Shown here: positions 1-64,000 of the stretch, one piece after another
Position numbering within the stretch: position 1 is the stretch's first letter
Layout: each line of letters opens with the position of its first letter
Origin: Escherichia coli
GTDB lineage: Bacteria; Pseudomonadota; Gammaproteobacteria; Enterobacterales; Enterobacteriaceae
Assembly (NCBI RefSeq): GCF_003334785.1
Contig: NZ_QOWV01000002.1
Length of the DNA: 64,000 nucleotides
Direction: 5' to 3' (one strand)
Program-made: the position numbers and the translations under genes
Notes under the pieces: generated by a model
The model's input: the letters and a program-made list of their open reading frames with translations, nothing else
Databases searched by the model: none
Told to the model about the DNA's origin: nothing

Positions 1-393
1 AAAAGCCTTTCGCTTTATCGCTCCGGAATAGGTAAATGCCTGCTTGCCTGGCAACCTGCAGCGGTACAGCAAAGTATTATCGAAGGGCTGGTCTGGGAGC
101 AGGCGACACCCACAACGATTACTCATCCACAGCAACTTCACGAAGAACTGGCGCGTATTCGCCGTCAGGGCTGGAGCTATGACAACGGCGAAGATTACGC
201 CGATGTCCGTTGTGTCGCTGCGCCGGTGTTTAACGCCAATAACGAGCTTACCGCTGCGATCTCGGTGGTCGGTACCCGCTTACAAATCAATGAAGAATAC
301 CGTGATTATCTGGCGGGCAAGGCCATTGCCTGCGCCAGGGATATTTCACGTCTGTTGGGATGGAAAAGTCCCTTTGACTTACAAGCCTCATAA
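1..393 (+). CDS. rhmR: IclR-family transcriptional regulator, 3' partial (L-rhamnonate operon regulator)
   Basis: Frame 1 is open from position 1 to TAA at 391-393; the translation (…[44 protein letters not shown]…) resembles an IclR effector-binding C-terminal domain; sits directly upstream of rhmD. Not in the ORF track because the start lies outside the window. Confidence 0.8.
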
Positions 394-407
394 CAATGGA
401 GAACATC

Positions 408-1613
408 ATGACCCTACCAAAAATTAAACAGGTTCGCGCCTGGTTTACTGGCGGTGCGACAGCAGAAAAAGGCGCTGGCGGCGGTGATTATCACGACCAG
501 GGGGCGAATCACTGGATAGACGATCATATTGCCACCCCGATGAGTAAATACCGCGATTACGAGCAGTCACGCCAGTCATTTGGCATTAACGTTCTTGGCA
601 CGTTGGTTGTTGAAGTCGAAGCAGAAAACGGCCAGACCGGATTCGCCGTTTCGACAGCCGGTGAAATGGGCTGTTTTATTGTCGAAAAACATCTTAACCG
701 TTTCATTGAGGGTAAATGTGTCAGTGATATCAAACTGATCCACGATCAAATGCTCAGTGCCACCCTGTATTACTCCGGCTCTGGTGGCCTGGTGATGAAT
801 ACGATTTCTTGTGTCGATCTGGCTCTGTGGGATCTGTTCGGCAAAGTGGTCGGGCTTCCGGTTTATAAACTTTTAGGCGGCGCTGTTCGTGATGAGATTC
901 AGTTCTACGCCACAGGTGCGCGTCCGGATCTGGCAAAAGAGATGGGCTTTATCGGTGGCAAAATGCCGACGCACTGGGGGCCACATGATGGCGATGCGGG
1001 GATCCGCAAAGATGCCGCTATGGTCGCGGATATGCGTGAAAAATGCGGTGAGGATTTCTGGTTAATGCTCGACTGCTGGATGAGTCAGGACGTGAACTAT
1101 GCGACCAAACTGGCCCACGCTTGCGCGCCCTATAACCTGAAATGGATCGAAGAGTGCCTGCCGCCACAGCAGTATGAAAGTTATCGCGAACTGAAACGCA
1201 ACGCGCCAGTCGGAATGATGGTCACCAGCGGTGAGCACCACGGCACACTGCAATCTTTTCGTACGCTTTCAGAAACCGGTATCGACATTATGCAGCCGGA
1301 TGTTGGCTGGTGCGGTGGTTTAACCACGCTGGTGGAAATTGCCGCAATCGCCAAATCCAGGGGGCAACTGGTGGTGCCGCACGGTTCGTCTGTTTACTCT
1401 CACCATGCGGTGATCACCTTCACCAATACGCCATTCAGCGAATTCCTGATGACCAGCCCGGATTGTTCAACGATGCGTCCGCAGTTTGACCCGATTCTGC
1501 TCAATGAGCCGGTTCCGGTGAATGGTCGTATTCATAAATCAGTGCTTGATAAACCCGGTTTTGGCGTCGAACTCAATCGTGACTGCAATTTGAAACGCCC
1601 CTACAGCCACTAA
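408..1613 (+). CDS. rhmD: L-rhamnonate dehydratase (enolase superfamily)
   Basis: ORF 396..1613; preferred ATG at 408 (MTLPKIK…) has GGAG 6 nt upstream; ATG at 396 is an alternative. Protein recognised as RhmD/YfaW. Confidence 0.92.
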
Positions 1614-1669
1614 TCACTCCGGGCGTTGCTGTGACAACGGTAACGCCCACATATTCTAAGGAGCTTTTT

Positions 1670-2958
1670 ATGAGCACCGCTTTGCTTGACGCCGTGGTGA
1701 AGAAAAACCGTGTGCGTTTAATTCCGTTTATGTTGGCGCTGTATGTGCTGGCGTTTCTCGACCGTTCGAATATCGGTTTTGCCAAACAGACCTACCAGAT
1801 TGATACCGGGTTGAGTAATGAAGCTTATGCGCTGGGAGCAGGCATTTTCTTTGTGGTATATGCGTTTCTGGGTGTTCCGGCGAATCTTTTGATGCGCAAA
1901 CTGGGGGCCAGAACCTGGATTGGTACGACAACACTGCTGTGGGGATTTCTTTCGGCAGCCATGGCATGGGCCGATACTGAAGCGAAATTTCTGATAGTTC
2001 GCACTCTGCTTGGTGCTGCGGAGGCCGGATTTTTCCCTGGTATGATTTATCTCACCTCGCAATGGTTTCCGCAGCGTAATCGCGCCAGCATTATGGGGCT
2101 GTTCTATATGGGCGCACCGCTGGCGTTAACACTGGGATCACCGCTTTCCGGCGCGCTGTTGGAGATGCATGGATTTATGGGGCATCCCGGCTGGTTCTGG
2201 ATGTTTGTGATTGAAGGATTGTTGGCAGTCGGTGCTGGGGTATTCACATTCTTTTGGCTTGATGACACACCGGAGCAGGCACGTTTTCTGAGTAAACAAG
2301 AAAAAACGTTGCTTATCAATCAACTGGCAAGTGAAGAACAACAGAAAGTGACTTCTCGGCTGAGCGATGCGCTGCGTAATGGCCGAGTCTGGCAACTAGC
2401 GATTATCTACCTGACCATTCAGGTGGCGGTTTACGGATTAATTTTCTTCTGCCGACCCAGGTTGCGGCATTGCTGGGAACAAAAGTGGGCTTTACAGCGT
2501 CGGTGGTCACCGCCATTCCGTGGGTTGCGGCCTTGTTTGGGACCTGGCTTATTCCGCGCTATTCCGATAAAACCGGCGAACGGCGTAATGTCGCAGCGCT
2601 GACATTACTGGCGGCGGGCATTGGTATTGGTCTGTCCGGGCTGCTTTCTCCAGTAATGGCGATCGTAGCGCTGTGTGTTGCAGCTATCGGGTTTATTGCC
2701 GTGCAGCCAGTGTTCTGGACGATGCCGACACAACTGCTTTCCGGTACGGCGCTGGCTGCGGGAATTGGTTTTGTAAACCTGTTTGGTGCAGTGGGCGGGT
2801 TTATTGCCCCGATCCTGCGCGTGAAAGCAGAAACGTTATTTGCCAGCGATGCGGCGGGATTACTGACGCTGGCAGCGGTGGCGGTCATCGGTTCGCTGAT
2901 TATTTTCACTCTGCGTGTAAATCGCACTGTTGCGCAGACCGACGTGGCACATCATTAA
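1670..2958 (+). pseudogene. rhmT: L-rhamnonate MFS transporter, reading frame broken by a 1-bp deletion near 2447-2451
   Basis: ATG at 1670 with AAGGAG at 1657-1662. Frame 2 ORF (1631..2602) and frame 1 ORF (2470..2958) together make one MFS transporter; the join is at ttcttc|tgccg where one base is missing, so frame 2 runs into …FFCRPRLRHCWEQKW… while frame 1 continues the real protein (LPTQVAALLGTKVGF…). Confidence 0.8.
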
Positions 2959-2975
2959 ATAGGTTAAGGAACACG

Positions 2976-3779
2976 ATGAACGCATTATTAAGCAATCCCT
3001 TTAAAGAACGTTTACGCAAGGGCGAAGTGCAAATTGGTCTGTGGTTAAGCTCAACGACTGCCTATATGGCAGAAATTGCCGCCACTTCTGGTTATGACTG
3101 GTTGCTGATTGACGGGGAGCACGCGCCAAACACCATTCAGGATCTTTATCATCAGCTACAGGCGGTAGCGCCCTATGCCAGCCAACCCGTGATCCGTCCG
3201 GTGGAAGGCAGTAAACCGCTGATTAAACAAGTCCTGGATATTGGCGCGCAAACTCTACTGATCCCGATGGTCGATACTGCCGAACAGGCACGTCAGGTGG
3301 TGTCTGCCACGCGCTATCCTCCCTACGGTGAGCGTGGTGTCGGGGCCAGTGTGGCACGGGCTGCGCGCTGGGGACGCATTGAGAATTACATGGCGCAAGT
3401 TAACGATTCGCTTTGTCTGTTGGTGCAGGTGGAAAGTAAAACGGCACTGGATAACCTGGACGAAATCCTCGACGTCGAAGGGATTGATGGCGTGTTTATT
3501 GGACCTGCGGATCTTTCTGCGTCGTTGGGCTACCCGGATAACGCCGGGCACCCGGAAGTGCAGCGAATTATTGAAACCAGTATTCGGCGGATCCGTGCTG
3601 CGGGTAAAGCGGCTGGTTTTCTGGCTGTGGCTCCTGATATGGCGCAGCAATGCCTGGCGTGGGGAGCGAACTTTGTCGCTGTTGGCGTTGACACGATGCT
3701 CTACAGCGATGCCCTGGATCAACGACTGGCGATGTTTAAATCAGGCAAAAATGGGCCACGCATAAAAGGTAGTTATTGA
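2976..3779 (+). CDS. rhmA: 2-keto-3-deoxy-L-rhamnonate aldolase (HpcH/HpaI family)
   Basis: ATG at 2976 ([24 protein letters not shown]…) preceded by AAGGAA; the ORF-track entry 2673..3779 is an upstream extension overlapping rhmT. 267 aa. Confidence 0.92.
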
Positions 3780-3787
3780 TATCAAAG

Positions 3788-3812
3788 GCCCATGGGGATC
3801 GGCTGTGGGCCT
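3788..3812. terminator. Putative bidirectional hairpin between convergent rhmA and ypaA
   Basis: Inverted repeat GGCCCA(3788-3793)…TGGGCC(3807-3812) immediately after the rhmA stop. Confidence 0.4.
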
Positions 3813-3819
3813 GTGTTAA

Positions 3820-4005
3820 TTAGTGGTTATTCGCTGCCAGATCGGCTTCGCTTAGCTGGGTGGCCGCGAGCACCTGGTCACGATCAAAGCCCTGTTCCAG
3901 CATGCGCAAAGCAATTTTAATGGCTTGTTCATGCAAACCTTCTAATTTACCTTCCTGCCAGCCAATTTGATGTCCTTCCTGCCGCAGCCGTTCAGCAATA
4001 GTCAT
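3820..4005 (-). CDS. ypaA: Small ORF (61 aa) that is a tandem duplicate of the C-terminal tail of RpnB/YfaD
   Basis: 61-aa product [61 protein letters not shown] is close to identical to the last 56 aa of the adjacent yfaD product apart from a 5-aa insertion (KLEGL); own SD (AAGGAG, complement of 4012-4017) 6 nt upstream of the ATG. Confidence 0.6.
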   Translation of the reverse strand: MTIAERLRQEGHQIGWQEGKLEGLHEQAIKIALRMLEQGFDRDQVLAATQLSEADLAANNH

Positions 4006-4200
4006 TAATCTCTCCTTTTAATGACAGTTCGGAATATCAGCATCAGTGAGTTGGGTTGTCGCCAGCACAATCTCACGTTCAAAGCCCTGCTCCAGCATGC
4101 GCAAAGCAATTTTAATGGCTTGTTCATGCATACCTTCCTGCCAGCCAATTTGATGCCCTTCCTGCCGTAGCCGTTCAGCAATAGTCATTAATCTCTCCTT
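3826..4200. repeat. Tandem direct duplication (two units of about 185 bp) covering the 3' end of yfaD and all of ypaA
   Basis: 3841-4017 aligns with 4040-4200 at high identity, with a 15-bp indel (aaaccttctaattta present only in the ypaA copy); both copies end with cattaatctctcctttt. Confidence 0.8.
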
Positions 4201-4917
4201 TTGTAGTGGTGAACGTTCGGCAATCTCCTCAATAAAACGGGTGAAACGGGAGGTATCGCCGCATTGCAGCAGATAATTAAACAGTGTTTGTAGCTGGCTG
4301 TCATTAGTGAAGCCTCTAACCAAAAGCGTGGTGATCCTGTCGACCATGCCGATTAAATCGCGGTCGCGAATATGCTTTTGAATCAGTTCCAGCAGAGCTA
4401 TACGCCGATGTTGCATGATCTCATCGTCAGGTACGATGGTGATATCCACCAACGGAAAAGCTTCGGTGTACAACTGCCGGGCAAGTTGCGGATCGTCAAA
4501 CTCATCCAGCCAGTTGAGTGAGTACGGGTAAGGCGAGGTTTCGCCATGATAAAACAGCAACGGCACCACCAGCGGGACTCTGTCATAGCCTTTGTCCAGG
4601 TGACGCTGCATGGCGGCAGTGGCATAGCGCATTAGCCGAAAAGCCATATTCTTTTCTGCAGAGCTTTGATGTTCAATCACGCAGTAGATATAGCCGTCAC
4701 CGTCGCTGGTTTCCACGGACCACAAAACATCCGAGTAGTAAGCGCGTAAACTTTTTTCAATAAAACTAGTGGGTTCCAGGCGTAAGGTTTGCAGGTTGCA
4801 AAGCTTGCGCAGTGGTTCTGGTAAATGTATTTCGAGAAAATCCCGTGCGGTTTCGGGTGTGAACATAAAGGTTTTAAATACCGCATCATGCGGGGAGGAG
4901 GTTGTTGATTCGGTCAT
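4018..4917 (-). CDS. rpnB: YhgA-like (Rpn family) PD-(D/E)XK recombination-promoting nuclease / transposase_31-like protein
   Basis: 299-aa ORF recognised as YfaD/RpnB ([39 protein letters not shown]…). Confidence 0.85.
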
Positions 4918-5063
4918 GGTTGTCCGTCACCTGATATTTATGATGACGCGACATTACGGTTATCCCAGGCCTTTGACATCTGCCAGTTTCAGCCTTTGCG
5001 AGACGTTTTCAGAGGAATTTTCACTGCGTTGCAACGCATACATTGGGCACGGAATCGTGTACG

Positions 5064-5098
5064 CAAAAATGCCCGGTAACCACATGCTTACCGGGCAT
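5064..5098 (-). terminator. Rho-independent terminator after glpC
   Basis: On the minus strand: hairpin gcccggtaa…ttaccgggc (5069-5095) followed by a T-run (complement of aaaaa at 5064-5068), just downstream of the glpC stop at 5110. Confidence 0.5.
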
Positions 5099-5109
5099 CA
5101 GAAAGGAGT

Positions 5110-9174
<4,065 letters not shown>

Positions 9175-9446
9175 TGTTATCCCTCTGAAGTTCGTTTTTT
9201 ACCATTTAGCCATAGTAAAAACATGAATTGTTTGATTTCGCGCATATTCGCTCATAATTCGAAAGTGAAACGTGATTTCATGCGTCATTTTGAACATTTT
9301 GTAAATCTTATTTAATAATGTGTGCGGCAATTCACATTTAATTTATGAATGTTTTCTTAACATCGCGGCAACTCAAGAAACGGCAGGTTCTCTCACTGAA
9401 TCAGGCTGTTAATCATAAATAAGACCACGGGCCACGGAGGCTATCA
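9175..9446. promoter_or_regulatory. Divergent glpACB / glpTQ control region with CRP-type sites
   Basis: AT-rich 272-bp spacer between divergent glpA and glpT; tgtgcggcaattcaca (9321-9336) fits TGTGA-N6-TCACA; a second weaker site gtgatttcatgcgtca at 9272-9287. GlpR operators are expected here from established knowledge but I could not place them with confidence. Confidence 0.55.
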
Positions 9447-10805
9447 ATGTTGAGTATTTTTAAACCAGCGCCACACAAAGCGCGCTTACCTGCCGCGGAG
9501 ATCGATCCGACTTATCGTCGATTGCGCTGGCAAATTTTCCTGGGGATATTCTTTGGCTATGCGGCTTACTATTTGGTTCGTAAGAACTTTGCGCTTGCTA
9601 TGCCTTATCTGGTTGAGCAGGGATTCTCACGCGGTGATTTAGGTTTTGCCCTTTCGGGGATCTCGATTGCTTATGGATTTTCGAAATTCATCATGGGTTC
9701 GGTATCGGATCGCTCGAATCCGCGCGTTTTCCTGCCCGCAGGTTTGATTCTGGCGGCGGCAGTGATGTTGTTTATGGGCTTTGTGCCATGGGCGACGTCG
9801 AGCATTGCGGTGATGTTTGTACTGTTGTTCCTCTGCGGTTGGTTCCAGGGGATGGGGTGGCCGCCGTGTGGTCGTACTATGGTGCACTGGTGGTCGCAGA
9901 AAGAACGTGGCGGCATTGTGTCAGTGTGGAACTGTGCGCACAACGTCGGTGGTGGTATTCCGCCGCTGCTGTTCCTGCTGGGGATGGCCTGGTTCAATGA
10001 CTGGCATGCGGCGCTCTATATGCCTGCTTTCTGCGCCATTCTGGTGGCATTATTCGCCTTTGCGATGATGCGCGATACCCCGCAATCCTGTGGCTTGCCG
10101 CCGATCGAAGAGTACAAAAATGATTATCCGGACGACTATAACGAAAAAGCGGAACAGGAGCTGACGGCGAAGCAAATCTTCATGCAGTACGTACTGCCGA
10201 ACAAACTGCTGTGGTATATCGCCATCGCCAACGTGTTCGTTTATCTGCTGCGTTACGGCATCCTCGACTGGTCACCGACTTATCTGAAAGAGGTTAAGCA
10301 TTTCGCGCTAGATAAATCCTCCTGGGCCTACTTCCTTTATGAATATGCAGGTATTCCGGGCACTCTGCTGTGCGGCTGGATGTCGGATAAAGTCTTCCGT
10401 GGCAACCGTGGGGCAACCGGCGTTTTCTTTATGACACTGGTGACCATCGCGACTATCGTTTACTGGATGAACCCGGCAGGTAACCCAACCGTCGATATGA
10501 TTTGTATGATTGTTATCGGCTTCCTGATCTACGGTCCTGTGATGCTGATCGGTCTGCATGCGCTGGAACTGGCACCGAAAAAAGCGGCAGGTACGGCAGC
10601 GGGCTTTACCGGGCTGTTTGGTTACCTGGGCGGTTCGGTGGCGGCGAGCGCGATTGTTGGCTACACCGTGGACTTCTTCGGCTGGGATGGCGGCTTTATG
10701 GTAATGATTGGCGGCAGCATTCTGGCGGTTATCTTGTTGATTGTTGTGATGATTGGCGAAAAACGTCGCCATGAACAATTACTGCAAGAACGCAACGGAG
10801 GCTAA
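9447..10805 (+). CDS. glpT: Glycerol-3-phosphate:phosphate antiporter (MFS)
   Basis: 452-aa ORF recognised as GlpT. Confidence 0.95.
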
Positions 10806-10809
10806 TGGC

Positions 10810-11886
10810 ATGAAATTGACGCTGAAAAACCTTAGCATGGCGATCATGATGAGCACTATAGTCATGGGAAGCAGTGCAATGGCGGCGGACAGCAACGAAA
10901 AAATAGTCATCGCCCATCGCGGTGCCAGTGGATATTTGCCGGAGCATACGCTGCCAGCAAAAGCGATGGCGTATGCGCAGGGAGCGGATTATCTGGAACA
11001 GGATTTGGTGATGACCAAAGACGACAATCTGGTTGTTCTGCATGACCATTACCTCGATCGTGTTACTGATGTTGCCGATCGTTTCCCGGATCGGGCGCGC
11101 AAAGACGGTCGTTACTACGCGATAGATTTCACGCTGGATGAAATTAAGTCGTTGAAATTTACCGAAGGTTTCGATATTGAAAACGGTAAAAAAGTGCAGA
11201 CTTATCCGGGGCGTTTCCCAATGGGTAAGTCCGACTTCCGGGTGCACACCTTTGAAGAAGAGATTGAATTTGTTCAGGGGTTAAATCACTCTACCGGGAA
11301 AAATATCGGTATTTATCCAGAAATCAAAGCGCCGTGGTTCCATCATCAGGAAGGGAAGGATATTGCGGCAAAAACGCTGGAAGTGCTGAAGAAATATGGT
11401 TACACCGGTAAAGACGATAAAGTTTATTTGCAATGTTTTGATGCTGATGAGCTGAAGCGTATTAAGAATGAGCTGGAACCCAAAATGGGCATGGAGCTCA
11501 ATCTGGTACAGCTGATTGCCTATACCGACTGGAATGAAACGCAGCAGAAACAGCCGGATGGAAGCTGGGTTAATTACAACTACGACTGGATGTTTAAGCC
11601 GGGTGCCATGAAACAGGTGGCGGAATATGCAGATGGTATTGGTCCGGATTACCATATGTTGATTGAGGAGACATCGCAGCCGGGTAATATCAAACTCACT
11701 GGCATGGTGCAAGATGCTCAGCAGAATAAACTGGTAGTGCATCCTTATACCGTGCGGTCAGATAAACTGCCTGAATACACTCCTGATGTGAATCAGTTAT
11801 ATGATGCTCTGTATAACAAAGCGGGTGTAAATGGGCTGTTTACTGATTTCCCTGATAAGGCAGTAAAATTTCTTAATAAAGAGTAA
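10810..11886 (+). CDS. glpQ: Periplasmic glycerophosphodiester phosphodiesterase
   Basis: ORF 10753..11886; start set at the ATG at 10810 (MKLTLKNLSMAIMMSTIVMGSSAMA… signal peptide), 4 nt after the glpT stop; 358 aa. Confidence 0.94.
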   Translation: MKLTLKNLSMAIMMSTIVMGSSAMAADSNEKIVIAHRGASGYLPEHTLPAKAMAYAQGADYLEQDLVMTKDDNLVVLHDHYLDRVTDVADRFPDRARKDGRYYAIDFTLDEIKSLKFTEGFDIENGKKVQTYPGRFPMGKSDFRVHTFEEEIEFVQGLNHSTGKNIGIYPEIKAPWFHHQEGKDIAAKTLEVLKKYGYTGKDDKVYLQCFDADELKRIKNELEPKMGMELNLVQLIAYTDWNETQQKQPDGSWVNYNYDWMFKPGAMKQVAEYADGIGPDYHMLIEETSQPGNIKLTGMVQDAQQNKLVVHPYTVRSDKLPEYTPDVNQLYDALYNKAGVNGLFTDFPDKAVKFLNKE

Positions 11887-11893
11887 TGTTACT

Positions 11894-11920
11894 GCAGGAT
11901 GGCGTTCATGCGCCATCCTG
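11894..11920 (+). terminator. Putative terminator hairpin after glpQ
   Basis: gcaggatggcg…cgccatcctg inverted repeat immediately after the glpQ stop; the T-tract is weak and displaced. Confidence 0.35.
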
Positions 11921-11927
11921 TCTCATA

Positions 11928-12179
11928 TCAAATTTTTCCAATCGCCACTAATTGTTCCATGCACATTTGTAGTAAAAACAGTGGACTGCCTTCTACCGGC
12001 TTTTCTTTAGCCAGCAACGAAATCTGTCGATAGAAAGTTGGTTCGAGAGGAACGGAACACAATTCACCTGCAATGCTTTTCAGCGTTAACTCTGGTTGTA
12101 AGGCGATGCCTAATCCCTGTCGAATAAAATTTATCGCTGTATCCGCCTGATTAAATTCACATTTTATCTGCTGGGCGCA
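11928..12179 (-). pseudogene. yfaH: Remnant of a LysR-family regulator (C-terminal substrate-binding domain fragment, no start codon)
   Basis: The minus-strand frame is open for 84 codons with no ATG and bounded by stops; it translates to …QQIKCEFNQADTAINFIRQGLGIALQPELTLKSIAGELCSVPLEPTFYRQISLLAKEKPVEGSPLFLLQMCMEQLVAIGKI*, which resembles a LysR effector-domain tail. Confidence 0.5.
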
Positions 12180-12348
12180 CTATTAGTGGTAGTGGCTGGT
12201 GGAATCTATGCGCTGCAAATGAAGGGTAAAAGCGGTGTCAAGCTAGTAGTGGCAAAAGAAATTCATTAATACGACACGTTTCATTAAGATTTTCCTCAGG
12301 TAACCACCTATAGTCATTGTCGTTAATAAAAATGACAGGCGATAGGGT

Positions 12349-12999
12349 ATGGCAGTTTCAGCAAAGTACGACGAATTTAATCACTGGTGGGCAACAGAGG
12401 GCGACTGGGTTGAAGAGCCTAACTATCGCCGTAATGGTATGAGCGGGGTGCAATGCGTCGAGCGCAACGGCAAAAAGCTGTATGTAAAGCGCATGACGCA
12501 TCATCTGTTTCATTCCGTACGTTATCCGTTCGGCCGACCAACGATTGTCCGTGAGGTTGCGGTAATTAAAGAACTGGAACGGGCCGGTGTCATCGTGCCG
12601 AAGATCGTTTTTGGTGAAGCGGTGAAAATTGAGGGTGAATGGCGAGCGTTGCTGGTGACTGAAGATATGGCGGGGTTCATCAGCATTGCTGACTGGTATG
12701 CCCAGCATGCAGTATCGCCTTATTCTGACGAAGTACGGCAAGCCATGTTGAAAGCAGTGGCGCTGGCGTTTAAGAAAATGCATAGCATTAATCGTCAGCA
12801 TGGCTGTTGTTATGTTCGCCATATCTATGTGAAAACAGAAGGTAATGCAGAAGCTGGTTTTCTTGACCTGGAGAAAAGTCGTCGCCGCTTGCGTCGCGAT
12901 AAAGCGATTAATCATGACTTCCGCCAGCTGGAAAAATATCTGGAGCCAATCCCCAAAGCGGACTGGGAGCAGGTGAAAGCGTATTACTACGCCATGTAA
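12349..12999 (+). CDS. inaA: Weak-acid/pH-inducible protein, Kdo/WaaP-like lipopolysaccharide kinase family
   Basis: 216-aa ORF recognised as InaA. Confidence 0.85.
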   Translation: MAVSAKYDEFNHWWATEGDWVEEPNYRRNGMSGVQCVERNGKKLYVKRMTHHLFHSVRYPFGRPTIVREVAVIKELERAGVIVPKIVFGEAVKIEGEWRALLVTEDMAGFISIADWYAQHAVSPYSDEVRQAMLKAVALAFKKMHSINRQHGCCYVRHIYVKTEGNAEAGFLDLEKSRRRLRRDKAINHDFRQLEKYLEPIPKADWEQVKAYYYAM

Positions 13000-13052
13000 T
13001 CGTTGTAGGCCAGATAAGACGCATAAGCGTTGTATCTGGCACTACAACCAAT

Positions 13053-13307
13053 TCACATCTCGATTTCAATATCGCCTTTTGCCCGGCAACAACAGGGCAA
13101 AATTTCCCCCGGCTGAATAAAGGCTAACGGTTCGGCAATCCAGTCAACTTGACCTGCAACCAGGCGTGTGCGACAGGAGCCGCAGTAACCTTCGCGACAC
13201 TGGTACTCAACCGCCACATTGTGGGATTCCAGCGCCGCCAGAAGGGAAGGGTGTTCATCCTGGCACAGCAGTTGTGTGCCAGTGATGCGCAGGGTAACGC
13301 GGGCCAT
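13053..13307 (-). CDS. yfaE: 2Fe-2S ferredoxin associated with ribonucleotide reductase
   Basis: 84-aa ORF with Cys cluster (CREGYCGSC…C), directly downstream of nrdB. Confidence 0.85.
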   Translation of the reverse strand: MARVTLRITGTQLLCQDEHPSLLAALESHNVAVEYQCREGYCGSCRTRLVAGQVDWIAEPLAFIQPGEILPCCCRAKGDIEIEM

Positions 13308-14437
13308 CAGAGCTGGAAGTTACTCAAATCGTCGGTGTCCACTTCCGAGTCAATCTGCCCGACCAGATAAGAACTGACTTCCACTTCCTGCGGAGCAACC
13401 TGCACGTTATCAGACACCAGCCAAGTGTTGATCCACGGGATCGGGTTGGAGCGCGTCTGGAACGGCAGATCCAAACCGACTGCCTGCATACGGATATTGG
13501 TGATGTATTCAACGTACTGGCAGAGAATGTCTTTATTCAGACCAATCATCGAACCGTCGCGGAACAGATAATCCGCCCAGTCTTTCTCCTGTTGAGCTGC
13601 CTGAACAAACAGGTCATAGCACTCCTGCTTACACTCTTCGGCAATTTCCGCCATCTCAGGATCGTCCGCGCCGCTGCGCAGCAGATTCAGCATATGCTGG
13701 GTGCCGGTCAGGTGCAGGGCTTCGTCGCGGGCAATCAGGCGAATAATTTTGGCGTTGCCTTCCATCAATTCGCGTTCTGCAAATGCGAAGGAACAAGCAA
13801 AGCTGACGTAGAAACGAATCGCTTCCAGCGCGTTAACGCTCATCAGGCAGAGATACAGTTTTTTCTTCAGCTCGCGCAGGCTAACGGTCACAGTTTTACC
13901 GTTAACGGTGTGGGTACCTTCGCCCAGCAGATGCCAGTAGCTGGTCATTTCGATCAGCTCATCGTAATAGCTGGAGATCCCTTCCGCACGTTTCTGGATC
14001 TGCTCGTTGGTGACGATATCGTCAAACACAACAGACGGATCGTTAACGATATTACGAATGATATGAGTATAGGAACGGGAATGAATCGTTTCTGAGAACG
14101 CCCAGGTTTCGACCCAGGTTTCCAGTTCCGGAATAGAAATAAGCGGCAATAGCGCCACGTTCGGGCTACGACCCTGAATGGAATCCAGCAGCGTCTGATA
14201 TTTCAGGTTGCTGATAAAGATGTGTTTTTCGTGCTCCGGCAGCGCCTGGTAATCTATACGGTCGCGGGAGACGTCAACTTCTTCCGGACGCCAGAAGAAA
14301 GAGAGCTGCTTTTCGATCAGCTTTTCGAAGATGTCATATTTTTGCTGATCGTAGCGAGCCACGTTGACCGGCTGACCAAAGAACATCGGTTCTTTGAGCT
14401 GATCATTTTTCGTCTGTGAAAAGGTGGTATATGCCAT
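13307..14437 (-). CDS. nrdB: Ribonucleoside-diphosphate reductase 1, beta subunit (R2)
   Basis: ORF 13307..14668 is extended through REP sequence; true start at the ATG at 14437 ([22 protein letters not shown]…); 376 aa. Confidence 0.95.
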
Positions 14438-14460
14438 GAGTGTGTCCTGTTGGGAGTTTA

Positions 14461-14662
<202 letters not shown>

Positions 14663-14670
14663 TCTCAATA

Positions 14671-16956
14671 TCAGATCTTACATGCGCCGCTTTCGCAGCC
14701 ATCGTCCTGGATTGACGGCACCAGATCGTCTTGTGCGTCTTCAGCGCCGTCACGGGTGTTCTGATAATACAGTGTTTTGACCCCGAATTTGTAGGCGGTG
14801 AGCAGGTCTTTCAGCAACTGCTGCATCGGCACTTTTCCTGACGGGAAGCGTGACGGATCGTAGTTGGTGTTGGCAGAGATCGACTGATCGATAAATTTCT
14901 GCATGATACCCACCAGTTGCAGATAACCATCGTTACCCGGCATTTCCCACAGCAGCTCATAGGCGTCGTGCAGGTGCTCGTAGTCCGGCACCACCTGGCG
15001 CAAAATACCGTCTTTCGACGCTTTGATGCTGACGTAACCGCGCGGCGGTTCAATACCGTTAGTGGCGTTAGAGATCTGCGAAGAAGTCTCGGACGGCATC
15101 AGAGCAGAAAGCGTGGAGTTACGCAGACCGTGCGTTTTGATTGACTCACGCAGAGCTTCCCAGTCGTAATGCAGCGGCTCATTAGCGATGGTATCCAGAT
15201 CTTTCTTATAGGTATCGATCGGCAGGATCCCTTTCGCGTAAGTGGTTTCGTTAAACCACGGGCACGCGCCTTGCTCTTTCGCCAGCTCATTAGAGGCTTT
15301 CAGCAGGTAATACTGAATGGCTTCGAAGGTTTTATGCGTCAGGTTGTTGGCGCTGCCGTCGGAGTAGCGTTTACCGTGCTTCGCCAGGTAGTAAGCGAAG
15401 TTGATCACACCAATACCCAGCGTACGACGACCCATCGCTCCACGTTTGGCGGCCGGGATCGGGTAATCCTGATAATCCAGCAGCGCGTCAAGTGCACGAA
15501 CCGCCAGAATTGCCAGCTCTTCCAGTTCATCCAGGTTATTAATTGCGCCCAGGTTGAAAGCAGACAGCGTACACAGCGCGATTTCACCGTTCTCGTCGTT
15601 GACGTCGTTCAGCGGTTTGGTCGGCAGGGCTATCTCCAGGCACAGGTTAGACTGACGCACTGGCGCGATGGCCGGATCAAACGGGCTATGGGTATTGCAG
15701 TGGTCAACGTTCTGAATATAGATACGACCGGTAGACGCACGTTCCTGCATCATCAGCGAGAACAGCTCAACGGCTTTCACACGCTGCTTGCGGATGCTGT
15801 CGTCTTTCTCATATTTGGTATACAGACGTTCAAACTCTTCCTGATCGGCGAAGAACGCGTCGTACAGCCCCGGTACGTCGGACGGGCTGAACAGGGTGAT
15901 ATCTTCACCTTTCAGCAGACGGGTATACATCAGTTTGTTGATTTGTACCCCGTAGTCCATATGACGCACGCGGTTGCCTTCCACACCACGGTTGTTTTTC
16001 AACACCAGCAGGCTTTCCACTTCCAGATGCCACATCGGGTAGAACAGCGTTGCCGCACCGCCGCGCACACCGCCCTGAGAGCAGGATTTCACCGCTGTCT
16101 GGAAATGTTTGTAGAACGGAATGCAGCCGGTATGGAACGCTTCACCACCGCGAATCGGGCTACCCAGCGCACGAATACGCCCGGCGTTGATGCCGATCCC
16201 GGCACGCTGGGAAACGTATTTAACAATCGCGCTGGAGGTGGCGTTGATGGAATCCAGGCTGTCACCGCACTCGATCAGTACGCAGGAGCTGAACTGACGA
16301 GTCGGGGTACGCACGCCGGACATGATTGGCGTCGGCAGCGAAATTTTAAATGTGGAAACCGCGTCGTAAAAACGCTTCACATATTGCAGGCGCGTTTCAC
16401 GCGGGTAGTTCGAGAACAAGCACGCGGCAACTAGAATATAAAGGAACTGGGCGCTCTCATAGATTTCGCCGGTCACGCGGTTCTGTACCAGATATTTGCC
16501 TTCCAGCTGCTTAACGGCAGCATAAGAGAAGGTCATATCACGGTCGTGATCGATAAAGGTGTCCATCTGCTTGAACTCTTCTTCCGTGTAGTCTTCCAGC
16601 AGATGATTATCGTATTTGCCCATCTCGACCATTTTCACCACGTGGTCGTACAGCGCAGGCGGCTCAAACTGGCCGTAGGCTTTTTTACGCAGGTGGAAGA
16701 TCGCCAGGCGCGCGGCGAGATACTGATAATCCGGCGCATCACGGGAGATCAGGTCTGCGGCAGCCTTGATAATGGTTTCGTGGATGTCAGAGGTCTTGAT
16801 ACCGTCATAAAACTGAATGTGGGAGCGCAGCTCGACCTGGGAAATCGAAACGTTATGCAGTCCTTCTGCCGCCCAATCCAGAACGCGATGGATTTTGTCG
16901 AGATTGATGCGCTCTGTGCTACCGTCGCGCTTTGTCACCAGCAGATTCTGATTCAT
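14671..16956 (-). CDS. nrdA: Ribonucleoside-diphosphate reductase 1, alpha subunit (R1)
   Basis: 761-aa ORF with ATP-cone N-terminus ([26 protein letters not shown]…). Confidence 0.97.
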
Positions 16957-17029
16957 GTATGTCGTACCTGTTTTTGGAATTCTTTCCGCAATAGTTTCAT
17001 GCAGACTACCTGTAGTACGGGAAGCTGCT

Positions 17030-17120
17030 TAGAACACTATATATAGGGGGTATGTTTGGGATTCACTGCAAGATAGTGTGAAAATGACCCTCTTGCAAGT
17101 GCATAACTTTGTGGATAACT
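17030..17120 (-). promoter_or_regulatory. nrdAB promoter region: two NrdR-box-like palindromes and a consensus DnaA box
   Basis: acactatatataggg (17034-17048) and cactgcaagatagtgtg (17064-17080) are about 31 bp apart centre to centre; tgtggataa (17110-17118) is the reverse complement of TTATCCACA; all lie 75-165 bp upstream of the nrdA ATG. Confidence 0.5.
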
Positions 17121-17651
17121 CAGGAAGGAAAAAGTGGCTTTCGCGCACCTTAGGTCAGACAAGGTGTCCGGGAAAGTCAATGGGAAGAGAAAAATTTGTT
17201 AAAAATAACTGTTCGGCGATTTCTTGAACGGCATAATAGGTTAGATAAATTGATATAGATGGTTTATTAATCTTTTTGCTAATGATTGCAAAAATTGATC
17301 TAAGCACGAGTCATCACATAATCTGATGTATCAGTTGTGGTCAATATATAAGCGAATGTAAGAGATTGTTGATGGCGAAATGGTTGTTTTCTATTCGGTT
17401 ATTGTTAAATGCTAAGCCATTTTGTTAATTTACCTTATATTATAAGAAAATTATTCATGACTTTAATTTAGTTTAAATATAACTGATATCCCTGAAGGTT
17501 ATTAACTTGAATTATGACGCACTGATATTATTCATCAAATAATAACAAAATAGCCATTGCACCGGGTTGAACAATTTACAAAAGAAAGATATTCCATATC
17601 GTATAATGCGATTAAATACGCCGTCTTATAGAAAATGATGGTTAGATTAAT

Positions 17652-20600
17652 ATGCGGATTATCTTTCTACGCAAGGAGTATTTATCTTTACTCCCGTCAA
17701 TGATTGCATCTCTTTTCTCTGCTAACGGTGTCGCGGCGGTCACTGATTCATGCCAGGGATATGATGTCAAAGCGAGTTGTCAGGCCAGCAGGCAAAGCCT
17801 TTCAGGCATTACGCAGGACTGGAGTATCGCTGATGGGCAATGGCTGGTTTTTTCGGATATGACCAATAACGCCAGCGGTGGGGCCGTATTTTTGCAACAA
17901 GGAGCGGAATTTTCACTATTACCAGAAAATGAAACTGGAATGACTCTGTTTGCCAATAACACCGTTACAGGAGAATATAATAACGGCGGGGCCATATTTG
18001 CTAAAGAAAACTCAACGCTGAATCTTACTGATGTTATTTTTTCCGGTAACGTCGCAGGCGGCTATGGTGGCGCAATCTATTCTTCTGGTACTAACGATAC
18101 TGGTGCCGTCGATTTACGTGTCACTAACGCCATGTTTCGCAATAACATCGCTAATGATGGCAAAGGTGGCGCAATTTATACCATTAATAATGACGTTTAT
18201 TTAAGTGATGTTATTTTTGATAACAACCAGGCATATACATCAACAAGTTACAGTGATGGCGATGGCGGGGCAATCGATGTTACCGATAATAATAGCGACA
18301 GCAAGCATCCTTCAGGTTATACGATAGTAAATAACACTGCCTTTACAAATAACACTGCCGAAGGTTATGGCGGGGCGATATATACCAATAGCGTGACGGC
18401 TCCCTATCTTATTGATATTTCTGTTGATGACAGCTACAGCCAGAACGGAGGCGTGTTAGTCGATGAGAACAATAGCGCAGCAGGCTATGGAGATGGTCCT
18501 TCCTCTGCGGCGGGTGGCTTTATGTATCTCGGCTTAAGTGAAGTTACCTTTGATATTGCCGACGGAAAAACGCTGGTTATTGGCAATACAGAGAATGACG
18601 GAGCTGTTGACTCTATTGCTGGTACCGGGTTAATCACCAAAACAGGTTCCGGCGATCTGGTACTTAATGCAGATAACAATGACTTTACTGGTGAGATGCA
18701 GATTGAAAACGGTGAAGTTACCCTGGGCCGCAGCAACTCCCTGATGAATGTCGGCGATACGCATTGCCAGGACGATCCGCAAGACTGCTACGGTCTGACG
18801 ATAGGGAGTATTGATCAGTATCAGAATCAGGCTGAGCTAAACGTTGGCTCGACCCAACAAACTTTTGTGCACGCATTGACGGGCTTTCAGAATGGCACTT
18901 TAAATATCGATGCTGGTGGCAACGTTACTGTTAATCAGGGCAGTTTTGCTGGCATCATCGAAGGTGCTGGTCAGCTCACCATTGCGCAAAACGGCAGCTA
19001 CGTGCTGGCAGGGGCGCAGTCGATGGCGCTAACCGGCGATATAGTCGTTGATGATGGTGCGGTGCTTTCGCTGGAAGGCGACGCGGCAGATCTTACCGCT
19101 CTCCAGGACGATCCGCAGTCGATCGTGTTAAACGGCGGTGTGCTCGATCTCTCTGATTTCTCCACCTGGCAGAGCGGCACATCATACAACGATGGCCTTG
19201 AAGTCAGTGGCAGCAGCGGAACGGTTATCGGCAGTCAGGATGTGGTAGATCTTGCAGGTGGCGACAATTTGCATATCGGCGGCGACGGGAAAGATGGCGT
19301 CTACGTGGTGGTCGATGCGAGCGACGGGCAGGTAAGTCTGGCAAACAATAATAGTTATTTGGGCACAACACAAATCGCCTCCGGTACGCTGATGGTGAGC
19401 GACAACTCGCAGCTTGGAGATACCCACTATAACCGCCAGGTTATCTTTACCGATAAGCAACAAGAAAGCGTGATGGAGATTACCTCCGACGTTGACACGC
19501 GTTCAGATGCGGCAGGCCACGGACGTGATATTGAAATGCGCGCCGACGGTGAAGTGGCAGTTGATGCGGGGGTAGACACGCAGTGGGGCGCACTGATGGC
19601 TGACAGCAGCGGGCAGCATCAGGATGAGGGTAGCACATTGACTAAAACGGGGGCTGGTACACTGGAGCTGACCGCCAGCGGTACAACGCAGTCGGCGGTA
19701 CGTGTCGAAGAAGGCACCCTGAAAGGTGATGTTGCTGATATCCTTCCTTATGCTTCGTCACTGTGGGTTGGTGATGGGGCAACGTTCGTTACTGGCGCGG
19801 ATCAGGATATTCAGTCAATTGATGCTATTTCCAGCGGCACTATCGACATCAGCGATGGTACGGTTTTGCGCCTGACCGGGCAGGATACTTCCGTCGCCCT
19901 TAATGCCTCACTATTTAACGGCGATGGGACGCTGGTGAATGCCACCGATGGTGTGACGTTGACAGGTGAGCTTAATACCAACCTTGAAACTGACAGCCTG
20001 ACTTATCTTTCCAACGTGACGGTTAATGGCAATCTGACCAATACGTCCGGTGCGGTTAGCCTGCAAAATGGCGTCGCTGGCGATACGCTGACGGTAAACG
20101 GTGATTATACCGGCGGCGGTACGCTACTGCTCGATAGCGAATTAAACGGCGATGACTCGGTAAGCGATCAATTGGTGATGAACGGTAATACTGCTGGCAA
20201 CACAACTGTGGTGGTTAACTCCATTACAGGGATTGGTGAGCCGACATCGACAGGCATTAAAGTGGTTGATTTCGCAGCTGATCCCACGCAGTTTCAAAAC
20301 AATGCGCAGTTCAGTCTGGCAGGCAGCGGCTACGTCAATATGGGAGCGTATGACTACACGCTGGTGGAAGATAACAACGACTGGTATCTGCGATCGCAAG
20401 AAGTAACGCCGCCATCGCCACCTGATCCAGACCCGACTCCCGATCCTGATCCCACGCCGGATCCTGATCCAACACCCGACCCGGAACATACGCCTGCTTA
20501 CCAGCCGGTGTTGAATGCCAAAGTTGGCGGTTATCTCAATAACCTGCGGGCGGCAAATCAGGCGTTTATGATGGAGCGACGCGATCACGCAGGTGGCGAT

Positions 20601-21404
20601 GGTCAGACGCTGAATTTACGTGTTATCGGCGGAGATTATCATTACACAGCAGCGGGGCAACTGGCTCAACATGAAGACACTTCTACGGTGCAACTTAGCG
20701 GCGATCTGTTTAGCGGGCGCTGGGGCACGGATGGCGAGTGGATGCTTGGGATTGTTGGTGGCTACAGCGATAACCAGGGCGACAGCCGCTCGAATATGAC
20801 CGGAACTCGCGCCGATAACCAGAACCACGGTTATGCCGTTGGGCTGACATCAAGCTGGTTTCAGCACGGTAATCAGAAGCAAGGGGCCTGGCTGGATAGC
20901 TGGCTGCAATACGCGTGGTTTAGCAATGATGTTTCCGAACAAGAAGATGGCACAGATCATTACCACTCGTCGGGGATTATCGCCTCGCTGGAGGCGGGGT
21001 ATCAGTGGTTACCGGGGCGTGGTGTGGTGATTGAACCGCAGGCGCAGGTGATTTATCAGGGCGTGCAGCAGGATGATTTTACCGCCGCTAACCGTGCGCG
21101 CGTGTCACAATCGCAGGGTGATGATATTCAGACGCGGCTGGGTTTACACAGCGAATGGCGTACCGCTGTTCATGTCATACCAACATTAGATCTGAATTAT
21201 TATCACGATCCCCATTCGACGGAAATTGAAGAGGATGGCAGCACTATCAGTGACGATGCGGTGAAGCAACGGGGTGAAATAAAAGTGGGAGTCACGGGCA
21301 ATATCAGTCAGCGAGTGTCCCTGCGCGGCAGCGTGGCGTGGCAGAAAGGGAGTGATGATTTTGCCCAGACGGCAGGGTTTTTGTCGATGACGGTGAAATG
21401 GTAA
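17652..21404 (+). CDS. yfaL: Autotransporter (type Va) adhesin with pectate-lyase-like beta-helix passenger and C-terminal beta-barrel
   Basis: 1250-aa ORF; repeated GGAIY beta-helix motifs; Pro/Asp/Thr linker PPSPPDPDPTPDPDPTPDPDPTPDP (about 20404-20490); aromatic-rich C-terminal barrel ending in W. Confidence 0.9.
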   Translation: MRIIFLRKEYLSLLPSMIASLFSANGVAAVTDSCQGYDVKASCQASRQSLSGITQDWSIADGQWLVFSDMTNNASGGAVFLQQGAEFSLLPENETGMTLFANNTVTGEYNNGGAIFAKENSTLNLTDVIFSGNVAGGYGGAIYSSGTNDTGAVDLRVTNAMFRNNIANDGKGGAIYTINNDVYLSDVIFDNNQAYTSTSYSDGDGGAIDVTDNNSDSKHPSGYTIVNNTAFTNNTAEGYGGAIYTNSVTAPYLIDISVDDSYSQNGGVLVDENNSAAGYGDGPSSAAGGFMYLGLSEVTFDIADGKTLVIGNTENDGAVDSIAGTGLITKTGSGDLVLNADNNDFTGEMQIENGEVTLGRSNSLMNVGDTHCQDDPQDCYGLTIGSIDQYQNQAELNVGSTQQTFVHALTGFQNGTLNIDAGGNVTVNQGSFAGIIEGAGQLTIAQNGSYVLAGAQSMALTGDIVVDDGAVLSLEGDAADLTALQDDPQSIVLNGGVLDLSDFSTWQSGTSYNDGLEVSGSSGTVIGSQDVVDLAGGDNLHIGGDGKDGVYVVVDASDGQVSLANNNSYLGTTQIASGTLMVSDNSQLGDTHYNRQVIFTDKQQESVMEITSDVDTRSDAAGHGRDIEMRADGEVAVDAGVDTQWGALMADSSGQHQDEGSTLTKTGAGTLELTASGTTQSAVRVEEGTLKGDVADILPYASSLWVGDGATFVTGADQDIQSIDAISSGTIDISDGTVLRLTGQDTSVALNASLFNGDGTLVNATDGVTLTGELNTNLETDSLTYLSNVTVNGNLTNTSGAVSLQNGVAGDTLTVNGDYTGGGTLLLDSELNGDDSVSDQLVMNGNTAGNTTVVVNSITGIGEPTSTGIKVVDFAADPTQFQNNAQFSLAGSGYVNMGAYDYTLVEDNNDWYLRSQEVTPPSPPDPDPTPDPDPTPDPDPTPDPEHTPAYQPVLNAKVGGYLNNLRAANQAFMMERRDHAGGDGQTLNLRVIGGDYHYTAAGQLAQHEDTSTVQLSGDLFSGRWGTDGEWMLGIVGGYSDNQGDSRSNMTGTRADNQNHGYAVGLTSSWFQHGNQKQGAWLDSWLQYAWFSNDVSEQEDGTDHYHSSGIIASLEAGYQWLPGRGVVIEPQAQVIYQGVQQDDFTAANRARVSQSQGDDIQTRLGLHSEWRTAVHVIPTLDLNYYHDPHSTEIEEDGSTISDDAVKQRGEIKVGVTGNISQRVSLRGSVAWQKGSDDFAQTAGFLSMTVKW

Positions 21405-21416
21405 TCACTGTCTAGT

Positions 21417-21520
<104 letters not shown>

Positions 21521-21531
21521 AAACATCAACC

Positions 21532-22254
21532 TCACTTATTCTGCGTGTGCAGCATATAGTTCACATCCACGCCGGGGCCGAGTTTAAAAGTATTAGTGAT
21601 CGGGTTGTAATGCAGCCCAGTGATATGCCGCTCTTTTAAACTGGTCTGATCCACCCAGCCCAGCAATTCTGCCGGTTTAATAAACTTCTTCACATCATGC
21701 GTGCCTTTGGGCACCATGCGCAAAATATATTCCGCACCAACCACCGCCATCAGCCATGACTTGCCGTTGCGGTTAAGTGTCGAGAAAAAGACATCGCCGC
21801 CTGGTTTCACCAGTTGCGCACAGGCTCTGACCACTGACTGCGGATCGGGGACGTGCTCCAGCATCTCCATGCAGGTCACCACATCATACTGCCCGGCATG
21901 TTTTGCCGCGTGCTCTTCCACGGTTTCCTGCACGTAATCCACCTGAATGCCGCTTTCCAGTGCGTGCAGTTTTGCCACCTGCAATGGCTCAAAGCCCATA
22001 TCCAGACCGGTCACCGTCGCGCCTTCGCGCGCCATACTCTCGGCCAGAATGCCGCCGCCACAACCGACATCGAGCACCTTTTTGCCAAATAAACCGCCAG
22101 CACGCTCGGCAATATAGCCCAGACGCAGCGGGTTAATGCGGTGCAGCGGTTTGAACTCACCTTCCAGATCCCACCAGCGGGAGGCGACGGCTTCAAATTT
22201 AGCGATCTCTTCGTGGTCTACGTTATGGTTTACCGGCGATTTTTCGGCATTCAT
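21532..22254 (-). CDS. ubiG: Ubiquinone biosynthesis O-methyltransferase
   Basis: ORF 21532..22302; start set at [20 protein letters not shown]… (22254); SAM motif VLDVGCGGG; 240 aa. Confidence 0.93.
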
Positions 22255-22400
22255 TGGCACTTCTACTCCGTAATTGGCAAGACAAACGAGTATATCAGGC
22301 ATTGGATGTGAATAAAGCGTATAGGTTTACCTCAAACTGCGCGGCTGTGTTATAATTTGCGACCTTTGAATCCGGGATACAGTAGAGGGATAGCGGTTAG

Positions 22401-25028
22401 ATGAGCGACCTTGCGAGAGAAATTACACCGGTCAACATTGAGGAAGAGCTGAAGAGCTCCTATCTGGATTATGCGATGTCGGTCATTGTTGGCCGTGCGC
22501 TGCCAGATGTCCGAGATGGCCTGAAGCCGGTACACCGTCGCGTACTTTACGCCATGAACGTACTAGGCAATGACTGGAACAAAGCCTATAAAAAATCTGC
22601 CCGTGTCGTTGGTGACGTAATCGGTAAATACCATCCCCATGGTGACTCGGCGGTCTATGACACGATCGTCCGCATGGCGCAGCCATTCTCGCTGCGTTAT
22701 ATGCTGGTAGACGGTCAGGGTAACTTCGGTTCTATCGACGGCGACTCTGCGGCGGCAATGCGTTATACGGAAATCCGTCTGGCGAAAATTGCCCATGAAC
22801 TGATGGCCGATCTCGAAAAAGAGACGGTCGATTTCGTTGATAACTATGACGGCACGGAAAAAATTCCGGACGTCATGCCAACCAAAATTCCTAACCTGCT
22901 GGTGAACGGTTCTTCCGGTATCGCCGTAGGTATGGCAACCAACATCCCGCCGCACAACCTGACGGAAGTCATCAACGGTTGTCTGGCGTATATTGATGAT
23001 GAAGACATCAGCATTGAAGGGCTGATGGAACACATCCCGGGGCCGGACTTCCCGACGGCGGCAATCATTAACGGTCGTCGCGGTATTGAAGAAGCTTACC
23101 GTACCGGTCGCGGCAAGGTGTATATCCGCGCTCGCGCAGAAGTGGAAGTTGACGCCAAAACCGGTCGTGAAACCATTATCGTCCACGAAATTCCGTATCA
23201 GGTAAACAAAGCGCGCCTGATCGAGAAGATTGCGGAACTGGTAAAAGAAAAACGCGTGGAAGGCATCAGCGCGCTGCGTGACGAGTCTGACAAAGACGGT
23301 ATGCGCATCGTGATTGAAGTGAAACGCGATGCGGTCGGTGAAGTTGTGCTCAACAACCTCTACTCCCAGACCCAGTTGCAGGTTTCTTTCGGTATCAACA
23401 TGGTGGCATTGCACCATGGTCAGCCGAAGATCATGAACCTGAAAGACATCATCGCGGCGTTTGTTCGTCACCGCCGTGAAGTGGTGACCCGTCGTACTAT
23501 TTTCGAACTGCGTAAAGCTCGCGATCGTGCTCATATCCTTGAAGCATTAGCCGTGGCGCTGGCGAACATCGACCCGATCATCGAACTGATCCGTCATGCG
23601 CCGACGCCTGCAGAAGCGAAAACTGCGCTGGTTGCTAATCCGTGGCAGCTGGGCAACGTTGCCGCGATGCTCGAACGTGCTGGCGACGATGCTGCGCGTC
23701 CGGAATGGCTGGAGCCAGAGTTCGGCGTGCGTGATGGTCTGTACTACCTGACCGAACAGCAAGCTCAGGCGATTCTGGATCTGCGTTTGCAGAAACTGAC
23801 CGGTCTTGAGCACGAAAAACTGCTCGACGAATACAAAGAGCTGCTGGATCAGATCGCGGAACTGTTGCGTATTCTTGGTAGCGCCGATCGTCTGATGGAA
23901 GTGATCCGTGAAGAGCTGGAGCTGGTTCGTGAACAGTTCGGTGACAAACGTCGTACTGAAATCACCGCCAACAGCGCAGACATCAACCTGGAAGATCTGA
24001 TCACCCAGGAAGATGTGGTCGTGACGCTCTCTCACCAGGGCTACGTTAAGTATCAGCCGCTTTCTGAATACGAAGCGCAGCGTCGTGGCGGGAAAGGTAA
24101 ATCTGCCGCACGTATTAAAGAAGAAGACTTTATCGACCGACTGCTGGTGGCGAACACTCACGACCATATTCTGTGCTTCTCCAGCCGTGGTCGCGTCTAT
24201 TCGATGAAAGTTTATCAGTTGCCGGAAGCCACTCGTGGCGCGCGCGGTCGTCCGATCGTCAACCTGCTGCCGCTGGAGCAGGACGAACGTATCACTGCGA
24301 TCCTGCCAGTGACCGAGTTTGAAGAAGGCGTGAAAGTCTTCATGGCGACCGCTAACGGTACCGTGAAGAAAACTGTCCTCACCGAGTTCAACCGTCTGCG
24401 TACCGCCGGTAAAGTGGCGATCAAACTGGTTGACGGCGATGAGCTGATCGGCGTTGACCTGACCAGCGGCGAAGACGAAGTAATGCTGTTCTCCGCTGAA
24501 GGTAAAGTGGTGCGCTTTAAAGAGTCTTCTGTCCGTGCGATGGGCTGCAACACCACCGGTGTTCGCGGTATTCGCTTAGGTGAAGGCGATAAAGTCGTCT
24601 CTCTGATCGTGCCTCGTGGCGATGGCGCAATCCTCACCGCAACGCAAAACGGTTACGGTAAACGTACCGCAGTGGCGGAATACCCAACCAAGTCGCGTGC
24701 GACGAAAGGGGTTATCTCCATCAAGGTTACCGAACGTAACGGTTTAGTTGTTGGCGCGGTACAGGTAGATGACTGCGACCAGATCATGATGATCACCGAT
24801 GCCGGTACGCTGGTACGTACTCGCGTTTCGGAAATCAGCATCGTGGGCCGTAACACCCAGGGCGTGATCCTCATCCGTACTGCGGAAGATGAAAACGTAG
24901 TGGGTCTGCAACGTGTTGCTGAACCGGTTGACGAGGAAGATCTGGATACCATCGACGGCAGTGCCGCGGAAGGGGACGATGAAATCGCTCCGGAAGTGGA
25001 CGTTGACGACGAGCCAGAAGAAGAATAA
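22401..25028 (+). CDS. gyrA: DNA gyrase subunit A
   Basis: 875-aa ORF; Ser83 (tcg 22647-22649) and Asp87 (gac 22659-22661) are wild-type in the QRDR; acidic C-terminal tail. Confidence 0.98.
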
Positions 25029-25049
25029 TTTTACTTCTTCATGCCAAAA

Positions 25050-25072
25050 GGGAGCTATCTCCCTTGTTTGAA
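25050..25072 (+). terminator. Putative terminator after gyrA
   Basis: gggagctatctccc hairpin followed by ttgttt. Confidence 0.3.
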
Positions 25073-25176
25073 TTGAAAAGTCCAGGCTGCAAAGTCTGGG
25101 CTTTTGTCGTATTAGGGCACGGTAAAGTTTGGCTGTGCCCGTAAAAAATGGCTGGCTATACACAAGGAATGTGGCA

Positions 25177-32023
<6,847 letters not shown>

Positions 32024-33673
32024 GTGAACTGGCGCAGAATCGTCTGGCTATTGGCGTTGGTTACTCTGCCAACACTTGCGGAGGAGACGCCGTTACAACT
32101 GGTGCTGCGCGGTGCGCAGCACGATCAACTGTATCAGCTGTCGTCATCAGGCGTGACCAAAGTCTCAGCATTACCTGACTCGCTCACCACGCCGTTAGGG
32201 AGTTTGTGGAAACTGTATGTTTACGCCTGGCTGGAGGATACCCATCAACCGGAGCAGCCCTACCAGTGTCGCGGAAACTCCCCGGAAGAGGTTTATTGTT
32301 GTCAGGCTGGGGAGAGCATAACGCGCGATACCGCGCTGGTACGTTCCTGTGGGCTCTATTTTGCGCCGCAGCGGTTGCATATTGGCGCAGATGTGTGGGG
32401 GCAATACTGGCAACAGCGTCAGGCACCTGCGTGGTTAGCGTCTCTGACTACGCTGAAGCCAGAAACCTCGGTAACGGTTAAATCGCTGCTTGATTCATTA
32501 GCGACGTTACCCGCGCAAAACAAAGCTCAGGAAGTCTTACTGGATGTGGTGCTGGACGAGGCGAAAATCGGTGTCGCATCCATGCTCGGTAGTCGGGTAC
32601 GGGTGAAAACCTGGAGCTGGTTTGCCGATGATAAACAGGAAATCCGTCAGGGTGGTTTTGCTGGCTGGTTAACCGATGGTACACCGCTGTGGGTTACTGG
32701 CAGTGGCACCAGCAAAACGGTACTAACCCGTTATGCGACGGTGCTTAATCGGGTTTTGCCAGTGCCGACGCAGGTTGCCAGTGGGCAATGTGTAGAGGTG
32801 GAGCTGTTTGCCCGCTATCCGCTGAAGAAAATCACAGCGGAAAAGAGTACGACGGCAGTAAATCCCGGCGTACTTAATGGGCGCTATCGTGTGACGTTTA
32901 CTAATGGTAACCACATTACGTTTGTCAGCCACGGTGAGACGACCTTACTGAGCGAAAAGGGCAAACTGAAATTGCAGTCGCATCTCGATCGTGAAGAGTA
33001 CGTTGCCAGAGTTCTGGATCGCGAGGCGAAAAGTACGCCCCCTGAGGCAGCGAAAGCCATGACCGTGGCGATTCGCACTTTTTTACAGCAAAACGCCAAT
33101 CGGGAAGGCGATTGCCTGACCATCCCCGACAGCAGCGCCACGCAGCGTGTTTCTGCTTCGCCAGCGACCACGGGGGCGCGAACGATGACCGCCTGGACGC
33201 AGGATCTCATCTATGCAGGCGATCCGGTTCATTATCATGGCAGTCGCGCTACCGAAGGGACACTTTTCTGGCGGCAAGCCACGGCCCAGGCGGGGCAGGG
33301 AGAGCGTTACGATCAGATACTCGCGTTTGCTTATCCCGACAACAGTCTTAGCCGCTGGGGAGCGCCACGCTCAACCTGCCAGTTATTACCCAAAGCGAAA
33401 GCCTGGCTGGCGAAAAAAATGCCGCAGTGGCGGCGTATATTACAAGCTGAGACGGGGTACAACGAACCAGACGTGTTTGCGGTTTGCCGTTTAGTCTCAG
33501 GTTTCCCCTATACCGATCGGCAGCAGAAACGGCTGTTTATTCGTAACTTCTTTACGCTTCAGGATCGGCTGGATTTAACCCATGAGTATCTGCACCTGGC
33601 CTTTGATGGTTATCCCACCGGGCTTGATGAGAACTATATCGAAACGCTGACCCGACAATTATTAATGGACTAA
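32024..33673 (+). CDS. yfaQ: Uncharacterised exported protein (YfaQ, DUF2300-like) with a C-terminal HExxH motif
   Basis: 549-aa ORF starting with GTG immediately after the yfaS stop; signal peptide MNWRRIVWLLALVTLPTLA; HEYLH encoded at 33581-33595. Confidence 0.8.
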   Translation: MNWRRIVWLLALVTLPTLAEETPLQLVLRGAQHDQLYQLSSSGVTKVSALPDSLTTPLGSLWKLYVYAWLEDTHQPEQPYQCRGNSPEEVYCCQAGESITRDTALVRSCGLYFAPQRLHIGADVWGQYWQQRQAPAWLASLTTLKPETSVTVKSLLDSLATLPAQNKAQEVLLDVVLDEAKIGVASMLGSRVRVKTWSWFADDKQEIRQGGFAGWLTDGTPLWVTGSGTSKTVLTRYATVLNRVLPVPTQVASGQCVEVELFARYPLKKITAEKSTTAVNPGVLNGRYRVTFTNGNHITFVSHGETTLLSEKGKLKLQSHLDREEYVARVLDREAKSTPPEAAKAMTVAIRTFLQQNANREGDCLTIPDSSATQRVSASPATTGARTMTAWTQDLIYAGDPVHYHGSRATEGTLFWRQATAQAGQGERYDQILAFAYPDNSLSRWGAPRSTCQLLPKAKAWLAKKMPQWRRILQAETGYNEPDVFAVCRLVSGFPYTDRQQKRLFIRNFFTLQDRLDLTHEYLHLAFDGYPTGLDENYIETLTRQLLMD

Positions 33674-33677
33674 TGCT

Positions 33678-34454
33678 ATGCGAAAGATTTTTCTTCCGTT
33701 GTTACTGGTGGCGCTTTCGCCTGTCGCTCACAGTGAAGGTGTGCAGGAAGTCGAGATTGATGCACCGCTCTCAGGCTGGCATCCGGCAGAGGGCGAAGAT
33801 GCCAGTTTTTCACAATCGATCAATTACCCGGCGTCGTCCGTCAACATGGCAGATGATCAAAATATCTCAGCGCAGATCCGCGGCAAAATAAAGAATTATG
33901 CTGCGGCGGGTAAAGTTCAGCAGGGCCGGCTGGTGGTCAACGGTGCCAGTATGCCGCAGAGAATTGAATCCGATGGTTCATTTGCACGCCCTTATATTTT
34001 CACTGAAGGCAGCAACAGCGTGCAGGTCATCAGCCCGGATGGGCAAAGCCGACAAAAAATGCAGTTTTACTCAACGCCGGGTACAGGAACGATTCGTGCA
34101 CGTTTACGGCTGGTTCTCTCGTGGGATACGGACAATACCGACCTCGACCTTCACGTTGTTACGCCCGATGGCGAACACGCCTGGTACGGTAACACCGTGC
34201 TGAAAAACAGTGGTGCACTGGATATGGATGTCACGACGGGGTACGGACCCGAGATTTTCGCCATGCCCGCGCCAATTCACGGGCGCTATCAGGTGTATAT
34301 CAACTACTATGGTGGGCGCAGCGAAACGGAATTAACCACCGCCCAACTGACGCTGATCACCGATGAAGGATCGGTCAATGAGAAACAGGAAACATTTATT
34401 GTACCGATGCGTAATGCTGGCGAGCTGACGCTGGTGAAAAGTTTTGACTGGTGA
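33678..34454 (+). CDS. yfaP: Uncharacterised exported protein (YfaP, DUF2135-like)
   Basis: 258-aa ORF with signal peptide MRKIFLPLLLVALSPVAHS; last gene of the operon. Confidence 0.8.
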   Translation: MRKIFLPLLLVALSPVAHSEGVQEVEIDAPLSGWHPAEGEDASFSQSINYPASSVNMADDQNISAQIRGKIKNYAAAGKVQQGRLVVNGASMPQRIESDGSFARPYIFTEGSNSVQVISPDGQSRQKMQFYSTPGTGTIRARLRLVLSWDTDNTDLDLHVVTPDGEHAWYGNTVLKNSGALDMDVTTGYGPEIFAMPAPIHGRYQVYINYYGGRSETELTTAQLTLITDEGSVNEKQETFIVPMRNAGELTLVKSFDW

Positions 34455-34487
34455 TTAATGGGGTTACCTTCGCCGTCGATGTTCAAG

Positions 34488-34524
34488 AAAACACCCGATA
34501 ACTTTCGCTATCGGGTGTTTTTAT
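34488..34524. terminator. Bidirectional rho-independent terminator between convergent yfaP and atoB
   Basis: aaaacacccgata-actttcgc-tatcgggtgtttttat: perfect stem flanked by A-run and T-run. Confidence 0.6.
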
Positions 34525-34527
34525 TGA

Positions 34528-35712
34528 TTAATTCAACCGTTCAATCACCATCGCAATTCCCTGACCGCCGCCAATGCACAGTGTTGCCAGCCCCAGCGTT
34601 TTATCGCGTGCCTGCATGGCATGTAATAGTGTGACCAGAATACGAGCACCACTGGCACCGATAGGATGCCCGAGCGCGATGGCCCCGCCGTTGACATTCA
34701 CTTTCTCAGAATCAAAGCCCAGGTTTTTCCCAACGGCAAGGAACTGTGCAGCAAATGCTTCATTAGCCTCAATGAGATCAATATCCGCCAGTTGCAGCCC
34801 CGCCAGTTGTAACGCTTTTTGCGTGGCAGGTACTGGCCCCATACCCATCAATGCGGGGGGCACGCCACCGCTGGCATAACTTTTAATGCGAGCCAGGGGG
34901 GTAAGGCCTGCTGCCAGCGCCGCAGATTCTTCCATAATCACCAGAGCGGCAGCACCGTCGTTAATACCAGACGCGTTCCCAGCGGTGACTGTTCCTGCTT
35001 TATCGAAGGCCGGGCGCAATGCACCTAACGCTTCAGCCGTTGAATTCGCTTTCGGGAATTCGTCTTGACTGAAGACGAAGGTTTTCTTTCGAGTGACAAC
35101 ATTTACCGGGACGATTTCGGCTGTAAAAGCACCGGACTCAATTGCGGCTGCCGCTTTACGCTGTGAATGTAGCGCCAGTTCATCCTGCATTTCACGGGTA
35201 ATTCCGTACTCTTTAGCCACGTTTTCGGCGGTAATCCCCATATGATAACCATGGGTGGCGCACATCAGGCCATCGCGCAGGATTACGTCATAAACCTGTC
35301 CGTCTCCAAGACGATAACCAGAGCGTGCTTTTGCATCGAGTAAGTAGGGGGCTAAACTCATATTTTCCATACCCCCCGCCACAATGCTCTGCGCCTGACC
35401 TGCCTGAATGGCCTGGGCGGCAAGCGCCACACTTTTAAGACCCGAACCACATACTTTATTGACCGTGAATCCGCACACCGTTTCTGCCAGCCCGCTTTTT
35501 AACAGTGCCTGACGCGCCGGATTTTGCCCCAGCCCGGCTTGTAACACGTTACCCATAATCACTTCATCAACGTGTTGTGAATCGATTTTTGCACGTTCAA
35601 TGGCGGCTTTAATTACTGTCGCCCCCAGGTCGATGGCGCTGGTGGAAGCGAGTGAACCGTTAAAACTACCGATAGCAGTACGTACCGCACTGACGATGAC
35701 ACAATTTTTCAT
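34528..35712 (-). CDS. atoB: Acetyl-CoA acetyltransferase (thiolase II)
   Basis: 394-aa ORF recognised as AtoB; thiolase signature at the C-terminus. Confidence 0.95.
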
Positions 35713-35742
35713 TTTATATTCCTTCTGTTTGTAGGGGTGCCG

Positions 35743-37065
35743 TCAGAACAGCGTTAAACCAATGACGAAAATGACACCGGAGAAGAGCAGGGCAGTGATG
35801 CAGTAGCCCATGATGTCGCGGACACCGAGTCCGGCGATTGCCAGTGCTGGCAGCGCCCAGAATGGTTGTGCCATGTTCATCCATTGCTCGCCGTAGGCGA
35901 TCGCCATTACCGATTTACCGAGATCAGCGCCCAGCGCCTGGGCTGCGGGTATCACGAAAGGTCCCTGAATAACCCAGTGACCGCCGCCAGACGGAACGGC
36001 GAAGTTAATCAGTGCAGAACTAAAAAAGGTCATTACCGGGAAGGTGTCTTTGTTCGCAACATTGATGAAGAATTCGGTAATGAGTCCGCCCAGACCGGAA
36101 TGCTCCATCATCAGTTGGATCCCAGCGTAGAAGGGGAATTGCACCAGAATACCGGCAGTACTGCGTGCTGCCGCGCTGATAGCACGCATATAAGCCATTG
36201 GCGTTTTATGTAGCAGCAGACCCGCAATCATAAACATCAGGTTGACGGTATTGATGGTGATGTTGAAGCCATGTTCGCTGAAGTACATCGCAAGGTAAGC
36301 GATACCGAGTGCGCCGATGATCAACGTCAGAATGCGGCTTTCTTCCAGTCGCTCGGATGGTGGGGCATCTTTCGGTAGCTGCTTTTGAAAATCAGCCTCT
36401 TCCATGAGTAGTTTTGGATCGATACTCACCACGTCAGACGGTTTTGGCATCATCATGCGGGTGATAAATGGCATCACCACAATCAACGCCACAGTGATGA
36501 AAATGTTAAAACCACTGAACAGAGTATCGCCCACCGGGATCAGCCCGGCGATATGCTCAACCGGGTTGCCCGGTGTTGCAGCCAACAGAGGCATTGATCC
36601 AGAGAAGCCGCCACCCCAGGTGAGAAAACCAATGTAGGCGCAGGCAATGAGCAACGGATAATCAGAACCGGGGACTCGCCGGGCGACTTCACGGGCAAAC
36701 ATTGCGCCGACAACCAAACCAAATCCCCAGTTGATGACACAAGCGACTGAACCGAAGAAAGTGACCAGCATGACGCCCTGTACGGGCGTCTTTGCGGCGG
36801 AGGCGGCAGTACGCAGCAAACTTTTCACCGGAGCAGAGCTGGCAAGGGCATGACCGGTAACGATGATAAGCGCCATCTGCATACCAAACGCCAGCAAGTT
36901 CCAGAAACCGTCACCCCACATTTTCACCATGCTGATCGGCGTTTGTGGTGTTAACCAAAGCGCGATCACGAATGTTAGCAATGTCAGCAACATGGCAAAG
37001 ATCAGTGGATCGGGAAGCCACCGGCTGACAAAACGCGTCATAAAACGCGATATGCGACCAATCAT
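35743..37065 (-). CDS. atoE: Short-chain fatty acid transporter
   Basis: 440-aa polytopic membrane protein between atoA and atoB. Confidence 0.9.
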   Translation of the reverse strand: MIGRISRFMTRFVSRWLPDPLIFAMLLTLLTFVIALWLTPQTPISMVKMWGDGFWNLLAFGMQMALIIVTGHALASSAPVKSLLRTAASAAKTPVQGVMLVTFFGSVACVINWGFGLVVGAMFAREVARRVPGSDYPLLIACAYIGFLTWGGGFSGSMPLLAATPGNPVEHIAGLIPVGDTLFSGFNIFITVALIVVMPFITRMMMPKPSDVVSIDPKLLMEEADFQKQLPKDAPPSERLEESRILTLIIGALGIAYLAMYFSEHGFNITINTVNLMFMIAGLLLHKTPMAYMRAISAAARSTAGILVQFPFYAGIQLMMEHSGLGGLITEFFINVANKDTFPVMTFFSSALINFAVPSGGGHWVIQGPFVIPAAQALGADLGKSVMAIAYGEQWMNMAQPFWALPALAIAGLGVRDIMGYCITALLFSGVIFVIGLTLF

Positions 37066-37712
37066 AAATCACCCCGTTGCGTATTCAGATCGGCGGCGAC
37101 TTCAAACCGAGCTTCTGTTTTGGCACGCACGGTGGCTAAATCACACCCGTCGGCAATTTCGGTGAGCCACATTTTGCCGTCAATAAAACGAAAGACAGCC
37201 AGTTCAGTAACCAGCATATGCACCGCATGTTGCGCAGTGAGTGGCATGGTGCAGCGGCGCAAAATTTTTGCTGAACCATCTTTGGCGCAATGTTCCATGG
37301 CGATGATCACTTTGCGCGACCCGGTCACCAGATCCATCGCGCCACCCATACCGGGCACCATTTTCCCAGGCACTACCCAGTTCGCGAGGTTTGCTTCTTC
37401 GTCTACTTGCAAACCGCCGAGCACGCAGGCATCAATATGACCGCCACGGATTAGCGCAAATGACATGGCGCTATCAAACATGGCTGCACCGGGTAAAACA
37501 CCGCACGGTTGCCCGCCAGCGTTCACCAGATCTGGATGCGCTGTCGTGACCGGGCCTAAACCGAGGAAGCCGTTTTCCGATTGCAGAGTGATATGAATAC
37601 CCTCCGGTAAATAATTGGCGACCATTGTGGGTAAACCGATCCCTAAGTTAACGATGTCACCATCACGAAGCTCTTGCGCCACACGGCGCGCAATACGTTG
37701 TTTCGCATCCAT
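37062..37712 (-). CDS. atoA: Acetate CoA-transferase subunit beta
   Basis: 216-aa ORF; overlaps the atoE start by 4 nt. Confidence 0.93.
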   Translation of the reverse strand: MDAKQRIARRVAQELRDGDIVNLGIGLPTMVANYLPEGIHITLQSENGFLGLGPVTTAHPDLVNAGGQPCGVLPGAAMFDSAMSFALIRGGHIDACVLGGLQVDEEANLANWVVPGKMVPGMGGAMDLVTGSRKVIIAMEHCAKDGSAKILRRCTMPLTAQHAVHMLVTELAVFRFIDGKMWLTEIADGCDLATVRAKTEARFEVAADLNTQRGDL

Positions 37713-38374
37713 TATTTGCTCTCCTGTGAAACGATGATGTGGTCGATAACGGCACCAGGGGTGACAATATGGTCAGGTTGCAGCTCGCCGGTTTCGACCA
37801 GTTCATCTGGCTCTACCAGCGTGATATCAGCCGCAAGGGCTATCAGGGGGTTAAAGTTGCGGGCGCTAAGTTGATAGGTCAGGTTGCCAAGTGTGTCGCA
37901 ACGATGAGCGCGAATTAGCGCCAGGTCGGCGCGCAGTGGGCGTTCGAGCAGCCAGGTTTTACCGTCGAGTGTCAGTGTCTGTTTGCCTTCCTCTACGACG
38001 GTGCCGACACCCGTTGGGGTGAGAAAACCACCAAGTCCAGCTCCACCACAGCGAATTTGCTCGATTAGCGTACCTTGCGGCACCAGAACGACGTCCATCT
38101 CACCAGATATCATGCGCCGACCTGTTTCCGGGTTGGTGCCGATATGTGAAGCAATCACTTTGCGGACTCGACCATTGACGATGAGCGGACCGATGCCGGT
38201 ATCAACAAACGCGGTATCATTGGCTATCAATGTCAGGTCGCGAACACCAGATTCCAGTAATGCTTCAACCAGGCGGGATGGAGTGCCAATCCCCATAAAT
38301 CCGCCCACCATGATGGTCATGCCGTCACGAAAGAAGCCGGTGGCGTCTTGTAATGTCATCAATTTTGTTTTCAT
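37712..38374 (-). CDS. atoD: Acetate CoA-transferase subunit alpha
   Basis: 220-aa ORF; 1-nt overlap with atoA. Confidence 0.93.
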
Positions 38375-38420
38375 TTTTTATCCCTCTTGCATACACCGTT
38401 GTGGGTACAGTCAGGCAATA

Positions 38421-38435
38421 GCAAGGGGAGTGCCA
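38421..38435 (-). promoter_or_regulatory. Sigma54 (-24/-12) promoter of atoDAEB
   Basis: The minus strand reads TGGCAC-tcccc-TTGC (complement of gcaaggggagtgcca), about 50-60 bp upstream of the atoD ATG. Confidence 0.6.
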
Positions 38436-38517
38436 GAATGAGATTATTGGATTTAGTTATTTAACTAATTGAATATGAAGGGATAAATTGGATGGGGATT
38501 TATAAGGAGAATGAGCG

Positions 38518-38558
38518 GCTATGCAGAAAATTGCGCACTGTGCAAATTTCTGCATAGC
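38518..38558. promoter_or_regulatory. Enhancer-like palindrome, candidate AtoC binding site
   Basis: GCTATGCAGAAA (38518-38529) … TTTCTGCATAGC (38547-38558), a perfect 12-bp inverted repeat around a palindromic core (ttgcgcactgtgcaa), about 100 bp upstream of the sigma54 promoter. Confidence 0.55.
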
Positions 38559-38569
38559 AAGTTTTGGTG

Positions 38570-39955
38570 TTATACATCCGCCGGATCGATACCGTATTCC
38601 TGGAGTTTATACATCAATGCACGGCGACTGATGCCCAGCATTAAAGCAGTGCGGGTTCGGTTTCCTTCTTGTTGTTCCAGCACTTCCATAATGATGCGTT
38701 TTTCGACGCGTTTAATTTCCTCTTTTAAATTACGCTCACCGACAGGGGCTGTTTTTACCTCGCCAGCATTACAGACTGGCTGACGAATCTGTGGCGGAAG
38801 ATCCTCAGAAAAAATGATCGGGCCTGAATTCATCACGACGGCGCGTTCAATAACGTTGGAAAGCTCTCGAATATTTCCCGGCCATGACCAGGCGGTAAGC
38901 AGTGACATTGCCATCGGATCGATGTCGATAATATCGCGCTGATTCTCACTACTGAATTTTTGCAAAAAGTGATTAGCTAACAGGGAAATATCTTCCCGGC
39001 GATCGCGCAGAGGCGGCAGTATTAAATGAATAACGTTAAGGCGATAAAAGAGATCTTCACGGAAGGTGCCTTCTTTTACCATTGCCTGCAAGTCGCGGTT
39101 GGTGGCAGCAATGATGCGGATATCAACTTTTATGGTCTGATGGCCGCCAATCCGTTCAAATTCCCGTTCCTGTAGAATGCGTAGTAATTTGGCTTGTAGT
39201 ACCAGCGGCATTTCGCCAATTTCGTCGAGGAGCAGAGTACCTTCGTTGGCTCGTTCAAATAATCCCTGACGCAAGGTTTGTGCACCAGTAAATGCACCTT
39301 TTTCATGACCAAACAGTTCACTTTCGAGCAACGATTCCGGCAGCGCCGCGCAGTTGACTTTAATGAACGGCCCCTTTGCCCGCCGCGAATTGTAGTGAAT
39401 CGCTCTGGCAATCAACTCTTTCCCGGTGCCGCTTTCACCGCTAATCAAGACGCTGGCCTGAGAAAGGGCAATTTTGGCGGTGTCTTTGCAGATGTCCATC
39501 ATCGCCGGGCTGTTGGTGAGAATGTGCCCCCATTGCCAGCTGGTGCTCAGTGCCTGGTGCAGATGACGGATCTCTTTTTTCATTGACTGGAGTTGTAAAG
39601 CGCGCTGAACGATTAAATTCAACTCATCGAGATCAAACGGTTTAATAACATAGTCGAAGGCTCCGCAGCGTAGCGCTTCGACGGCGGTTTCCACTTCCGC
39701 ATAGGCCGTCATCAGAATAACGGGTGTCCGGGTCTCATGGCTGCGCATCTCCTTTAGTGCCTTGATGCCGTCCATCTCTGGCATGCGGATATCCATCAAC
39801 ACCACATCAGGGTGAATATCGGCAAACAGGTGTAATGCTGTGCGTCCGTTGTTCGCACAATGTGTTTCGAATCCTTGTAGTGCAAAAGCGGTGCTCAGCA
39901 TACGGCGAACATTATCTTCATCATCCACAATAAGGATGCGATTAATAGCAGTCAT
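38570..39955 (-). CDS. atoC: Sigma54-dependent response regulator (NtrC family)
   Basis: 461-aa ORF with receiver domain, AAA+ sigma54-activation domain (GESGTGKE) and C-terminal HTH. Confidence 0.95.
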   Translation of the reverse strand: MTAINRILIVDDEDNVRRMLSTAFALQGFETHCANNGRTALHLFADIHPDVVLMDIRMPEMDGIKALKEMRSHETRTPVILMTAYAEVETAVEALRCGAFDYVIKPFDLDELNLIVQRALQLQSMKKEIRHLHQALSTSWQWGHILTNSPAMMDICKDTAKIALSQASVLISGESGTGKELIARAIHYNSRRAKGPFIKVNCAALPESLLESELFGHEKGAFTGAQTLRQGLFERANEGTLLLDEIGEMPLVLQAKLLRILQEREFERIGGHQTIKVDIRIIAATNRDLQAMVKEGTFREDLFYRLNVIHLILPPLRDRREDISLLANHFLQKFSSENQRDIIDIDPMAMSLLTAWSWPGNIRELSNVIERAVVMNSGPIIFSEDLPPQIRQPVCNAGEVKTAPVGERNLKEEIKRVEKRIIMEVLEQQEGNRTRTALMLGISRRALMYKLQEYGIDPADV

Positions 39956-41778
39956 ACAGTCTGATTTCCCTGCGGGTTGATCGGTAAAATAAGCGTGAAG
40001 GTTGCGCCGTAGCCCGGCAAACTGGCGACGCGAATATCACCCTGATGGGCATTAATGATGCGTTGACTTAACGCCAGACCAAGCCCGGTTCCTGAGGCTT
40101 TGGTGGTGAAAAAGGGATCGAAGATCTTTTTTTGCAGCGAGAGATCAATGCCACAGCCGTTGTCCTCTATCGAAATGGCCTGTTGTGAGTCGCTGTATTG
40201 CCAGGTTTGAATGCGAATTTTCCCTCGTGCGCTGATAGCCTGGACGGCATTGATCAGGATATTCAGTAGTACCTGTTTGAGCAGTTCACGATCGGCGTTA
40301 ATCGGGCTTAATTCATTATCCAGTTCGCTTATGAAGTCGACCCGCGCTTGTACGCCGGCGGTTTGTACCAGTACCAGAGTTTCTTCAACCAATGCATTGA
40401 GGCTGACTTGTTGCCATTGACTGTGGCGTGGACGTGAAAATTCGAGCAATTGCTGAATAACTTTGTTAATTGAATCGATTTCTTTGAGTACTACGGACAG
40501 ATATTCCTGATGTATTGGGTCACTGGTTTGTTGGCGCAAGATCTGTACATAACCACGAATAGCCGTTAACGGATTACGTACTTCATGCGCGACGCCAGCC
40601 ATCAGCTCACCCAGTGTGGCGAGGCGTTCTGCTTGCGCCATGCGGCGCTGGGTTTCTTTGCGGGCAGTTAAATCAGAGAAAATCACCAAAGCACCTATCA
40701 TTTCACCGTGCGTGTTATGAATACGACTGGTAGTGACACTGAGTTCAATGGTGCGGTCACGACCTGGAAAACTGATCTCCAGCGCCACATGTTCGGTGCC
40801 ATGTTCCAGCGTATCCAGTACTGGACTGTAGAACTGAGTATTGTCGAACAACATGGAGTAAGGCTGCCCTACCAGTTCATGGCGTTGATAGCCAGTGATA
40901 ACTTCTGCTGCTGGGTTCATGGTGGTTACATCACCCTGGCGGTCAATGGCAATGACGCCATCGGCAGCGTTTTCAATAATCAGATCGTTAAGTGTCCGCG
41001 TTTCACGCAGTGCCTGGGCGAGGTTATTAACACTCTGACTGATTTGCCCCATTTCACCGGGCAATTGTGGTAATCGAGTGGGAATATTTTGTGCCAGAGT
41101 CGAGAGGCCATCGGTGATGATATCAATATTGGCGCTCAGGCGACGGGAGAAAAGGACAATCAACAGCAGGCTTATCAGCAAACCAGCGGTGAGCACAATG
41201 ATAATCCTCACATCCATTTTCCAGGCCTGGCGGCGAATATCTTCGGTTAATTCATTGGCCCAGATATAGCCGAGGATTTCACCATTACGCTCAATGGGGA
41301 GCATTGAATTCAAAATATCGCCGCGCACCTGCCTGCCTGAATAAACTAAAGGGGTATTTGTACGCATCACTTCGCGACCAGGGTGATCTGCGGCAATGGT
41401 AACGCCGACATTATTCTGATATAGCGCTGAAGGCGCGTAGGTGATTATCGCATCCAGCATTTTGTTGTAATAACCAGCACCGATGCCAGGGAAGGCGTGA
41501 GTGATATTTTCGGTAATGGGGGCAAGTTCTGCATTTAATGCGCGGATACGCTCCTCACGTGGTAAGTCGATGTAGAGATCATAGCGATCGCCTAGTGCCT
41601 GATTAAGCAGGTTGACCACGGCAGAAAGTTTTTTCTCTTTTTCAGATAAGACTGCTGAACGTCCTTCCGTTTCTACGATATAACCAATAGTAAGCGTTGG
41701 GACAATGACCATCAGGATTGCCATCAGGATCATTTGATTGCGTAAGCGGCGTGGATAAATCCACTTCATATAATGCAT
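39952..41778 (-). CDS. atoS: Sensor histidine kinase AtoS
   Basis: ORF 39952..41790; start set at MHYMKW… for 608 aa; PAS and HisKA/HATPase domains; ATGA overlap with atoC. Confidence 0.9.
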   Translation of the reverse strand: MHYMKWIYPRRLRNQMILMAILMVIVPTLTIGYIVETEGRSAVLSEKEKKLSAVVNLLNQALGDRYDLYIDLPREERIRALNAELAPITENITHAFPGIGAGYYNKMLDAIITYAPSALYQNNVGVTIAADHPGREVMRTNTPLVYSGRQVRGDILNSMLPIERNGEILGYIWANELTEDIRRQAWKMDVRIIIVLTAGLLISLLLIVLFSRRLSANIDIITDGLSTLAQNIPTRLPQLPGEMGQISQSVNNLAQALRETRTLNDLIIENAADGVIAIDRQGDVTTMNPAAEVITGYQRHELVGQPYSMLFDNTQFYSPVLDTLEHGTEHVALEISFPGRDRTIELSVTTSRIHNTHGEMIGALVIFSDLTARKETQRRMAQAERLATLGELMAGVAHEVRNPLTAIRGYVQILRQQTSDPIHQEYLSVVLKEIDSINKVIQQLLEFSRPRHSQWQQVSLNALVEETLVLVQTAGVQARVDFISELDNELSPINADRELLKQVLLNILINAVQAISARGKIRIQTWQYSDSQQAISIEDNGCGIDLSLQKKIFDPFFTTKASGTGLGLALSQRIINAHQGDIRVASLPGYGATFTLILPINPQGNQTV

Positions 41779-41944
41779 GCTGAAATCCACTAGTCTTGTC
41801 CGGTATATGACGATTATCAGAGGTTAAGGTGATGATTTCTCGGCGGTGTATCATATTCCAGAGAAGAGAGAACATTGCGGTAACACGCTTTTACCGCTAC
41901 CTTAACCACACTCCATCGGTCACCTGAGGCGGAGCTTCGCCCCT

Positions 41945-44794
41945 TTGAAATACCTTGCTTCTTTTCGTACAACCCTGAAAGCCTCGCGCTACATGTTCAG
42001 AGCATTGGCGTTAGTGCTCTGGCTGTTGATTGCTTTTTCATCCGTTTTTTACATCGTTAATGCGTTACATCAGCGAGAATCGGAAATTCGTCAGGAATTT
42101 AATCTGAGTTCCGATCAGGCTCAGCGCTTTATTCAACGCACCTCTGATGTGATGAAAGAGCTGAAGTACATCGCCGAAAATCGCTTATCGGCAGAAAACG
42201 GTGTGCTTTCCCCGCGTGGACGAGAAACGCAGGCGGATGTGCCTGCGTTTGAACCGCTGTTTGCCGACTCCGATTGTTCCGCAATGAGTAACACCTGGCG
42301 AGGTTCTCTGGAGTCATTGGCGTGGTTTATGCGCTACTGGCGCGATAATTTTTCTGCGGCTTACGATCTAAACCGGGTATTTTTAATCGGCAGCGATAAC
42401 CTCTGCATGGCCAATTTCGGTCTGCGTGATATGCCAGTGGAACGCGATACCGCGTTGAAAGCTTTGCATGAACGCATCAATAAATATCGAAATGCACCAC
42501 AAGATGATAGCGGCAGTAACCTCTACTGGATCAGCGAAGGTCCGCGCCCTGGCGTCGGGTATTTTTACGCGTTGACGCCAGTTTATCTGGCGAACCGGTT
42601 GCAGGCGCTTTTGGGTGTCGAGCAGACCATCCGGATGGAGAACTTTTTCTTACCGGGTACGTTGCCGATGGGGGTTACCATTCTTGATGAAAATGGTCAT
42701 ACCCTGATTTCGCTTACCGGACCAGAAAGTAAAATTAAGGGCGATCCTCGCTGGATGCAGGAACGCTCCTGGTTTGGCTATACGGAAGGGTTCCGGGAGC
42801 TGGTGCTGAAGAAAAATCTGCCACCCTCATCGCTAAGCATCGTGTATTCGGTGCCGGTTGATAAGGTGCTGGAACGCATTCGCATGTTGATCCTTAACGC
42901 AATTTTGCTGAATGTGCTTGCCGGAGCTGCATTGTTTACTCTCGCACGGATGTACGAGCGACGTATTTTCATTCCGGCGGAAAGCGACGCCCTGCGACTG
43001 GAAGAACATGAGCAGTTCAATCGCAAGATTGTCGCCTCCGCGCCAGTGGGTATCTGCATTTTGCGTACCGCTGATGGCGTCAATATTTTAAGTAACGAAC
43101 TGGCGCATACCTATCTCAATATGCTTACGCATGAGGACCGCCAACGACTGACGCAAATTATCTGTGGGCAGCAGGTCAATTTTGTTGATGTCCTGACCAG
43201 CAACAATACCAATCTGCAAATCAGCTTCGTCCATTCGCGCTATCGTAATGAAAACGTGGCCATTTGTGTGCTGGTGGATGTTTCTTCGCGCGTGAAGATG
43301 GAAGAGTCGTTGCAGGAGATGGCACAAGCAGCGGAACAGGCGAGCCAGTCAAAATCGATGTTCCTTGCCACCGTCAGTCATGAGCTGCGAACGCCGCTGT
43401 ATGGCATTATCGGTAACCTGGATCTGTTGCAAACCAAAGAGTTACCGAAAGGCGTCGATCGGCTGGTGACGGCAATGAACAACTCTTCCAGCCTGTTGTT
43501 GAAAATTATCAGCGATATTCTCGATTTCTCGAAGATTGAATCGGAACAGTTGAAGATCGAACCGCGTGAGTTTTCACCGCGTGAAGTGATGAACCACATC
43601 ACCGCCAACTATTTACCGCTGGTGGTACGCAAGCAGTTAGGCTTGTACTGCTTTATTGAACCGGATGTGCCAGTGGCCTTAAATGGCGACCCGATGCGTT
43701 TACAGCAGGTCATCTCCAACCTGTTGAGTAACGCCATAAAATTCACCGATACCGGCTGTATAGTTTTGCATGTTCGCGCGGATGGCGATTATCTCTCTAT
43801 CCGTGTTCGCGATACCGGCGTGGGGATACCGGCGAAAGAAGTGGTGCGCTTGTTTGATCCCTTCTTCCAGGTCGGAACGGGCGTACAGCGTAATTTCCAG
43901 GGGACCGGTCTGGGTCTGGCGATTTGTGAAAAACTGATCAGCATGATGGACGGCGATATCTCGGTAGATTCAGAACCGGGAATGGGCAGCCAGTTTACCG
44001 TGCGTATTCCGTTGTACGGCGCTCAGTACCCGCAGAAAAAAGGCGTGGAAGGGTTGAGTGGTAAACGCTGCTGGCTGGCGGTCCGCAATGCGTCGCTCTG
44101 TCAGTTCCTGGAAACCAGTTTGCAGCGCAGCGGCATCGTCGTTACAACATACGAAGGGCAGGAACCGACTCCCGAAGATGTGTTGATCACTGACGAGGTA
44201 GTGAGTAAAAAATGGCAGGGCAGAGCGGTAGTGACCTTCTGTCGTCGCCATATTGGTATTCCGCTGGAGAAAGCGCCAGGGGAGTGGGTACACAGTGTGG
44301 CTGCTCCGCATGAGCTACCGGCATTGTTGGCGCGTATTTATTTGATCGAGATGGAGAGCGACGATCCTGCTAACGCTCTGCCGTCAACGGACAAAGCGGT
44401 CAGCGATAATGACGATATGATGATTCTGGTCGTGGATGATCATCCGATTAACCGGCGTTTGCTGGCAGATCAGTTGGGATCGTTGGGCTATCAATGTAAA
44501 ACCGCGAATGATGGCGTCGATGCGCTTAATGTACTTAGCAAGAATCATATTGATATCGTGCTTAGCGACGTCAACATGCCAAATATGGATGGTTACCGCT
44601 TGACGCAACGCATTCGTCAGTTGGGACTGACGTTGCCGGTAATCGGAGTAACTGCTAATGCGTTGGCTGAAGAGAAGCAGCGGTGTCTGGAGTCCGGTAT
44701 GGACAGCTGCCTGTCGAAGCCGGTAACGCTGGATGTGATAAAACAGACGCTGACGTTATATGCCGAGAGGGTCAGGAAATCGCGGGATTCGTAG
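41945..44794 (+). CDS. rcsC: Hybrid sensor kinase RcsC
   Basis: 949-aa ORF with HisKA H-box (SHELRTPL) and C-terminal receiver domain. Confidence 0.95.
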   Translation: MKYLASFRTTLKASRYMFRALALVLWLLIAFSSVFYIVNALHQRESEIRQEFNLSSDQAQRFIQRTSDVMKELKYIAENRLSAENGVLSPRGRETQADVPAFEPLFADSDCSAMSNTWRGSLESLAWFMRYWRDNFSAAYDLNRVFLIGSDNLCMANFGLRDMPVERDTALKALHERINKYRNAPQDDSGSNLYWISEGPRPGVGYFYALTPVYLANRLQALLGVEQTIRMENFFLPGTLPMGVTILDENGHTLISLTGPESKIKGDPRWMQERSWFGYTEGFRELVLKKNLPPSSLSIVYSVPVDKVLERIRMLILNAILLNVLAGAALFTLARMYERRIFIPAESDALRLEEHEQFNRKIVASAPVGICILRTADGVNILSNELAHTYLNMLTHEDRQRLTQIICGQQVNFVDVLTSNNTNLQISFVHSRYRNENVAICVLVDVSSRVKMEESLQEMAQAAEQASQSKSMFLATVSHELRTPLYGIIGNLDLLQTKELPKGVDRLVTAMNNSSSLLLKIISDILDFSKIESEQLKIEPREFSPREVMNHITANYLPLVVRKQLGLYCFIEPDVPVALNGDPMRLQQVISNLLSNAIKFTDTGCIVLHVRADGDYLSIRVRDTGVGIPAKEVVRLFDPFFQVGTGVQRNFQGTGLGLAICEKLISMMDGDISVDSEPGMGSQFTVRIPLYGAQYPQKKGVEGLSGKRCWLAVRNASLCQFLETSLQRSGIVVTTYEGQEPTPEDVLITDEVVSKKWQGRAVVTFCRRHIGIPLEKAPGEWVHSVAAPHELPALLARIYLIEMESDDPANALPSTDKAVSDNDDMMILVVDDHPINRRLLADQLGSLGYQCKTANDGVDALNVLSKNHIDIVLSDVNMPNMDGYRLTQRIRQLGLTLPVIGVTANALAEEKQRCLESGMDSCLSKPVTLDVIKQTLTLYAERVRKSRDS

Positions 44795-44993
<199 letters not shown>

Positions 44994-45644
44994 TTAGTCT
45001 TTATCTGCCGGACTTAAGGTCACTGAAGAGAGATAATTCAGCAGGGCGATATCGTTCTCGACACCCAGCTTCATCATCGCAGATTTCTTCTGGCTACTGA
45101 TGGTTTTAATACTGCGGTTCAGCTTTTTAGCGATCTCGGTCACCAGGAAGCCTTCCGCAAACAGGCGCAGAACTTCACTCTCTTTTGGCGAGAGACGCTT
45201 GTCACCGTAACCACCAGCACTGATTTTTTCCAACAGGCGAGAAACGCTTTCCGGGGTAAATTTCTTCCCTTTCTGCAGCGCGGCGAGAGCTTTCGGCAGA
45301 TCGGTCGGTGCACCTTGTTTCAGCACGATCCCTTCGATATCCAGATCCAATACCGCACTAAGAATCGCCGGGTTGTTGTTCATAGTCAGAACAATGATCG
45401 ACAGGCTTGGGAAATGGCGCTTGATGTACTTGATTAAGGTAATGCCATCGCCGTACTTATCGCCAGGCATGGAGAGATCGGTAATCAACACATGCGCATC
45501 CAGTTTCGGCAGGTTGTTGATCAGTGCTGTAGAGTCTTCAAATTCGCCGACAACATTCACCCACTCAATTTGCTCAAGTGATTTGCGAATACCGAACAAG
45601 ACTATCGGATGGTCATCGGCAATAATTACGTTCATATTGTTCAT
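44994..45644 (-). CDS. rcsB: Response regulator RcsB (LuxR/FixJ family)
   Basis: ORF 44994..45689; start set at MNNMNVIIADDHP… (45644); 216 aa. Confidence 0.95.
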   Translation of the reverse strand: MNNMNVIIADDHPIVLFGIRKSLEQIEWVNVVGEFEDSTALINNLPKLDAHVLITDLSMPGDKYGDGITLIKYIKRHFPSLSIIVLTMNNNPAILSAVLDLDIEGIVLKQGAPTDLPKALAALQKGKKFTPESVSRLLEKISAGGYGDKRLSPKESEVLRLFAEGFLVTEIAKKLNRSIKTISSQKKSAMMKLGVENDIALLNYLSSVTLSPADKD

Positions 45645-45660
45645 GTAATAGGCTACCTTG

Positions 45661-48333
45661 CTACAGCAAGCTCTTGACATAACTGTCAATGTCGCTGATG
45701 TATTTTTCTATTCCTGGAACATCCTTCTCACGAATCAGATGTTCCAGCGTTTCACATAACTGCTTGCCGGGTACCAGATTTAGCATGGCAAATACGCCTT
45801 TAAGACGATGAGCCGTTTGGGCTAACGCAGCAAAGTCACTGGTTGCTGCTTCAGTATACAGCCTCTTAACATCATCCGGTACTGTGTCTACAAAGAGCGC
45901 ATAATAGCCGCTGGCATGGAGTTGCGCATTTTCATCTCCGCCCAGAGGCGATTCTGTCACCTCTTCCTGCGCCAGTTGCACTTCAATTAATTGTAAGACC
46001 GCTTCCTGCATAGCGTTGCTCATATTGAAGTTGACGCACAATTGACCAGGCCCAATTTCCCGTACGCCAGACTCATCATCGCTTAAAAGCAAGCCAGAGG
46101 CAGTAAGATTAGACGGATTATCCGTTAAAAAGATATCATAATCTTGACTAATTAATCTTTCATCGGGTGTGATACAGGTTGCACCCCAATTTTCTAACTG
46201 GCGAGTGACAATATTCCGAATTTCTGCCGAAGTAACATCCACCATTACGCAGACATCATCCAGTAAACGCTCTTCTTCCTCTTCAACTTCCGGGTCAGCT
46301 GCGAGCATTTTGATATGCACAGAGTAGCGTGTACCAAGCCCATCCCGCGTTTTGATGTTTAAATGACCGCCCAGTTTACGTGCCAGTTGATCGCTCAGCC
46401 AGAATGCCAGCGGGTCCGCCTTGCCATAGCGATCGTTTTGGGTCTGGTTGATAAACGGGAAGTGCAAATTATCCATTTCATGAATACTTACGCCTTCTCC
46501 CGTGTCCAGAATGCGGAACGTCAGGCGGTCTTCGGAGGACTCATCCTGATCAACCTCAAGGGTGATTTTTCCCAATTGCGTTGAGGTCACGGCATATTGC
46601 ATCAGTAGCAGCAAAATACGTCGTAAGGCATCGCGATCGCCGCGGCGCATATCGTGTGCTTTCAGATGATTGTTAATCAGCAGTTGCAGACCTTTACGCT
46701 TGATGGCAGGCAACACTGAAGGCACAACTTCATCAATTAAATCCTGCACGGAGAACAGCACCGTCTCACTTTTCCAGCTATCATCCGCAAGCATGTTCGC
46801 TAACTGTATTTCATCAACCAGCCGCACCAGCACATCTGCCTGATTCGCCAGTTGTTTGCTTTCCGGGGCGTTGAGTTTAGCCGCGCTCTCCGCCAGGGAC
46901 TGTGCGGGTTCTTTCAGCGCATCGCCAATGTTTTTCATAAAGATCATCCGCCCCTGCTGGTTTTTCTCATACAGACGCTGCGCCTGCTTGAGTTTCTTGT
47001 TTACCAGCACTTCGCGATCCTGATCGCGAATAATGAAAATTTGTGTGCGCGGCGCGACCTGGCTGCGGAACATGCGGATCTCATACAGCTCGTTATTGAT
47101 CGTCGCCTGAATAATCCCCTGATGCTGTTCCGCCATGGTGGTGATGTTTTGCAGATTCAAATGCGGCAGCAAATGATCGGCAATTTTGTTACTTATGACA
47201 GTGCGGTTCGATTCCTGATCGTGAACCAGCAGGCCGAGCGGCAGCAGTGAGACTATCTCTTCATTGATTGCCCGTAAAATGCGCAATTCGTTATTGACCG
47301 CCGTGCTGGGGACGTTTTCTGTACTGCGGCTGGAGAAATGGCGGAATGTGGTATAGCCAAATAACGCCAGCGCCAGCAAACCGATGTTCAGCAGCAGTGG
47401 CAGCAGAATGTTTTGCAACGTATCCAGCAATAAGGTGCCATAAGGAACCTGCCAGACCAGGCGCATATCGGTAGAGTTGAGTGCCGAGGAGATTTCAATC
47501 TTCGTACTGTTAAAGTGGATACTGACGCTATCCGTCCCTTCTTTCTCATTATCATTGTTTCCCGTTGCCGTCGCGTCTGGCTCAAGGCGGAAACTGTCCA
47601 GCGGCATACCCGGTGGGATCAAATCATTAATCGGCAGATCAAAAGCCACGACCGTTGCCAGATGTCCTGGCTGGTTAAAGGTAGTACGCAATGTAAAGTA
47701 ATGACCGTTCTGCCAGGCCAGGCGGCGCATGTTAGAAAAGCTTTCGCGTTCATCGAGGGCGTTGGCCTGTTGCAACATCTCTGCACGACGTGAATCAACA
47801 ATGTCGCTGACGGTCGATTCTTTAAATCCGGAGGTGAGATCTTTAAGGGGTAGGGTTGAGATCAGCACCAGACTGTTATCCTGACCATTCAGGTAATACA
47901 TCGACCACGGTACATTTTCTGCGCCCCACAATGTATCCAGATAAGTGGACATCCGCTGAGTCATCTCAAGCGTTGAGTTGTCGTGAGAGCCAAAGATTAA
48001 CGCTTCCGTTTTGCGGCGTGGTTTCTCCAGATAGTAGACATCCTGTTTCAGGCGCGTCTCTTGTAAACCTTCGCCGGAGGAGGGGGAGGTCGTCGCGGCA
48101 ATGTTGTCGTAGATCTGCCAGGTCACGTAACGCCAGTTATCGACGCGCTTTTGGATAGCATGGGTAATGTCGACAATCTGGTAACTTTTATCTTTCAGCC
48201 AGGCGTTAACGGCGCTTTGTACCATTACACCCATCGTCACCAGTAACACAATGATCAACAGTAAAAAGAAGCGGGTAATGCTCCCCGGTAGGAGTGAAAA
48301 GCGGGTCGTGGCCGTTGTCTCTTTCTGACGCAT
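45661..48333 (-). CDS. rcsD: Phosphotransfer intermediate protein RcsD (YojN)
   Basis: 890-aa ORF; degenerate kinase-like core plus C-terminal HPt domain. Confidence 0.93.
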   Translation of the reverse strand: MRQKETTATTRFSLLPGSITRFFLLLIIVLLVTMGVMVQSAVNAWLKDKSYQIVDITHAIQKRVDNWRYVTWQIYDNIAATTSPSSGEGLQETRLKQDVYYLEKPRRKTEALIFGSHDNSTLEMTQRMSTYLDTLWGAENVPWSMYYLNGQDNSLVLISTLPLKDLTSGFKESTVSDIVDSRRAEMLQQANALDERESFSNMRRLAWQNGHYFTLRTTFNQPGHLATVVAFDLPINDLIPPGMPLDSFRLEPDATATGNNDNEKEGTDSVSIHFNSTKIEISSALNSTDMRLVWQVPYGTLLLDTLQNILLPLLLNIGLLALALFGYTTFRHFSSRSTENVPSTAVNNELRILRAINEEIVSLLPLGLLVHDQESNRTVISNKIADHLLPHLNLQNITTMAEQHQGIIQATINNELYEIRMFRSQVAPRTQIFIIRDQDREVLVNKKLKQAQRLYEKNQQGRMIFMKNIGDALKEPAQSLAESAAKLNAPESKQLANQADVLVRLVDEIQLANMLADDSWKSETVLFSVQDLIDEVVPSVLPAIKRKGLQLLINNHLKAHDMRRGDRDALRRILLLLMQYAVTSTQLGKITLEVDQDESSEDRLTFRILDTGEGVSIHEMDNLHFPFINQTQNDRYGKADPLAFWLSDQLARKLGGHLNIKTRDGLGTRYSVHIKMLAADPEVEEEEERLLDDVCVMVDVTSAEIRNIVTRQLENWGATCITPDERLISQDYDIFLTDNPSNLTASGLLLSDDESGVREIGPGQLCVNFNMSNAMQEAVLQLIEVQLAQEEVTESPLGGDENAQLHASGYYALFVDTVPDDVKRLYTEAATSDFAALAQTAHRLKGVFAMLNLVPGKQLCETLEHLIREKDVPGIEKYISDIDSYVKSLL

Positions 48334-48644
48334 TCGTGTTTATGACCTGTTAAAACTTCGCGAAGTGATAGAGCAGTATAAAGGGTACAGTGTGAAATTC
48401 CAGACTCTTACCTGATTGATGATTCTCTATTCTCCCGTGATATTTATCATCCTGCATTGGGGGAAATAGATGTACAAGCGCCATTTTGCTGTACAAATAA
48501 CCTACAAAAAGCCCAACAAAAATAATTGCAAATAAACAAAGATTGCTGGAAATTATGCGGATGTTAATTATTTGTGAAATAGTTAACAAGCGTTATAGTT
48601 TTTCTGTGGTAGCACAGAATAATGAAAAGTGTGTAAAGAAGGGT

Positions 48645-48737
48645 AAAAAAAACCGAATGCGAGGCATCCGGTTGAAATAGGGGTAAACAGACATTCAGAA
48701 ATGAATGACGGTAATAAATAAAGTTAATGATGATAGC
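48645..48737 (-). ncRNA. micF: micF antisense small RNA
   Basis: The minus strand reads gctatcatcattaactttatttattaccgtcattcatttctgaatgtctgtttacccctatttcaaccggatgcctcgcattcgg followed by T8; matches micF as I recall it, including the terminal stem-loop and U-tract; divergent from ompC. Confidence 0.75.
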
Positions 48738-48892
48738 GGGAGTTATTCTAGTTGCGAGTGAAGGTTTTGTTTTGACATTCAGTGCTGTCAAATACTTAAG
48801 AATAAGTTATTGATTTTAACCTTGAATTATTATTGCTTGATGTTAGGTGCTTATTTCGCCATTCCGCAATAATCTTAAAAAGTTCCCTTGCA

Positions 48893-48952
48893 TTTACATT
48901 TTGAAACATCTATAGCGATAAATGAAACATCTTAAAAGTTTTAGTATCATAT
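48893..48952 (+). promoter_or_regulatory. Three tandem 20-bp OmpR boxes upstream of the ompC promoter
   Basis: tttacattttgaaacatcta / tagcgataaatgaaacatct / taaaagttttagtatcatat, three phased 20-mers each containing the GAAACAT/ACAT core, followed by a gagaat -10-like element. Confidence 0.6.
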
Positions 48953-49056
48953 TCGTGTTGGATTATTCTGCATTTTTGGGGAGAATGGACTTGCCGACTG
49001 ATTAATGAGGGTTAATCAGTATGCAGTGGCATAAAAAAGCAAATAAAGGCATATAA

Positions 49057-50175
<1,119 letters not shown>

Positions 50176-50194
50176 TCTCGATTGATATCGAACA

Positions 50195-50216
50195 AAGGGC
50201 CTGCGGGCCCTTTTTT
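50195..50216 (+). terminator. Rho-independent terminator of ompC
   Basis: GGGCC-tgcg-GGCCC hairpin followed by tttttt. Confidence 0.6.
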
Positions 50217-50286
50217 CATTGTTTTCAGCGTACAAACTCAGTTTTTTGGTGTACTCTTGCGACCGTTCGCATGAGGATAATCACGT

Positions 50287-51342
50287 ATGGAAATAAGCTT
50301 TACCCGCGTGGCACTGCTGGCTGCCGCGCTCTTCTTTGTTGGTTGCGATCAAAAACCACAACCCGCCAAAACCCACGCTACTGAAGTTACCGTTCTTGAA
50401 GGCAAAACTATGGGTACCTTCTGGCGTGCCAGCATCCCGGGCATTGACGCCAAACGCAGCGCCGAACTTAAAGAAAAGATTCAGACCCAACTGGACGCCG
50501 ACGATCAGCTGCTTTCGACCTATAAAAAAGATTCCGCGCTGATGCGCTTTAACGACTCGCAAAGTTTATCGCCGTGGCCGGTAAGTGAAGCGATGGCCGA
50601 TATCGTCACCACCTCGCTGCGCATTGGCGCGAAGACCGATGGCGCGATGGATATAACCGTCGGGCCGCTGGTGAATCTGTGGGGCTTTGGCCCGGAACAA
50701 CAGCCGGTTCAAATTCCGAGCCAGGAACAGATCGATGCGATGAAAGCCAAAACCGGCTTACAGCACCTGACGGTCATCAATCAGTCGCATCAGCAATATC
50801 TGCAAAAAGACCTGCCGGATTTATATGTCGATCTCTCCACCGTCGGCGAAGGCTATGCGGCCGATCATTTGGCACGCTTGATGGAGCAGGAAGGGATTTC
50901 CCGCTATCTGGTGTCGGTGGGCGGCGCGCTGAACAGCCGTGGTATGAACGGTGAAGGCCTGCCGTGGCGGGTAGCGATTCAAAAACCAACCGATAAAGAA
51001 AACGCGGTTCAGGCTGTGGTGGATATCAACGGTCATGGGATTAGCACCTCTGGCAGCTACCGTAACTATTACGAACTGGACGGCAAACGTCTTTCCCATG
51101 TTATCGATCCGCAAACCGGGCGTCCCATCGAACACAATCTGGTATCCGTGACGGTGATTGCTCCGACGGCGCTGGAAGCCGATGCCTGGGATACTGGCTT
51201 GATGGTACTCGGGCCGGAGAAAGCTAAAGAGGTTGTTCGCCGGGAAGGGCTGGCGGTTTATATGATCACCAAAGAAGGCGATAGCTTTAAAACCTGGATG
51301 TCACCACAGTTTAAAAGCTTCCTTGTCAGCGAAAAAAATTAA
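50287..51342 (+). CDS. apbE: FAD:protein FMN transferase (ApbE/Ftp) lipoprotein
   Basis: 351-aa ORF with lipoprotein signal (…LFFVGC). Confidence 0.9.
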   Translation: MEISFTRVALLAAALFFVGCDQKPQPAKTHATEVTVLEGKTMGTFWRASIPGIDAKRSAELKEKIQTQLDADDQLLSTYKKDSALMRFNDSQSLSPWPVSEAMADIVTTSLRIGAKTDGAMDITVGPLVNLWGFGPEQQPVQIPSQEQIDAMKAKTGLQHLTVINQSHQQYLQKDLPDLYVDLSTVGEGYAADHLARLMEQEGISRYLVSVGGALNSRGMNGEGLPWRVAIQKPTDKENAVQAVVDINGHGISTSGSYRNYYELDGKRLSHVIDPQTGRPIEHNLVSVTVIAPTALEADAWDTGLMVLGPEKAKEVVRREGLAVYMITKEGDSFKTWMSPQFKSFLVSEKN

Positions 51343-51348
51343 AGCGCA
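51336..51348 (+). promoter_or_regulatory. Ada box (methylated-Ada binding site) of the ada-alkB promoter
   Basis: AAATTAAAGCGCA overlaps the apbE stop codon, 68 bp upstream of the ada ATG. Confidence 0.5.
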
Positions 51349-51415
51349 AGATTGTTGGTTTTTGCGTGATGGTGACCGGGCAGCCTAAAGGCTATCCTTA
51401 ACCAGGGAGCTGATT

Positions 51416-52480
51416 ATGAAAAAAGCCACATGCTTAACTGACGATCAACGCTGGCAATCTGTCTTAGCCCGCGACCCGAATGCCGACGGCGAATTCGTTT
51501 TCGCCGTGCGTACCACAGGCATCTTTTGCCGTCCGTCTTGCCGCGCCAGACATGCTTTGCGGGAAAACGTCTCCTTCTACGCAAATGCCAGCGAGGCACT
51601 CGCCGCTGGCTTTCGCCCCTGCAAACGTTGTCAGCCAGAAAAAGCCAATGCCCAGCAACATCGGTTGGATAAAATCACCCACGCGTGTCGACTGCTGGAA
51701 CAGGAAACGCCTGTAACGCTGGAAGCCTTAGCCGACCAGGTGGCGATGAGTCCATTTCATCTACATCGGTTGTTTAAAGCGACTACCGGAATGACGCCTA
51801 AAGCCTGGCAACAGGCCTGGCGCGCTCGCCGTTTGCGCGAATCGCTGGCGAAAGGGGAGAGCGTGACGACGTCTATTCTTAACGCCGGATTCCCCGACAG
51901 CAGCAGTTACTATCGCAAAGCTGACGAAACGCTGGGCATGACGGCTAAACAATTCCGTCACGGTGGCGAAAATCTGGCGGTGCGTTACGCGCTGGCTGAT
52001 TGTGAGCTGGGTCGTTGCCTGGTGGCAGAAAGCGAGCGGGGGATTTGCGCGATATTGCTGGGCGATGATGACGCGACACTAATCAGCGAGTTGCAGCAGA
52101 TGTTTCCCGCTGCCGACAACGCGCCTGCCGATCTGATGTTTCAGCAACATGTGCGTGAAGTGATCGCCAGCCTCAATCAACGCGATACGCCGCTGACGTT
52201 ACCGCTGGACATTCGCGGCACTGCTTTTCAGCAACAAGTCTGGCAGGCACTGCGCACGATACCTTGCGGTGAAACCGTCAGTTATCAGCAACTGGCTAAC
52301 GCCATCGGCAAACCGAAAGCGGTACGGGCCGTTGCCAGCGCCTGTGCCGCCAACAAGCTGGCTATCATAATACCCTGTCATCGGGTGGTCCGTGGTGATG
52401 GCACACTTTCCGGTTACCGCTGGGGCGTGTCGCGTAAAGCGCAACTGCTGCGCCGCGAAGCTGAAAATGAGGAGAGGTAA
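51416..52480 (+). CDS. ada: Bifunctional regulator / O6-methylguanine-DNA methyltransferase Ada
   Basis: 354-aa ORF; N-terminal Zn-Cys cluster, AraC-type HTH and C-terminal PCHRV active site. Confidence 0.95.
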   Translation: MKKATCLTDDQRWQSVLARDPNADGEFVFAVRTTGIFCRPSCRARHALRENVSFYANASEALAAGFRPCKRCQPEKANAQQHRLDKITHACRLLEQETPVTLEALADQVAMSPFHLHRLFKATTGMTPKAWQQAWRARRLRESLAKGESVTTSILNAGFPDSSSYYRKADETLGMTAKQFRHGGENLAVRYALADCELGRCLVAESERGICAILLGDDDATLISELQQMFPAADNAPADLMFQQHVREVIASLNQRDTPLTLPLDIRGTAFQQQVWQALRTIPCGETVSYQQLANAIGKPKAVRAVASACAANKLAIIIPCHRVVRGDGTLSGYRWGVSRKAQLLRREAENEER

Positions 52481-53130
52481 TGTTGGATCTGTTTGCCGAT
52501 GCTGAACCGTGGCAAGAGCCACTGGCGGCTGGTGCGGTAATTTTACGGCGTTTTGCTTTTAACGCTGCGGAGCAACTGATCCGCGATATTAATGACGTTG
52601 CCAGCCAGTCGCCGTTTCGCCAGATGGTCACCCCCGGGGGATATACCATGTCGGTGGCGATGACCAACTGTGGGCATCTGGGCTGGACGACCCATCGGCA
52701 AGGTTATCTCTATTCGCCCATTGATCCGCAAACAAATAAACCGTGGCCCGCCATGCCACAGAGTTTTCATAATTTATGTCAACGTGCGGCTACGGCGGCG
52801 GGCTATCCAGATTTCCAGCCAGATGCTTGTCTTATCAACCGCTACGCTCCTGGCGCGAAACTGTCGCTGCATCAGGATAAAGACGAACCGGATCTGCGCG
52901 CGCCAATTGTTTCTGTTTCTCTGGGCTTACCCGCGATTTTTCAATTTGGCGGCCTGAAACGAAATGATCCGCTCAAACGTTTGTTGTTGGAACATGGCGA
53001 TGTGGTGGTATGGGGCGGTGAATCGCGGCTGTTTTATCACGGTATTCAACCGTTGAAAGCGGGGTTTCATCCACTCACCATCGACTGCCGCTACAACCTG
53101 ACATTCCGTCAGGCAGGTAAAAAAGAATAA
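52480..53130 (+). CDS. alkB: Alpha-ketoglutarate/Fe(II)-dependent DNA dealkylase AlkB
   Basis: 216-aa ORF; start overlaps the ada stop (TAATG). Confidence 0.95.
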   Translation: MLDLFADAEPWQEPLAAGAVILRRFAFNAAEQLIRDINDVASQSPFRQMVTPGGYTMSVAMTNCGHLGWTTHRQGYLYSPIDPQTNKPWPAMPQSFHNLCQRAATAAGYPDFQPDACLINRYAPGAKLSLHQDKDEPDLRAPIVSVSLGLPAIFQFGGLKRNDPLKRLLLEHGDVVVWGGESRLFYHGIQPLKAGFHPLTIDCRYNLTFRQAGKKE

Positions 53131-53205
53131 AAATAAGAATTATTATTGCTGTGCGCGCGAAGATGTTTAAACTGCGGGCTGTAATTCATTGTCCGGGTTT
53201 TCTGC

Positions 53206-54849
53206 ATGGAACTTCTTGTACTTGTCTGGCGGCAGTATCGCTGGCCATTTATCAGTGTGATGGCGCTAAGCCTCGCCAGTGCGGCATTAGGCATTGGCTT
53301 AATTGCTTTTATCAATCAGCGCCTTATCGAAACGGCGGATACCAGTCTGCTGGTGTTGCCGGAGTTTCTGGGATTATTGCTGCTGTTGATGGCAGTCACT
53401 CTCGGATCGCAACTGGCGCTCACCACTTTGGGGCATCACTTCGTTTACCGACTGCGTAGTGAATTTATCAAGCGGATTCTGGATACTCACGTCGAGCGCA
53501 TTGAACAACTCGGTAGCGCCTCGTTGCTGGCGGGGTTAACCAGCGATGTGCGCAATATCACCATTGCTTTTGTGCGTCTGCCGGAACTGGTGCAGGGGAT
53601 CATTCTCACTATCGGTTCAGCGGCGTATCTGTGGATGCTGTCGGGCAAAATGTTGCTGGTAACGGCTATCTGGATGGCGATCACCATCTGGGGCGGTTTT
53701 GTGCTGGTGGCGCGGGTGTACAAACATATGGCGACCCTGCGTGAAACCGAAGACAAGCTGTACACGGATTTTCAAACTGTACTTGAAGGGCGCAAAGAGC
53801 TGACTCTGAACCGGGAACGCGCCGAGTATGTGTTTAACAACCTCTACATTCCTGATGCGCAAGAGTATCGCCACCATATTATTCGCGCAGACACCTTCCA
53901 TCTTAGTGCCGTGAACTGGTCAAACATCATGATGCTGGGCGCAATCGGCCTGGTGTTCTGGATGGCGAACAGCCTCGGTTGGGCTGATACCAACGTTGCC
54001 GCGACCTATTCGTTGACGCTTTTATTCCTGCGTACGCCGCTGCTTTCGGCGGTTGGCGCATTGCCGACGCTGCTGACGGCGCAGGTGGCGTTTAACAAGC
54101 TGAACAAATTCGCGCTCGCGCCTTTCAAAGCAGAGTTTCCGCGCCCGCAGGCGTTTCCCAACTGGCAAACGCTGGAGCTGCGTAACGTGACGTTTGCTTA
54201 TCAGGATAACGCGTTTTCCGTTGGTCCGATTAATCTCACCATCAAACGTGGCGAGCTGCTGTTTCTGATTGGCGGCAACGGTAGCGGAAAATCGACGCTG
54301 GCGATGTTGTTGACGGGCTTGTATCAGCCACAAAGCGGCGAAATCTTGCTGGATGGCAAACCTGTCAGCGGCGAACAACCGGAAGATTATCGCAAACTGT
54401 TTTCGGCAGTGTTTACCGATGTCTGGCTGTTTGATCAACTGCTGGGGCCGGAGGGTAAACCCGCTAACCCGCAACTGGTTGAGAAGTGGCTGGCGCAGCT
54501 GAAAATGGCTCATAAGCTTGAGTTAAGCAACGGGCGTATTGTTAACCTGAAGTTATCAAAAGGGCAGAAAAAACGCGTGGCGCTGTTGCTGGCGCTGGCA
54601 GAAGAACGCGATATTATCCTGCTGGATGAATGGGCGGCGGATCAGGATCCACACTTCCGTCGTGAGTTTTATCAGGTGTTGCTGCCGCTGATGCAGGAGA
54701 TGGGTAAAACTATTTTCGCTATCAGTCATGATGATCATTACTTTATCCACGCCGACCGCCTGCTGGAAATGCGCAATGGGCAACTTAGCGAGCTGACGGG
54801 CGAAGAGCGCGATGCCGCTTCGCGTGATGCCGTTGCCCGGACGGCATAA
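53206..54849 (+). CDS. yojI: ABC-type efflux pump, fused permease-ATPase (microcin J25 exporter family)
   Basis: 547-aa ORF with TM domain plus Walker A (GGNGSGKST) and ABC signature. Confidence 0.9.
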
Positions 54850-55054
54850 TATTACGACGCTGACCTGGCGGACTGCTGCCGTCAGGTCAATATGCTAAAA
54901 ATCCCTTCATTTCTAATAACCCTATAATTAATCAACGAAATTATAATGTTTCTAAAATTAGAATATAATTTATAAACATTATTTAAATGTTGTTACTTAA
55001 GTGTTACCGTTGATGCCGCGCAAATCTCACCTGCAATAAAGCGACTAAAAGTAA

Positions 55055-56713
<1,659 letters not shown>

Positions 56714-57075
56714 TGATGCGCCACATCCGGCATGGTATGCCGGATGTGGCGTATGCTGATAAGACGCGCCAGCGTCGCATCAGGCAACCGGCTCGGGCGT
56801 TAGATGTTGGATGCGGCGTAACCGCCTTATCCAACCTACGGGGTGGAGCACTTCACAGCGGTGTAGGCCTGATAAGACGCGCCAGCGTCGCATCAGGCAA
56901 CCGGCTTGGGCGTTAGATGTCGGATGCGGCGTAACCGCCTTATCCGACCTACGGGGTGGAGCACTTCACAGCGGTGTAGGCCTGATAAGACGCGCCAGCG
57001 TCGCATCAGGCAACCGGCTCGGGCGTTGGATGTCGGATGCGGCGTGACCGCCTTGTCTGACCTACGGGGTGCCGC
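56714..57075. repeat. Terminator hairpin followed by three tandem REP/BIME units of about 95-100 bp
   Basis: Perfect hairpin gcgccacatccggcat-ggt-atgccggatgtggcg (56718-56751), then three near-identical copies of gataagacgcgccagcgtcgcatcaggcaaccggc…gatgcggcgtaaccgccttatcc…acggggtggagcacttcacagcggtgtaggcct; these produce the spurious overlapping ORFs 56713..57274. Confidence 0.8.
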
Positions 57076-57088
57076 ACTTCACGGCAGT

Positions 57089-57577
57089 TTAGCGAACTAC
57101 CGCGTTGTCAATTTTCTCTTCCGCCTTCCAGACGCGGTACTTCACATCTACATTGTCTGGCGTATACACCACGATCGGCAGCTTGCTGTTGTAACGCAGC
57201 ATTCCAGCATCGCCCAGATACGCGGTGACAAATTTCTTCTCTTTCTTGCCATCCGGGCAGGCCATCATCGTTGAAACCGGGGAACTGACTTTATCAAAGA
57301 CATAATAATCATAGCCCCAGCCTTCCAGCGTTTTGTTTTCCAGCTTCCCGCCGAGACGATGCAAATTGCAATCGACTTCCAGCGTCTGACCGATTAACAG
57401 TTCTACTTTCAGGGTAGATTCATCTTCTTGCGGGGTTAACTGAATCACCTGACGCTTCATCCCTTTTTCAGCTTGTGGATAAGGCGCGATTTTTTCCAGT
57501 GGCTGGACGCTTTCTGCCGCCCAGGCGGAAGTGGTAGCGAAAGCGGCAAACAATACTGCAGGTAGAATGGTCTTCAT
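57089..57577 (-). CDS. eco: Ecotin (periplasmic serine protease inhibitor)
   Basis: ORF 57089..57598; start set at [20 protein letters not shown] (57577); 162 aa. Confidence 0.93.
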
Positions 57578-57760
57578 TTTTTTGCTTTCCTTCTTCATTT
57601 ATAGGTTTTCACCGATGATGTCGCTGAAGGTTAACATATTCATCAGATTTATTAATTTGCTTTATGAATAACTTAAAGAACATTCAGACAATTTTACCTG
57701 CTCTTTTAGTGTTAAATTCTAATGAGAGAGCAAACCAGCAGAAATATCTCTGGTGAATCA

Positions 57761-57871
57761 ATCGCTATATAAATATATTTATAACCATTTGAAATGTGAG
57801 CAAAAGCCCGTTTTTGCCACGCTTCCCGCCACTCTTTTGATCCTGCTACAGGTTTTACCCCGATCGGGGTA
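57761..57871 (+). promoter_or_regulatory. napF control region: candidate ModE, FNR and NarP/NarL 7-2-7 sites
   Basis: atcgctatataaatatatttataacc (57761-57786) is ModE-like; ttgatcctgctaca (57837-57850) is an FNR-like half match; TACCCCG-at-CGGGGTA (57856-57871) is a perfect 7-2-7 palindrome of the NarP/NarL heptamer type. Confidence 0.5.
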
Positions 57872-57984
57872 TGCATCTTTGACACATCCTTTAATATCTT
57901 AGCGGCTATAAAAATGGCTTATTAATTATGCGGTTTATTTGGTCGCTCTCAATTTTCAGAGCGCGTTAATGATGGAAGGTCAAT

Positions 57985-58479
57985 GTGAAGATTGATGCAT
58001 CCCGTCGGGGCATACTCACTGGTCGCTGGCGCAAAGCCAGTAACGGTATCCGTCCGCCCTGGTCCGGTGATGAATCTCATTTTCTGACCCATTGCACCCG
58101 CTGCGACGCCTGTATTAATGCTTGTGAAAACAACATTCTGCAACGCGGCGCGGGCGGCTATCCGAGCGTTAATTTCAAAAATAACGAGTGCAGCTTCTGT
58201 TACGCCTGCGCGCAGGCTTGCCCCGAATCGCTATTTTCTCCGCGCCACACCAGGGCCTGGGATTTGCAGTTCACCATCGGGGACGCGTGCCTGGCGTATC
58301 AGTCAGTTGAATGCCGCCGCTGTCAGGATAGCTGTGAGCCAATGGCAATTATCTTTCGCCCGACGCTCTCCGGGATCTACCAGCCGCAACTTAATAGCCA
58401 ACTTTGCAACGGATGTGGAGCATGTGCAGCCAGCTGTCCGGTATCAGCCATAACTGCGGAGTATCTCCATGCACACTAA
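57985..58479 (+). CDS. napF: Ferredoxin-type protein NapF (4Fe-4S clusters)
   Basis: 164-aa ORF with apparent GTG start; multiple CxxCxxCxxxCP motifs. Confidence 0.9.
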   Translation: MKIDASRRGILTGRWRKASNGIRPPWSGDESHFLTHCTRCDACINACENNILQRGAGGYPSVNFKNNECSFCYACAQACPESLFSPRHTRAWDLQFTIGDACLAYQSVECRRCQDSCEPMAIIFRPTLSGIYQPQLNSQLCNGCGACAASCPVSAITAEYLHAH

Positions 58480-58732
58480 CTGGCAAGTTTGCAGCCTGGT
58501 CGTGCAGGCCAAAAGCGAACGAATTTCAGACATCAGCACCCAACTGAACGCCTTTCCCGGCTGTGAAGTTGCTGTCAGCGACGCGCCGAGCGGTCAGTTG
58601 ATTGTGGTGGTGGAAGCAGAAGACAGCGAAACGCTGATCCAAACCATTGAGTCAGTACGCAACGTAGAGGGCGTGCTGGCGGTGTCGCTGGTTTATCACC
58701 AGCAGGAAGAGCAAGGTGAGGAAACACCATGA
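58469..58732 (+). CDS. napD: NapA chaperone NapD
   Basis: 87-aa ORF overlapping the napF end and the napA start. Confidence 0.9.
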
Positions 58733-61215
58733 AACTCAGTCGTCGTAGCTTTATGAAAGCTAACGCCGTTGCGGCCGCTGCGGCGGCTGCCGGTCTCAGC
58801 GTGCCGGGCGTTGCCCGCGCCGTTGTTGGTCAGCAGGAAGCCATCAAATGGGATAAAGCGCCGTGCCGTTTCTGCGGTACTGGTTGCGGCGTTCTGGTCG
58901 GAACGCAGCAGGGACGTGTGGTGGCCTGTCAGGGCGACCCGGACGCACCGGTTAACCGTGGCCTGAACTGCATTAAGGGCTATTTCCTGCCCAAAATCAT
59001 GTACGGTAAAGACCGTTTGACGCAGCCGCTGCTGCGTATGAAAAACGGTAAATATGACAAAGAAGGCGAATTTACCCCAATCACCTGGGATCAGGCCTTC
59101 GATGTGATGGAAGAGAAATTCAAAACCGCCCTGAAAGAAAAAGGGCCGGAATCGATCGGTATGTTCGGTTCTGGTCAGTGGACTATCTGGGAAGGTTATG
59201 CCGCGTCCAAGCTGTTTAAAGCGGGCTTCCGTTCGAACAACATCGACCCGAACGCGCGTCACTGTATGGCGTCGGCAGTAGTTGGCTTTATGCGTACCTT
59301 TGGTATGGATGAGCCGATGGGCTGCTATGACGACATCGAGCAGGCTGACGCGTTTGTGCTGTGGGGCGCAAACATGGCGGAAATGCACCCGATCCTCTGG
59401 TCGCGCATCACTAACCGTCGTCTCTCTAACCAGAACGTCACCGTGGCGGTGCTTTCTACCTACCAGCATCGTAGCTTCGAGCTGGCGGATAACGGCATCA
59501 TCTTTACGCCGCAATCTGACCTGGTGATCCTGAACTACATCGCCAACTATATCATTCAAAACAATGCGATAAATCAGGACTTCTTCAGCAAGCACGTTAA
59601 CCTGCGCAAAGGGGCGACGGACATCGGCTACGGTTTACGTCCGACCCATCCGCTGGAAAAAGCAGCGAAGAATCCGGGTTCTGACGCCTCCGAACCGATG
59701 AGCTTTGAAGATTACAAAGCCTTCGTTGCCGAGTATACGCTGGAAAAAACTGCCGAAATGACCGGCGTGCCGAAAGACCAGTTAGAACAACTGGCGCAGC
59801 TGTATGCCGATCCGAACAAGAAAGTCATCTCCTACTGGACGATGGGCTTCAACCAGCATACTCGTGGCGTGTGGGCTAACAACCTGGTCTACAACCTGCA
59901 CCTGCTGACCGGCAAAATTTCCCAGCCGGGTTGCGGTCCGTTCTCCCTGACCGGGCAACCTTCTGCGTGTGGTACTGCGCGTGAAGTGGGCACCTTTGCT
60001 CACCGTCTGCCTGCGGACATGGTGGTGACCAACGAGAAACACCGTGATATCTGCGAGAAGAAGTGGAATATCCCGAGCGGCACCATTCCGGCGAAAATCG
60101 GTCTGCACGCGGTGGCACAAGACCGTGCGCTGAAAGACGGCAAACTGAATGTTTACTGGACCATGTGTACCAACAACATGCAGGCCGGGCCGAACATCAA
60201 TGAAGAGCGTATGCCGGGCTGGCGCGATCCGCGCAACTTCATCATCGTCTCCGATCCGTATCCGACAGTCAGTGCGCTGGCCGCCGACTTGATCCTGCCG
60301 ACCGCAATGTGGGTAGAGAAAGAGGGCGCTTACGGTAACGCCGAACGCCGTACTCAGTTCTGGCGTCAACAGGTACAGGCACCGGGCGAAGCGAAATCGG
60401 ATCTCTGGCAGTTAGTCCAGTTCTCCCGCCGCTTCAAAACTGAAGAAGTATGGCCGGAAGATCTGCTGGCGAAGAAACCGGAACTGCGTGGCAAAACGCT
60501 GTACGAAGTGCTGTATGCCACACCGGAAGTGAGCAAATTCCCGGTATCCGAACTGGCGGAAGATCAGCTGAACGATGAATCCCGCGAGCTGGGCTTCTAT
60601 CTGCAAAAAGGGCTGTTCGAAGAGTACGCATGGTTTGGTCGCGGTCACGGTCACGATCTGGCACCGTTCGATGACTACCACAAAGCGCGCGGTCTGCGCT
60701 GGCCGGTGGTGAACGGTAAAGAAACGCAGTGGCGTTACAGCGAAGGTAACGACCCGTACGTGAAAGCGGGCGAAGGCTATAAGTTCTACGGTAAACCGGA
60801 TGGCAAAGCGGTGATCTTCGCACTGCCATTCGAACCGGCGGCGGAAGCACCGGATGAAGAGTACGACCTGTGGCTCTCTACCGGACGCGTTCTGGAGCAC
60901 TGGCACACCGGCAGTATGACTCGCCGTGTACCAGAACTGCACCGCGCCTTCCCGGAAGCGGTCCTGTTTATTCACCCGCTGGATGCGAAAGCGCGCGATC
61001 TGCGCCGTGGCGACAAAGTGAAAGTGGTTTCTCGCCGTGGCGAAGTGATCTCGATTGTTGAAACGCGCGGTCGTAACCGTCCGCCACAGGGCCTGGTGTA
61101 CATGCCGTTCTTCGACGCCGCACAGTTGGTTAACAAACTGACGCTGGATGCGACCGATCCGCTCTCGAAAGAGACGGACTTCAAGAAGTGCGCGGTCAAA
61201 CTGGAGAAGGTGTAA
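58729..61215 (+). CDS. napA: Periplasmic nitrate reductase catalytic subunit NapA (Mo-bisMGD, Tat-exported)
   Basis: 828-aa ORF with twin-arginine signal (SRRSFMKA). Confidence 0.97.
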
Positions 61216-61221
61216 GCCATT

Positions 61222-61917
61222 ATGTCCCGGTCAGCGAAACCTCAAAATGGTCGCCGCCGCTTTCTGCGCGATGTCGTTCGCACAGCAGGCGGGCTGGCTG
61301 CCGTGGGTGTGGCGCTGGGGTTACAACAGCAAACCGCACGCGCATCTGGCGTGCGGTTGCGCCCGCCCGGAGCCATAAACGAGAACGCCTTTGCCAGTGC
61401 CTGTGTGCGTTGCGGTCAGTGTGTTCAGGCTTGCCCTTACGACACCTTAAAACTGGCGACGCTGGCCTCTGGTCTGTCGGCGGGCACGCCATATTTTGTC
61501 GCACGGGATATTCCTTGCGAAATGTGTGAGGACATTCCGTGCGCCAAAGTGTGCCCAAGCGGTGCGCTGGATCGTGAGATTGAATCGATCGACGACGCGC
61601 GGATGGGGCTGGCGGTACTGGTGGACCAGGAAAACTGTCTCAACTTTCAGGGGCTGCGCTGCGATGTTTGTTATCGCGAATGCCCGAAAATTGATGAGGC
61701 CATCACCCTGGAGCTGGAGCGCAACACGCGTACCGGTAAGCACGCCCGCTTTCTGCCGACGGTTCACAGCGACGCCTGTACCGGTTGCGGTAAGTGCGAA
61801 AAAGTATGCGTGCTGGAACAACCGGCAATCAAGGTGTTACCGCTGTCACTGGCGAAAGGGGAGTTAGGTCACCATTACCGCTTCGGCTGGCTGGAGGGGA
61901 ACAATGGCAAATCGTAA
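61222..61917 (+). CDS. napG: Ferredoxin-type protein NapG (Tat signal)
   Basis: 231-aa ORF with 4Fe-4S motifs. Confidence 0.93.
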
Positions 61918-62767
61918 ACGTGACGCCGGGCGCGAGGCGCTGGAGAAAAAAGGCTGGTGGCGCAGTCACCGTTGGCTGGTGTTACGTCGCCTTTGTCAGT
62001 TCTTCGTGCTGGGGATGTTTTTGAGCGGTCCATGGTTTGGTGTGTGGATCTTGCACGGCAACTACAGCAGTAGCCTGTTATTCGACACCGTTCCGCTGAC
62101 CGATCCGCTGATGACGCTGCAAAGTCTTGCCAGTGGTCATCTGCCTGCCACGGTGGCGTTGACCGGTGCGGTGATTATCACCGTGCTCTACGCCCTGGCG
62201 GGAAAGCGATTATTTTGCAGCTGGGTCTGCCCGCTGAACCCGATTACCGACTTAGCGAACTGGTTACGCAGGCGCTTTGACCTCAATCAGTCTGCGACGA
62301 TCCCTCGCCACATTCGCTACGTGCTGTTGGTGGTCATTCTGGTGGGATCAGCCTTAACTGGCACGCTCATTTGGGAATGGATCAACCCCGTTTCTCTGAT
62401 GGGGCGTAGCCTGGTAATGGGCTTCGGCAGCGGCGCGCTGCTTATTCTCGCGCTGTTTTTATTTGATCTACTGGTCGTTGAACACGGCTGGTGCGGGCAC
62501 ATTTGTCCGGTTGGCGCGCTGTATGGCGTGCTGGGTAGCAAAGGTGTGATTACCGTTGCGGCCACCGATCGGCAGAAATGTAACCGCTGTATGGATTGTT
62601 TTCATGTTTGCCCGGAACCGCATGTGCTACGTGCCCCGGTGCTGGATGAACAAAGCCCGGTGCAGGTCACCAGCCGCGATTGCATGACGTGCGGTCGCTG
62701 CGTGGATGTCTGTTCTGAGGATGTATTTACAATAACTACACGATGGAGTTCGGGAGCGAAATCATGA
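61904..62767 (+). CDS. napH: Membrane ferredoxin-type protein NapH
   Basis: 287-aa ORF with TM segments and C-terminal Cys clusters. Confidence 0.93.
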
Positions 62768-63213
62768 AAAGCCATGACCTGAAGAAAGCGCTGTGTCAAT
62801 GGACGGCGATGCTGGCCCTGGTGGTAAGCGGCGCGGTTTGGGCGGCTAATGGCGTCGATTTTAGCCAGTCGCCGGAAGTATCCGGGACACAGGAAGGGGC
62901 CATTCGGATGCCAAAAGAGCAGGATCGGATGCCGCTGAACTATGTGAATCAGCCGCCAATGATCCCGCATAGCGTTGAAGGTTATCAGGTAACGACCAAT
63001 ACCAATCGCTGCTTGCAGTGCCACGGTGTCGAAAGCTATCGCACCACTGGCGCGCCGCGTATCAGTCCTACTCACTTTATGGACAGCGACGGCAAAGTGG
63101 GCGCGGAAGTGGCTCCGCGTCGTTATTTCTGTCTGCAATGTCACGTACCGCAGGCCGATACCGCGCCAATCGTGGGGAATACCTTTACCCCATCAAAAGG
63201 TTACGGGAAATAA
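62764..63213 (+). CDS. napB: Dihaem cytochrome c NapB
   Basis: ORF 62743..63213; start set at MKSHDL… (62764); two CxxCH motifs; 149 aa. Confidence 0.93.
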   Translation: MKSHDLKKALCQWTAMLALVVSGAVWAANGVDFSQSPEVSGTQEGAIRMPKEQDRMPLNYVNQPPMIPHSVEGYQVTTNTNRCLQCHGVESYRTTGAPRISPTHFMDSDGKVGAEVAPRRYFCLQCHVPQADTAPIVGNTFTPSKGYGK

Positions 63214-63222
63214 GAGGTTATT

Positions 63223-63825
63223 ATGGGAAATTCTGACCGTAAGCCTGGTCTGATTAAGCGCCTGTGGAAATGGTGGCGTACCCCCAGCCGTCTGGCGCTG
63301 GGGACGCTGCTGTTGATCGGTTTTGTTGGCGGCATCGTCTTCTGGGGTGGCTTTAACACCGGGATGGAAAAAGCCAATACCGAAGAGTTCTGCATTAGCT
63401 GCCACGAAATGCGCAACACGGTGTATCAGGAATACATGGATTCCGTGCACTACAACAACCGTAGCGGCGTCCGTGCGACCTGTCCGGATTGTCACGTTCC
63501 GCACGAGTTTGTGCCGAAGATGATACGCAAGCTCAAAGCAAGTAAAGAGCTGTATGGTAAAATTTTTGGCGTTATTGACACGCCGCAGAAATTTGAAGCT
63601 CATCGTCTGACGATGGCACAGAATGAGTGGCGGCGCATGAAGGACAATAACTCGCAGGAGTGCCGTAACTGTCACAACTTCGAGTATATGGATACAACCG
63701 CCCAGAAATCGGTTGCCGCGAAGATGCATGACCAGGCGGTGAAAGATGGGCAAACCTGTATTGATTGCCATAAAGGGATAGCGCACAAGCTGCCCGATAT
63801 GCGTGAAGTCGAGCCAGGTTTTTAA
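63223..63825 (+). CDS. napC: Tetrahaem cytochrome c NapC (NapC/NirT family)
   Basis: 200-aa ORF with four CxxCH motifs and an N-terminal TM anchor. Confidence 0.93.
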   Translation: MGNSDRKPGLIKRLWKWWRTPSRLALGTLLLIGFVGGIVFWGGFNTGMEKANTEEFCISCHEMRNTVYQEYMDSVHYNNRSGVRATCPDCHVPHEFVPKMIRKLKASKELYGKIFGVIDTPQKFEAHRLTMAQNEWRRMKDNNSQECRNCHNFEYMDTTAQKSVAAKMHDQAVKDGQTCIDCHKGIAHKLPDMREVEPGF

Positions 63826-63837
63826 CAGGGTTATTGC

Positions 63838-64000
63838 GTGGGTATGCTTGAAGCCAGAGAGTTACTTTGTGAGCGGGATGAACGAACCTTATTTAGTGGC
63901 TTGTCATTTACGCTGAACGCAGGAGAGTGGGTACAAATCACCGGTAGCAACGGCGCGGGGAAGACAACGCTTCTCCGTTTGCTGACGGGGTTGTCTCGCC
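63838..64000 (+). CDS. ccmA: Cytochrome c maturation ABC ATPase CcmA, 5' partial (runs off the window)
   Basis: GTG/ATG start at 63838-63846; Walker [10 protein letters not shown] visible before the window ends. Confidence 0.85.

Follow-up and report, generated by a model that had tools for sequence, protein, structure and literature searches.

The rhm region lies at the start of the window, by which we mean the whole 64,000-nt stretch of Escherichia coli DNA analysed here, with yfaX, rhmD, rhmT and rhmA (yfaU) in one orientation (Table 1). The rhmT gene is the orthologue of K-12 yfaV (b2246), within the conserved yfaX-rhmD-yfaV-yfaU arrangement. At its place, the program-made list of open reading frames (ORFs) gives two entries on the plus strand in differing frames, 1631..2602 and 2470..2958. 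The start of rhmT is ATG 1670, with the ribosome-binding site taaggag ahead of it, rather than GTG 1631. The first-pass annotation had read the two entries as halves of one MFS transporter, and this reading holds. In an NCBIfam profile search, the truncated ORF covers positions 2-238 of TIGR00893, the C-terminal ORF covers 252-398, and the repaired protein covers 2-398. The two ORFs are thus collinear, non-overlapping parts of a single profile and not a chance juxtaposition, and putting one C back yields a 429-aa protein identical throughout to ATCC 8739 YfaV/RhmT.

Table 1. Features of the rhm region, in window positions
Feature	Position	Strand	Remarks
yfaX, 3' part (IclR-family regulator)	1..393	+	Cut by the window start; coordinates from the JKHS016 annotation
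rhmD (L-rhamnonate dehydratase), intact	408..1613	+	Upstream of rhmT, same orientation; identical to JKHS016 WP_001319848.1
rhmT/yfaV pseudogene	1670..2958	+	1289 nt, against 1290 nt / 429 aa in the intact gene; from alignment to ATCC 8739 and K-12
Truncated ORF, 310 codons	1670..2602	+	260 native residues (TM1-TM7) and a 50-residue out-of-frame tail; TGA 2600-2602
Deletion junction	2449..2450	+	Single C at 2449, CC in the reference (TTCTTC[C]TGCCG); sole gap against K-12
C-terminal remnant ORF, native frame	2470..2958	+	162 codons from TTG 2470; frame open from 2380; TM8-TM12
rhmA/yfaU (2-keto-3-deoxy-L-rhamnonate aldolase), intact	2976..3779	+	Same coding sequence as in JKHS016, whose annotation gives it as intact

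A single missing base accounts for the broken frame. Base-by-base alignment to the intact ATCC 8739 gene places the loss at 2449/2450, where one C is gone from a CC pair inside TTCTTCCTG; the reference reads TTCTTCCTGCCG and the window reads TTCTTCTGCCG (positions 2435-2461 of the window are GGATTAATTTTCTTCTGCCGACCCAGG). The alignment contains this one 1-nt gap, in agreement with the earlier claim of a single-base deletion in the ttcttc(c)tgccg context. In a four-way alignment with ATCC 8739, JKHS016 and AST198 the gap is again the only change, and JKHS016 and AST198 also read TTCTTCTGCCG. In the alignment to reference rhmT alleles, which had been proposed as a check, ATCC 8739 and K-12 are in frame, and JKHS016 and AST198 carry the same deletion. 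Translation from ATG 1670 runs through 260 residues to ...VYGLIFF, which is followed by the nucleotides tgccgacccag, and continues as CRPRLRHCWEQKW... until the TGA at 2600-2602, the stop at which the in-frame continuation had been said to end. rhmT is a frameshift pseudogene, since the intact orthologue differs from it by an indel that is not divisible by three. The premature stop takes away an essential part of the protein, namely TM8-12 (residues 261-429).

The repaired product is an MFS protein (PF07690) with about 12 predicted helices in two halves. Its hydropathy peaks fit about 12 TMs, with a central loop at about 200-240. The break after residue 260 comes where the hydropathy peak at 243-261 (predicted TM7) ends, and four or five peaks (TM8-12) lie downstream. 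The out-of-frame tail encoded by 2450..2599 comprises 50 residues, with 11 K+R and 1 D+E. Pfam PF07690 MFS_1 is recorded on a product identical to the 310-aa truncated ORF. In the MFS fold, the substrate path is formed between two six-helix domains. Truncated RhmT, without five of the twelve helices (TM8-12), is predicted to be unable to transport, because nearly the whole C-domain, and with it half of the substrate pathway, is gone.

The name "L-rhamnonate transporter" rests on the operon context with rhmD and rhmA. The repaired RhmT aligns end to end with TIGR00893 (MFS anion:cation symporter-type, D-galactonate subfamily; positions 2-398 of 399, E = 2e-74), but its 250.8 bits fall below the curated cut-off of 395, which makes it a relative and not a member of that subfamily. 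No NCBIfam equivalog was hit at its cut-off; the protein resembles the D-galactonate and 4-hydroxyphenylacetate permease profiles, with scores under the cut-offs of both. PGAP names yfaV simply "MFS transporter". An EcoCyc analysis in 2013 listed L-rhamnonate as a dead-end metabolite, without metabolic or transport reactions to account for it (PMC3781023). Literature matches to rhmT/yfaV were mostly unrelated acronyms, and experimental work on the transporter was not apparent among the papers listed. The earlier statement that the deletion would inactivate L-rhamnonate uptake is thus sound for the broken frame, while the substrate and the loss of activity are both points that we infer. At the protein level, the repaired window product equals ATCC 8739 YfaV/RhmT (WP_001295288.1; in frame, 12-TM) at 429/429 residues and differs from K-12 MG1655 YfaV (b2246, NP_416749.4) only at residue 115, which is R and not G in K-12. 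This codon, at window position 2012 and within the predicted-helix segment TLLGAAEAGFFPG, is Gly (GGT) in the window and ATCC 8739 and Arg (CGT) in K-12 MG1655.

The allele is rare but recurrent in public genomes. With window 1600-3000 as the query, 4,172 of 5,426 complete E. coli genomes gave a match. About 23% of complete genomes gave none; the locus is dispensable in nature. Among the top matches, those in JKHS016 and AST198 span exactly 1401 bases and all others span 1402. A 61-nt query centred on the lesion matched exactly in only two of the 3,360 complete genomes that hold the segment (0.06%), and comparison with the same query showed the extra C to be present in K-12 MG1655 and C600. 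JKHS016 is an ESBL-producing strain from hospital wastewater with a complete genome from hybrid Illumina and ONT sequencing (bioRxiv 10.1101/2024.04.24.590863), and AST198 is an astA-positive strain that was isolated from a foodborne outbreak (PMC12718105); the two come from separate Japanese laboratories. Both are identical to the window over 1600-3000, with the missing C and the same yfaX-rhmD-yfaV-yfaU neighbours, and PGAP annotates their yfaV as a pseudogene, "MFS transporter, frameshifted" (WAZ83_RS02990 in JKHS016 and ACZ44X_RS12655 in AST198).

The exact 310-aa product was found on 179 contigs in assemblies from NCBI, ENA and Logan (255 index blocks). Among them are GenBank proteins of 2014 named "inner membrane transport protein RhmT", including those of strains 3-020-07_S3_C1 and 2-460-02_S4_C2. 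Four such 310-aa entries (KDY69760.1, KDY77297.1, KDZ41767.1 and KEJ50158.1) are exactly the product of window 1670..2602 and were deposited as ordinary proteins, with no frameshift remark. Among draft genomes that carry the allele, GCA_030003255.1 agrees with the window at each of the 12,602 bases that could be compared, and GCA_000711565.1 differs by three SNPs. The exact allele is already present in public databases, bears the RefSeq flag "frameshifted", and is an ordinary lineage-specific pseudogene.

The same records bear on whether the missing C is a sequencing or assembly artefact in a strain that truly has CC and an intact rhmT. Assemblies built from long reads alone typically err by single-base deletions, and the window holds only three copies of a 113-nt repeat that has five or six copies in relatives, which could hint at a short-read draft with collapse. 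However, two complete genomes produced by different laboratories have the identical deletion, and one of these is a hybrid with Illumina reads; the 179 contigs that carry the allele product include NCBI drafts and Logan assemblies of public runs. The lesion lies in a CC dinucleotide and not in a homopolymer, and it overlaps neither a Dam (GATC) nor a Dcm (CCWGG) motif. Apart from the repeat copy number, no other indel relative to K-12 was found in the window, which speaks against both an error-prone assembly and systematic motif-linked errors. The deletion is real and is reproduced in independent sequencing. Its recurrence in independent and hybrid assemblies, together with the otherwise indel-free window, also argues that it is inherited, and on the same grounds we discarded sequencing error as the cause of the frameshift, a very improbable origin for it.

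Comparison with K-12 and with the two carriers places the window strain within a small group of relatives. In the K-12 MG1655 comparison, which begins at window position 323, the rhmT gap is the only indel besides the copy number of the 113-nt intergenic repeat. This fits the first-pass impression that the remaining genes of the window look intact. The window is a third genome beside the two carriers, and none of the complete RefSeq genomes is an exact match for it. Outside the repeat block, the window differs from AST198 by 5 SNPs and from JKHS016 by 8 SNPs. The SNPs at 20488 and 48372 of the window are absent from JKHS016, AST198 and K-12. Conversely, JKHS016 and AST198, but not the window, carry a C>A change in ada at window-equivalent 52018 that converts codon 201 from TGC to TGA; they also have five and not three copies of the 113-nt repeat. 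This nested pattern, with the rhmT deletion in all three genomes and the ada stop in two, is the one expected if they descend from a common ancestor. The window strain is not K-12, in which rhmT is intact; judged by the similarity of the region, it belongs to a small K-12-like clade in which the allele was inherited.

Several further differences were recorded in the course of these comparisons. The ada gene (51416..52480, site 52016-52018) is intact in the window, encoding 354 aa with TGC for Cys201, and PGAP lists it as a pseudogene with an internal stop in JKHS016 and AST198; part of the clade has thus lost the adaptive-response regulator / O6-methylguanine methyltransferase. The mqo-eco intergenic region (56756..57082) holds a tandem 113-nt unit with REP-like palindromes, in 2.9 copies in the window, 5 in JKHS016 and AST198, and 6 in K-12 MG1655. 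The difference is either true copy-number variation or a collapse in short-read assembly. The SNP at 20488 is nonsynonymous and falls in codon 946 of yfaL, which encodes the AIDA-I-type autotransporter adhesin YfaL/EhaC (CAT, His, in the window; CCT, Pro, in JKHS016, AST198 and K-12). The SNP at 48372 (A in the window, G in JKHS016, AST198 and K-12) lies 39 nt ahead of the rcsD start codon (minus strand, ATG 48333-48331), within the rcsD-micF-ompC intergenic region.

Other observations concern gene integrity elsewhere in these genomes. In AST198, glpT (L006 38681..39994) is annotated at 1314 nt, compared with 1359 nt in JKHS016 and K-12, a difference of roughly 45 nt at window-equivalent ~10713-10746; the window has the full-length form. 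In GCA_000711565.1, rpnE (L011 12349..13248, corresponding to window 4018..4917) is called as two pieces of 204 and 77 aa, and this genome has a G>C SNP at window-equivalent 4684. This could mean that the branch has a second pseudogene, or it could stem from an error in assembly. Adjoining rpnE (4018..4917, minus strand) in the window is a 61-codon ORF at 3820..4005 (minus strand) that corresponds to K-12 ypaA, a pseudogene there. It repeats the C-terminal HTH_Rpn_C part of RpnE, and PGAP annotates it in carrier genomes as an incomplete hypothetical protein. yfaS (alpha-2-macroglobulin-family; 27404..32023, plus strand) is a single uninterrupted ORF of 1539 codons in the window; the annotations of JKHS016 and AST198 give it as intact (4515 nt), and that of K-12 MG1655 as a pseudogene (b4500). 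The window and K-12 differ in yfaS by substitutions only (28411 and 31522).

Given a real deletion, a functional full-length transporter could still arise through programmed -1 ribosomal frameshifting or transcriptional slippage, a prospect that we rate as highly unlikely. A -1 shift does give back the native frame if it takes place at the lesion or shortly ahead of it, tRNA-Phe can re-pair in the -1 frame on A-UUU-UC, and one formal X XXY YYZ heptamer, TTTGGGA, is present at 2536 in the shifted frame. This heptamer, however, lies 87 nt past the lesion; a shift there would still get 29 residues across TM8 wrong, and every intact allele has the heptamer as well. No X XXY YYZ heptamer occurs at the lesion or in 2380-2535. 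The 79 nt downstream of the lesion have a minimum free energy of -24.4 kcal/mol, shuffled versions average -27.3 (z = +0.90), and 156 of 200 shuffles fold as well, so the RNA is no better folded than shuffled sequence. Transcriptional slippage requires a far longer run than 4 nt, which is the full length of the T run here. The frameshifted arrangement is also not conserved, occurring in 2 of 3,360 complete genomes. As the flanks are identical to those of intact alleles and the shifted form is so rare, no recoding signal can have evolved. The missing heptamer at the site, the lack of structure, the 4-nt T run and the absence of conservation together led us to reject programmed frameshifting and transcriptional slippage. 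Trace spontaneous -1 slippage just upstream (AUU UUC > UUU) might still yield some full-length protein, with the change F260L, at the level of background noise.

The position of the break raises a related question, whether TM1-7 and a separately initiated TM8-12 fragment could assemble into an active transporter. Bibi and Kaback are said to have found in 1990 that lactose permease (LacY) expressed as two fragments can be active. In rhmT, the break falls at a helix-loop boundary and not in mid-helix, and the in-frame codons TTG 2470 and GTG 2485 follow directly after it. Against such complementation, inspection by eye revealed no convincing ribosome-binding site for the remnant ORF at TTG 2470, and neither TTG 2470 nor GTG 2485 has a convincing Shine-Dalgarno sequence ahead of it (...CCCAGGTTGCGGCA and ...GGGAACAAAA, respectively). 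Gene callers applied to other carriers of the allele call only a 100-aa piece of the remnant, from ATG 2656. Moreover, ribosomes running in the 0 frame to 2602 would occlude both candidate starts, and the tail with its 11 K+R would probably be periplasmic, contrary to the positive-inside rule. Taken together, we give split-gene complementation only a very small chance.

A reversible, phase-variable switch through a hypermutable repeat was also considered, as a 1-nt length change resembles the lesions of contingency loci. The site offers only a CC flanked by TTCTTC, with no homopolymer or multi-unit repeat, and the absence of a repeat tract was our reason to dismiss phase variation. Of 3,360 genomes, 3,358 are in the ON frame, and the clade in which the OFF allele is fixed has since gained other mutations. 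The probability of such a switch at rhmT is negligible.

The flanking genes of the pathway are unaffected at the sequence level. The first-pass annotation held that rhmD and rhmA are left intact, and both coding sequences match the intact annotation of JKHS016. rhmA begins 374 nt past the premature stop, and the untranslated stretch 2603..2976 is G-rich (C/G 0.73), with a maximum C minus G of +2 over any 78-nt window. Strong Rho-dependent polarity on rhmA was set aside on the predicted poor Rho loading of this G-rich stretch; any such polarity is expected to be modest at most.

The most probable explanation by far, from sequence comparison, is that rhmT (yfaV) in the window strain is a genuine, vertically inherited pseudogene. 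An ancestor of the small K-12-like E. coli clade would have lost one C of the CC pair, at codon 261 (CTG, Leu). From ATG 1670, translation now keeps to the native frame up to Phe260, where TM7 ends, then adds 50 unrelated, strongly basic residues and terminates at TGA 2600-2602. The allele may have persisted because a dispensable accessory pathway is decaying neutrally, or nearly so. It is very unlikely, though conceivable, that the loss is a selected, clade-defining loss of function, or that the 7-TM fragment with its basic tail has an activity of its own. Such a reading could draw on the presence of an astA outbreak strain and an ESBL wastewater strain in the clade and on the persistence of the allele onto 179 contigs. 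If the loss was selected, it might, for example, keep a toxic sugar-acid analogue out of the cell or alter how carbon is used in the gut or in wastewater.

Under the favoured reading of an inherited pseudogene, the allele has little import beyond bookkeeping, as a clean and verified case of an accessory catabolic operon with a lineage-specific pseudogene. The 310-aa GenBank "RhmT" entries are frameshift products filed as ordinary proteins. The deletion could serve as a genotyping marker for the small K-12-like E. coli clade and forms a nested pair with the ada nonsense mutation. Carriers of the allele are predicted to be unable to import the sugar acid of RhmT, and they would offer a ready natural knockout for checking the tentative L-rhamnonate assignment of YfaV.

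Follow-up and report, generated by a model that had tools for sequence, protein, structure and literature searches.

The rpnE-ypaA locus of Escherichia coli: a candidate gene-within-gene toxin–antitoxin pair and a tandem copy of its tail with a different repeat number

The survey of a 64,000-nucleotide stretch of Escherichia coli DNA (hereafter the window) points, on balance, to a minus-strand locus in which a gene-within-gene pair, RpnE_L/RpnE_S, is followed by ypaA, a tandem copy of the inner module that is maintained by selection, is probably orthogonal to its neighbour and exchanges repeat arrays with it. By sequence comparison, this locus is rpnE-ypaA from a strain closely related to E. 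coli K-12, with 2 SNPs over 3.4 kb relative to MG1655. The upstream gene (yfaD, b2244; 4018-4917, minus strand) codes for the 299-residue putative nuclease RpnE_L and bears the gene name rpnE in the RefSeq annotation; the preliminary description had called it rpnB, a name that belongs to yfcI. The intragenic antitoxins of rpn genes and the ypaA copy are already known from work published in 2019 and 2023, so that the earlier finding reproduces published results, with the gene-name correction as the sole addition. Of possible importance is the pattern across the population, in which a selected duplicate rarely shares the repeat 'code' of the neighbouring nuclease, and repeat arrays move between the copies. 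The inequality of YpaA and RpnE repeat numbers, the shared arrays and the genome frequency are absent from the main text of the 2019 and 2023 papers, and our search for follow-up literature on YpaA/RpnS turned up nothing beyond the 2023 paper and a commentary on it.

With regard to the full-length protein, residues 8-209 of RpnE match the Pfam family Transposase_31 (PF04754, YhgA-like; E = 7e-88), and RpnE scores above the cut-offs of the NCBIfam equivalog NF007418 (699.5 bits, cut-off 583) and of TIGR01784 (173.5 bits, cut-off 52.1). The Pfam scan of RpnE found the N-terminal domain alone, the tail family PF27070 appearing only in precomputed annotations, and no model of PADLOC-DB v2.0.0 (2023 library) matched RpnE or YpaA. 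That Rpn proteins are PD-(D/E)XK nucleases, as the preliminary description had stated, is borne out by earlier publications. Kingston et al. reported D11, D63, E82 and Q84 to be essential in RpnA; RpnE carries these residues and R94 at the same positions, all retained in 22 of 22 rpnE alleles, and the codons of the D11, D63, E82 and Q84 core lie at 4666-4887 on the minus strand. The pN/pS of the N-terminal domain is 0.06 among the same 22 alleles, and on both residues and pN/pS the nuclease looks intact.

In the recombination, toxicity and SOS assays of Kingston et al. (2017), RpnE was inactive, the sole inactive paralogue on overexpression, and RefSeq labels it 'inactive'; the toxin role of RpnE_L is thus deduced from its paralogues. 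In those constructs rpnE was expressed from a rhamnose promoter and, since the passages describing them do not state whether ypaA was included, the inactivity is not assignable to YpaA. Since the constructs retained the internal start, RpnE_S would probably have been co-expressed there. A literature search found neither a report on RpnE_L with its internal start silenced nor one of RpnE_S neutralising RpnE_L.

Within rpnE, a Shine-Dalgarno sequence, AAGGAG (4200-4195, minus strand; codons K240-E241), is followed by six nucleotides, AGATTA, and an in-frame ATG (4188-4186, M244), as the preliminary description had noticed. The ORF opened in this way, rpnE_S (4018-4188, minus strand), codes for a tail of 56 residues (MTIAERL...PNCH) that is the same as the C-terminus of RpnE_L, and the internal Shine-Dalgarno and start are retained at all loci examined. 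The pattern AAGGAG-N6-ATG occurs three times in the window versus 0.46 expected, the third match being the expected start of yfaV. The internal Shine-Dalgarno occupies the position at which Zhong et al. (2023, PNAS, PMC10400941) mutated the internal ribosome-binding site of rpnA (K240R, E241D, M244L). The same study, in which rpnE was included in the expression analysis, identified RpnS tails as the antitoxins of RpnL nucleases, each neutralising its own RpnL in the case of RpnA, RpnB, RpnC and RpnP2. Both start sites of the present locus have been mapped by retapamulin (Ribo-RET) and Onc112 ribosome profiling, and both RpnE_S and YpaA, the latter from a gene named rpnE_Ss, were detected by SPA tagging (10.1101/520783; PMC10400941). 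That rpn tails arise from internal translation starts and serve as antitoxins, which the preliminary description had put forward, was accordingly established in prior publications.

On the evidence of structural modelling, the tail folds as an HTH_Rpn_C domain of three helices, the first of them long. The AF2 model has helices at residues 3-37, 42-49 and 53-58 (pLDDT 75), and its best Foldseek match is 7TH0, the crystal structure of RpnA-S, with a probability of 1.0 but E = 0.06. YpaA matches 7TH0 end to end in phmmer (E = 3.4e-4), and precomputed Pfam annotations assign PF27070 (HTH_Rpn_C) to YpaA homologues. The resident four-amino-acid repeats of helix 1 in RpnE_S are located at 4132-4167 (minus strand). 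By homology with RpnA, RpnB and RpnP2, RpnE_S would bind RpnE_L via its long first helix and block DNA cleavage; the two would then represent a gene-within-gene toxin–antitoxin pair, with a likely anti-phage role.

The second gene of the locus, ypaA (b4543; 3820-4005, minus strand), codes for 61 residues and is a tandem duplicate of the Shine-Dalgarno, ATG and tail module alone. A direct-repeat search delimited the duplication at 3948-4202 (minus strand), with a period of 183-195 nt, and resolved it into 5' segments of 72 nt (4131-4202 and 3948-4019; 97% identity) and 3' segments of 102 nt (4036-4137 and 3841-3942; 84%); AAAAGGAGAGATTAATG is identical in ypaA and in the rpnE tail module. The tandem repeat announced in the preliminary description is therefore real, but in place of its single 15-bp indel there is a 12-bp indel, corresponding in the alignment to a KLEG repeat (AAATTAGAAGGT, 3937-3948, minus strand) present in ypaA and not in rpnE of this strain, and a separate 3-bp indel of one codon near the C-terminus. 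The first 19 residues of YpaA and RpnE_S are identical, as are 46 of the 61 aligned positions overall (75%, or 82% without gaps), whereas the 2019 preprint (10.1101/520783) gives an rpnE_S/ypaA identity of 98%; YpaA is far closer to RpnE_S than to RpnA_S. The published accounts derive ypaA from rpnE, with loss by deletion or fusion (Zhong et al. 2023; Meydan et al. 2019). The rpnE_Ss of Zhong et al., which they describe as a translated second RpnE_S copy with a parallel in rpnC_Ss, is the identical object: the profiling and tagging data support the idea of a separately translated second tail, and the belief that a duplicated intragenic antitoxin with a gene of its own was undescribed has to be abandoned.

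The Shine-Dalgarno of ypaA (4017-4012, minus strand) directly abuts the rpnE stop codon TAA (4020-4018), and its ATG (4005-4003) lies 12 nt past that stop, from which we infer that ypaA is co-transcribed with rpnE and probably translationally coupled to it. Between the convergent ypaA and yfaU genes, a G+C-rich hairpin (3786-3812, strand unassigned) with a 10-pair stem (-12.1 kcal/mol, z = -2.3) could form a terminator-like end of the rpnE-ypaA transcript; on the minus strand, its run of Ts is weak. A simple consensus scan of 3700-5150 revealed no sigma-70-like promoter, a result that speaks neither for nor against the internal transcription start reported at the locus from dRNA-seq.

Comparison of tail copy number across E. 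coli revealed the tandem junction in 3132 of 5426 complete genomes, the second copy being absent in about 42% of E. coli genomes. The glpC-rpnE-ypaA order is also found in E. fergusonii and in cryptic Escherichia clades. The C-terminal helices of the tails fall into two consistent types, E-type and Y-type (pS 0.35 between them), and rpnE is fused to a ypaA-type tail in strains that have a single copy, among them E. coli W and O157:H7. A single-copy ancestral state was rejected, because these alleles are exact fusions of the N-terminus with a Y-tail, and E. fergusonii and the cryptic clades carry both copies. A stand-alone tail attributed to 'Salmonella' (P0099) was also set aside, as it comes from short metagenome contigs with E. 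coli gene order and is thus not evidence for Salmonella; one of these contigs resembles an inverted assembly artefact.

These distribution data bear on whether ypaA is a neutral leftover of duplication, a pseudogene fragment without a function of its own. Such a view would agree with the RefSeq annotation of MG1655, where ypaA is a pseudogene, with the PGAP label 'incomplete, missing N-terminus' in most genomes, with the many E. coli that have no second copy, and with the lack of a reported ypaA phenotype in the literature. However, the ORF, Shine-Dalgarno and ATG are intact at every two-copy locus read, the sequence outside the repeats has a pN/pS of about 0.16, a sign of purifying selection that is not expected of a pseudogene, and YpaA has been seen in vivo. 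Furthermore, the arrangement is retained in E. fergusonii and the cryptic clades, so that ypaA is not the neutral remnant of one lineage envisaged in the preliminary description, and the split between E- and Y-type helices is old, with both copies undecayed. A neutral pseudogene was rejected on pN/pS and conservation, and we consider it very improbable: annotation pipelines mark ypaA as a pseudogene or fragment, while it behaves as a real gene.

A selected copy could, as the preliminary description proposed, provide a second dose of cognate antitoxin, binding the co-resident RpnE_L and buffering its toxicity, and the repeat numbers are the evidence that bears on this proposal. The strain-variable repeats enter directly after 4132, where other strains carry 1 to 8 extra; across strains the number of extra repeats ranges from 0 to 8 both in the RpnE tail and in YpaA, whose length consequently varies from 57 to 89 residues in steps of 4. 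This strain has none in rpnE (nE = 0) and one in ypaA (nY = 1), whereas a cognate free-standing RpnS is expected to share the repeat number of its nuclease. The pairs were drawn from two 'spread' samples of the 5426 genomes and from allele-based look-ups; the two numbers were unequal in all 21 complete two-copy genomes sampled (10/10 two-copy loci in the first sample, 11/11 in the second), and 14 of the 15 distinct (nE, nY) configurations were mismatched overall. Matched copies occur in one lineage only, (4,4), indicating that mismatch is not obligatory.

In RpnC, a mismatch of one repeat, with one extra in RpnC_S, abolished neutralisation (PMC10400941), and this pairing rule, known from RpnC only, together with the mismatch seen here, argues against a simple extra-dose role for YpaA. 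The divergence between E-type and Y-type C-terminal helices speaks in the same direction. The proposal of a cognate dose is nevertheless in line with the identical first 19 residues, Shine-Dalgarno and ATG, with the position of ypaA 12 nt downstream on the same transcripts as rpnE, with the published detection of the protein and with the (4,4) lineage. The inactivity of RpnE alone on overexpression would also fit unusually strong inhibition at the locus, but it is not attributable to YpaA, given what the passages on the constructs leave unstated. The repeat-matching rule, known from RpnC at a one-repeat difference, may not hold for RpnE. The sequence data make dose buffering less likely, and we regard a second cognate dose as unlikely. 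The mismatch shows a lack of co-evolution rather than selection for mismatch, since independent drift of repeat numbers would make matches rare anyway. If the RpnC rule does hold for RpnE, YpaA would serve as an orthogonal module or as a specificity-switching reservoir rather than a spare dose, and would offer a testable handle on Rpn diversification.

We therefore retain as the preferred reading a selected and orthogonal paralogue, YpaA being something other than an extra cognate antitoxin. Identical repeat-array DNA of 48 nt and 60 nt is found in rpnE of some strains and in ypaA of others, and the population data suggest that the tandem copies trade repeat arrays by recombination. Deletion between the copies would leave the nuclease domain of rpnE fused to the tail of ypaA, thereby re-coding toxin and antitoxin together. 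A stronger version, which we advance only tentatively and hold to be possible rather than probable, sees in the tandem a built-in re-coding device, YpaA being kept as an expressed, deliberately non-cognate tail while conversion, crossing-over or deletion switches the pairing code of RpnE. The repeat number and C-terminal helix of YpaA would then differ from those of the active copy, new arrays would enter rpnE by gene conversion or unequal crossing-over, and a single step would alter RpnE_L/RpnE_S pairing, for instance to evade a phage factor that is directed at the antitoxin or imitates it. If true, this would amount to cassette switching in a toxin–antitoxin or defence system, a proposal unstated in the published text.

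Phage pressure also enters a further alternative, in which YpaA would be a decoy or sensor, an orthogonal RpnS-like protein titrating a phage factor or cellular partner that otherwise acts on RpnE_S. An antitoxin fold with a mismatched interface, and repeat diversity as wide as that of YpaA (57 to 89 residues in steps of 4), would suit such a role, and Zhong et al. (PMC10400941) ascribe repeat diversity of this kind to phage pressure. Yet slippage of the 12-nt repeats and recombination explain the diversity without a decoy function, and a known phage factor is lacking; we give this alternative little credence.

The closest relatives of the locus are the L/S systems of RpnA, RpnB and RpnP2, which share with rpnE the PF04754 family and HTH_Rpn_C tail, the position of the internal Shine-Dalgarno and ATG (K240-E241, M244), and a tail of three helices, the first of which carries repeats of four amino acids. 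Reports of toxicity, neutralisation and anti-phage activity are confined to RpnA, RpnB and RpnP2, whereas the 2017 assays showed no activity for RpnE. With regard to the repeats, Zhong et al. (PMC10400941) cite as a precedent the TAEL repeats in HsdS of EcoR124I and EcoR124II; there, repeat number sets the length of the recognised DNA spacer, whereas in Rpn it sets the pairing between toxin and antitoxin proteins. Classical type II toxin–antitoxin systems with orphan or extra antitoxins resemble Rpn in that a small helical protein binds a toxic enzyme directly and thereby neutralises it. They differ in that the Rpn antitoxin is a separately translated C-terminal domain of the toxin itself, and in that the extra copy at rpnE is a tandem duplicate of this internal module.

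The long gene of this locus, referred to as rpnB (yfaD) in the preliminary description, is rpnE (b2244, formerly yfaD) in the RefSeq annotation of E. coli K-12 MG1655, from which the window differs here by two SNPs over 3.4 kb, and in Kingston et al.; the earlier name was a naming error. Its ORF occupies 4018-4917 (minus strand), gives a 299-aa translation and closes with a TAA stop at 4020-4018. RpnE matches Pfam Transposase_31 (PF04754, E = 7e-88) and passes its own NCBIfam equivalog model (699.5 bits, cut-off 583). In RefSeq, it is described as an 'inactive recombination-promoting nuclease-like protein RpnE'. The residues essential in RpnA (D11, D63, E82 and Q84), along with R94, are present in RpnE and kept in all 22 distinct rpnE N-terminal alleles collected, for which summed pairwise Nei-Gojobori counts, a rough measure with non-independent pairs, yield a pN/pS of 0.06 in the nuclease domain. 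With the catalytic residues kept and pN/pS low, the label 'inactive' would reflect overexpression assays performed with the internal start intact, not a visibly dead active site.

Within rpnE, an AAGGAG at 4200-4195 (minus strand) spans codons K240-E241 and lies 6 nt ahead of an in-frame ATG (M244, 4188-4186, minus strand) opening a 56-aa frame that ends in ...PNCH, bearing out the internal SD and start proposed for the tail (RpnE_S). The AAGGAG-N6-ATG motif occurs three times in the 64-kb window versus 0.46 expected from shuffling, and the third site coincides with the yfaV start as placed in MG1655; the motif thus marks translation starts in this window. Right after the rpnE TAA, the string AAAAGGAGAGATTAATG recurs and opens ypaA (3820-4005, minus strand), a 61-aa ORF. 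Two direct-repeat families returned by the repeat finder (72 nt at 97% identity, 4131-4202 versus 3948-4019, and 102 nt at 84% identity, 4036-4137 versus 3841-3942), together with this ORF, confirm the downstream duplication of the tail module. The copies had been said to differ by a single 15-bp indel, but pairwise alignment and BLASTP revealed a 12-bp indel (AAATTAGAAGGT, 3937-3948), corresponding to an extra KLEG repeat in ypaA, and a separate one-codon indel near the C-terminus. RpnE_S and YpaA share 46 of 61 aligned positions in the window (75%, or 82% without gaps); a value of 98% appears in a 2019 preprint (10.1101/520783). Given the 12-nt gap, devoid of a terminator, and the hairpin 3' of ypaA (3786-3812), ypaA would be co-transcribed and translationally coupled with rpnE.

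With regard to the neighbouring genes, the glpC-rpnE intergenic region contains, immediately 3' of glpC, a 14-nt inverted repeat (ATGCCCGGTAACCA / TGCTTACCGGGCAT, 5069-5098, 2-nt loop, 93% complementary), probably the glpABC terminator. The yfaV gene (rhmT, L-rhamnonate transporter) carries a 1-bp deletion relative to MG1655 (2440-2455, plus strand, TTCTTCCTGCC to TTCTTCTGCC), and the frame from ATG 1670 ends at 2602 (ORF 1670-2602), not about 2959; either yfaV is frameshifted in this strain or the base was lost through a sequencing error.

The copy-number comparison suggested along with the preliminary description was run on 5426 complete E. coli genomes, 5421 of which harbour the rpnE locus. 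A 101-nt query running from the end of rpnE into the start of ypaA, across the two-copy junction, is covered in 3132 of the 5426 (58%); the remaining genomes match just its SD and start segment, and thus have one copy. The glpC-rpnE-ypaA order is also found in E. fergusonii and cryptic Escherichia clades, indicating that the duplication predates E. coli. In single-copy strains, including E. coli W and O157:H7, the rpnE N-terminal domain is fused to a ypaA-type tail, exactly the fusion that recombination between the near-identical 5' parts of both units would generate.

Other variants of the locus were noticed. In some single-copy strains (L006 and L015, loci fetched from E. coli W and relatives, 1-380), the annotation gives the neighbouring yfaU as an incomplete pseudogene ('aldolase/citrate lyase family protein'), so the region 3' of rpnE is variable too. 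In E. coli UTME-10 (L014, 1-1833), an IS2 insertion cuts rpnE after ~211 codons, and the tail and ypaA are gone. The single-copy rpnE of three Logan assemblies (L052-L054, about 573-1486) has a 1-bp deletion at nt 582; in the shifted frame, a TGA stop overlaps the internal ATG (GATTGATG), and the 242-aa nuclease domain and 61-aa tail form two overlapping genes, resembling a classical toxin-antitoxin pair. On an ENA metagenome contig of 2190 nt (L022), the rpnE-tail/ypaA pair is present in two copies inverted relative to each other, most likely through misassembly; the 'Salmonella enterica' source name of the contig's protein is unsupported, the gene context being E. coli-like.

In MG1655 RefSeq, ypaA (b4543) is flagged as a pseudogene, and its counterparts in most PGAP genomes (L002-L016, L067-L077) are labelled 'hypothetical protein, incomplete, missing N-terminus'. 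A pseudogene or partial CDS is ruled out by the intact ORF, purifying selection and published translation. SD, ATG and ORF are intact for both modules in every two-copy locus read, and the same rough pairwise counts give, outside the repeats, a pN/pS of ~0.16 for free-standing ypaA alleles and 0.08 for the rpnE tail; ypaA, with its signals intact and its value of ~0.16, is thus a maintained gene. E-type and Y-type tails differ consistently in the last helix, where the Y-type reads ...(F/I)DRDQVLAATQLSEADLAANNH, and diverge with a pS of 0.35 and a pN of 0.13; their first 19 codons show two synonymous differences and are otherwise identical. YpaA homologues belong to the precomputed Pfam family PF27070 (HTH_Rpn_C). 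YpaA aligns end to end with the sequence of the RpnA-S crystal structure 7TH0 (E = 3.4e-4), with a 12-residue insertion precisely at the repeat position. Its AlphaFold2 model (mean pLDDT 75) comprises three helices, of which one is long (3-37) and the others are short, and the best PDB fold match is 7TH0, with a probability of 1.0 but E = 0.06.

The two copies were further compared through nE and nY, the numbers of extra four-amino-acid repeats after ...GWQEG in the rpnE tail and YpaA, respectively. The window has the configuration (0,1). A first spread sample of ten two-copy loci, the window and nine others, comprises (0,1) three times, (3,1), (5,0), (8,1), (8,4), (5,2), and (5,1) twice; a second, of eleven genomes, comprises (0,1) four times, (5,2), (4,0), (5,0), (8,4), (6,4), (1,4) and (8,6). 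Allele-based look-ups added (0,4), (0,5), (6,5), (6,4) and the matched (4,4). Hence nE differs from nY in 21 of 21 sampled loci (the window and 20 fetched complete genomes), and 14 of the 15 distinct configurations are mismatched, the (4,4) state occurring only in the lineage with the YpaA allele P0044. The mismatch reflects an absence of co-evolution of the two repeat numbers and is not evidence of selection for mismatch, since two independently drifting numbers would seldom match. Such an absence is unexpected for a cognate second antitoxin, and the pattern counts against YpaA being a 'dose buffer', i.e., a second antitoxin dose for RpnE, a reading that we disfavour. The same repeat-array DNA (48 nt, KIEGWQEGKLEGLQEG; 60 nt, KIEGWQEGKLEGLQKGKVEG) belongs to rpnE or to ypaA depending on the strain, indicating that arrays move between the tandem copies. 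The free-standing proteins resembling YpaA in the public collection measure 57, 61, 65, 69, 73, 77, 81 or 89 aa. We infer that the tandem pair may constitute a reservoir for changing the rpnE tail.

Much of this system has been described. In Meydan et al. (bioRxiv 10.1101/520783), each of the five rpn genes shows retapamulin ribosome-profiling peaks at internal in-frame starts, and the rpnE internal product is likened to the independent gene ypaA. According to Zhong et al. 2023 (PNAS, PMC10400941), every RpnS tail is made, RpnE_S and YpaA being seen by SPA tags. They showed for RpnA, RpnB and RpnP2 that the RpnS protein acts as antitoxin to the toxic RpnL nuclease, and added in vitro experiments on RpnA. 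In its crystal structure, RpnA_S forms a dimer of three-helix bundles, and RpnP2 gives protection against T-even phages. The earlier proposal that Rpn tails from internal starts inhibit the toxin is therefore largely the published model (10.1101/520783, PMC10400941), and the view of ypaA as a separately translated second tail copy is likewise borne out in print by the SPA-tag detection. A duplicated intragenic antitoxin had been thought undescribed, wrongly: the same study names ypaA rpnE_Ss, describes a similar rpnC_Ss, and considers the downstream copy to be derived from the upstream gene and losable by deletion or fusion. It also reports for RpnC that one repeat added to either partner abolishes neutralisation, which is restored when both receive it. 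RpnE_S would be expected to neutralise full-length RpnE_L, and a mismatched YpaA would not, the latter prediction being drawn solely from the RpnC experiment. Both the central observation and the bulk of its interpretation are already in print, and the novelty compared with the published Rpn systems lies in the repeat-number mismatch and the array-exchange pattern.

Follow-up and report, generated by a model that had tools for sequence, protein, structure and literature searches.

By homology, the spacer between glpQ and inaA consists of the remnants of two genes, a LysR-type regulator and a neighbouring membrane transporter, and a single 1,879-bp deletion between 8-bp direct repeats almost certainly accounts for both fragments. 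An earlier, sequence-only reading of the window (the whole 64,000-nucleotide stretch of Escherichia coli DNA that was analyzed) had taken the spacer for decayed coding DNA rather than a simple intergenic region, and the homology of both of its open frames to intact genes bears this out. Two of the checks that it had proposed, a homology search of both frames and a comparison with genomes in which the LysR gene is intact, gave a LysR match on the minus strand, an MFS transporter match on the plus strand, and a reconstruction of the deletion from the O157:H7 locus. The region is ordinary, and its pseudogene part is already known under the name yfaH, which the K-12 reference lists among its pseudogenes. 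What is added here is the MFS origin of the hydrophobic plus-strand frame, the exact deletion at the 8-bp repeat, and the frequencies of the alleles. The significance is small, that of a textbook pseudogene scar.

The gene order in the window, glpT-glpQ-[spacer]-inaA-yfaE-nrdBA, is E. coli K-12-like. glpT occupies 9447-10805, glpQ ends at 11886 (stop codon 11884-11886), and the intact inaA gene lies on the plus strand at 12349-12999 according to both the open reading frame list and the RefSeq annotation; yfaE and nrdB follow beyond it on the minus strand. The spacer between glpQ and inaA is 462 bp. An 801-bp segment around the remnants matches strain LR-64-2 at 100% identity and MG1655 at 99.9%. 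The window is thus a K-12-like chromosome, distinct from MG1655 at base 12132.

The minus-strand frame runs from 12182 down to 11928, stop to stop, with 83 sense codons and a stop codon (CAQQIKCEF...LVAIGKI). Its 11928-12170 part is what remains of the 3' end of a LysR-type regulator gene, encoding residues 213-292 of 292 and including the stop codon. BLASTP against the intact O157:H7 protein gives 70 of 80 residues identical over this range (88%, E 4e-48), and the frame also matches the Pfam LysR_substrate domain (PF03466, E 1.2e-6) at model positions 131-189 of 209; the domain is incomplete, though homology is established. The intact ortholog carries an HTH_1 domain (PF00126) at residues 3-63 and a whole LysR_substrate domain. 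HTH_1 is absent from the frame in the window, which begins at LysR residue 213. PGAP labels the piece [quoted passage not shown]. The sequence-only reading had recognized a yfaH-like LysR effector-domain tail; the tail is confirmed by BLASTP and Pfam, and the piece is more exactly yfaH (b2238) itself. In NC_000913.3 yfaH is annotated as a pseudogene at 2349687-2349893, equivalent to 11928-12134 of the window on the minus strand. As in MG1655, its place is the glpQ-inaA spacer, on the opposite strand to both genes, and 341 of 342 nucleotides are identical over 11928-12269.

The single difference is at position 12132, T in the window and C in MG1655, so that ATA stands where MG1655 has ATG. The historical 68-codon yfaH open reading frame begins at this ATG, which the short frame lacks in the present strain. 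C is found at this base in MG1655 and all the other remnant strains examined, and T in the window; the missing minus-strand start is specific to this strain. The absence of a start was noticed from the letters of the window because base 12132 turns the yfaH ATG into ATA. It holds for the upstream part of the frame, in which the window has no ATG, but not for its 3' end, near which two in-frame ATGs occur within ...LQMCMEQ....

The NCBIfam model NF007272 (PRK09729) is a 68-aa "equivalog" named "hypothetical protein". It matches residues 226-292 of the intact LysR protein (L002:2890-3765) with 145.4 bits against a curated cut-off of 139. The model appears to have been built on the YfaH pseudogene fragment and can therefore propagate a spurious protein name.

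The plus-strand frame at 12114-12269 (SLSNKIYRCIRLIKFTFYLLGALLVVVAGGIYALQMKGKSGVKLVVAKEIH and a stop) has 51 sense codons and a stop codon, is preceded by TAA at 12111-12113, and ends in ...GGIYALQMKGKSGVKLVVAKEIH. It had been described as a TM-like segment followed by a basic tail, and that description holds: since the frame matches MFS residues 363-396, the hydrophobic segment corresponds to the final TM helix of an MFS transporter and the basic tail to its C-terminus. From Y18 onward, 32 of 34 residues (94%, E 1e-18, BLASTP) are identical to residues 363-396 of the intact 396-aa O157:H7 protein, and the MFS remnant with its stop codon occupies 12163-12269. In the intact protein, residues 14-346 and 213-375 match Pfam MFS_1 (E 2.4e-46). 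With nothing but residues 363-396 left, the window does not hold a full MFS_1 domain with its complete set of TM helices. PGAP labels 12165-12269 "hypothetical protein, incomplete, missing N-terminus", and this unexplained plus-strand product is now identified as the MFS transporter C-terminus. An assignment of the plus frame to the K-12 gene ypaA was considered and dropped; NC_000913.3 annotates only yfaH between glpQ and inaA.

The homology of the plus frame to the transporter begins only at residue 18. The upstream part, 12114-12162 (SLSNKIYRCIRLIKFT), is an accidental extension of about 16-17 stop-free codons antisense to the LysR remnant, and the three-way alignment places it against LysR, not MFS, sequence of the intact locus. 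The first 17 codons are a chance opening in antisense LysR, not ancestral plus-strand coding sequence. The frame had also been said to lack an ATG; this is correct for its 5' part, but an in-frame ATG is present at 12219, near the 3' end, with 16 codons left after it.

The intact locus of O157:H7 strain OK1 shows what has been lost. From glpQ to inaA it carries a 356-aa orphan gene on the minus strand, the 292-aa LysR gene on the minus strand, a 151-bp gap, and the 396-aa MFS gene on the plus strand, with 80 bp from its end to inaA. The LysR and MFS genes (WP_000176738.1 / WP_000660231.1) are divergently transcribed and share the 151-bp promoter region between them. The octamer TTTATCTG occurs exactly twice in the 4.4-kb intact region, at L002 position 3122 in LysR and 5001 in MFS, 1,879 bp apart. 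In the three-way alignments the window tracks the LysR side as far as ATTTTATCTG; from TTTATCTGCTGGGCG it tracks the MFS side. The sole retained copy of the 8-bp microhomology, at 12163-12170, marks the junction. This is a microhomology scar, with the repeat present at both intact end points and one copy at the junction. One deletion is proposed, comprising LysR codons 1-212, the 151-bp shared promoter region and MFS codons 1-361, because the window abuts both sides within one copy of TTTATCTG.

In the proposed history, the ancestral order would have been glpQ on the plus strand, the LysR-type regulator on the minus strand, the 151-bp divergent promoter region, and the MFS transporter and inaA on the plus strand. 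A LysR/permease pair may also lie in this region in Salmonella. An illegitimate, microhomology-mediated deletion of the RecA-independent type between the two TTTATCTG repeats would then have removed the intervening 1,879 bp. It would have left the last 80 LysR codons on the minus strand and the last 34 MFS codons on the plus strand, joined tail-to-tail-wards at 12163-12170. Judged from the scar, the mechanism was probably replication slippage or illegitimate recombination at the microhomology. An 8-bp direct repeat at both intact ends with one copy kept is what is found in short-repeat spontaneous deletions in E. coli, and nothing is unusual here. The junction is identical in all nine remnant-carrying sequences examined (eight strains and the window). 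The identical junction and the shared derived substitutions beside it argue for a single old event that later spread.

A LysR-type regulator with a divergently transcribed target gene is the classic LysR arrangement. The intact O157:H7 locus conforms to it, being a divergent pair with a 151-bp shared control region, and the remnant in the window shares homology with the C-terminal third of the effector-binding domain. Unlike such a system, the window lacks HTH_1, about two thirds of the effector domain, the promoter and the body of the target gene; with these deleted, the remnant cannot work as a regulator. Of the transporter, the window holds the last TM helix and C-terminus of an MFS_1 protein, only 34 of 396 residues, which have neither a start codon nor a promoter.

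The distribution of the locus was examined in 5,426 complete E. coli genomes. The K-12-type junction, detected with a 120-bp junction probe at least 80% covered, is found in 3,121 genomes (57%), the intact central LysR-promoter-MFS segment in 1,219 (22%), and a 202-bp "empty" spacer with neither gene in 1,058 (19%). The three alleles sum to 5,398, and the rest includes IS1-associated rearrangements. In the genomes examined (O157:H7, GN25, VCSW5, and O145 RM9872) the intact pair is always at this locus. The result is a clean three-allele presence/absence polymorphism, a possible lineage marker.

Two of the alleles have features of their own. Ninety-five genomes carry a divergent intact LysR-MFS allele, about 87-88% identical to that of O157:H7 (L016:2188-4421, O145 RM9872). 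In this allele the glpQ 3' end and the hairpin that follows it also differ, and O157:H7-like sequence is found at the 3' end of MFS and in the inaA leader, which suggests that the allele is old or imported, with a recombination break point inside the pair. In the "empty" allele of strain ERP001 (L003:1188-1389), homology resumes at window position 12251, 19 bp inside the MFS 3' end, at about 87% identity; the middle ~70 bp of this spacer has no match in the intact locus. The "empty" allele may represent a second, older deletion.

Decay of the remnants was followed in nine distinct remnant-carrying genomes (eight strains and the window), which were chosen to span the identity range and not at random. 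PGAP notes and translations show that the LysR frame is further disrupted in five of the nine: premature stops in STEC367, O111:H2 12A and PT109, and 1-bp deletions in P15-385 and Eco_70239. The pN/pS ratio of the LysR remnant against intact alleles is 0.59-1.19, compared with 0.14 for inaA and 0.20 between two intact LysR tails; the underlying counts are small (9-21 differences) and the ratios are indicative only. The pN of the remnant, 0.04-0.08, is similar to the synonymous divergence of inaA (~0.06). The MFS tail protein is identical among the three intact alleles examined, and the replacements V>I, A>K/T, L>P and V>A occur in remnant-bearing strains only. No stop or frameshift is found in the 34 codons of the MFS tail in the nine remnant sequences, a short target in a small sample with which constraint is still compatible. 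Taken together, both remnants are very probably functionless and drifting.

Whether either strand still yields a small protein or a regulatory RNA had been left open by the sequence-only reading. The answer suggested here is mostly negative, because the frames decay, the native promoter is gone, and searches for a start with a Shine-Dalgarno sequence, an Rfam family, a promoter or a terminator gave no match. A consensus scan for sigma-70 promoters and intrinsic terminators over 11800-12450 on both strands found none. A search of 11700-12500 against Rfam 15 at a permissive E-value gave RmaA as the best match with 24.1 bits (threshold 57), followed by Ysr197 with 14.6 bits (threshold 167).

The only structured element near yfaH is a G+C-rich, terminator-like hairpin at 11894-11921. 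It lies immediately after the glpQ stop and 6 nt from the LysR remnant stop, between the convergent glpQ and LysR, and has a predicted folding energy of -22.5 kcal/mol (z = -5.0 against shuffles). Its stem is retained in the ERP001 allele, with changes on both arms. The terminator scan missed this hairpin because it has no adjacent T-run. In a K-12 strain, qRT-PCR has detected yfaH RNA, with a 7.7-fold change in one mutant background (PMC9600279). Some transcription of the region must therefore occur, for which read-through presumably suffices. The literature on yfaH otherwise yielded incidental uses only, as a marker-insertion site (PMC2714960) and within gene lists (PMC9501238).

The conserved part of the spacer is at its right-hand end. 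From 12251 onward, the last 19 bp of the MFS open reading frame and the 79-bp inaA leader form the sole spacer part conserved in all three allele types. A putative inaA promoter, which is not part of the remnants, begins right after the MFS stop at 12271-12314 on the plus strand and consists of a marbox-like 20-mer (12271-12290) and a -10-like TATAGT (12309-12314). The 20-mer is the best match in 12150-12350 to a marbox consensus, with 11 of 14 specified positions, and is a lead only. Searching the whole window with a marbox consensus and up to 2 mismatches gave 16 matches against 17 expected, none of them upstream of inaA. The inaA promoter is read as setting the right-hand limit of tolerated deletions, as the allele alignments would suggest.

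An alternative is that the remnant DNA is kept as a regulatory element, either as upstream promoter DNA of inaA or as a cis-antisense or 3'UTR-derived RNA of glpTQ. The retention of the sequence from 12251 on even in the "empty" allele, the marbox-like site with its -10-like hexamer, and the detectable yfaH RNA are all in keeping with this, but the conserved part covers just the last ~19 bp of the remnants. The other ~320 bp (11928-12250) are missing in the 1,058 "empty" genomes, in which inaA is intact, the best Rfam score is far below its threshold, and the remnant accumulates substitutions as fast as the synonymous sites of inaA. A regulatory role is thus very unlikely.

A second alternative is that the plus frame has taken on a new role as a small membrane protein, the old MFS TM12 serving as a single-pass helix, in a product of about 27 aa from GTG 12186 or a longer one from a non-canonical start. 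The frame is open in all nine remnant sequences examined, and its product, a hydrophobic helix with a basic tail after it, is of a kind typical of small inner-membrane proteins; read-through from glpTQ could transcribe it, since the hairpin at 11894-11921 has no T-run. Against this, the native promoter and start are deleted, no AGGAGG-like sequence is present 5-12 nt upstream of any in-frame ATG, GTG, CTG, ATT or ATC within 12114-12266, and TTG and ATA do not occur in frame in that interval. Replacements including L>P accumulate in the remnant strains, whereas the intact alleles are invariant, and the fused frame is missing from 42% of E. coli genomes. One published ribosome-profiling table of novel translated small open reading frames has no entry at MG1655 23495xx-23498xx, and yfaH, inaA and glpQ are not named in the text of the ribosome-profiling papers on small ORFs that were consulted. 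Exaptation of the frame is accordingly rated as extremely unlikely. The same slim chance is given to the broader proposal that TM12 and the basic tail are translated from a non-canonical start or that a yfaH read-through transcript modulates glpTQ or inaA; if true, 57% of E. coli would carry a new gene or regulatory RNA that arose from a deletion scar.

An origin of the two frames in separate events, such as IS-mediated deletions or independent truncations, could draw on the IS1 insertions and IS1-associated rearrangements seen at the locus in some strains, but it is almost certainly wrong, as the window carries no IS scar, the LysR and MFS sides abut within one 8-bp repeat found at both intact ends, and the sampled remnant sequences all share one junction.

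Besides the LysR-MFS pair, the spacer varies in a second segment. In O157:H7 OK1 (L002:1170-2880) the interval from the glpQ hairpin to the LysR stop holds a 1.7-kb AT-rich segment, with 33.5% G+C compared with 43-50% in its neighbours. This segment is absent from the window, where it would be located at about 11921/11922, and is found in 1,046 of the 5,426 genomes. The 356-aa orphan gene that it carries is without a match in Pfam, NCBIfam or PADLOC; the annotations of GN25 and MEI3A give it as frameshifted, and in others IS1 interrupts it. The segment occurs with intact and with deleted LysR-MFS, and all four combinations exist. In strain 2020C08-115 (L007:2287-3077), IS1 lies directly upstream of inaA with nudI/ais/arnB on the far side, and an IS1-associated rearrangement or deletion has taken out glpQ and the whole spacer at this position.

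Elsewhere in the window, six-frame translations contain repeated ...RLIRPT... peptide motifs at about 14440-14668, in the gap between nrdB and nrdA, and at about 13000-13050, after inaA. These motifs suggest repeated palindromic (REP-like) DNA elements.

Follow-up and report, generated by a model that had tools for sequence, protein, structure and literature searches.

The promoter of the nrdAB operon in Escherichia coli carries a long-standing annotation of two NrdR boxes, and the locus raises the question of which NrdR boxes in front of nrdA form the operator and how they are placed relative to the promoter and the DnaA boxes. This question was addressed in a 64,000-nucleotide stretch of DNA (the window), which is part of the E. 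coli chromosome: the 801 bases around the nrdA promoter were 100% identical to many E. coli genomes, and the region was found in 5426 of 5426 complete E. coli genomes. A sequence-only reading had flagged the interval 17030-17120 as a pair of NrdR boxes and a DnaA box upstream of nrdAB. We found that the region very probably is the core control region of the nrdAB-yfaE operon, comprising a sigma-70 promoter, an upstream double DnaA box, an NrdR operator made of box 1 and box 2, and an ancestral weak box 0.

Organization of the nrdA promoter region

The location proposed upstream of nrdAB was borne out. The genes nrdA, nrdB and yfaE are all on the minus strand with the nrdA ATG at 16956, so that the interval is the nrdA promoter, read on the minus strand. 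The neighbour on the other side of this promoter is yfaL, a plus-strand gene with its start at 17652. The NrdR and DnaA boxes of the nrdAB promoter are already known features. The genes and control elements are as follows.

13053..13307, minus strand: yfaE, ferredoxin-like, 84 aa, last gene of the operon (open reading frame; annotated in a related strain)
13307..14437, minus strand: nrdB, class Ia ribonucleotide reductase beta subunit, 376 aa, same operon as nrdA (translation; RefSeq annotation)
14671..16956, minus strand: nrdA, class Ia ribonucleotide reductase alpha subunit, 761 aa (open reading frame and translation; RefSeq annotation of an identical region)
16957..17066, minus strand: nrdA 5' untranslated leader (placed by literature statements and hexamer positions)
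17003..17018, minus strand: NrdR box 2, GTACTACAGGTAGTCT, with a central AG; downstream partner, core 5/6, outside 17030-17120
17034..17049, minus strand: NrdR box 1, CCCCTATATATAGTGT, a TATATA-centred near-perfect 16-bp palindrome; anchor box, core 6/6
17066..17081, minus strand: NrdR box 0, TCACACTATCTTGCAG (minus strand), centred on CTATCTTG and overlapping the -10; classical upstream box, core 5/6
17070..17075, minus strand: putative -10 hexamer TATCTT, inside NrdR box 0 (sequence reading and conservation)
17093..17098, minus strand: putative -35 hexamer TTGCAA, with a 17-bp spacer to TATCTT (sequence reading)
17098..17106, minus strand: DnaA box 2, TTATGCACT, 3 bp downstream of DnaA box 1 (in the ChIP-seq table)
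17110..17118, minus strand: DnaA box 1, perfect consensus TTATCCACA, upstream half of the double box (exact match)

A simple sigma-70 scan with a threshold of 9/12 did not report the nrdA promoter, and reported none in Klebsiella either; TTGCAA-17-TATCTT scores 8/12, under this threshold, and was therefore missed. The two hexamers are accordingly given here as a probable reading of the sequence that is backed by conservation, and not as the prediction of a program. From their positions, the transcription start would fall at about 17063-17069, and positions relative to +1 are therefore approximate. A 45-bp inverted repeat has been described for the cell-cycle control of nrd. An inverted-repeat search yielded nothing better than weak candidates, namely a palindrome of 17 nt (71%) with TTGCAA at its centre and a pair of 11-nt arms at 17241/17293, and the described repeat could not be identified among them.

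Further upstream, ATTGAC (17176-17181, minus strand) lies about 110 nt before the start. In the 79-species alignment described below, ATTGAC(A) was nearly invariant in both promoter types (columns T47-C51) and was usually preceded by a T-tract. No convincing -10 was found after this motif. Upstream activator sites have been described for nrd, and ATTGAC(A) could belong to them.

Several other observations concern the surroundings of the promoter. The NrdB protein start (MAYTTFSQ) lies 77 codons into the listed open reading frame. The spacer between nrdA and nrdB (14438-14670, 233 bp) gives, when translated, the peptide pattern typical of REP elements; in strain 504239 it is 145 bp long, that is, 88 bp shorter, which indicates that the number of REP units varies between strains. 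In E. coli 23CRST009 (NZ_AP045766.1), the match to 16900-17700 is split into two pieces over 1577 bp with an annotated IS1A transposase between them, indicating an IS1 insertion between nrdA and yfaL. RefSeq also annotates a 47-aa "protein YpaB" at 17084-17227 on the plus strand, opposite to nrdA, whose frame overlaps the -35 hexamer as well as the two DnaA boxes. This frame is interrupted by a stop at codon 18 in E. albertii, and its conservation therefore probably reflects the promoter and not a protein.

NrdR boxes and their binding partners

The NrdR boxes were compared by a six-position core, C4 A6 A8 T9 T11 G13. Box 1 (plus strand, ACACTATATATAGGGG; minus strand, CCCCTATATATAGTGT) matches all six positions, while box 0 deviates by a C and not an A at position 6, and box 2 by a G at position 9. 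Box 0 and box 1 are 32 bp apart from centre to centre with a 16-bp linker, and box 1 and box 2 are 31 bp apart with a 15-bp linker. The three boxes are thus in phase directly upstream of nrdA, 47-125 bp from the ATG, and they show the features of NrdR operators: partly palindromic 16-bp boxes, linkers of 15-16 bp, and a place in the promoter or leader of a ribonucleotide reductase operon. The two palindromes of the sequence-only reading were described as TATATA-centred and about three helical turns apart; the spacing held, and the TATATA centre applies to box 1 only, as the interval 17030-17120 contains no second TATATA.

The six-position core was not enriched in the 64-kb window (16 sites against about 17 expected), and 29% of Markov simulations contained some pair of a 6/6 box with a box scoring at least 5/6. 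Because the core occurs at chance frequency, it was replaced by a full 16-position weight matrix, for which only the four boxes of E. coli nrdHIEF and nrdDG (oligonucleotides in PMC12176259) were used and which is independent of nrdAB. Among the 63,985 positions scored, box 1 (17034-17049) ranked first with a score of 18.2, box 2 (17003-17018) second with 11.3, and box 0 (17066-17081) fifteenth with 7.6. Three in-phase sites within the top 15, spaced by 31 and 32 bp at a ribonucleotide reductase promoter, are not a chance occurrence. The weight-matrix scan that had been suggested as a check thus supported the flagged boxes, although the core alone did not. The nrdR gene itself was absent from the 64-kb window; E. 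coli encodes nrdR elsewhere in its genome.

The published nrdA sites could be placed exactly on the window, the double DnaA box described below as well as the NrdR oligonucleotides of Rozman Grinberg et al. (FEBS J 2025, PMC12176259), in which the classical upstream box of nrdAB was renamed "box 0". Their box 0+1 oligonucleotide corresponds to 17029-17086 and their 57-nt box 1+2 oligonucleotide to 16998-17054. In microscale thermophoresis with ATP+dATP, E. coli NrdR bound box 1+2 with a KD of 113 nM and barely bound box 0+1, with a KD >6 µM (PMC12176259). Mutation of box 1 abolished NrdR binding in EMSA, and a 185-bp EMSA was insensitive to mutation of box 0 (PMC12176259). This preference for box 1+2 was measured in vitro, by binding to 57-58 bp oligonucleotides and by EMSA. 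The DNA-bound form of NrdR is a single dATP/ATP tetramer on two boxes about three helical turns apart (PMC12176259), and the DNA is bent by NrdR at each of these boxes. When ATP is the only nucleotide, NrdR assembles into oligomers that do not bind, and the filaments are this non-binding ATP form (PMC12176259).

The operator of that study is identical in sequence to the window, with two 16-bp boxes, a 15-bp linker and a box 2 with a central AG, and of these two boxes only box 1 falls within 17030-17120. What the interval contains is instead the classical pair, annotated by Rodionov and Gelfand (2005) and Torrents et al. (2007) as these works are cited later in PMC12176259, with a 16-bp linker and the upstream box over the -10. 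The flagged NrdR pair was therefore real as an annotation but weakly bound in vitro, and the high-affinity partner, box 2, had escaped the sequence-only reading, as had DnaA box 2 (17098-17106). The long-standing annotation of box 0 and box 1 has been superseded for E. coli by the binding data, and the true partner lies just beyond the flagged interval. In a 2025 preprint by a different group, the classical NrdR pairs are still the ones listed.

The double DnaA box

The perfect DnaA box in reverse orientation at 17110-17118 was confirmed as an exact TTATCCACA on the minus strand, and as nrdA is also on the minus strand, the "reverse" box points in the direction of transcription. Perfect TTATCCACA 9-mers occur three times in the 64-kb window, against 0.47 expected. 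The one at nrdA is alone in having a partner box at 2-3 bp in the same orientation (spacing 3 bp), and the site shows the features of a double DnaA box, that is, a 9-mer matching TTATNCACA, at best TTATCCACA, and at a distance of 2-3 bp a second box with the same orientation. The partner, TTATGCACT, has two mismatches to TTATCCACA and one to TTATNCACA, and the -35 hexamer begins with its last T, so that the two elements overlap by one base. The other two perfect 9-mers, at 30454-30462 and 57474-57482 on the minus strand, lie inside open reading frames of 1539 aa and 169 aa; they have no partner at 2-3 bp and are therefore unlikely to be bound, by the logic of the published ChIP-seq work.

The 23-mer gTTATCCACAaagTTATGCACTt is listed letter for letter as the nrdA "double DnaA box" under a ChIP-seq peak, and DnaA occupies this double box in vivo (PMC11317965). 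The coupling to DnaA suggested earlier was thus well founded, but it involves a cooperative double box and not a single site. At such a box, cooperative binding of DnaA modulates the recruitment of the polymerase according to DnaA concentration and ATP/ADP state. Like the double boxes of that study (Microbiology 2024; polA, purH, nrdD, datA and DARS1, for example), nrdA combines a consensus TTATCCACA with a degenerate 9-mer that points the same way at a distance of 3 bp. The consensus box is upstream of its partner at nrdA, whereas it is the downstream one at most sites listed in PMC11317965. Control of nrdA by DnaA has been described as acting through two nucleotide-indifferent boxes and one DnaA-ATP-specific box; DnaA-ADP or low DnaA-ATP activates nrdA, and high DnaA-ATP represses it via the extra ATP-specific site (PMC8203912). 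This third box could not be placed in the nrdA promoter sequence.

A copy of the nrdA upstream segment (window 17081-17210, minus strand) was also present in phages of the P1/P7 family and in 217 E. coli plasmid records. Besides the double DnaA box and the -35 hexamer, the mobile copy includes some 80 nt of the sequence upstream of them; examples are phage P7 (AF503408.1, L084; 2450-2600), with 97.7% identity to the window over 86 nt, and the P1-like plasmid pAPSLC-111K (L082; 1495-1600), and the copies other than that of P7 showed 80-93% identity. The homology breaks off precisely at the start of box 0 and the -10 hexamer. The P7 sequence continues with TTTCTACATATTGTGG, which has an NrdR core of 6/6 and a score of 14.3, above that of E. 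coli box 2, but without a partner box. The P7 "upf91.6" is the YpaB frame in the phage copy. P7 and the plasmid both have, some 270 nt farther downstream, a conserved hydrophobic open reading frame of 45 aa, and a PHROG search with this peptide gave no match.

Conservation across Enterobacterales and a possible origin of the operator

We compared the nrdA loci of 80 species, for which the 270 nt upstream of the ATG were aligned for 79 sequences including the window; Salmonella was absent from this set. Across the 79 Enterobacterales, box 1 was invariant at C4, A6, A8, T9, T11 and G13, and box 0 at C4, A8, T9, T11 and G13. Position 6 of box 0 was never A in any of the 79 species. The linker between box 0 and box 1 was 16 bp in almost all species and 15 bp in five.

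The promoters fell into two types. Type A comprises E. coli, E. albertii, a Pseudocitrobacter MAG, Yersinia, Serratia, Hafnia, Rahnella, Dickeya, Brenneria, Sodalis and others, and has TTATCCACA upstream, a second DnaA box adjoining the -35 TTGCAA, and the -10 TATCTT inside box 0. In 24 distant type A species, identity to E. coli of at least 90% was found in the TTATCCACA of DnaA box 1, in part of DnaA box 2 and the -35 (CTTGC.A), in CACTATCTTG at the -10, in the core of box 1 and in the ACTA of NrdR box 2. The upstream DnaA boxes are 3 bp apart in Escherichia and Pseudocitrobacter and 12-13 bp apart in Yersinia, Serratia, Rahnella and other type A species (L023 and L047, for example). The two spacings differ by about one helical turn, so that the phase is kept and the tight "double box" is created.

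Type B comprises most other Enterobacteriaceae, the Erwiniaceae and Pectobacterium (Citrobacter, Enterobacter, Klebsiella, Raoultella, Kosakonia, Pantoea, Erwinia, Pectobacterium and others) and has no upstream DnaA box. Instead, TTATCCACAgagTTAgTCACA begins directly after box 1 in the leader and is followed by an inverted TGTGGATAA (L014, 1040-1165, for example). A near-invariant TAnAAT just upstream of box 0 probably serves as the -10 in this type. The box 0+1 fragment of the Klebsiella, Citrobacter or Enterobacter type reads ACTCACCATATAGCGT-16 bp-CCCCTACATATAGTAT. Type B promoters share with E. coli the module of box 0, 16-bp linker and box 1 and presumably also control by DnaA boxes; they differ in that the DnaA boxes are in the leader and not upstream, box 2 is lacking, box 0 is stronger and the presumed -10 lies upstream. 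With the independent matrix, the median score of box 0 was 10.5 in type B and 7.0 in type A, and that of the box 2 position was -8.2 in type B and -3.4 in type A. Matches to box 2 were found by score in E. coli (11.3) and, weaker, in Rouxiella (7.5), E. albertii (7.1), Sodalis (6.7) and the Pseudocitrobacter MAG (6.5), and in no others. Outside Escherichia, the conserved part of box 2 was only its left half, ACTA, and box 2 therefore appears to be essentially confined to Escherichia. The two types are patchy within families, as seen for Escherichia versus Citrobacter and for Dickeya versus Pectobacterium, which hints at promoter replacement.

The conservation of box 0 has to be weighed against the binding data from E. 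coli. One alternative is a three-box array, in which NrdR nucleates on box 1+2 and extends cooperatively to the weak box 0, thereby combining a downstream roadblock with occlusion of the -10. The helical phase of three boxes that all rank within the top 15 sites, the conservation of box 0 and the ability of NrdR to form higher oligomers and filaments (PMC12176259) are consistent with such an array; however, the published complex on DNA is the single tetramer on two boxes, the filaments belong to the non-binding ATP form, and the 185-bp EMSA did not respond to the box 0 mutation (PMC12176259), and we consider the array unlikely.

Less probable still is that the classical pair of box 0 (17066-17081) and box 1 (17034-17049) is the E. 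coli operator, with NrdR over the -10 and the start excluding RNA polymerase. The KD >6 µM for this pair against 113 nM for box 1+2 (PMC12176259) and the score of box 0 below that of box 2 (7.6 against 11.3) speak against it, as does the residue at position 6, which is never A in the 79 species, whereas a C6A change in box 0 raised NrdR affinity 10-fold in a 2026 preprint from the group of PMC12176259. What keeps the classical pair under discussion, besides the 2005 and 2007 annotations as later cited, is the invariance of five core positions of box 0 and of the linker, together with the fact that type B species, which lack box 2, still conserve box 0; if their -10 is the TAnAAT upstream of box 0, promoter constraint cannot explain the conservation there. 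Mutation of the upstream box in Salmonella also raised nrdAB transcription, a mutation that touches the promoter as well. Finally, the palindromes might be chance AT-rich sequence or hairpins of the nrdA leader RNA and not protein sites, a reading that can draw on the chance frequency of the six-position core and on the 29% of simulations with a pair, but to which the full-matrix ranks 1, 2 and 15 of in-phase boxes, the core invariance across 79 species and the direct NrdR binding (PMC12176259) leave practically no room, and RNA structure as the cause was rejected because the leader folded with z = +0.24 (119 of 200 shuffles folded as well) and matched no Rfam family at E <= 1.

We therefore return to an operator made of box 1 and box 2. 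In the mechanism that we propose, a sigma-70 promoter (-35 17098..17093, -10 17075..17070) would be flanked on both sides by regulator sites. On the upstream side, the double DnaA box (17118..17110, 17106..17098) adjoins the -35, where, as published, DnaA-ADP or low DnaA-ATP helps RNA polymerase; control by DnaA, activating or repressing, ties dNTP synthesis to the replication-initiation cycle. On the downstream side, the operator would be anchored on box 1 (17049..17034), with box 2 (17018..17003) as its high-affinity partner in E. coli. Three helical turns between the boxes would place both on one face of the helix. Judging from the positions, the complex on box 1+2 would lie at about +18 to +64, and repression from there would block promoter escape or early elongation and not polymerase binding. 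As NrdR with ATP alone does not bind, the operon would then be derepressed.

Box 0 (17081..17066) may be the ancestral partner of box 1, kept by most Enterobacterales and, in the E. coli-type promoter, merged with the -10 and weak. Box 0+1 is probably the working pair in most Enterobacterales, and its conservation across species explains why this pair was predicted in 2005. A weak, -10-merged box 0 with a compensating box 2 in Escherichia would reconcile this conservation with the E. coli binding data. We tentatively suggest, as a possibility that falls short of an even chance, that the nrdAB operator has shifted: from an ancestral box 0+1, which is still a good pair where the presumed -10 lies upstream of box 0, box 0 became fused with the -10 in the E. 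coli-type promoter and weakened, box 2 arose only in Escherichia, and box 0 still contributes in vivo as a third, in-phase and deliberately weak site, given that its position 6 is never A despite the 10-fold gain in affinity with C6A.

As a textbook regulatory region that was recognised from raw sequence, the nrdAB region serves as a positive control for a genome scan. Its DnaA sites link dNTP supply to replication initiation, and its NrdR sites link dNTP supply to the dATP/ATP ratio. The superseded box 0 is universally conserved among the species compared, whereas the new box 2 is lineage-specific. If the operator shift is true, the published view of box 0 as unrecognised would be a simplification drawn from in vitro work and would not extend to other Enterobacterales.

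Follow-up and report, generated by a model that had tools for sequence, protein, structure and literature searches.

The AT-rich tract immediately 5' of yfaL (17236-17651) is very probably a regulatory region that was acquired together with this adhesin gene and acts as an H-NS platform silencing it, the nrdAB promoter at the other end of the same spacer being a separate unit. The AT-rich, H-NS-bound promoter island of yfaL is already known from published work. What is new here is the boundary of the insertion near 17231-17236, the retention of length and composition in the tract without conservation of its sequence, a quantified in-frame polymorphism of the YfaL linker, and evidence that the annotated ORF ypaB is probably not a real gene.

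The stretch of E. coli DNA analysed, hereafter the window, is 64 kb long and is oriented in reverse to MG1655. Gene coordinates (Table 1) come from an ORF listing and from the RefSeq annotation of a genome 100% identical to the window, and the genes follow one another in the order nrdA, ypaB, yfaL and ubiG. The divergent nrdA-yfaL spacer, put at about 700 bp in the first-pass annotation, measures 695 bp from the nrdA start codon, which ends at 16956 on the minus strand, to the yfaL ATG at 17652. A spacer query of 801 bp found a match in 5,426 of 5,426 complete E. coli genomes, with at least 80% of the query matched in 5,424 of them.

Table 1 Features of the nrdA-yfaL-ubiG region (positions in the window)
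Feature	Position	Strand	Description and basis
nrdA	14671..16956	-	ORF listing and RefSeq annotation
Divergent nrdA-yfaL spacer	16957..17651	.	695 bp, 33.7% G+C
nrdAB promoter and upstream regulatory region	17063..17231	-	part still aligning with yfaL-less genera
nrdA -10, TATCTT	17070-17075	-	read from sequence
ypaB	17084..17227	+	47-codon ORF antisense to nrdA promoter; RefSeq annotation
nrdA -35, TTGCAA	17093-17098	-	read from sequence
DnaA boxes, two	17098-17106, 17111-17119		read from sequence
HusR box, CAGACAAGGTGTCCGG	17156-17171		published box (PMC12844172)
Insertion-specific AT-rich tract, H-NS-bound 'promoter island' 5' of yfaL	17236..17651	+	416 bp, 28.1% G+C; composition, alignment, literature
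Promoter-like site, TTGATC-16-CATAAT	17295..17322	+	consensus scan; same as the yfaL promoter prediction of Shimada et al. 2014 (PMC3946193)
Proximal promoter-like element, TTTACA-16-TATCGT	17575..17607	+	overlaps perfect TATAAT at 17602-17607
yfaL (ehaC)	17652..21404	+	1250-residue AIDA-I-type (type Va) autotransporter adhesin; NCBIfam and Pfam
Proline-rich (PDPDPT)n linker, TPPSPPDPDPTPDPDPTPDPDPTPDPEHTP	20406..20495	+	residues 919-948; (PDPDPT)3-type
Convergent yfaL-ubiG spacer	21405..21531	.	REP-like palindromes; far end of insertion
ubiG	21532..22302	-	ORF listing and RefSeq annotation

The identity of the adhesin is clear from the NCBIfam equivalog NF007285 ("AIDA-I family autotransporter adhesin YfaL/EhaC"), which matches residues 1-1250 of 1250 with 2807.9 bits against a cutoff of 1459. 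A Pfam search covering residues 51-1250 placed an AC_1 autochaperone domain (PF18883, E=2.4e-18) at about 794-904 and the beta-barrel domain (PF03797, Autotransporter, E=2.8e-34) at about 989-1228.

The base composition of the spacer stands out sharply. Segment 17121-17651 has 31.5% G+C (28.5% for 17228-17651), compared to a mean of 51.9% (sd 4.3) for all 531-bp segments of the 64 kb, and it is the most AT-rich stretch of that length in the window, the equally low segments all starting between 17120 and 17221; the first-pass description of the yfaL-proximal 500 bp or so as strongly AT-rich relative to its flanks is thus borne out. TpA steps make up 10.4% of the region (mean 4.3%) and lie, together with A/T tracts, near the window maximum. 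A consensus scan found nine sigma-70-like sites, as against 3.2 +/- 1.9 in shuffles of 16800-17800, so that the tract shows two of the traits of promoter islands, a G+C content far below average over several hundred bp and an excess of overlapping promoter-like sites. Low G+C continues into the first 350 codons of yfaL (44.8%; GC3 40.9%). The tract with the second lowest G+C in the window, 48128-49300 (minimum 32.4%), separates rcsD, micF and ompC from one another, MicF lying at 48645-48738 (minus strand); the ompC/micF spacer is tagged HNS in the same SELEX table as yfaL/nrdA (PMC3946193).

Occupancy of the tract by H-NS has been published. Promoter island 2342143_534, listed as yfaL(-)/ypaB(-) in Table 1 of Panyukov & Ozoline 2013 (PMC3661553) as one of 78, coincides almost exactly with 17121-17651 (531 bp). 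It carries the H-NS code 'A', i.e. bound in all compiled ChIP studies (Grainger, Kahramanoglou, Oshima), and is flagged as foreign-gene-associated by three predictors (PMC3661553). Likewise, the yfaL/nrdA spacer is tagged 'HNS' in a genomic SELEX paper (Shimada et al. 2014, PMC3946193). Together with the insertion setting described below, these data support the first-pass proposal that the locus has the pattern of an H-NS-silenced surface adhesin, silencing itself being what such occupancy would be expected to bring about; the accessible literature yielded no report of yfaL de-repression in hns mutants. In the tract, the high-affinity H-NS motif TCGATAAATT is no more frequent than expected from base composition, with 2 sites at up to 2 mismatches vs. 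1.5 +/- 1.2 in shuffles, the best of them being TAGATAAATT at 17242. This motif is not required for H-NS binding.

We propose that the very low G+C content and the high frequency of TpA steps would make the tract a binding platform for H-NS, which would coat the tract and probably extend over the low-G+C first ~1 kb of yfaL as well. Such coating would keep the many promoter-like sites largely silent, and production of YfaL would depend on counter-silencers or on particular conditions that lift the repression. Two blocks are conserved in position across alleles, one near TTGAT (17295) and the other a TTTACA/ATTACA at 17575 followed some 16 nt later by a -10-like hexamer; the latter, 17575-17607, is a candidate for the core yfaL promoter. 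Regulation of yfaL by GadE and GadX has been reported (PMC4918353), and the phenotypes of YfaL in K-12 were obtained with a constitutive promoter placed upstream of the gene (PMC3764049). Since deletion of yfaL lowers the adherence of O157:H7 to HEp-2 cells (PMC7864753), the gene cannot be fully silent in every strain and condition.

We compared 80 Enterobacterales loci around nrdA in which NrdA, YfaL, UbiG and GyrA were located by tblastn. In 70 of the 80, the order is gyrA-ubiG-nrdA without yfaL, ubiG ending only a few hundred bp upstream of the nrdA ATG (343-526 bp in 17 measured yfaL-less loci). Only five loci have yfaL between ubiG and nrdA, and these are scattered over an Escherichia, E. 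albertii, Pseudocitrobacter (68% YfaL protein identity), the Enterobacteriaceae strain RIT691 (54%) and Rahnella bonaserana (52%), while four other Rahnella species are without it; in the other five loci neither arrangement is seen, in most cases owing to too short a contig or to rearrangement of the region. yfaL and its AT-rich tract therefore form an insertion of about 4-4.2 kb between ubiG and nrdA, which, to judge from this distribution, was either horizontally acquired or patchily retained. It is in such a setting that silencing of foreign DNA by H-NS would be expected. At its far end the insertion holds REP/BIME-like palindromes at 21420-21510, and similar REP-like sequence occurs in the ubiG-nrdA spacers of Citrobacter youngae and Kluyvera. 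Six Rfam matches to naRNA4, a REP-derived nucleoid-associated RNA, fall elsewhere in the window (14544-14614, 44794-44984 and 56754-57062), one of them in the nrdB-nrdA gap.

The near end of the insertion can be placed by alignment. Homology with yfaL-less genera (Citrobacter, Enterobacter, Kluyvera and others) stops near 17231, and up to that point they have in common with the window the NrdR boxes, the core promoter, a GTCAAT block and GCTGATTTCTT. For this reason we take 16957 to about 17231 as the regulatory region of nrdAB, and 17236-17651 as part of the yfaL insertion. The nrdA-proximal part of the spacer (~275 bp), with its DnaA, NrdR and HusR sites, is on sequence evidence the promoter of nrdAB and not that of yfaL. 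The nrdA -10 and -35 elements, the DnaA boxes and the HusR box all lie within or adjoin ypaB, in agreement with the published statements that 'ypaB contains the promoter of nrdA' (PMC6242692) and that HusR binds within ypaB and activates nrdAB (PMC12844172).

That nrdAB is controlled from this shared, divergent spacer raises the alternative that the AT-rich tract primarily serves the essential nrdAB genes from upstream, through Fis, IHF or AT-rich elements for cell-cycle control, with yfaL incidental to it. Besides HusR, the factors Fis, DnaA, IciA, H-NS and NrdR act on nrdAB, and upstream cis elements are known (PMC4009431, PMC12176259). However, yfaL-less genera run nrdA from spacers of 340-530 bp and 37-45% G+C without any such tract, homology ends where the tract begins, and no other part of the spacer is as poorly conserved within E. 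coli. Comparison of the window, which is of phylogroup A type, with the phylogroup B2 strain JJ1886 gave 93-99% identity for 17000-17250 and 77-87% for 17350-17600 (77-83% for 17400-17600), with 96% for 17600-17700 and 97.9% for nrdA. We consider this alternative improbable. Since repression by H-NS is also reported for nrdAB (review PMC4009431), the tract may nevertheless not serve yfaL alone.

What is conserved in the tract is its size and composition. In four lineages (Escherichia lineages and Pseudocitrobacter) the insertion-specific tract keeps a length of 410-416 bp and a G+C content of 28-29.5%, whereas its sequence is only 62-64% identical to that of the window, which points to selection on composition rather than on sequence. 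A constraint of this kind would be expected of a platform for a coating protein and not of a coding or structured-RNA element. In the two other carriers, RIT691 and R. bonaserana, the spacer is less AT-rich (42-43% G+C). In one strain (NZ_AP045766.1), an IS1 lies in the tract at about 17624, just 5' of the yfaL ATG, and yfaL is annotated there as a pseudogene with an internal stop.

The length of the spacer could also be explained by a hidden gene, whether for a small RNA or for a small protein (ypaB or some other short ORF). Most E. coli carry an annotated ypaB, its mRNA is reported to be AZT-induced in a HusR-dependent manner, and the annotation of phage P1 includes a homologous ORF, upfO. 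On the other hand, Rfam models gave no hit in 16500-18200 even at E<=1, nor any in the spacer at gathering score, neither the spacer nor the yfaL-ubiG gap contains a terminator-like site, and the other ORFs of the tract have at most 24 codons and fall in a poorly conserved segment. In the B2 strain JJ1886 the ypaB start codon is CTG and RefSeq annotates no ypaB, NCBIfam has no family for it, and YpaB and its P1 counterpart UpfO are less alike as protein than as DNA. A hidden gene is accordingly very unlikely to account for the spacer, and with its ATG lost in B2 and its P1 homologue diverging more as protein, ypaB is unlikely to encode a real protein; most likely it is an accidental reading frame across the nrdA promoter. 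The small ORF with an ATG at 17180 and 15 codons, which the first-pass annotation had noted in the spacer, does exist, but it is not unannotatable as was supposed there, since it is the annotated ypaB from Met33 onward, in the same frame. A 13-nt inverted repeat flanking the yfaL start (17583-17595 / 17656-17668) was considered as an RNA structure and rejected because it is disrupted in B2 without compensating changes, and other repeats in the spacer are only short, chance-level matches.

The nrdA promoter has relatives outside the chromosome. Segment 17073-17213, which holds the core promoter, the DnaA boxes, the HusR box and most of ypaB, has a counterpart of 82-95% identity in P1/P7-type phages and phage-plasmids, found at 235 plasmid places among E. 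coli genomes and in 15 phage records, the copy of the Escherichia-type nrdA promoter being 115-140 bp long in the P1/P7 phage-plasmids. Old P1 records already carry the annotations 'nrdA-like promoter' and 'dnaA box', with upfO in the ypaB frame. Among chromosomes, the promoter region 16957-17231 is common to Escherichia, E. albertii and Pseudocitrobacter (82-89% identical to the window), while in Citrobacter, Kluyvera and RIT691 the same region is only about 67% identical despite equal identity of the nrdA coding sequence (86-88%). A distinct type of nrdA promoter, in which the DnaA boxes appear to lie upstream of the -35 element and not in the leader, co-occurs with Escherichia-type yfaL. 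It is conceivable, though we hold it to be doubtful, that the gain of yfaL and of an H-NS-binding tract rewired the control of the essential nrdAB genes in Escherichia; if this were true, the adjacent H-NS platform could couple silencing of the adhesin to dNTP supply.

The second part of the first-pass annotation concerned YfaL itself, where a Pro-Asp-Thr repeat at about 20404-20490 was said to link passenger and barrel and to be a possible source of length differences between strains. The linker is present at nearly this position, between the AC_1 autochaperone domain and the beta-barrel domain, and Tandem Repeats Finder reports a period-18 array at 20421-20485. Its length does vary: a 301-bp query matched 5,420 genomes, and in an evenly spaced sample of 59 full-length matches about one third differ from the window, with -18 bp in 13, +6 bp in three, -24 bp in two and -15 bp in one, the other 40 showing no difference. 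Six fetched examples, together with the alleles of B2, other Escherichia, E. albertii, Pseudocitrobacter, RIT691 and Rahnella, place every indel inside the Pro/Asp/Thr repeat, between the invariant motifs DWYLRSQ and PAYQPVLNAK. All variants are in frame and leave linkers of 23-33 residues in E. coli, and longer or shorter ones in other genera. The linker would act as a flexible proline-rich spacer joining the passenger and autochaperone to the barrel and would gain or lose units of 6-18 bp in frame.

As a short tandem coding repeat of strain-dependent length, the linker might also be taken for a contingency locus, switching YfaL on and off by phase variation. In such loci changes in repeat number shift the reading frame or the promoter spacing, but here the length differences are all multiples of 3 bp and leave the frame intact, and the units are long (6-18 bp) and imperfect (70-73% matches), neither a homopolymer nor a short perfect repeat. 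Phase variation is therefore a most improbable reading, and the variation is, as far as the aligned alleles tell, ordinary in-frame repeat slippage. The passenger (18252-20400) shows very high allelic divergence in E. coli, with 76% DNA identity between the window and JJ1886 compared to 94% for the barrel, and another Escherichia genome labelled E. coli has a YfaL with only 78% protein identity.

The locus is a textbook-style example of an acquired adhesin gene whose AT-rich 5' region is coated by H-NS, and as such it carries little weight beyond confirmation. The details are useful for annotation, for engineering of the yfaL site and for surface display with YfaL, and of all aspects of the locus only its proximity to the nrdAB promoter might repay experiment.

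Compared with known systems, the locus does not differ from other E. coli promoter islands, being itself a listed member (PMC3661553) that is AT-rich, promoter-dense, foreign-linked and bound by H-NS. It also resembles the H-NS-silenced cryptic adhesins of K-12, such as ycgV (whose island is in the same table; PMC3661553), other autotransporters and the chaperone-usher fimbriae, in being a foreign adhesin of low G+C content with an H-NS-bound AT-rich 5' region whose phenotypes in K-12 appear with an artificial promoter. In contrast to these, the yfaL tract abuts the promoter of essential genes, nrdAB, which is itself reportedly modulated by H-NS. As a protein, YfaL has the signal peptide, repeat-rich passenger, AC_1 domain and 12-strand barrel domain of type Va autotransporters like AIDA-I, MisL, ShdA and EhaC, but unlike other AIDA-I-type autotransporters it has passenger alleles that diverge to an unusual degree within E. 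coli (phylogroups A and B2 share 76% DNA identity there, compared to 98% in nrdA). The PQP and GGxxP regions of pertactin in B. pertussis are polymorphic proline-rich repeats, and the YfaL linker is similar to them in being rich in proline, near the junction of passenger and barrel, and variable in repeat number in frame; it differs in its small range in E. coli (23-33 residues) and in giving no evidence here for immune selection.

Follow-up and report, generated by a model that had tools for sequence, protein, structure and literature searches.

An unannotated zincin-like domain at the C-terminus of YfaQ, a candidate protease of the Escherichia coli type II alpha-2-macroglobulin cassette

The type II alpha-2-macroglobulins (A2Ms), represented by Escherichia coli YfaS and Pseudomonas aeruginosa MagD, have no thioester, depend on the other products of their operon and undergo cleavage in vivo, and the operon that encodes them has been tied to virulence (PMC3735191, PMC5764988, PMC12663445). 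The mag operon also gives protection against peptidoglycan-targeting T6SS effectors (PMC12663445). Within magABCDEF of P. aeruginosa, the counterpart of YfaQ is MagE (PA4488), whose gene follows the A2M gene magD. Deletion of magE alters the amount of MagD and leads to the appearance of unprocessed, higher-mass forms, and a chaperone function was suggested for MagE (PMC5764988). No stable MagE-MagD complex formed, and MagE was recovered in the cytoplasmic fraction (PMC3735191, PMC5764988). The published work presents it as a cytoplasmic protein that is possibly a chaperone or a factor in signal peptide processing. A signal peptide is noted for MagE in a table of PMC3735191. In E. coli K-12, deletion of yfaQ produces an envelope and cell-width phenotype that groups with those of the mepK, mepS and nlpI deletions (bioRxiv 10.1101/2025.02.11.637708). 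The openly readable papers on YfaQ, DUF2300, PA4488, MagE and yfaS mention neither a zinc site nor an HExxH motif nor a metallopeptidase domain, and the zinc-protease-type domain at the C-terminus of YfaQ described here is previously unannotated.

The known proteins that most resemble this domain are the minigluzincins selecase MJ1213, proabylysin and projannalysin, minimal zincins related to the YgjP-like, M48 and M56 families. They consist of about 100 residues, as does the YfaQ domain, and present the same order of elements, namely a backing helix, a three-stranded sheet, the HExxH helix and a C-terminal helix. The minigluzincins are stand-alone archaeal proteins, whereas the YfaQ domain forms the C-terminal end of a predicted periplasmic protein with three domains; their third zinc ligand is a histidine, and they possess an auto-inhibitory C-terminal tail that is missing beyond the last helix of YfaQ. 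A second group of small zincins, comprising SprT/Spartan, Wss1 (WLM) and E. coli YgjP, carries an HExxHx5H motif and is cytoplasmic or nuclear and linked to DNA. In the gluzincins generally, a glutamate third ligand lies on the helix that follows HExxH, usually with an acid four residues further on that bonds the first histidine (E-x-x-x-D), and the E-x-x-x-[E/D] spacing is typical of them. We know of no SpoIID protein with a zincin domain.

The window analyzed here is a 64,000-nucleotide stretch of an E. coli genome that contains a complete five-gene A2M cassette on the plus strand. Its first two genes, positioned by transferred RefSeq annotation, are yfaA (25177-26865; DUF2138, related to MagB, with a match to NCBIfam PRK11410) and yfaT (26862-27485; DUF1175, related to MagC), both upstream of the A2M gene. 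The A2M gene itself, yfaS (27404-32023, or from 27509 with the RefSeq start), is intact and is labeled an MG2 domain-containing protein in RefSeq; loci homologous to it yield Pfam MG2, A2M_BRD and A2M matches. In K-12, yfaS is a pseudogene. The yfaQ gene (32024-33673) begins with a GTG start codon immediately after the yfaS stop codon and encodes 549 amino acids plus a stop, and the RefSeq gene, labeled YfaQ family protein, has the same ends and the same GTG start. The last gene is yfaP (33678-34454; DUF2135/YfaP_C, related to MagF). All five genes stand in the order DUF2138-MagC-A2M-YfaQ-YfaP in each of the three related loci that are long enough to show them, and in 6/6 loci examined the YfaQ homolog lies between a large gene upstream and a YfaP_C gene downstream. 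YfaQ of the window is identical to K-12 YfaQ at 548 of 549 positions, and Pseudomonas DUF2300/SpoIID proteins of YfaQ length are about 54-56% identical to it, a comparison in which PA4488 itself was not included. Residues 1-19 (32024-32080; MNWRRIVWLLALVTLPTLA), followed by EE, read as a predicted Sec signal peptide, and a signal peptide with a signal peptidase I site has been described for YfaQ (bioRxiv 10.1101/2025.02.11.637708).

The original prediction proposed a zinc-metallopeptidase-like HEYLH motif near the YfaQ C-terminus. The motif (cat gag tat ctg cac) is encoded in frame with yfaQ at exactly 33581-33595, occupies residues 520-524 and starts 29 residues from the C-terminus; H520 and H524 are putative zinc ligands and E521 the putative catalytic base. 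With only about 0.009-0.016 HExxH occurrences expected by chance in a protein of this size, the presence of the motif alone proves little, and it is its conservation in the family that is informative. Loss of the motif in orthologs had been named beforehand as one of two outcomes that would overturn the proposal, and it was not found. In a set of 63 full-length relatives, each representing a different 50%-identity cluster and sharing 27-50% identity with YfaQ, H520, E521 and H524 are invariant (63/63, 63/63 and 62/62 aligned sequences), and all 201 sequences in the wider set of retrieved proteins with an intact C-terminus conform to HE[YFW][LVIMCF]H. Such invariance is uncommon in this family: mean column identity is 24%, and the three motif residues belong to the only 34 of 549 columns that are at least 98% conserved among the 63 relatives. 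In only three places in YfaQ do positions i, i+1 and i+4 all show conservation of at least 98%, against 0.13 such windows expected by chance, and each place is the signature of a different domain: G59-S60..K63, R329-V330..R333 and H520-E521..H524. It could be argued that HEYLH is a chance pentapeptide with no special role, considering that extrapolation from the composition rate gives tens of chance HExxH per E. coli proteome. The invariance of the motif in all family members at 27-50% identity, against a mean column identity of 24%, and its position within a zincin-like fold refute that explanation, to which we attach next to no weight.

The C-terminal domain (residues 446-549; 33359-33670) is modeled by AlphaFold2 as a compact unit (pLDDT 95 and pTM 0.92; two AF2 models have pLDDT of about 95). 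It contains a helix at 456-473, strands at 486-489, 496-498 and 503-506, the motif helix at 512-526, a short helix at 531-534 and a last helix at 536-548, with C452 and C488 invariant. Placement of the motif on a helix had been suggested as a check, and HEYLH lies near the C-terminal end of helix 512-526 in the AF2 models, preceded by a backing helix and a three-stranded sheet; in the zincin fold, likewise, a backing helix and a mixed beta-sheet come before the active-site helix. A buried or non-catalytic setting, the second outcome named beforehand, would have spoken against a peptidase, and the model did not refute the proposal. The structural neighbors of the modeled domain are almost all zincin metallopeptidases. 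The top Foldseek families are selecase (E 0.024, probability 0.85), IrrE, abylysin, Wss1, BlaR1 and BepA, with no match to the domain as good as E 0.001. Together with the family-wide invariance, the predicted fold supports reading HEYLH as a zinc-metallopeptidase-like motif.

Sequence comparisons point in the same direction at a greater distance. Searching the PDB with the YfaQ sequence alone returned nothing, and family profiles returned only weak matches to SpoIID, a PBP and selecase. For the C-terminal domain selecase was the best PDB profile match (E 0.21), covering a strand and the HExxH helix, with YfaQ 'ritLaHEYLHLaf' aligned to selecase 'RFILAHELLHLKY'. Alignment by hhalign to the selecase homolog P0269 reached a probability of 82% over 29 columns, the selecase fragment search having produced that single homolog, and alignment to the E. 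coli YgjP family reached 5.7% with a low-diversity profile built only from relatives at least 78% identical. These profile comparisons suggest distant homology to the minigluzincins rather than membership. Pfam finds only DUF2300 and SpoIID in YfaQ and no significant curated metallopeptidase family, a point against the zincin reading; Peptidase_M78 and SprT-like appear below threshold in several family members, and the minigluzincin and YgjP-like models PF01863 and PF05569 match neither YfaQ nor any of 54 C-terminal domains. With seven diverse C-terminal domains, NCBIfam and PHROGs gave weak matches that are no basis for family membership: M3 oligoendopeptidase (E 0.002-0.02), a PHROGs 'metallo-protease' (E 0.011) and phrog_1365 of unknown function (E 2.5e-4).

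Acidic residues downstream of the motif had been proposed to supply a third zinc ligand. They are present as D535 and E536 (33626-33631) and E540 (33641-33643), at +11, +12 and +16 from H524. Within the E536-N-Y-I-E540 segment (33629-33643), E536 is kept in 198 of the 201 C-terminally intact sequences, and position 540 is Glu in 194 and Asp in 6 (200/201 together). Both glutamates are within two turns of the start of the modeled helix 536-548, with the spacing seen in gluzincins, and we infer that E536 is most likely the third ligand and E540 a second-shell acid. E536 is only 12 residues past H524, unusually short compared with classical gluzincins, which weakens the zincin reading, as does residue 530 (33611-33613). 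This position is His in 159 of the 201 sequences (79%), giving them HExxHx5H, but Tyr in 36, including E. coli and close relatives, Thr in three, and Arg, Gln or Ala in one each. The +6 His of the SprT, Wss1 and YgjP zincins is not conserved in YfaQ, and where the minigluzincins use a histidine ligand the best-conserved candidate in the YfaQ family is the glutamate at +12; residue 530 may serve instead as third ligand, or it may stabilize the transition state. Assignment to the metzincins (HExxHxxGxxH plus Met-turn) was considered and rejected: the Gly position is F527 (Phe in 50/64), the third His is not conserved, and the 19 residues and one helix after position 530 cannot accommodate a Met-turn subdomain.

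The Tyr found in the E. coli clade where most relatives have His also lends something to the idea that the domain is a non-catalytic zincin relic, in which HExxH holds a structural metal or docks partners encoded by the cassette without hydrolysis. Activity has never been reported, the suggested chaperone role of MagE would suit such a protein (PMC5764988), and the N-terminal domain discussed below departs from its own catalytic consensus, so that not every domain of YfaQ need be an enzyme. We nevertheless regard a relic as improbable. The putative catalytic base E521 is as invariant as the two histidines (63/63 and 201/201), and E536 and E540 are kept as well. Pseudo-zincins usually lose the Glu, and for a solely structural role the full HExxH plus E-x-x-x-E pattern would be unnecessary.

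Two further domains were identified in YfaQ; neither appears in the earlier description of this locus. The first (about residues 24-292; 32093-32899) is a divergent domain of the PBP/beta-lactamase fold, recognized by Foldseek, profile search and column counts. The full model matches class A beta-lactamases, PBP3 and a DD-endopeptidase in the PDB at E of about 1e-5, and a weak PBP profile match spans the SxxK and S-C-x motifs. S60-x-x-K63, S108-C109 and K195-T196-[F/W/Y] are invariant, but in place of SxN the second motif reads S108-C109-G, and in place of KTG the third reads K195-T196-[F/W/Y]. The second domain (about residues 297-445; 32912-33358) resembles the SpoIID/LytB lytic transglycosylases. 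It matches Pfam SpoIID (PF08486; residues 312-374, E 1.4e-5), and the family profile matches the Bacillus anthracis SpoIID structure 4rwr in two stretches (E 5e-4), in an alignment that pairs E334 with the catalytic Glu. Of 73 sequences, 72 retain E334, and R329, V330 and Q374 do not vary. NCBIfam SpoIID_LytB (TIGR02669) scores only 17.7 bits against a cut-off of 83.3.

With two domains resembling peptidoglycan enzymes in the same polypeptide, peptidoglycan is a serious alternative substrate. YfaQ could be a self-contained enzyme of cell wall remodeling or repair that merely shares an operon with an A2M, its zincin being a working one that acts on peptidoglycan rather than on the A2M. The zincin would then trim or remove stem peptides, as SpoIIP does for SpoIID, so that the SpoIID-like domain could cut the denuded glycan, and the PBP-like domain would recognize or cut cross-links. 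Two of the three YfaQ domains have peptidoglycan-enzyme folds with the key residues S60xxK63 and E334 kept, the mag operon counters peptidoglycan-targeting effectors (PMC12663445), and YfaT/MagC is described as a peptidoglycan-binding, NlpC/P60-like protein in PMC10318531, which cites Zouhir 2021. The clustering of the yfaQ deletion with those of mepK, mepS and nlpI was seen in K-12, where yfaS is a pseudogene, so that YfaQ has a role there that does not need an intact A2M; this counts for the peptidoglycan reading and against cleavage of the A2M (bioRxiv 10.1101/2025.02.11.637708). We consider the peptidoglycan reading the less likely one all the same. It does not explain why yfaQ homologs are strictly linked to an A2M gene wherever the flank is long enough to show one, and it would require loss of magE to affect MagD processing only indirectly. 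To our knowledge, few HExxH zincins cleave peptidoglycan peptides, and the LAS, M14 and M23 types account for most metallopeptidases that act on peptidoglycan, which also weighs against this reading.

It is more plausible, and on balance we think it probable, that HEYLH is the active-site signature of an unannotated minimal zincin domain of about 100 residues, gluzincin- or minigluzincin-like, at the C-terminus of YfaQ, and that the most likely substrate is YfaS/MagD. YfaQ would be exported to the periplasm, where the PBP-like fold with its SxxK and the SpoIID-like lytic transglycosylase fold with its catalytic Glu would probably hold or orient it on the cell wall. H520 and H524 would bind zinc and E521 would activate water, with E536, from the beginning of the helix that follows, most likely completing the site. 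The zincin would then be the resident endopeptidase of the five-gene cassette (DUF2138, MagC-like, A2M, YfaQ and YfaP), and YfaS/MagD would most likely be cut by it, either for maturation or in processing of the bait region. A functional link between YfaQ and the A2M is proposed from the conserved gene order and from the published alteration of MagD processing in the magE deletion (PMC5764988). The cytoplasmic fractionation of MagE and its failure to form a stable MagD complex in P. aeruginosa do not sit easily with this reading (PMC3735191, PMC5764988).

A more elaborate version of A2M cleavage involves a comparison with BlaR1/MecR1 (MEROPS M56), integral membrane proteins with an N-terminal zincin among transmembrane helices and a C-terminal class D-like sensor. 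YfaQ differs in being soluble, in having the reverse domain order with a SpoIID-like domain in between, and in its genetic setting, an A2M operon in place of a bla/mec regulon. The likeness is one of architecture only. YfaQ and BlaR1 share no significant sequence similarity, and the YfaQ model has three soluble domains after the signal peptide with no membrane-spanning segment noted. Speculatively, and with a slim chance of being right, YfaQ/MagE could be a soluble periplasmic sensor-protease of the BlaR1 type, whose PBP-like and SpoIID-like domains sense the state of the peptidoglycan and then switch on the mini-zincin to cut the bait region of YfaS/MagD, the A2M that has no thioester. The trigger might be, for example, peptidoglycan damage by T6SS amidases or muramidases, or by beta-lactam-like acylation. 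If so, the macroglobulin cassette would be armed by its own damage-triggered protease rather than by the protease of an attacker.

The invariant zincin-type site in the operon's own YfaQ/MagE provides a concrete candidate for the protease that cleaves the type II A2M, making a question that dates from 2013 testable by single-residue changes. Part of what is annotated as a domain of unknown function also gains a new assignment, in a K-12 y-gene present in about 98% of E. coli genomes. The current annotation is Pfam DUF2300 (PF10062), matched twice over its full length, with E values of 7.7e-46 and 6.2e-43; the matched stretches are residues 84-205 and 412-532. An internal duplication, in which HExxH would be paired with K195-T196, was rejected, the two stretches giving a BLASTP E of 17 and an hhalign probability of 0.1%. 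The two stretches are not homologous to each other, so that the label 'tandem DUF2300' is misleading and hides three different enzyme-like domains.

The sequence cat gag tat ctg cac at 33581-33595 lies in frame with the ORF at 32024-33673 (+) and encodes H520-E521-Y522-L523-H524 of the 549-residue YfaQ, 29 residues before its end, as in the original prediction of an HExxH motif about 30 residues from the C-terminus. The ORF is E. coli yfaQ; its DNA is 100% identical in many complete E. coli genomes, and the identical ORFs there carry the RefSeq name "YfaQ family protein"; the protein differs from K-12 YfaQ in a single residue. Since about 0.009-0.016 HExxH motifs are expected by composition in a protein of this length, the lone motif is, taken alone, no proof, and conservation is the decisive test. 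Searched exhaustively with HMMER, 1.84 billion cluster representatives yielded 291 relatives. H520, E521 and H524 are present in 63/63 full-length representatives aligned with MAFFT (a single sequence from each 50%-identity cluster, with 27-50% identity to YfaQ), and HE[YFW][LVIMCF]H is found in 201/201 sequences with an intact C-terminus among 268 retrieved, the two long sequences without it both being ended by a contig edge. Columns at least 98% conserved number 34 of 549, and three windows have positions i, i+1 and i+4 all conserved to that level, against 0.13 expected: G59-S60..K63, R329-V330..R333 and H520-E521..H524, one signature for each domain. The motif is therefore conserved across YfaQ orthologues, and a chance HExxH without a special role is excluded. 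It is possible that the domain is a non-catalytic relic, but this fits poorly with the invariant Glu521. The one other HExxH of the window in stop-to-stop frames of at least 200 codons, HEDFH at ~24330-24344 (-), is antisense to gyrA and almost certainly not part of a real protein, an example of the chance background.

The AlphaFold2 model of YfaQ, built from a 73-sequence alignment (mean pLDDT 95.1, pTM 0.92), consists of a signal peptide followed by three domains, all encoded on the plus strand. The first (residues ~24-292) has a serine beta-lactamase/PBP fold in the model and by Foldseek, with class A beta-lactamases, PBP3 and a DD-endopeptidase matched in the PDB at E ~1e-5. S60-x-x-K63, at the beginning of helix 59-73, is invariant, and the family form is G-S-x-W-K (32198-32212). 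The other two PBP motifs are atypical: S108-C109-G (32345-32353), of which S108-C109 is kept across the family, stands where SxN is usual, and K195-T196-[F/W/Y] on a strand (32606-32614; W197 in YfaQ) stands where KTG is usual, features that point to a divergent acyl-serine enzyme, or to a domain for binding, and away from a canonical DD-peptidase. The second domain (residues ~297-445) is SpoIID-like, with a Pfam SpoIID match at residues 312-374 (E 1.4e-5); the YfaQ family profile matches the SpoIID crystal-structure sequences of B. anthracis and C. difficile in two stretches and aligns E334 with the SpoIID catalytic Glu. The sole K-12 difference, residue 415 (33266-33268; Phe in the window strain, Ser in K-12), falls inside the SpoIID-like "L-S-W..A" motif, at a position with a small residue (S, A, G, T or V) in 72/73 aligned relatives, and the Phe415 allele also occurs in several complete E. 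coli genomes whose yfaQ is 100% identical.

The C-terminal domain (residues 446-549; 33359-33670) is a compact unit in the model, made up of helix 456-473, strands 486-489, 496-498 and 503-506, helix 512-526, short helix 531-534 and helix 536-548. HEYLH lies toward the C-terminal end of helix 512-526, so that the expected helical placement of the motif holds in the whole-protein model and also when the domain is modelled alone from 54 diverse sequences (pLDDT 94.9, secondary structure unchanged). C452 and C488 of this domain are invariant; in the family as a whole, eight cysteines show full or almost full conservation (C82, C92, C93, C109, C256, C364, C452 and C488; 32267-33487), a pattern that would fit disulfide bonds in an exported protein. 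The domain boundaries cut across the existing label: Pfam PF10062 (DUF2300) has two full-length matches, residues 84-205 (32273-32638; 146 bits) inside the PBP-like domain and residues 412-532 (33257-33619; 156 bits) running from the last part of the SpoIID-like domain through most of the zincin, and the K-12 RefSeq name is "tandem DUF2300". Homology of the two stretches was rejected (BLASTP E 17, hhalign probability 0.1%, different secondary structures), and the Pfam model behaves like a mix of two unrelated segments.

The top Foldseek families for the C-terminal domain are selecase (E 0.024, probability 0.85), IrrE, abylysin, Wss1, BlaR1 and BepA, with no match at E 0.001 or better. Among PDB sequences, the domain profile matches selecase best (E 0.21), in an alignment covering the motif helix and the strand that precedes it ("kriyvrk.....leseedritlaHEYlHlaf" versus "KTIYINKNILPYLSDEEIRFILAHELLHLKY"), and hhalign against one retrieved selecase homologue, P0269, itself with Pfam matches to M56 and YgjP-like, gave a probability of 82% over 29 columns. 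Sub-threshold Pfam matches were to Peptidase_M78 in 6/54 and SprT-like in 5/54 C-terminal domains, and NCBIfam and PHROGs gave weak matches only. From the predicted fold and the motif, we conclude that the domain belongs among the minimal zincins, below curated-family membership by sequence. It may work as minigluzincins and other small zincins do, but it fails the sequence-model test for those families. Metzincin identity was rejected: the Gly and the Met-turn are absent and the third His is not conserved.

The acidic residues proposed to follow the motif are present as D535, E536 and E540 (+11, +12 and +16 relative to H524). E536 is found in 198/201 sequences and position 540 is acidic in 200/201 (194 E, 6 D); both residues lie within the first two turns of helix 536-548. 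E536 and the acid four residues on in the same helix form the E-x-x-x-D/E arrangement typical of gluzincins. At position 530, 159 of the 201 have His, 36 have Tyr (E. coli and closely related enterobacteria among them) and the remaining 6 have Thr, Arg, Gln or Ala. The pattern in most of the family is HExxH-x5-H, with the same spacing as in E. coli YgjP (HELAHLKEKEH); E. coli YfaQ has Tyr in place of this His, and a few other members carry residues there that are not ligands. The candidates for the third zinc ligand are residue 530 and E536, and we favour E536 because of its conservation. If E536 is the ligand, residue 530 would be a transition-state stabiliser, a role in which His and Tyr both occur in zincins. 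We predict, with reasonable confidence, that the C-terminal domain of YfaQ is a functional minimal zinc endopeptidase. In it, H520 and H524 would bind the metal, E521 would be the catalytic base, E536 with E540 behind it would complete the metal site, and the two peptidoglycan-type domains would position the enzyme on the cell wall.

The window has the order gyrA, yfaA, yfaT, yfaS (the A2M homologue), yfaQ and yfaP, then the ato operon on the opposite strand. In six loci with relatives 27-34% identical to YfaQ (alignment A1), the homologue always follows a large gene, which it often overlaps, and has a YfaP_C gene after it; 3/3 loci on long enough contigs show the complete order DUF2138, MagC, A2M, YfaQ-like, YfaP. 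The yfaQ GTG start immediately follows the yfaS stop codon (32021-32026), and in two loci encoding distant relatives (L002 10001-10011; L004 7287-7315) the A2M and YfaQ-like genes share 11 to 29 bases, which suggests translational coupling of the A2M with the YfaQ-like protein. In P. aeruginosa the corresponding protein is MagE (PA4488), encoded in the magABCDEF operon. Deletion of magE altered the amount of MagD and gave higher-mass, apparently unprocessed forms (PMC5764988), and MagE was proposed to be a chaperone or signal-peptide-processing factor (PMC5764988, PMC3735191). It was found in cytoplasmic fractions although a signal peptide is present (PMC5764988, PMC3735191), a fractionation with which the conserved cysteines conflict. 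Because the genes are strictly linked and magE deletion affects MagD, we propose, with much lower certainty than the peptidase itself, that the substrate would be the A2M partner YfaS/MagD.

The main rival is a peptidoglycan stem peptide substrate, the zincin acting with the SpoIID-like domain by analogy with SpoIIP and SpoIID. The fusion to peptidoglycan-type domains supports it, and so does the K-12 phenotype: an E. coli imaging screen linked yfaQ deletion (wider cells) with deletions of mepK, mepS, nlpI and other envelope genes (bioRxiv 10.1101/2025.02.11.637708). In K-12 yfaS is a pseudogene, so the phenotype there does not require an intact A2M. The same study called YfaQ bipartite, transpeptidase-like plus SpoIID-like, and did not mention zinc or peptidase (bioRxiv 10.1101/2025.02.11.637708). 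The mag operon shields P. aeruginosa from the peptidoglycan-targeting T6SS effectors VgrG3 and Tae1 (PMC12663445), and MagC/DUF1175 is described, in a passage of PMC10318531 citing Zouhir 2021, as a peptidoglycan-binding, inactive NlpC/P60-like protein. In the window yfaS (27404-32023) is an unbroken ORF of ~1,500 codons; the MG1655 copy is annotated as a pseudogene.

The combination of a PBP fold with a small zincin is reminiscent of BlaR1/MecR1, but there the domain order and topology differ, and YfaQ lacks membrane helices. The C-terminus of YfaQ would represent a zincin family so far unrecognised, set in a three-domain architecture that is new and linked to the type II A2M cassette. YfaQ occurs in E. 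coli K-12 and many Proteobacteria, its HExxH motif was apparently missed in searchable functional papers, and no description of the HExxH domain of YfaQ/MagE was found in the searchable literature. What processes MagD and what MagE does are questions now reduced to a single-residue experiment. The family phrog_1365 (127-residue phage proteins, function unassigned) weakly matches 4 of a set of 7 diverse C-terminal domains (one from the window, 33359-33670, and six from relatives), at a best E of 2.5e-4; the match region includes the HExxH helix, and phrog_1365 may be another unannotated mini-zincin.

Follow-up and report, generated by a model that had tools for sequence, protein, structure and literature searches.

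The intergenic region between atoC and atoD in this Escherichia coli DNA is almost certainly the native control region of atoDAEB, the operon for acetoacetate and short-chain fatty acid degradation, at which phosphorylated AtoC would bind a dyad-symmetric enhancer and, through DNA looping, activate a sigma-54 promoter. The region is an ordinary E. coli element that has already been published. The binding of AtoC to both half-sites of the dyad and of sigma-54 to the promoter motif is taken from published work, and what is contributed here is sequence identity, protein domains, conservation and spacing. By analogy with related systems we infer the IHF-mediated loop, the oligomer state of the activator and the exact start site.

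The ato locus in the window

All positions refer to the window, i.e. the whole stretch of 64,000 nucleotides that was analysed. The genes on its minus strand are ordered atoS-atoC-atoD-atoA-atoE-atoB (Table 1). Between the stop codon of atoC (38572-38570) and the ATG of atoD at 38374 lies a spacer of 195 bp (38375-38569), most of which is covered by the stretch addressed in the original prediction. The same two genes flank the control region in the RefSeq annotation of E. coli K-12 MG1655, and 351 bp around it are 100% identical to MG1655 and to many other strains. In comparison with Pato as it has been described (Pilalis et al. 2011, PMC3118216; Matta et al. 2007, J Bacteriol 189:6324), no difference was found: half-sites, offsets from atoD and flanking genes all agree, and the sigma-54 motif is that of PMC4591121. 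The window carries the K-12-lineage allele of the region, e.g. a G at position 38416.

The atoC-atoD spacer was present in 3924 of the 5426 complete E. coli genomes. About 28% of the complete genomes are without the ato locus or without the part of it that holds this spacer; one copy of the spacer is plasmid-borne, and some E. coli genomes have it in two places. An Rfam scan of the window returned no family in the atoD control region. At other places the scan found the MicF RNA upstream of ompC (48645-48738, minus strand) and six naRNA4/REP-type elements, located in 14544-14614, 44794-44984 and 56754-57062.

Table 1. Genes of the ato locus and elements of the atoDAEB control region (window coordinates)
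Feature	Position	Strand	Remarks
rcsC, divergent	41945-44794		
atoS	39952-41790 (as listed ORF)	-	RefSeq CDS 12 nt shorter, start 41778
atoC, response regulator and bacterial enhancer-binding protein, 461 aa	38570..39955	-	ORF; annotated AtoC in MG1655
Antisense ORF, 90 codons, spurious	38511..38783	+	Starts inside the operator, antisense to the atoC 3' end
AtoC operator/enhancer, 41-bp dyad	38518..38558	.	Centre 38538; 20-nt arms matching at 18/20, outer 12 bp perfect
Promoter-distal AtoC half-site GCTATGCAGAAATTTGCACA	38539..38558	-	Published site -184..-165 from atoD start
Promoter-proximal AtoC half-site GCTATGCAGAAAATTGCGCA	38518..38537	+	Published site -163..-144 from atoD start
AT-rich spacer	38436..38517	.	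30% G+C vs 52% for the window; length constant, sequence drifts between species
IHF-like motif ATTCAATTAGTTA	38462..38474	-	One mismatch to WATCAANNNNTTR
Sigma-54 promoter CTGGCACTCCCCTTGCT	38420..38436	-	-24 GG 38434-38433, -12 GC 38422-38421
Expected transcription start zone	38409..38412	-	Predicted from motif spacing
atoD leader	38375..38410	-	Shine-Dalgarno GAGGG 38386..38382
CTGTACCC in the atoD leader	38410..38403	-	Complementary to Spot 42 nt 4-11
atoD, first gene of the regulated operon atoDAEB	37712..38374	-	ORF and annotation; operon extends to 34528
atoA	37062-37712	-	
atoE	35743-37065	-	
atoB	34528-35712	-	

The sigma-54 promoter and the atoD leader

The original prediction had placed TGGCAC-N5-TTGC on the minus strand at the right distance from atoD, and the motif is indeed there without a mismatch: the core TGGCACTCCCCTTGC (TGGCAC-TCCCC-TTGC) occupies 38435..38421, is intergenic and correctly oriented, and has its -12 GC 47 bp from the atoD ATG. 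The GG and GC doublets are exactly one helical turn apart and point toward atoD. While this is the sole zero-mismatch match within the 64-kb window, first-order random sequences are expected to contain the exact motif 0.27 times per 64 kb, with at least one copy in 24% of the windows. Because of this chance expectation, the motif alone is weak evidence; it becomes meaningful through its position, that is, in the atoC-atoD spacer, in the right orientation and 47 bp from the ATG. No sigma-70-like promoter was detected in the 401 bp scanned (38300-38700).

Applying the usual spacing from -12 element to start site, we predict transcription to begin 35 nt upstream of atoD, at 38409. The AtoC footprint on this promoter has reportedly been numbered -146..-107; with this numbering, the start would fall at 38411-38412, 2-3 nt further upstream than the canonical spacing predicts. 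The 2007 study of the atoDAEB promoter reportedly contains a DNase I footprint, a mapping of the start site and a result on IHF, and is also reported to describe the loss of acetoacetate induction in an rpoN deletion or with GG-to-TT or GC-to-TT changes of the -24/-12 elements.

TGGCA and CTTGC do not vary among the 11 intact Escherichia and Citrobacter sequences. In the genome-wide data, CTGGCACTCCCCTTGCT, which is the core plus one flanking base at either end, is the motif of the in vivo sigma-54 ChIP-seq site OS21 (Bonocora et al. 2015, PMC4591121). OS21 is assigned to atoD, has 35 nt to the gene start (corresponding to 38409 here) and carries the mark of a promoter that had been confirmed before. 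An RpoN-holoenzyme peak obtained in vitro by gSELEX also falls in the atoC>atoD spacer (Shimada et al. 2021, PMC8743547). The sigma-54 reading of the original prediction agrees with both of these data sets. On a reporter plasmid, Pato was found to need atoS and atoC and to respond to acetoacetate (PMC7618054).

Two natural variants were seen in this part of the region. In the promoter melting region, past the -12 element and ahead of the start, position 38416 carries the lineage-specific K-12-type G (TATTGCCTG), and the equivalent base is C (TATTCCCTG) in the other sampled E. coli strains, in a second Escherichia lineage (L002) and in all Citrobacter. In the pig isolate E. coli CUVM53 (L084, positions ~2578-2646), a deletion that starts at the equivalent of window position ~38427 and goes downstream runs from the spacer of the sigma-54 promoter through the 5' end of atoD; RefSeq annotates this atoD as a pseudogene, and the strain represents a natural promoter knock-out.

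Across Escherichia and Citrobacter, conservation of the atoD leader (38375-38412) comes close to that of the coding sequence, with its GTACCC and AGGGA invariant in the intact sequences of both genera. It contains the 8-nt stretch complementary to the small RNA Spot 42, the sequence of which we confirmed against E. coli genomes. atoD stands on a list of Spot 42 targets (PMC6127932) and is given as such a target by Beisel 2012, as cited in PMC7618054. The predicted duplex of full-length Spot 42 with the atoD leader (-24.1 kcal/mol versus a shuffled mean of -24.3) was uninformative, and the link to Spot 42 consequently rests on the literature and on the complementarity of CTGTACCC, which by itself could be due to chance (~0.07 expected). 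Targeting of atoD by Spot 42 may explain the glucose repression of Pato biosensors.

The AtoC operator and its spacing from the promoter

A perfect 12-bp palindrome, about 100 bp further upstream and abutting atoC, had been proposed as an NtrC-type enhancer bound by AtoC. Its perfect arms, GCTATGCAGAAA at 38518-38529 and TTTCTGCATAGC at 38547-38558, were recovered as described. An inverted-repeat search extended them to a full repeat unit of 38518-38537 / 38539-38558, 90% complementary around the single central base 38538, so that the claim is refined to a 41-bp dyad with 20-nt arms as the true unit. This dyad is made up of the outer arms GCTATGCAG and the inner core TTGCRCA/TGCGCAA. The proposed location was also correct, as 11 bp separate the edge of the dyad from the stop codon of atoC and its centre is 103 bp upstream of TGGCAC. 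For a UAS, a site of dyad symmetry would be looked for some 80-150 bp ahead of the -24/-12 elements, and this distance lies within that range. Measured otherwise, the gap from the dyad edge to TGGCAC is 82 bp, the centre-to-centre distance is ~110 bp and the dyad centre is ~129 bp upstream of the predicted start.

The window contains four distinct inverted repeats whose arms match perfectly over 12 bp or more and whose loop does not exceed 30 nt, compared to 0.19 expected per random 64 kb. The other three are found at 34488-34521 after atoB, at 44952-44983 inside one of the REP-type matches, and at 56719-56751 just upstream of another such match.

Both halves of the dyad are identical to published AtoC sites. 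They are listed for atoD among the experimentally positive in vivo AtoC sites (Pilalis et al. 2011, PMC3118216 Table 5), and the published offsets of -184..-165 and -163..-144 map exactly to 38558..38539 and 38537..38518, with letter-for-letter identity. As reported in PMC3118216, Matta 2007 described an inverted palindrome of 40 bp, composed of two sites of 20 bp, to which AtoC binds upstream of the atoDAEB start; by the same account, inducibility by acetoacetate depends on these elements, as does the binding of AtoC, and the binding was inducible in ChIP. Elsewhere in the window, no further AtoC half-sites were found with the 20-mer at up to 3 mismatches.

The protein is of the matching type. 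Judged from its domains, AtoC is an NtrC-type enhancer-binding protein: the Pfam matches comprise Response_reg at residues 7-115 (E = 1.2e-31), Sigma54_activat at 145-311 (2.4e-75), AAA_lid_14 and HTH_8 at 415-454 (2.9e-14), and D55, the Walker A motif GESGTGKE and the GAFTGA loop can be read from the sequence. Together with the half-site identity, these activator domains support the proposal of an NtrC-type enhancer bound by AtoC. The helix-turn-helix segment GNRTRTALMLGISRRALMYKLQEYGID is identical in all seven orthologs.

We next turn to conservation, for which the ortholog scan used one genome per species and the alignments also took in E. coli strains. Close AtoC orthologs (83-90% identity) were found only in the other Escherichia lineage (L002) and in five Citrobacter (L003-L007), and all of these keep the order atoS-atoC-atoD-atoA-atoE. 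The alignment resembles a footprint, in which the dyad, CTGGCA, CTTGC, ATTCAA-N4-TTA and most of the atoD leader are conserved and the intervening stretches are almost randomised. The dyad itself is conserved in the seven orthologous loci. Its centre is separated from TGGCA by 103-106 bp and from the ATG by 164-167 bp in 10 of 10 sequences. Within E. coli, variation was observed in the spacers, with none in the dyad or in the -24/-12 elements.

Among the seven distinct operator sequences, 12 of the 20 arm positions are invariant. At two positions, both arms changed jointly: position 9/33 (G>A in L002) and position 12/30 (A/T between Escherichia and Citrobacter). These joint changes possibly reflect quasi-palindrome correction or tolerated positions of the half-site. 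At position 18/24, one arm has A and the other G in all seven sequences, resulting in an A.C non-pair. Since this asymmetry is invariant, it is the sequence rather than mere pairing that appears to be selected, which suggests a protein site more than an RNA hairpin.

The AT-rich DNA between the operator and the promoter shows the opposite pattern, with its length conserved to within 3 bp across the orthologs and its sequence diverged. An IHF-like motif (ATTCAA-N4-TTA) lies in it, and its offset from the dyad centre is fixed at +64 to +66 bp in all 10 sequences. One-mismatch matches of this kind are common (59 in the window versus 50 expected), and because they are not enriched, the constant position alone argues here for an IHF-like site. 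IHF is reportedly required for atoDAEB induction (Matta et al. 2007); our literature search on IHF at atoDAEB gave nothing usable.

Several features of the region could also be read in other ways. The palindrome begins 11 nt past the atoC stop, and as atoC-sense RNA the dyad folds at -28.4 kcal/mol (z = -6.0 versus shuffles), so one may ask whether the atoSC transcript has a 3' hairpin here, working as a terminator or a 3' stabiliser, and whether this would be the main role of the palindrome or a second one. The paired changes at positions 9/33 and 12/30 across species would fit such a structure, yet they are equally predicted for the site of a dimeric protein and amount to only two events among seven sequences. 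The hairpin is not followed by a U-tract (CGCUCAUUCUCC), the terminator scan of 38300-38700 gave no minus-strand terminator, the non-pair at position 18/24 is kept in every distinct sequence, and the published ChIP and footprint data assign the palindrome to AtoC. We consider the hairpin unlikely on this balance. An intrinsic terminator as the main function of the palindrome was rejected, given the missing U-tract and the invariant A.C mismatch.

It is very improbable that TGGCAC-N5-TTGC is an inert sigma-54 site and that atoDAEB is transcribed from some other promoter or by read-through from atoSC. An exact motif arises by chance at the rate given above, many sigma-54 ChIP sites in E. coli are without a known transcript (PMC4591121) and no terminator separates atoC from atoD. 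Against this reading, the motif is intergenic, correctly oriented, 35 nt from atoD and among the promoters that PMC4591121 lists as confirmed earlier; neither TGGCA nor CTTGC varies in Escherichia and Citrobacter or even in the distant loci L008 and L009 described below; no sigma-70-like promoter was found in the atoC-atoD spacer; and a plasmid with Pato alone is inducible and needs atoS and atoC (PMC7618054). Next to no chance is given to the plus-strand ORF at 38511-38783 being a real small gene, with the palindrome belonging to its start region. The frame begins with an ATG and stays open for 90 codons, but it is absent from the MG1655 RefSeq annotation, its codon position 3 faces codon position 3 of atoC, and it is rich in Cys, Ser and Arg, as antisense frames typically are. 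Two in-frame stops interrupt the orthologous regions of three of the five Citrobacter (L003, L004 and L007), no alignment of the ORF with an ortholog reaches residue 1, i.e. its start was not seen to be conserved, and the scan of 38300-38700 found no sigma-70-like promoter for it. The original prediction had called this ORF almost certainly spurious, which these results support.

Proposed activation and relation to other systems

With the enhancer bound by AtoC and the sigma-54 promoter as the preferred reading, activation of atoDAEB could proceed as follows. Acetoacetate would activate the kinase AtoS, leading to phosphorylation of AtoC at D55. Phosphorylated AtoC would then bind the 41-bp dyad at 38518-38558 via its C-terminal Fis-type helix-turn-helix and assemble into an active AAA+ oligomer, while sigma-54 RNA polymerase would be waiting as a closed complex on TGGCAC-N5-TTGC at 38421-38435. 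Bending of the AT-rich spacer with its midway IHF-like site would bring the activator to the polymerase, ATP hydrolysis acting through the GAFTGA loop would open the promoter, and transcription would run from ~38409-38412 through atoD, atoA, atoE and atoB.

In this design, the ato region resembles the NtrC (GlnG)-dependent glnAp2 and other promoters of the NtrC family, which share an activator composed of REC, AAA+ (GAFTGA) and Fis-type HTH domains, a dyad UAS ~100-150 bp from the -24/-12 elements and activation by DNA looping. Unlike NtrC at glnAp2, which uses two or more separate 17-bp sites and responds to nitrogen status, AtoC has one 41-bp dyad that lies directly behind the activator's own stop codon, and the signal is acetoacetate via AtoS. 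The region is also similar to the IHF-assisted promoters nifH (Klebsiella), Pu (Pseudomonas putida) and prpBCDE (Salmonella), with an AT-rich spacer, an element resembling the IHF consensus approximately midway, and a spacing that is kept while the sequence drifts. In contrast to those promoters, the IHF site of ato is deduced from a one-mismatch motif and its positional conservation.

A comparable layout was found outside the enterics, in two distant phyla, namely in a Nitrospiraceae MAG (L008) and a deltaproteobacterial MAG (L009) with homologs of atoS (43-45% identity) and atoC (56%). Downstream of these, L008 has atoD (66%), atoA (66%) and an atoE-like gene, and L009 has an atoE-like gene. 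In both loci (L008 4380-4510, L009 4375-4535) the atoC stop is directly followed by a dyad with a TGCGCA core, then by TGGCAT-N5-TTGC and an ato gene, in this order. The dyad reads TTTTGCATA-GG-TGCGCAC in L008 and CGCAAATTTTTGCGCA-GG-TGCGCAAGAATTAGCG in L009. The distance between enhancer and promoter is 83.5 and 127.5 bp, respectively, compared to 103-106 bp in the enterics, with steps of approximately two helical turns.

The core TTGCRYA-N1-2-TGCGCA occurs once and in the equivalent place in 15 of the 15 ato-type loci examined (in L009 the palindromic core also matches the opposite strand at the same spot) and in 0 of 71 other NtrC-family loci, counts that demonstrate specificity rather than an independent discovery, as the pattern was derived from these same ato sequences. 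Comparison of the dyads suggests an older origin for the inner core as recognition element, with the perfect outer arms peculiar to the enterics, a lead that comes from two distant loci. Going further, enhancer and promoter may form a cassette of ancient origin that is passed on together with atoSC, combining an ancestral TGCGCA core with enteric outer arms, and the dyad may in addition form a hairpin at the 3' end of atoSC; with very few sequences behind it, we put this forward as a tentative and rather doubtful idea.

The promoter, the AtoC operator and the dependence on sigma-54 were published between 2007 and 2015 and are in use in acetoacetate biosensors, so the finding has little weight as a discovery. 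Its value is one of calibration: a reading of the raw sequence, made free of tools, got the textbook architecture of an enhancer-binding protein and a sigma-54 promoter right. The comparative detail added here concerns which parts of the operator and which spacings are constrained, and the extension of the layout past the enterics. Such comparative data could aid the re-engineering of Pato or the prediction of AtoC regulons in other bacteria.

Follow-up and report, generated by a model that had tools for sequence, protein, structure and literature searches.

The window analyzed here, a stretch of 64,000 nucleotides from Escherichia coli (contig NZ_QOWV01000002.1), carries the convergent genes mqo (plus strand, 55067-56713) and eco (minus strand, 57089-57598), and a tandem array of repeats fills the 3' intergenic region that they share (ORF list, RefSeq). 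The features of the locus are as follows.

55067-56713, plus strand: mqo, malate:quinone oxidoreductase coding sequence, TAA stop codon at 56711-56713 (ORF list; RefSeq, in K-12 and in strain WCHEC005784, which is 100% identical).
56716-56754: locus-specific palindrome that begins 3 nt past the mqo stop codon, with 18-nt arms (56716-56733 and 56737-56754) that carry one mismatch (inverted-repeat search).
56756-56868: unit 1 (type A), 113 bp; Y at 56751-56785, linker at 56786-56805, Z-type at 56806-56839 (GTTGG...CCAAC), spacer at 56840-56862.
56869-56981: unit 2 (type B), 113 bp; Y with GTAG foot at 56863-56898, linker at 56899-56918, Z-type at 56919-56952 (GTCGG...CCGAC), spacer at 56953-56975.
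56982-57088: unit 3 (terminal type C), 107 nt up to the eco stop codon, with homology to 57094; Y at 56976-57011, Z-type at 57032-57065.
57070-57086: small 5-bp hairpin (TGCCG-CACTTCA-CGGCA), 2 nt from the eco stop codon, predicted in folds of both strands.
57089-57598, minus strand: eco, ecotin coding sequence, stop codon at 57089-57091 (ORF list, RefSeq annotations).
56713-56916, 56811-57047 and 56906-57274, plus strand: three overlapping ORFs of 67, 78 and 122 aa, respectively (ORF list).

The start of eco varies in RefSeq between a coding sequence of 489 nt (162 aa) and one of 510 nt (169 aa) that begins at an upstream ATG (MKKESKK-). This discrepancy is also found within genomes of the K-12 lineage (MG1655 versus MC1061, OV2 and GM4792). 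In PM4 (NZ_CP074001.1), an IS4-family element with an ISVsa5 / IS10-like transposase lies in the eco coding sequence at 1602-3428, outside the REPs and adjoining an array of 5 units.

Tandem Repeats Finder detected 2.9 copies of a 113-bp period between 56756 and 57082 (95% matches, score 591). A gap-free repeat search delineated three in-register copies (56756-56868, 56869-56981 and 56982-57094), the second and third of which are 97% and 88% identical to the first. These results confirmed the threefold tandem array between mqo and eco given in the preliminary description of this DNA, and replaced its unit of roughly 98 bp with one of 113 bp. The copies had also been said to differ by only a few substitutions, which is accurate for copies 1 and 2 (3 differing sites) but not for copy 3, which differs from both at 12-13 sites. 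Furthermore, the array does not end at 57075 as first thought, since repeat homology extends to 57082-57094 and reaches the stop codon and the last codon of eco, across which it is weak.

Each unit is composed of a Y palindromic unit, a 20-nt head-to-head linker, a Z-type palindromic unit and a 23-nt tail-to-tail spacer. On the plus strand, the Y unit reads GTAG-GCCTGATAAGACGCGCCAGCGTCGCATCAGGC and the Z-type unit reads GTCGGATGCGGCGTAACCGCCTTATCCGAC-CTAC, thereby placing the GTAG foot of the latter on the minus strand. This GTAG/CTAC foot is present in five of the six palindromic units; in the first Y, it is GTAT instead and overlaps the right arm of the mqo-proximal hairpin. Internal bulges occur as in the Rfam consensus. 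Two of the 3 sites that distinguish units 1 and 2 are the paired Z-stem positions 53 and 78, and thus form a compensated pair. In unit 3, the Z-type stem contains two non-standard pairs on the eco-sense strand, and the spacer holds the small hairpin at 57070-57086. This small hairpin is restricted to the terminal unit type, as internal units have GGAGCACTTCACAGCGG at this position. Both strands of the region fold far better than shuffled sequences (z about -6).

The Y core GCCTGATGCGACGCT has three exact matches on the minus strand of the array, and the Z core has three matches on the plus strand with 1-2 mismatches each. Over the whole window, both motifs exceed chance expectation by far (16 versus 0.74 expected for Y, 7 versus 0.27 expected for Z). 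The Y and Z units alternate in inverted orientation, and the order Z2-linker-Y fits the naRNA4 model of Rfam (RF02564, gathering score 59.5 bits). On the minus strand, all three units scored above this threshold, with 61.9 bits for unit 1 (56754-56836), 76.0 for unit 2 (56866-56949) and 63.7 for unit 3 (56979-57062), and the matches spanned model positions 1-77. Plus-strand scores reached only 41.6, 39.1 and 21.7 bits. The linker in the match is 7 nt longer than in the model (84-nt match versus 77-nt model), and the match of unit 3 contains 2 non-canonical pairs. The alternating orientation and the naRNA4 scores bear out the REP/BIME identity proposed earlier. That the Z units may be of type Z2 is suggested indirectly, by the naRNA4 covariance model, which was built on REP325 (Y/Z2) units.

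BIME-2 elements are defined as tandem Y and Z2 units in inverted orientation, with short linkers and no IHF-binding L motif (PMC3333891, PMC1187871). At mqo-eco, tandem copies with 20- and 23-nt linkers lie outside genes, at the 3' ends of both neighbors, and their number is polymorphic between strains. The IHF consensus WATCAANNNNTTR had no match on either strand of 56714-57088; BIME-1 was ruled out on this ground and by the tandem arrangement of the units. The alternating Y and probable Z2-type units, short linkers, tandem and extragenic arrangement and lack of an L motif therefore make the array a BIME-2 by the published definition. It is an allele of the K-12 locus catalogued as REP161. 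Length polymorphism of BIME-2 has been known since 1997 (Bachellier 1997, as cited by PMC1187871), and strain-to-strain variation in BIME-2 copy number is also described in PMC3333891.

Other elements of the same family were observed in the window. Two naRNA4-type units are located 114 bp apart on the plus strand at 44794-44870 and 44908-44984 (77.5 and 80.4 bits). Another one lies at 14544-14614 (plus strand, 76.4 bits) within a REP cluster at 14480-14661, and a Z/Y pair is found at 21427-21508. There is also a full-length Rfam match to the MicF antisense sRNA at 48645-48738 on the minus strand (114.4 bits, gathering score 79).

We compared 19 distinct unit variants. Stem positions were paired in 97% of the alignment cells, versus 24-43% when the partner columns were slid. 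Covariation in the stems was not significant in this set, as 92 of 500 shuffles reached the observed value, and only one stem pair is doubly changed, with a C.A mismatch at that pair in 7 of the 19 variants. Covariation was consequently dropped as a proof of selection on the stems. We also observed that one-sided substitutions in the Z stem (alignment columns 51-80) are mostly G.U-compatible on the plus, mqo-sense strand (15 cells, representing about 5 events), while for the C.A mismatch that is common at pair 53-78, the eco-sense strand is the G.U-compatible one; these independent events are too few to designate a selected strand. In one lineage (5 loci), the first Y unit carries a change of GC to TT at alignment columns 22-23 that produces a perfect palindrome. 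This change looks like that of the B268TT mutant, with which TnpA_REP binding and cleavage were abolished in vitro (PMC3333891). If so, the unit would be invisible to the transposase, yet the alleles concerned span 2-7 copies.

The palindrome next to mqo had been described as a perfect terminator hairpin at 56718-56751. The hairpin is real and contains a perfect stem of 15 bp (56719-33/56737-51) closed by a GGT loop, with folding energies of -34.0 kcal/mol on the plus strand and -29.8 kcal/mol on the minus strand; its perfection does not extend to the full 18-nt arms, which include the one mismatch. With regard to termination, a Rho-independent terminator consists of a G+C-rich stem-loop followed by a U-tract. 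Here the stem is present and the U-tract absent: no T-run follows the hairpin on either strand, and an intrinsic-terminator scan called nothing in the intergenic region. Conversely, the K-12 copy of the hairpin (2305063-2305108) is tabulated with the entries eco:mqo, REP161, Convergent and Log in a supplementary terminator table, in which it has only 2 U per flank (supplement of bioRxiv 10.64898/2026.03.23.713779). The format of the table matches that of a published set of bidirectional terminators, which according to the main text of the preprint was taken from an earlier study (bioRxiv 10.64898/2026.03.23.713779). We therefore rejected an intrinsic terminator and retained the hairpin only as a non-canonical terminator listed in the literature. 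Its similarity to two 5' halves of a Z unit raised the idea of a dispersed REP variant, which was ruled out by the single occurrence of the hairpin per E. coli genome. The palindrome at 56716-56754 is a probable 3'-end-forming or protective hairpin for mqo, and would mark the far end of the eco 3'UTR.

A flank-only query made of the two coding flanks matched 5,422 complete genomes, from which two evenly spaced samples amounting to 118 genomes were taken. In these 118 genomes, the mqo-eco gap measures 36+113n bp to within about 2 bp, with n ranging from 1 to 7. Single-copy alleles predominated (76 genomes), followed by alleles of six copies (26), four (6), five (5), three (3) and seven (2), and two-copy alleles were seen in searches outside this sample. 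K-12 MG1655 carries 6 units in a gap of 714 bp. Some single-copy alleles (four matches) have a gap of about 139 bp rather than 148-149 bp, which implies an intergenic deletion of about 10 bp.

Furthermore, a 50-nt query located at the internal junction between units, and specific to multi-copy alleles, was used on 5,426 complete E. coli genomes. It was found in 2,007 of them, on chromosomes only, at a median of 5 and a maximum of 11 places per genome, which correspond to 6 and 12 copies. The query agreed with arrays of known length, with 5 places in K-12 (6 units) and 2 in MC1061 (3 units). Therefore, about 63% of these genomes have a single copy and 37% have at least 2, with a median of 6 and a maximum of about 12 among multi-copy alleles. 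Single-copy alleles accompany more diverged flanks, while the flanks of multi-copy alleles are at least 98.4% identical to those of the window. The comparison across E. coli genomes that had been suggested as a check thus yielded a polymorphic number of 1 to about 12 copies, always in register. Both the 36+113n classes and the genomes with up to 11 junctions support the proposal of ongoing change in copy number.

To follow the history of the allele, each distinct unit sequence was labelled by a letter. The arrays that are most relevant to the window read as follows.

Window: A-B-C.
FMU073332, FELIX_MS724 and PM4: A-B-D-B-C, with the same hairpin variant as the window.
K-12 MG1655: A-B-D-B-E-C.

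FELIX_MS724 and PM4, the two that were sampled with the 2-kb flank query, have 2-kb flanks that are 100% identical to those of the window. Unit D, exact or with one change, also occurs in the diverged haplotypes Combat13F7, DL21, ET915 and O145, and consequently predates the lineage of the window. Given the age of unit D, the shared hairpin variant and the identical flanks, contraction is more parsimonious than expansion, and judging from these unit sequences A-B-C is best read as an in-register contraction of A-B-D-B-C by 226 bp, that is, by one D-B block. This block may have been lost by misalignment of the two identical B units. The recent expansion put forward in the preliminary description thus finds no support in this allele. 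Gains have also taken place at the locus, as indicated by adjacent identical units in DL21 (G-G) and Combat13F7 (B-B), and by the K-12 unit E, which duplicates the terminal unit. The A-B-C allele is a minority allele; its sequence in the window, taken over 1201 bp, is found with 100% identity in 19 independent complete genomes of varied host and country, and is thus no one-off artefact.

We propose that copy number changes through homology-driven misalignment of the near-identical 113-bp units, which would occur by replication slippage or by unequal recombination. RecA-independent replication slippage is efficient for direct repeats with a unit of about 113 bp, and hairpins favor slippage. Alternatively, the TnpA_REP/RAYT transposase (yafM in K-12) could drive the change by cutting CT sites in iREPs or linkers, with no part for host recombination or slippage. 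TnpA_REP cleaves and recombines single-stranded BIMEs in vitro, and models of BIME amplification exist (PMC3333891, PMC2817692); at mqo-eco, the foot retained in five of six palindromic units and the stem mismatch required for binding, retained in the Y units, would suit this enzyme. We nonetheless regard this possibility as unlikely: all alleles that we observed could have arisen through mispairing of long stretches of identity, such as the two identical B units or the segments of about 60 nt that are identical across unit boundaries, and no junction needs a cut at a special site. In addition, our literature search found no in vivo RAYT activity on chromosomal BIMEs. RAYT-mediated models and assembly collapse would each predict in-register changes just as well.

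Several laboratory derivatives of K-12 have been assembled with in-register subsets of the MG1655 array, all of them with the K-12 hairpin variant.

gb37: A-B-E-C.
MC1061, MG1655-pvir and one GM4792 record: A-B-C.
OV2: A-C.
The other GM4792 record: E-C.

The two sibling records of GM4792 therefore disagree (3 versus 2 units). These subsets represent either real deletions on laboratory time scales or collapse of the repeats in assembly. In Origami2-DE3 (NZ_CP084529.1, 1181-1774), the array comprises one unit and 20 further nt before it passes into rsxC-repeat/rsxD sequence; a 175-aa "hypothetical protein" predicted by PGAP spans this junction, which resulted from either a REP-associated rearrangement or a misassembly.

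Could collapse account for copy-number differences at large, including the three copies of the window and the 2-4 copies of the K-12 derivatives? Arrays of 375-830 bp are longer than short reads, the assemblies of MC1061, MG1655-pvir, GM4792 (3 and 2 copies), OV2 and gb37 are in-register subsets of MG1655, and that of Origami2-DE3 is visibly broken inside the array. However, natural alleles also differ in the sequence of their units (I-G-B-C, M-N-O, P-Q-R, F-G-B-D-B-B-H), and the allele of the window is shared, at 100% identity, by 19 complete genomes of diverse hosts and countries. Moreover, collapse cannot produce a one-copy state tied to diverged flanks and distinct unit variants. BIME-2 polymorphism was also demonstrated by PCR in 51 isolates before genome assembly (Bachellier 1997, as cited by PMC1187871). 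Collapse as the general explanation is accordingly quite improbable. As for the opposite concern raised earlier, that the extra copies are themselves an assembly artefact, collapse lowers copy number, and the three-copy allele recurs without a single difference in the 19 independent assemblies.

REP325, another BIME-2 array, has been described as a terminator and stabilizer, and the same study discusses REPs between convergent genes (bioRxiv 10.64898/2026.03.23.713779). By analogy, the hairpins at mqo-eco may function in RNA, as elements of the 3'UTRs. Transcripts of mqo would terminate at, or be protected by, the strong mqo-proximal palindrome located 3 nt downstream of the mqo stop codon, which would also provide a distal stop for eco transcripts. 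The array itself is probably the 3'UTR of eco, because the listed position of the eco:mqo terminator is the mqo-proximal hairpin and because the naRNA4-like orientation is eco-sense. Like REP325, it could block 3'-5' exonucleases and act as a partial, Rho-assisted terminator. Copy number would then set the length of the eco 3'UTR, from about 105 nt with one unit to about 330 nt in the window and about 670 nt in K-12. At the DNA level, DNA gyrase binds and cleaves BIME-2 (Espeli and Boccard 1997, as cited in PMC2817692), and BIME-2 arrays as gyrase sites might suit a convergent gene pair. We infer all functional steps at mqo-eco by analogy with REP325 and other BIMEs. The effects of REPs are strongly dependent on context, and terminal REPs have no general effect on half-life (bioRxiv 10.64898/2026.03.23.713779).

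The K-12 derivative assemblies, which show 4, 3 or 2 units instead of 6, led us to consider the array as a fast, deletion-prone "dial". Its copy number would shift within laboratory time scales, and an eco 3'UTR made longer or shorter, with more or fewer hairpins, would measurably tune the expression of ecotin or Mqo between otherwise identical strains. This idea is speculative, and we would not expect it to hold. An even less probable proposal is that each unit encodes a nucleoid-associated RNA of the naRNA4 kind, which would bind HU and condense the chromosome, with the array setting the dosage of these RNAs. All three units do exceed the Rfam gathering score, and HU- and naRNA4-dependent condensation of the nucleoid was reported by Qian et al. 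2015, who suggested REP325 homologues as substitutes (PMC4550694). However, in a 2026 preprint whose group shares an author with the 2015 study, REP325/naRNA4 is described as acting locally on its operon without measurable nucleoid compaction (bioRxiv 10.64898/2026.03.23.713779). At mqo-eco, about 63% of the E. coli genomes possess just one unit, and the Rfam match mainly recognizes the Y plus Z2 REP hairpins, which are also present elsewhere in the window.

The three overlapping ORFs between 56713 and 57274, which had been called spurious, all exist in the ORF list and have start codons, yet a protein-coding role can be practically excluded: since 3 does not divide the period of 113, each repeat copy is read in another frame, the ORFs come and go with copy number, the last and longest one enters eco in antisense orientation, the region yielded no promoter-like site, and RefSeq annotates no ORF in the array at the intact loci that we fetched. 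The concern that an automated annotator could miscall them as a small gene was not borne out either, as none is annotated in the 100%-identical strain or at these other loci. The lone "hypothetical protein" found (Origami2-DE3) spans the broken or rearranged rsxC/rsxD junction rather than an intact array, and was set aside as a case of spurious annotation within the array.

Taken as a whole, the locus is very probably best explained as a BIME-2-type REP161 array whose copy number changes by homology-driven events and whose hairpins would play an RNA-level role as a 3'UTR. The mqo-eco array is an ordinary, already catalogued repeat of E. coli. The preliminary description was correct in that it had noticed a known element; it was wrong on the length of the unit and probably wrong on the direction of change. 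As the REP element is already catalogued and the length polymorphism of BIME-2 is textbook knowledge, the locus is of little importance beyond housekeeping. Our literature search found no report of mqo-eco as a VNTR or MLVA marker, no MLVA scheme using it, and none naming mqo together with REPs. In practice, annotators should keep ignoring the ORFs of the array. Assemblies can collapse or break here, and the mqo-eco length offers a quick check of quality or strain identity for K-12 derivatives. Furthermore, natural alleles of 1 to about 12 units in near-identical backgrounds constitute a ready-made allelic series, which could test the recent proposal that REP arrays serve as terminators and stabilizers for both genes of a convergent pair.

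Compared with known systems, the array shares with BIME-2 the alternating Y and Z units, the latter probably of type Z2, the short linkers, tandem and extragenic location at gene 3' ends, absence of an IHF-binding L motif, and strain-dependent copy number at a fixed locus, the K-12 allele (REP161) having 6 units. Nothing essential sets it apart: the allele of the window has 3 units instead of the 6 of K-12, its first Y foot is the degenerate GTAT, and its Z units read GTCGG or GTTGG instead of the consensus GCCGG, a change that is compensated on the other arm in units 1 and 2.

With REP325/naRNA4 (RF02564, the yjdM-yjdN BIME-2 array), it has in common the two-hairpin Z2-linker-Y unit, a constant spacer and a score above the gathering threshold. 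Like REP325, the mqo-eco array is probably transcribed as a 3'UTR, in which it would contribute to termination and protection. In contrast, the mqo-eco linker is 7 nt longer, the array counts three units versus six in REP325, and it lies between convergent genes whereas REP325 is located inside a tandem operon.

As in REPIN/RAYT systems, the basic unit is an inverted REP pair that carries a GTAG foot and the sort of stem mismatch that TnpA_REP recognizes. Unlike them, mqo-eco exhibits tandem gain and loss at a fixed locus instead of dispersal, and homology alone can explain its variation. Finally, the array resembles bacterial minisatellites or VNTRs by its in-register gain and loss of a unit of about 100 bp, its potential for strain typing and its possible instability among laboratory derivatives. 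In contrast to an anonymous repeat, its unit belongs to a genome-wide palindromic family with RNA- and DNA-level activities.
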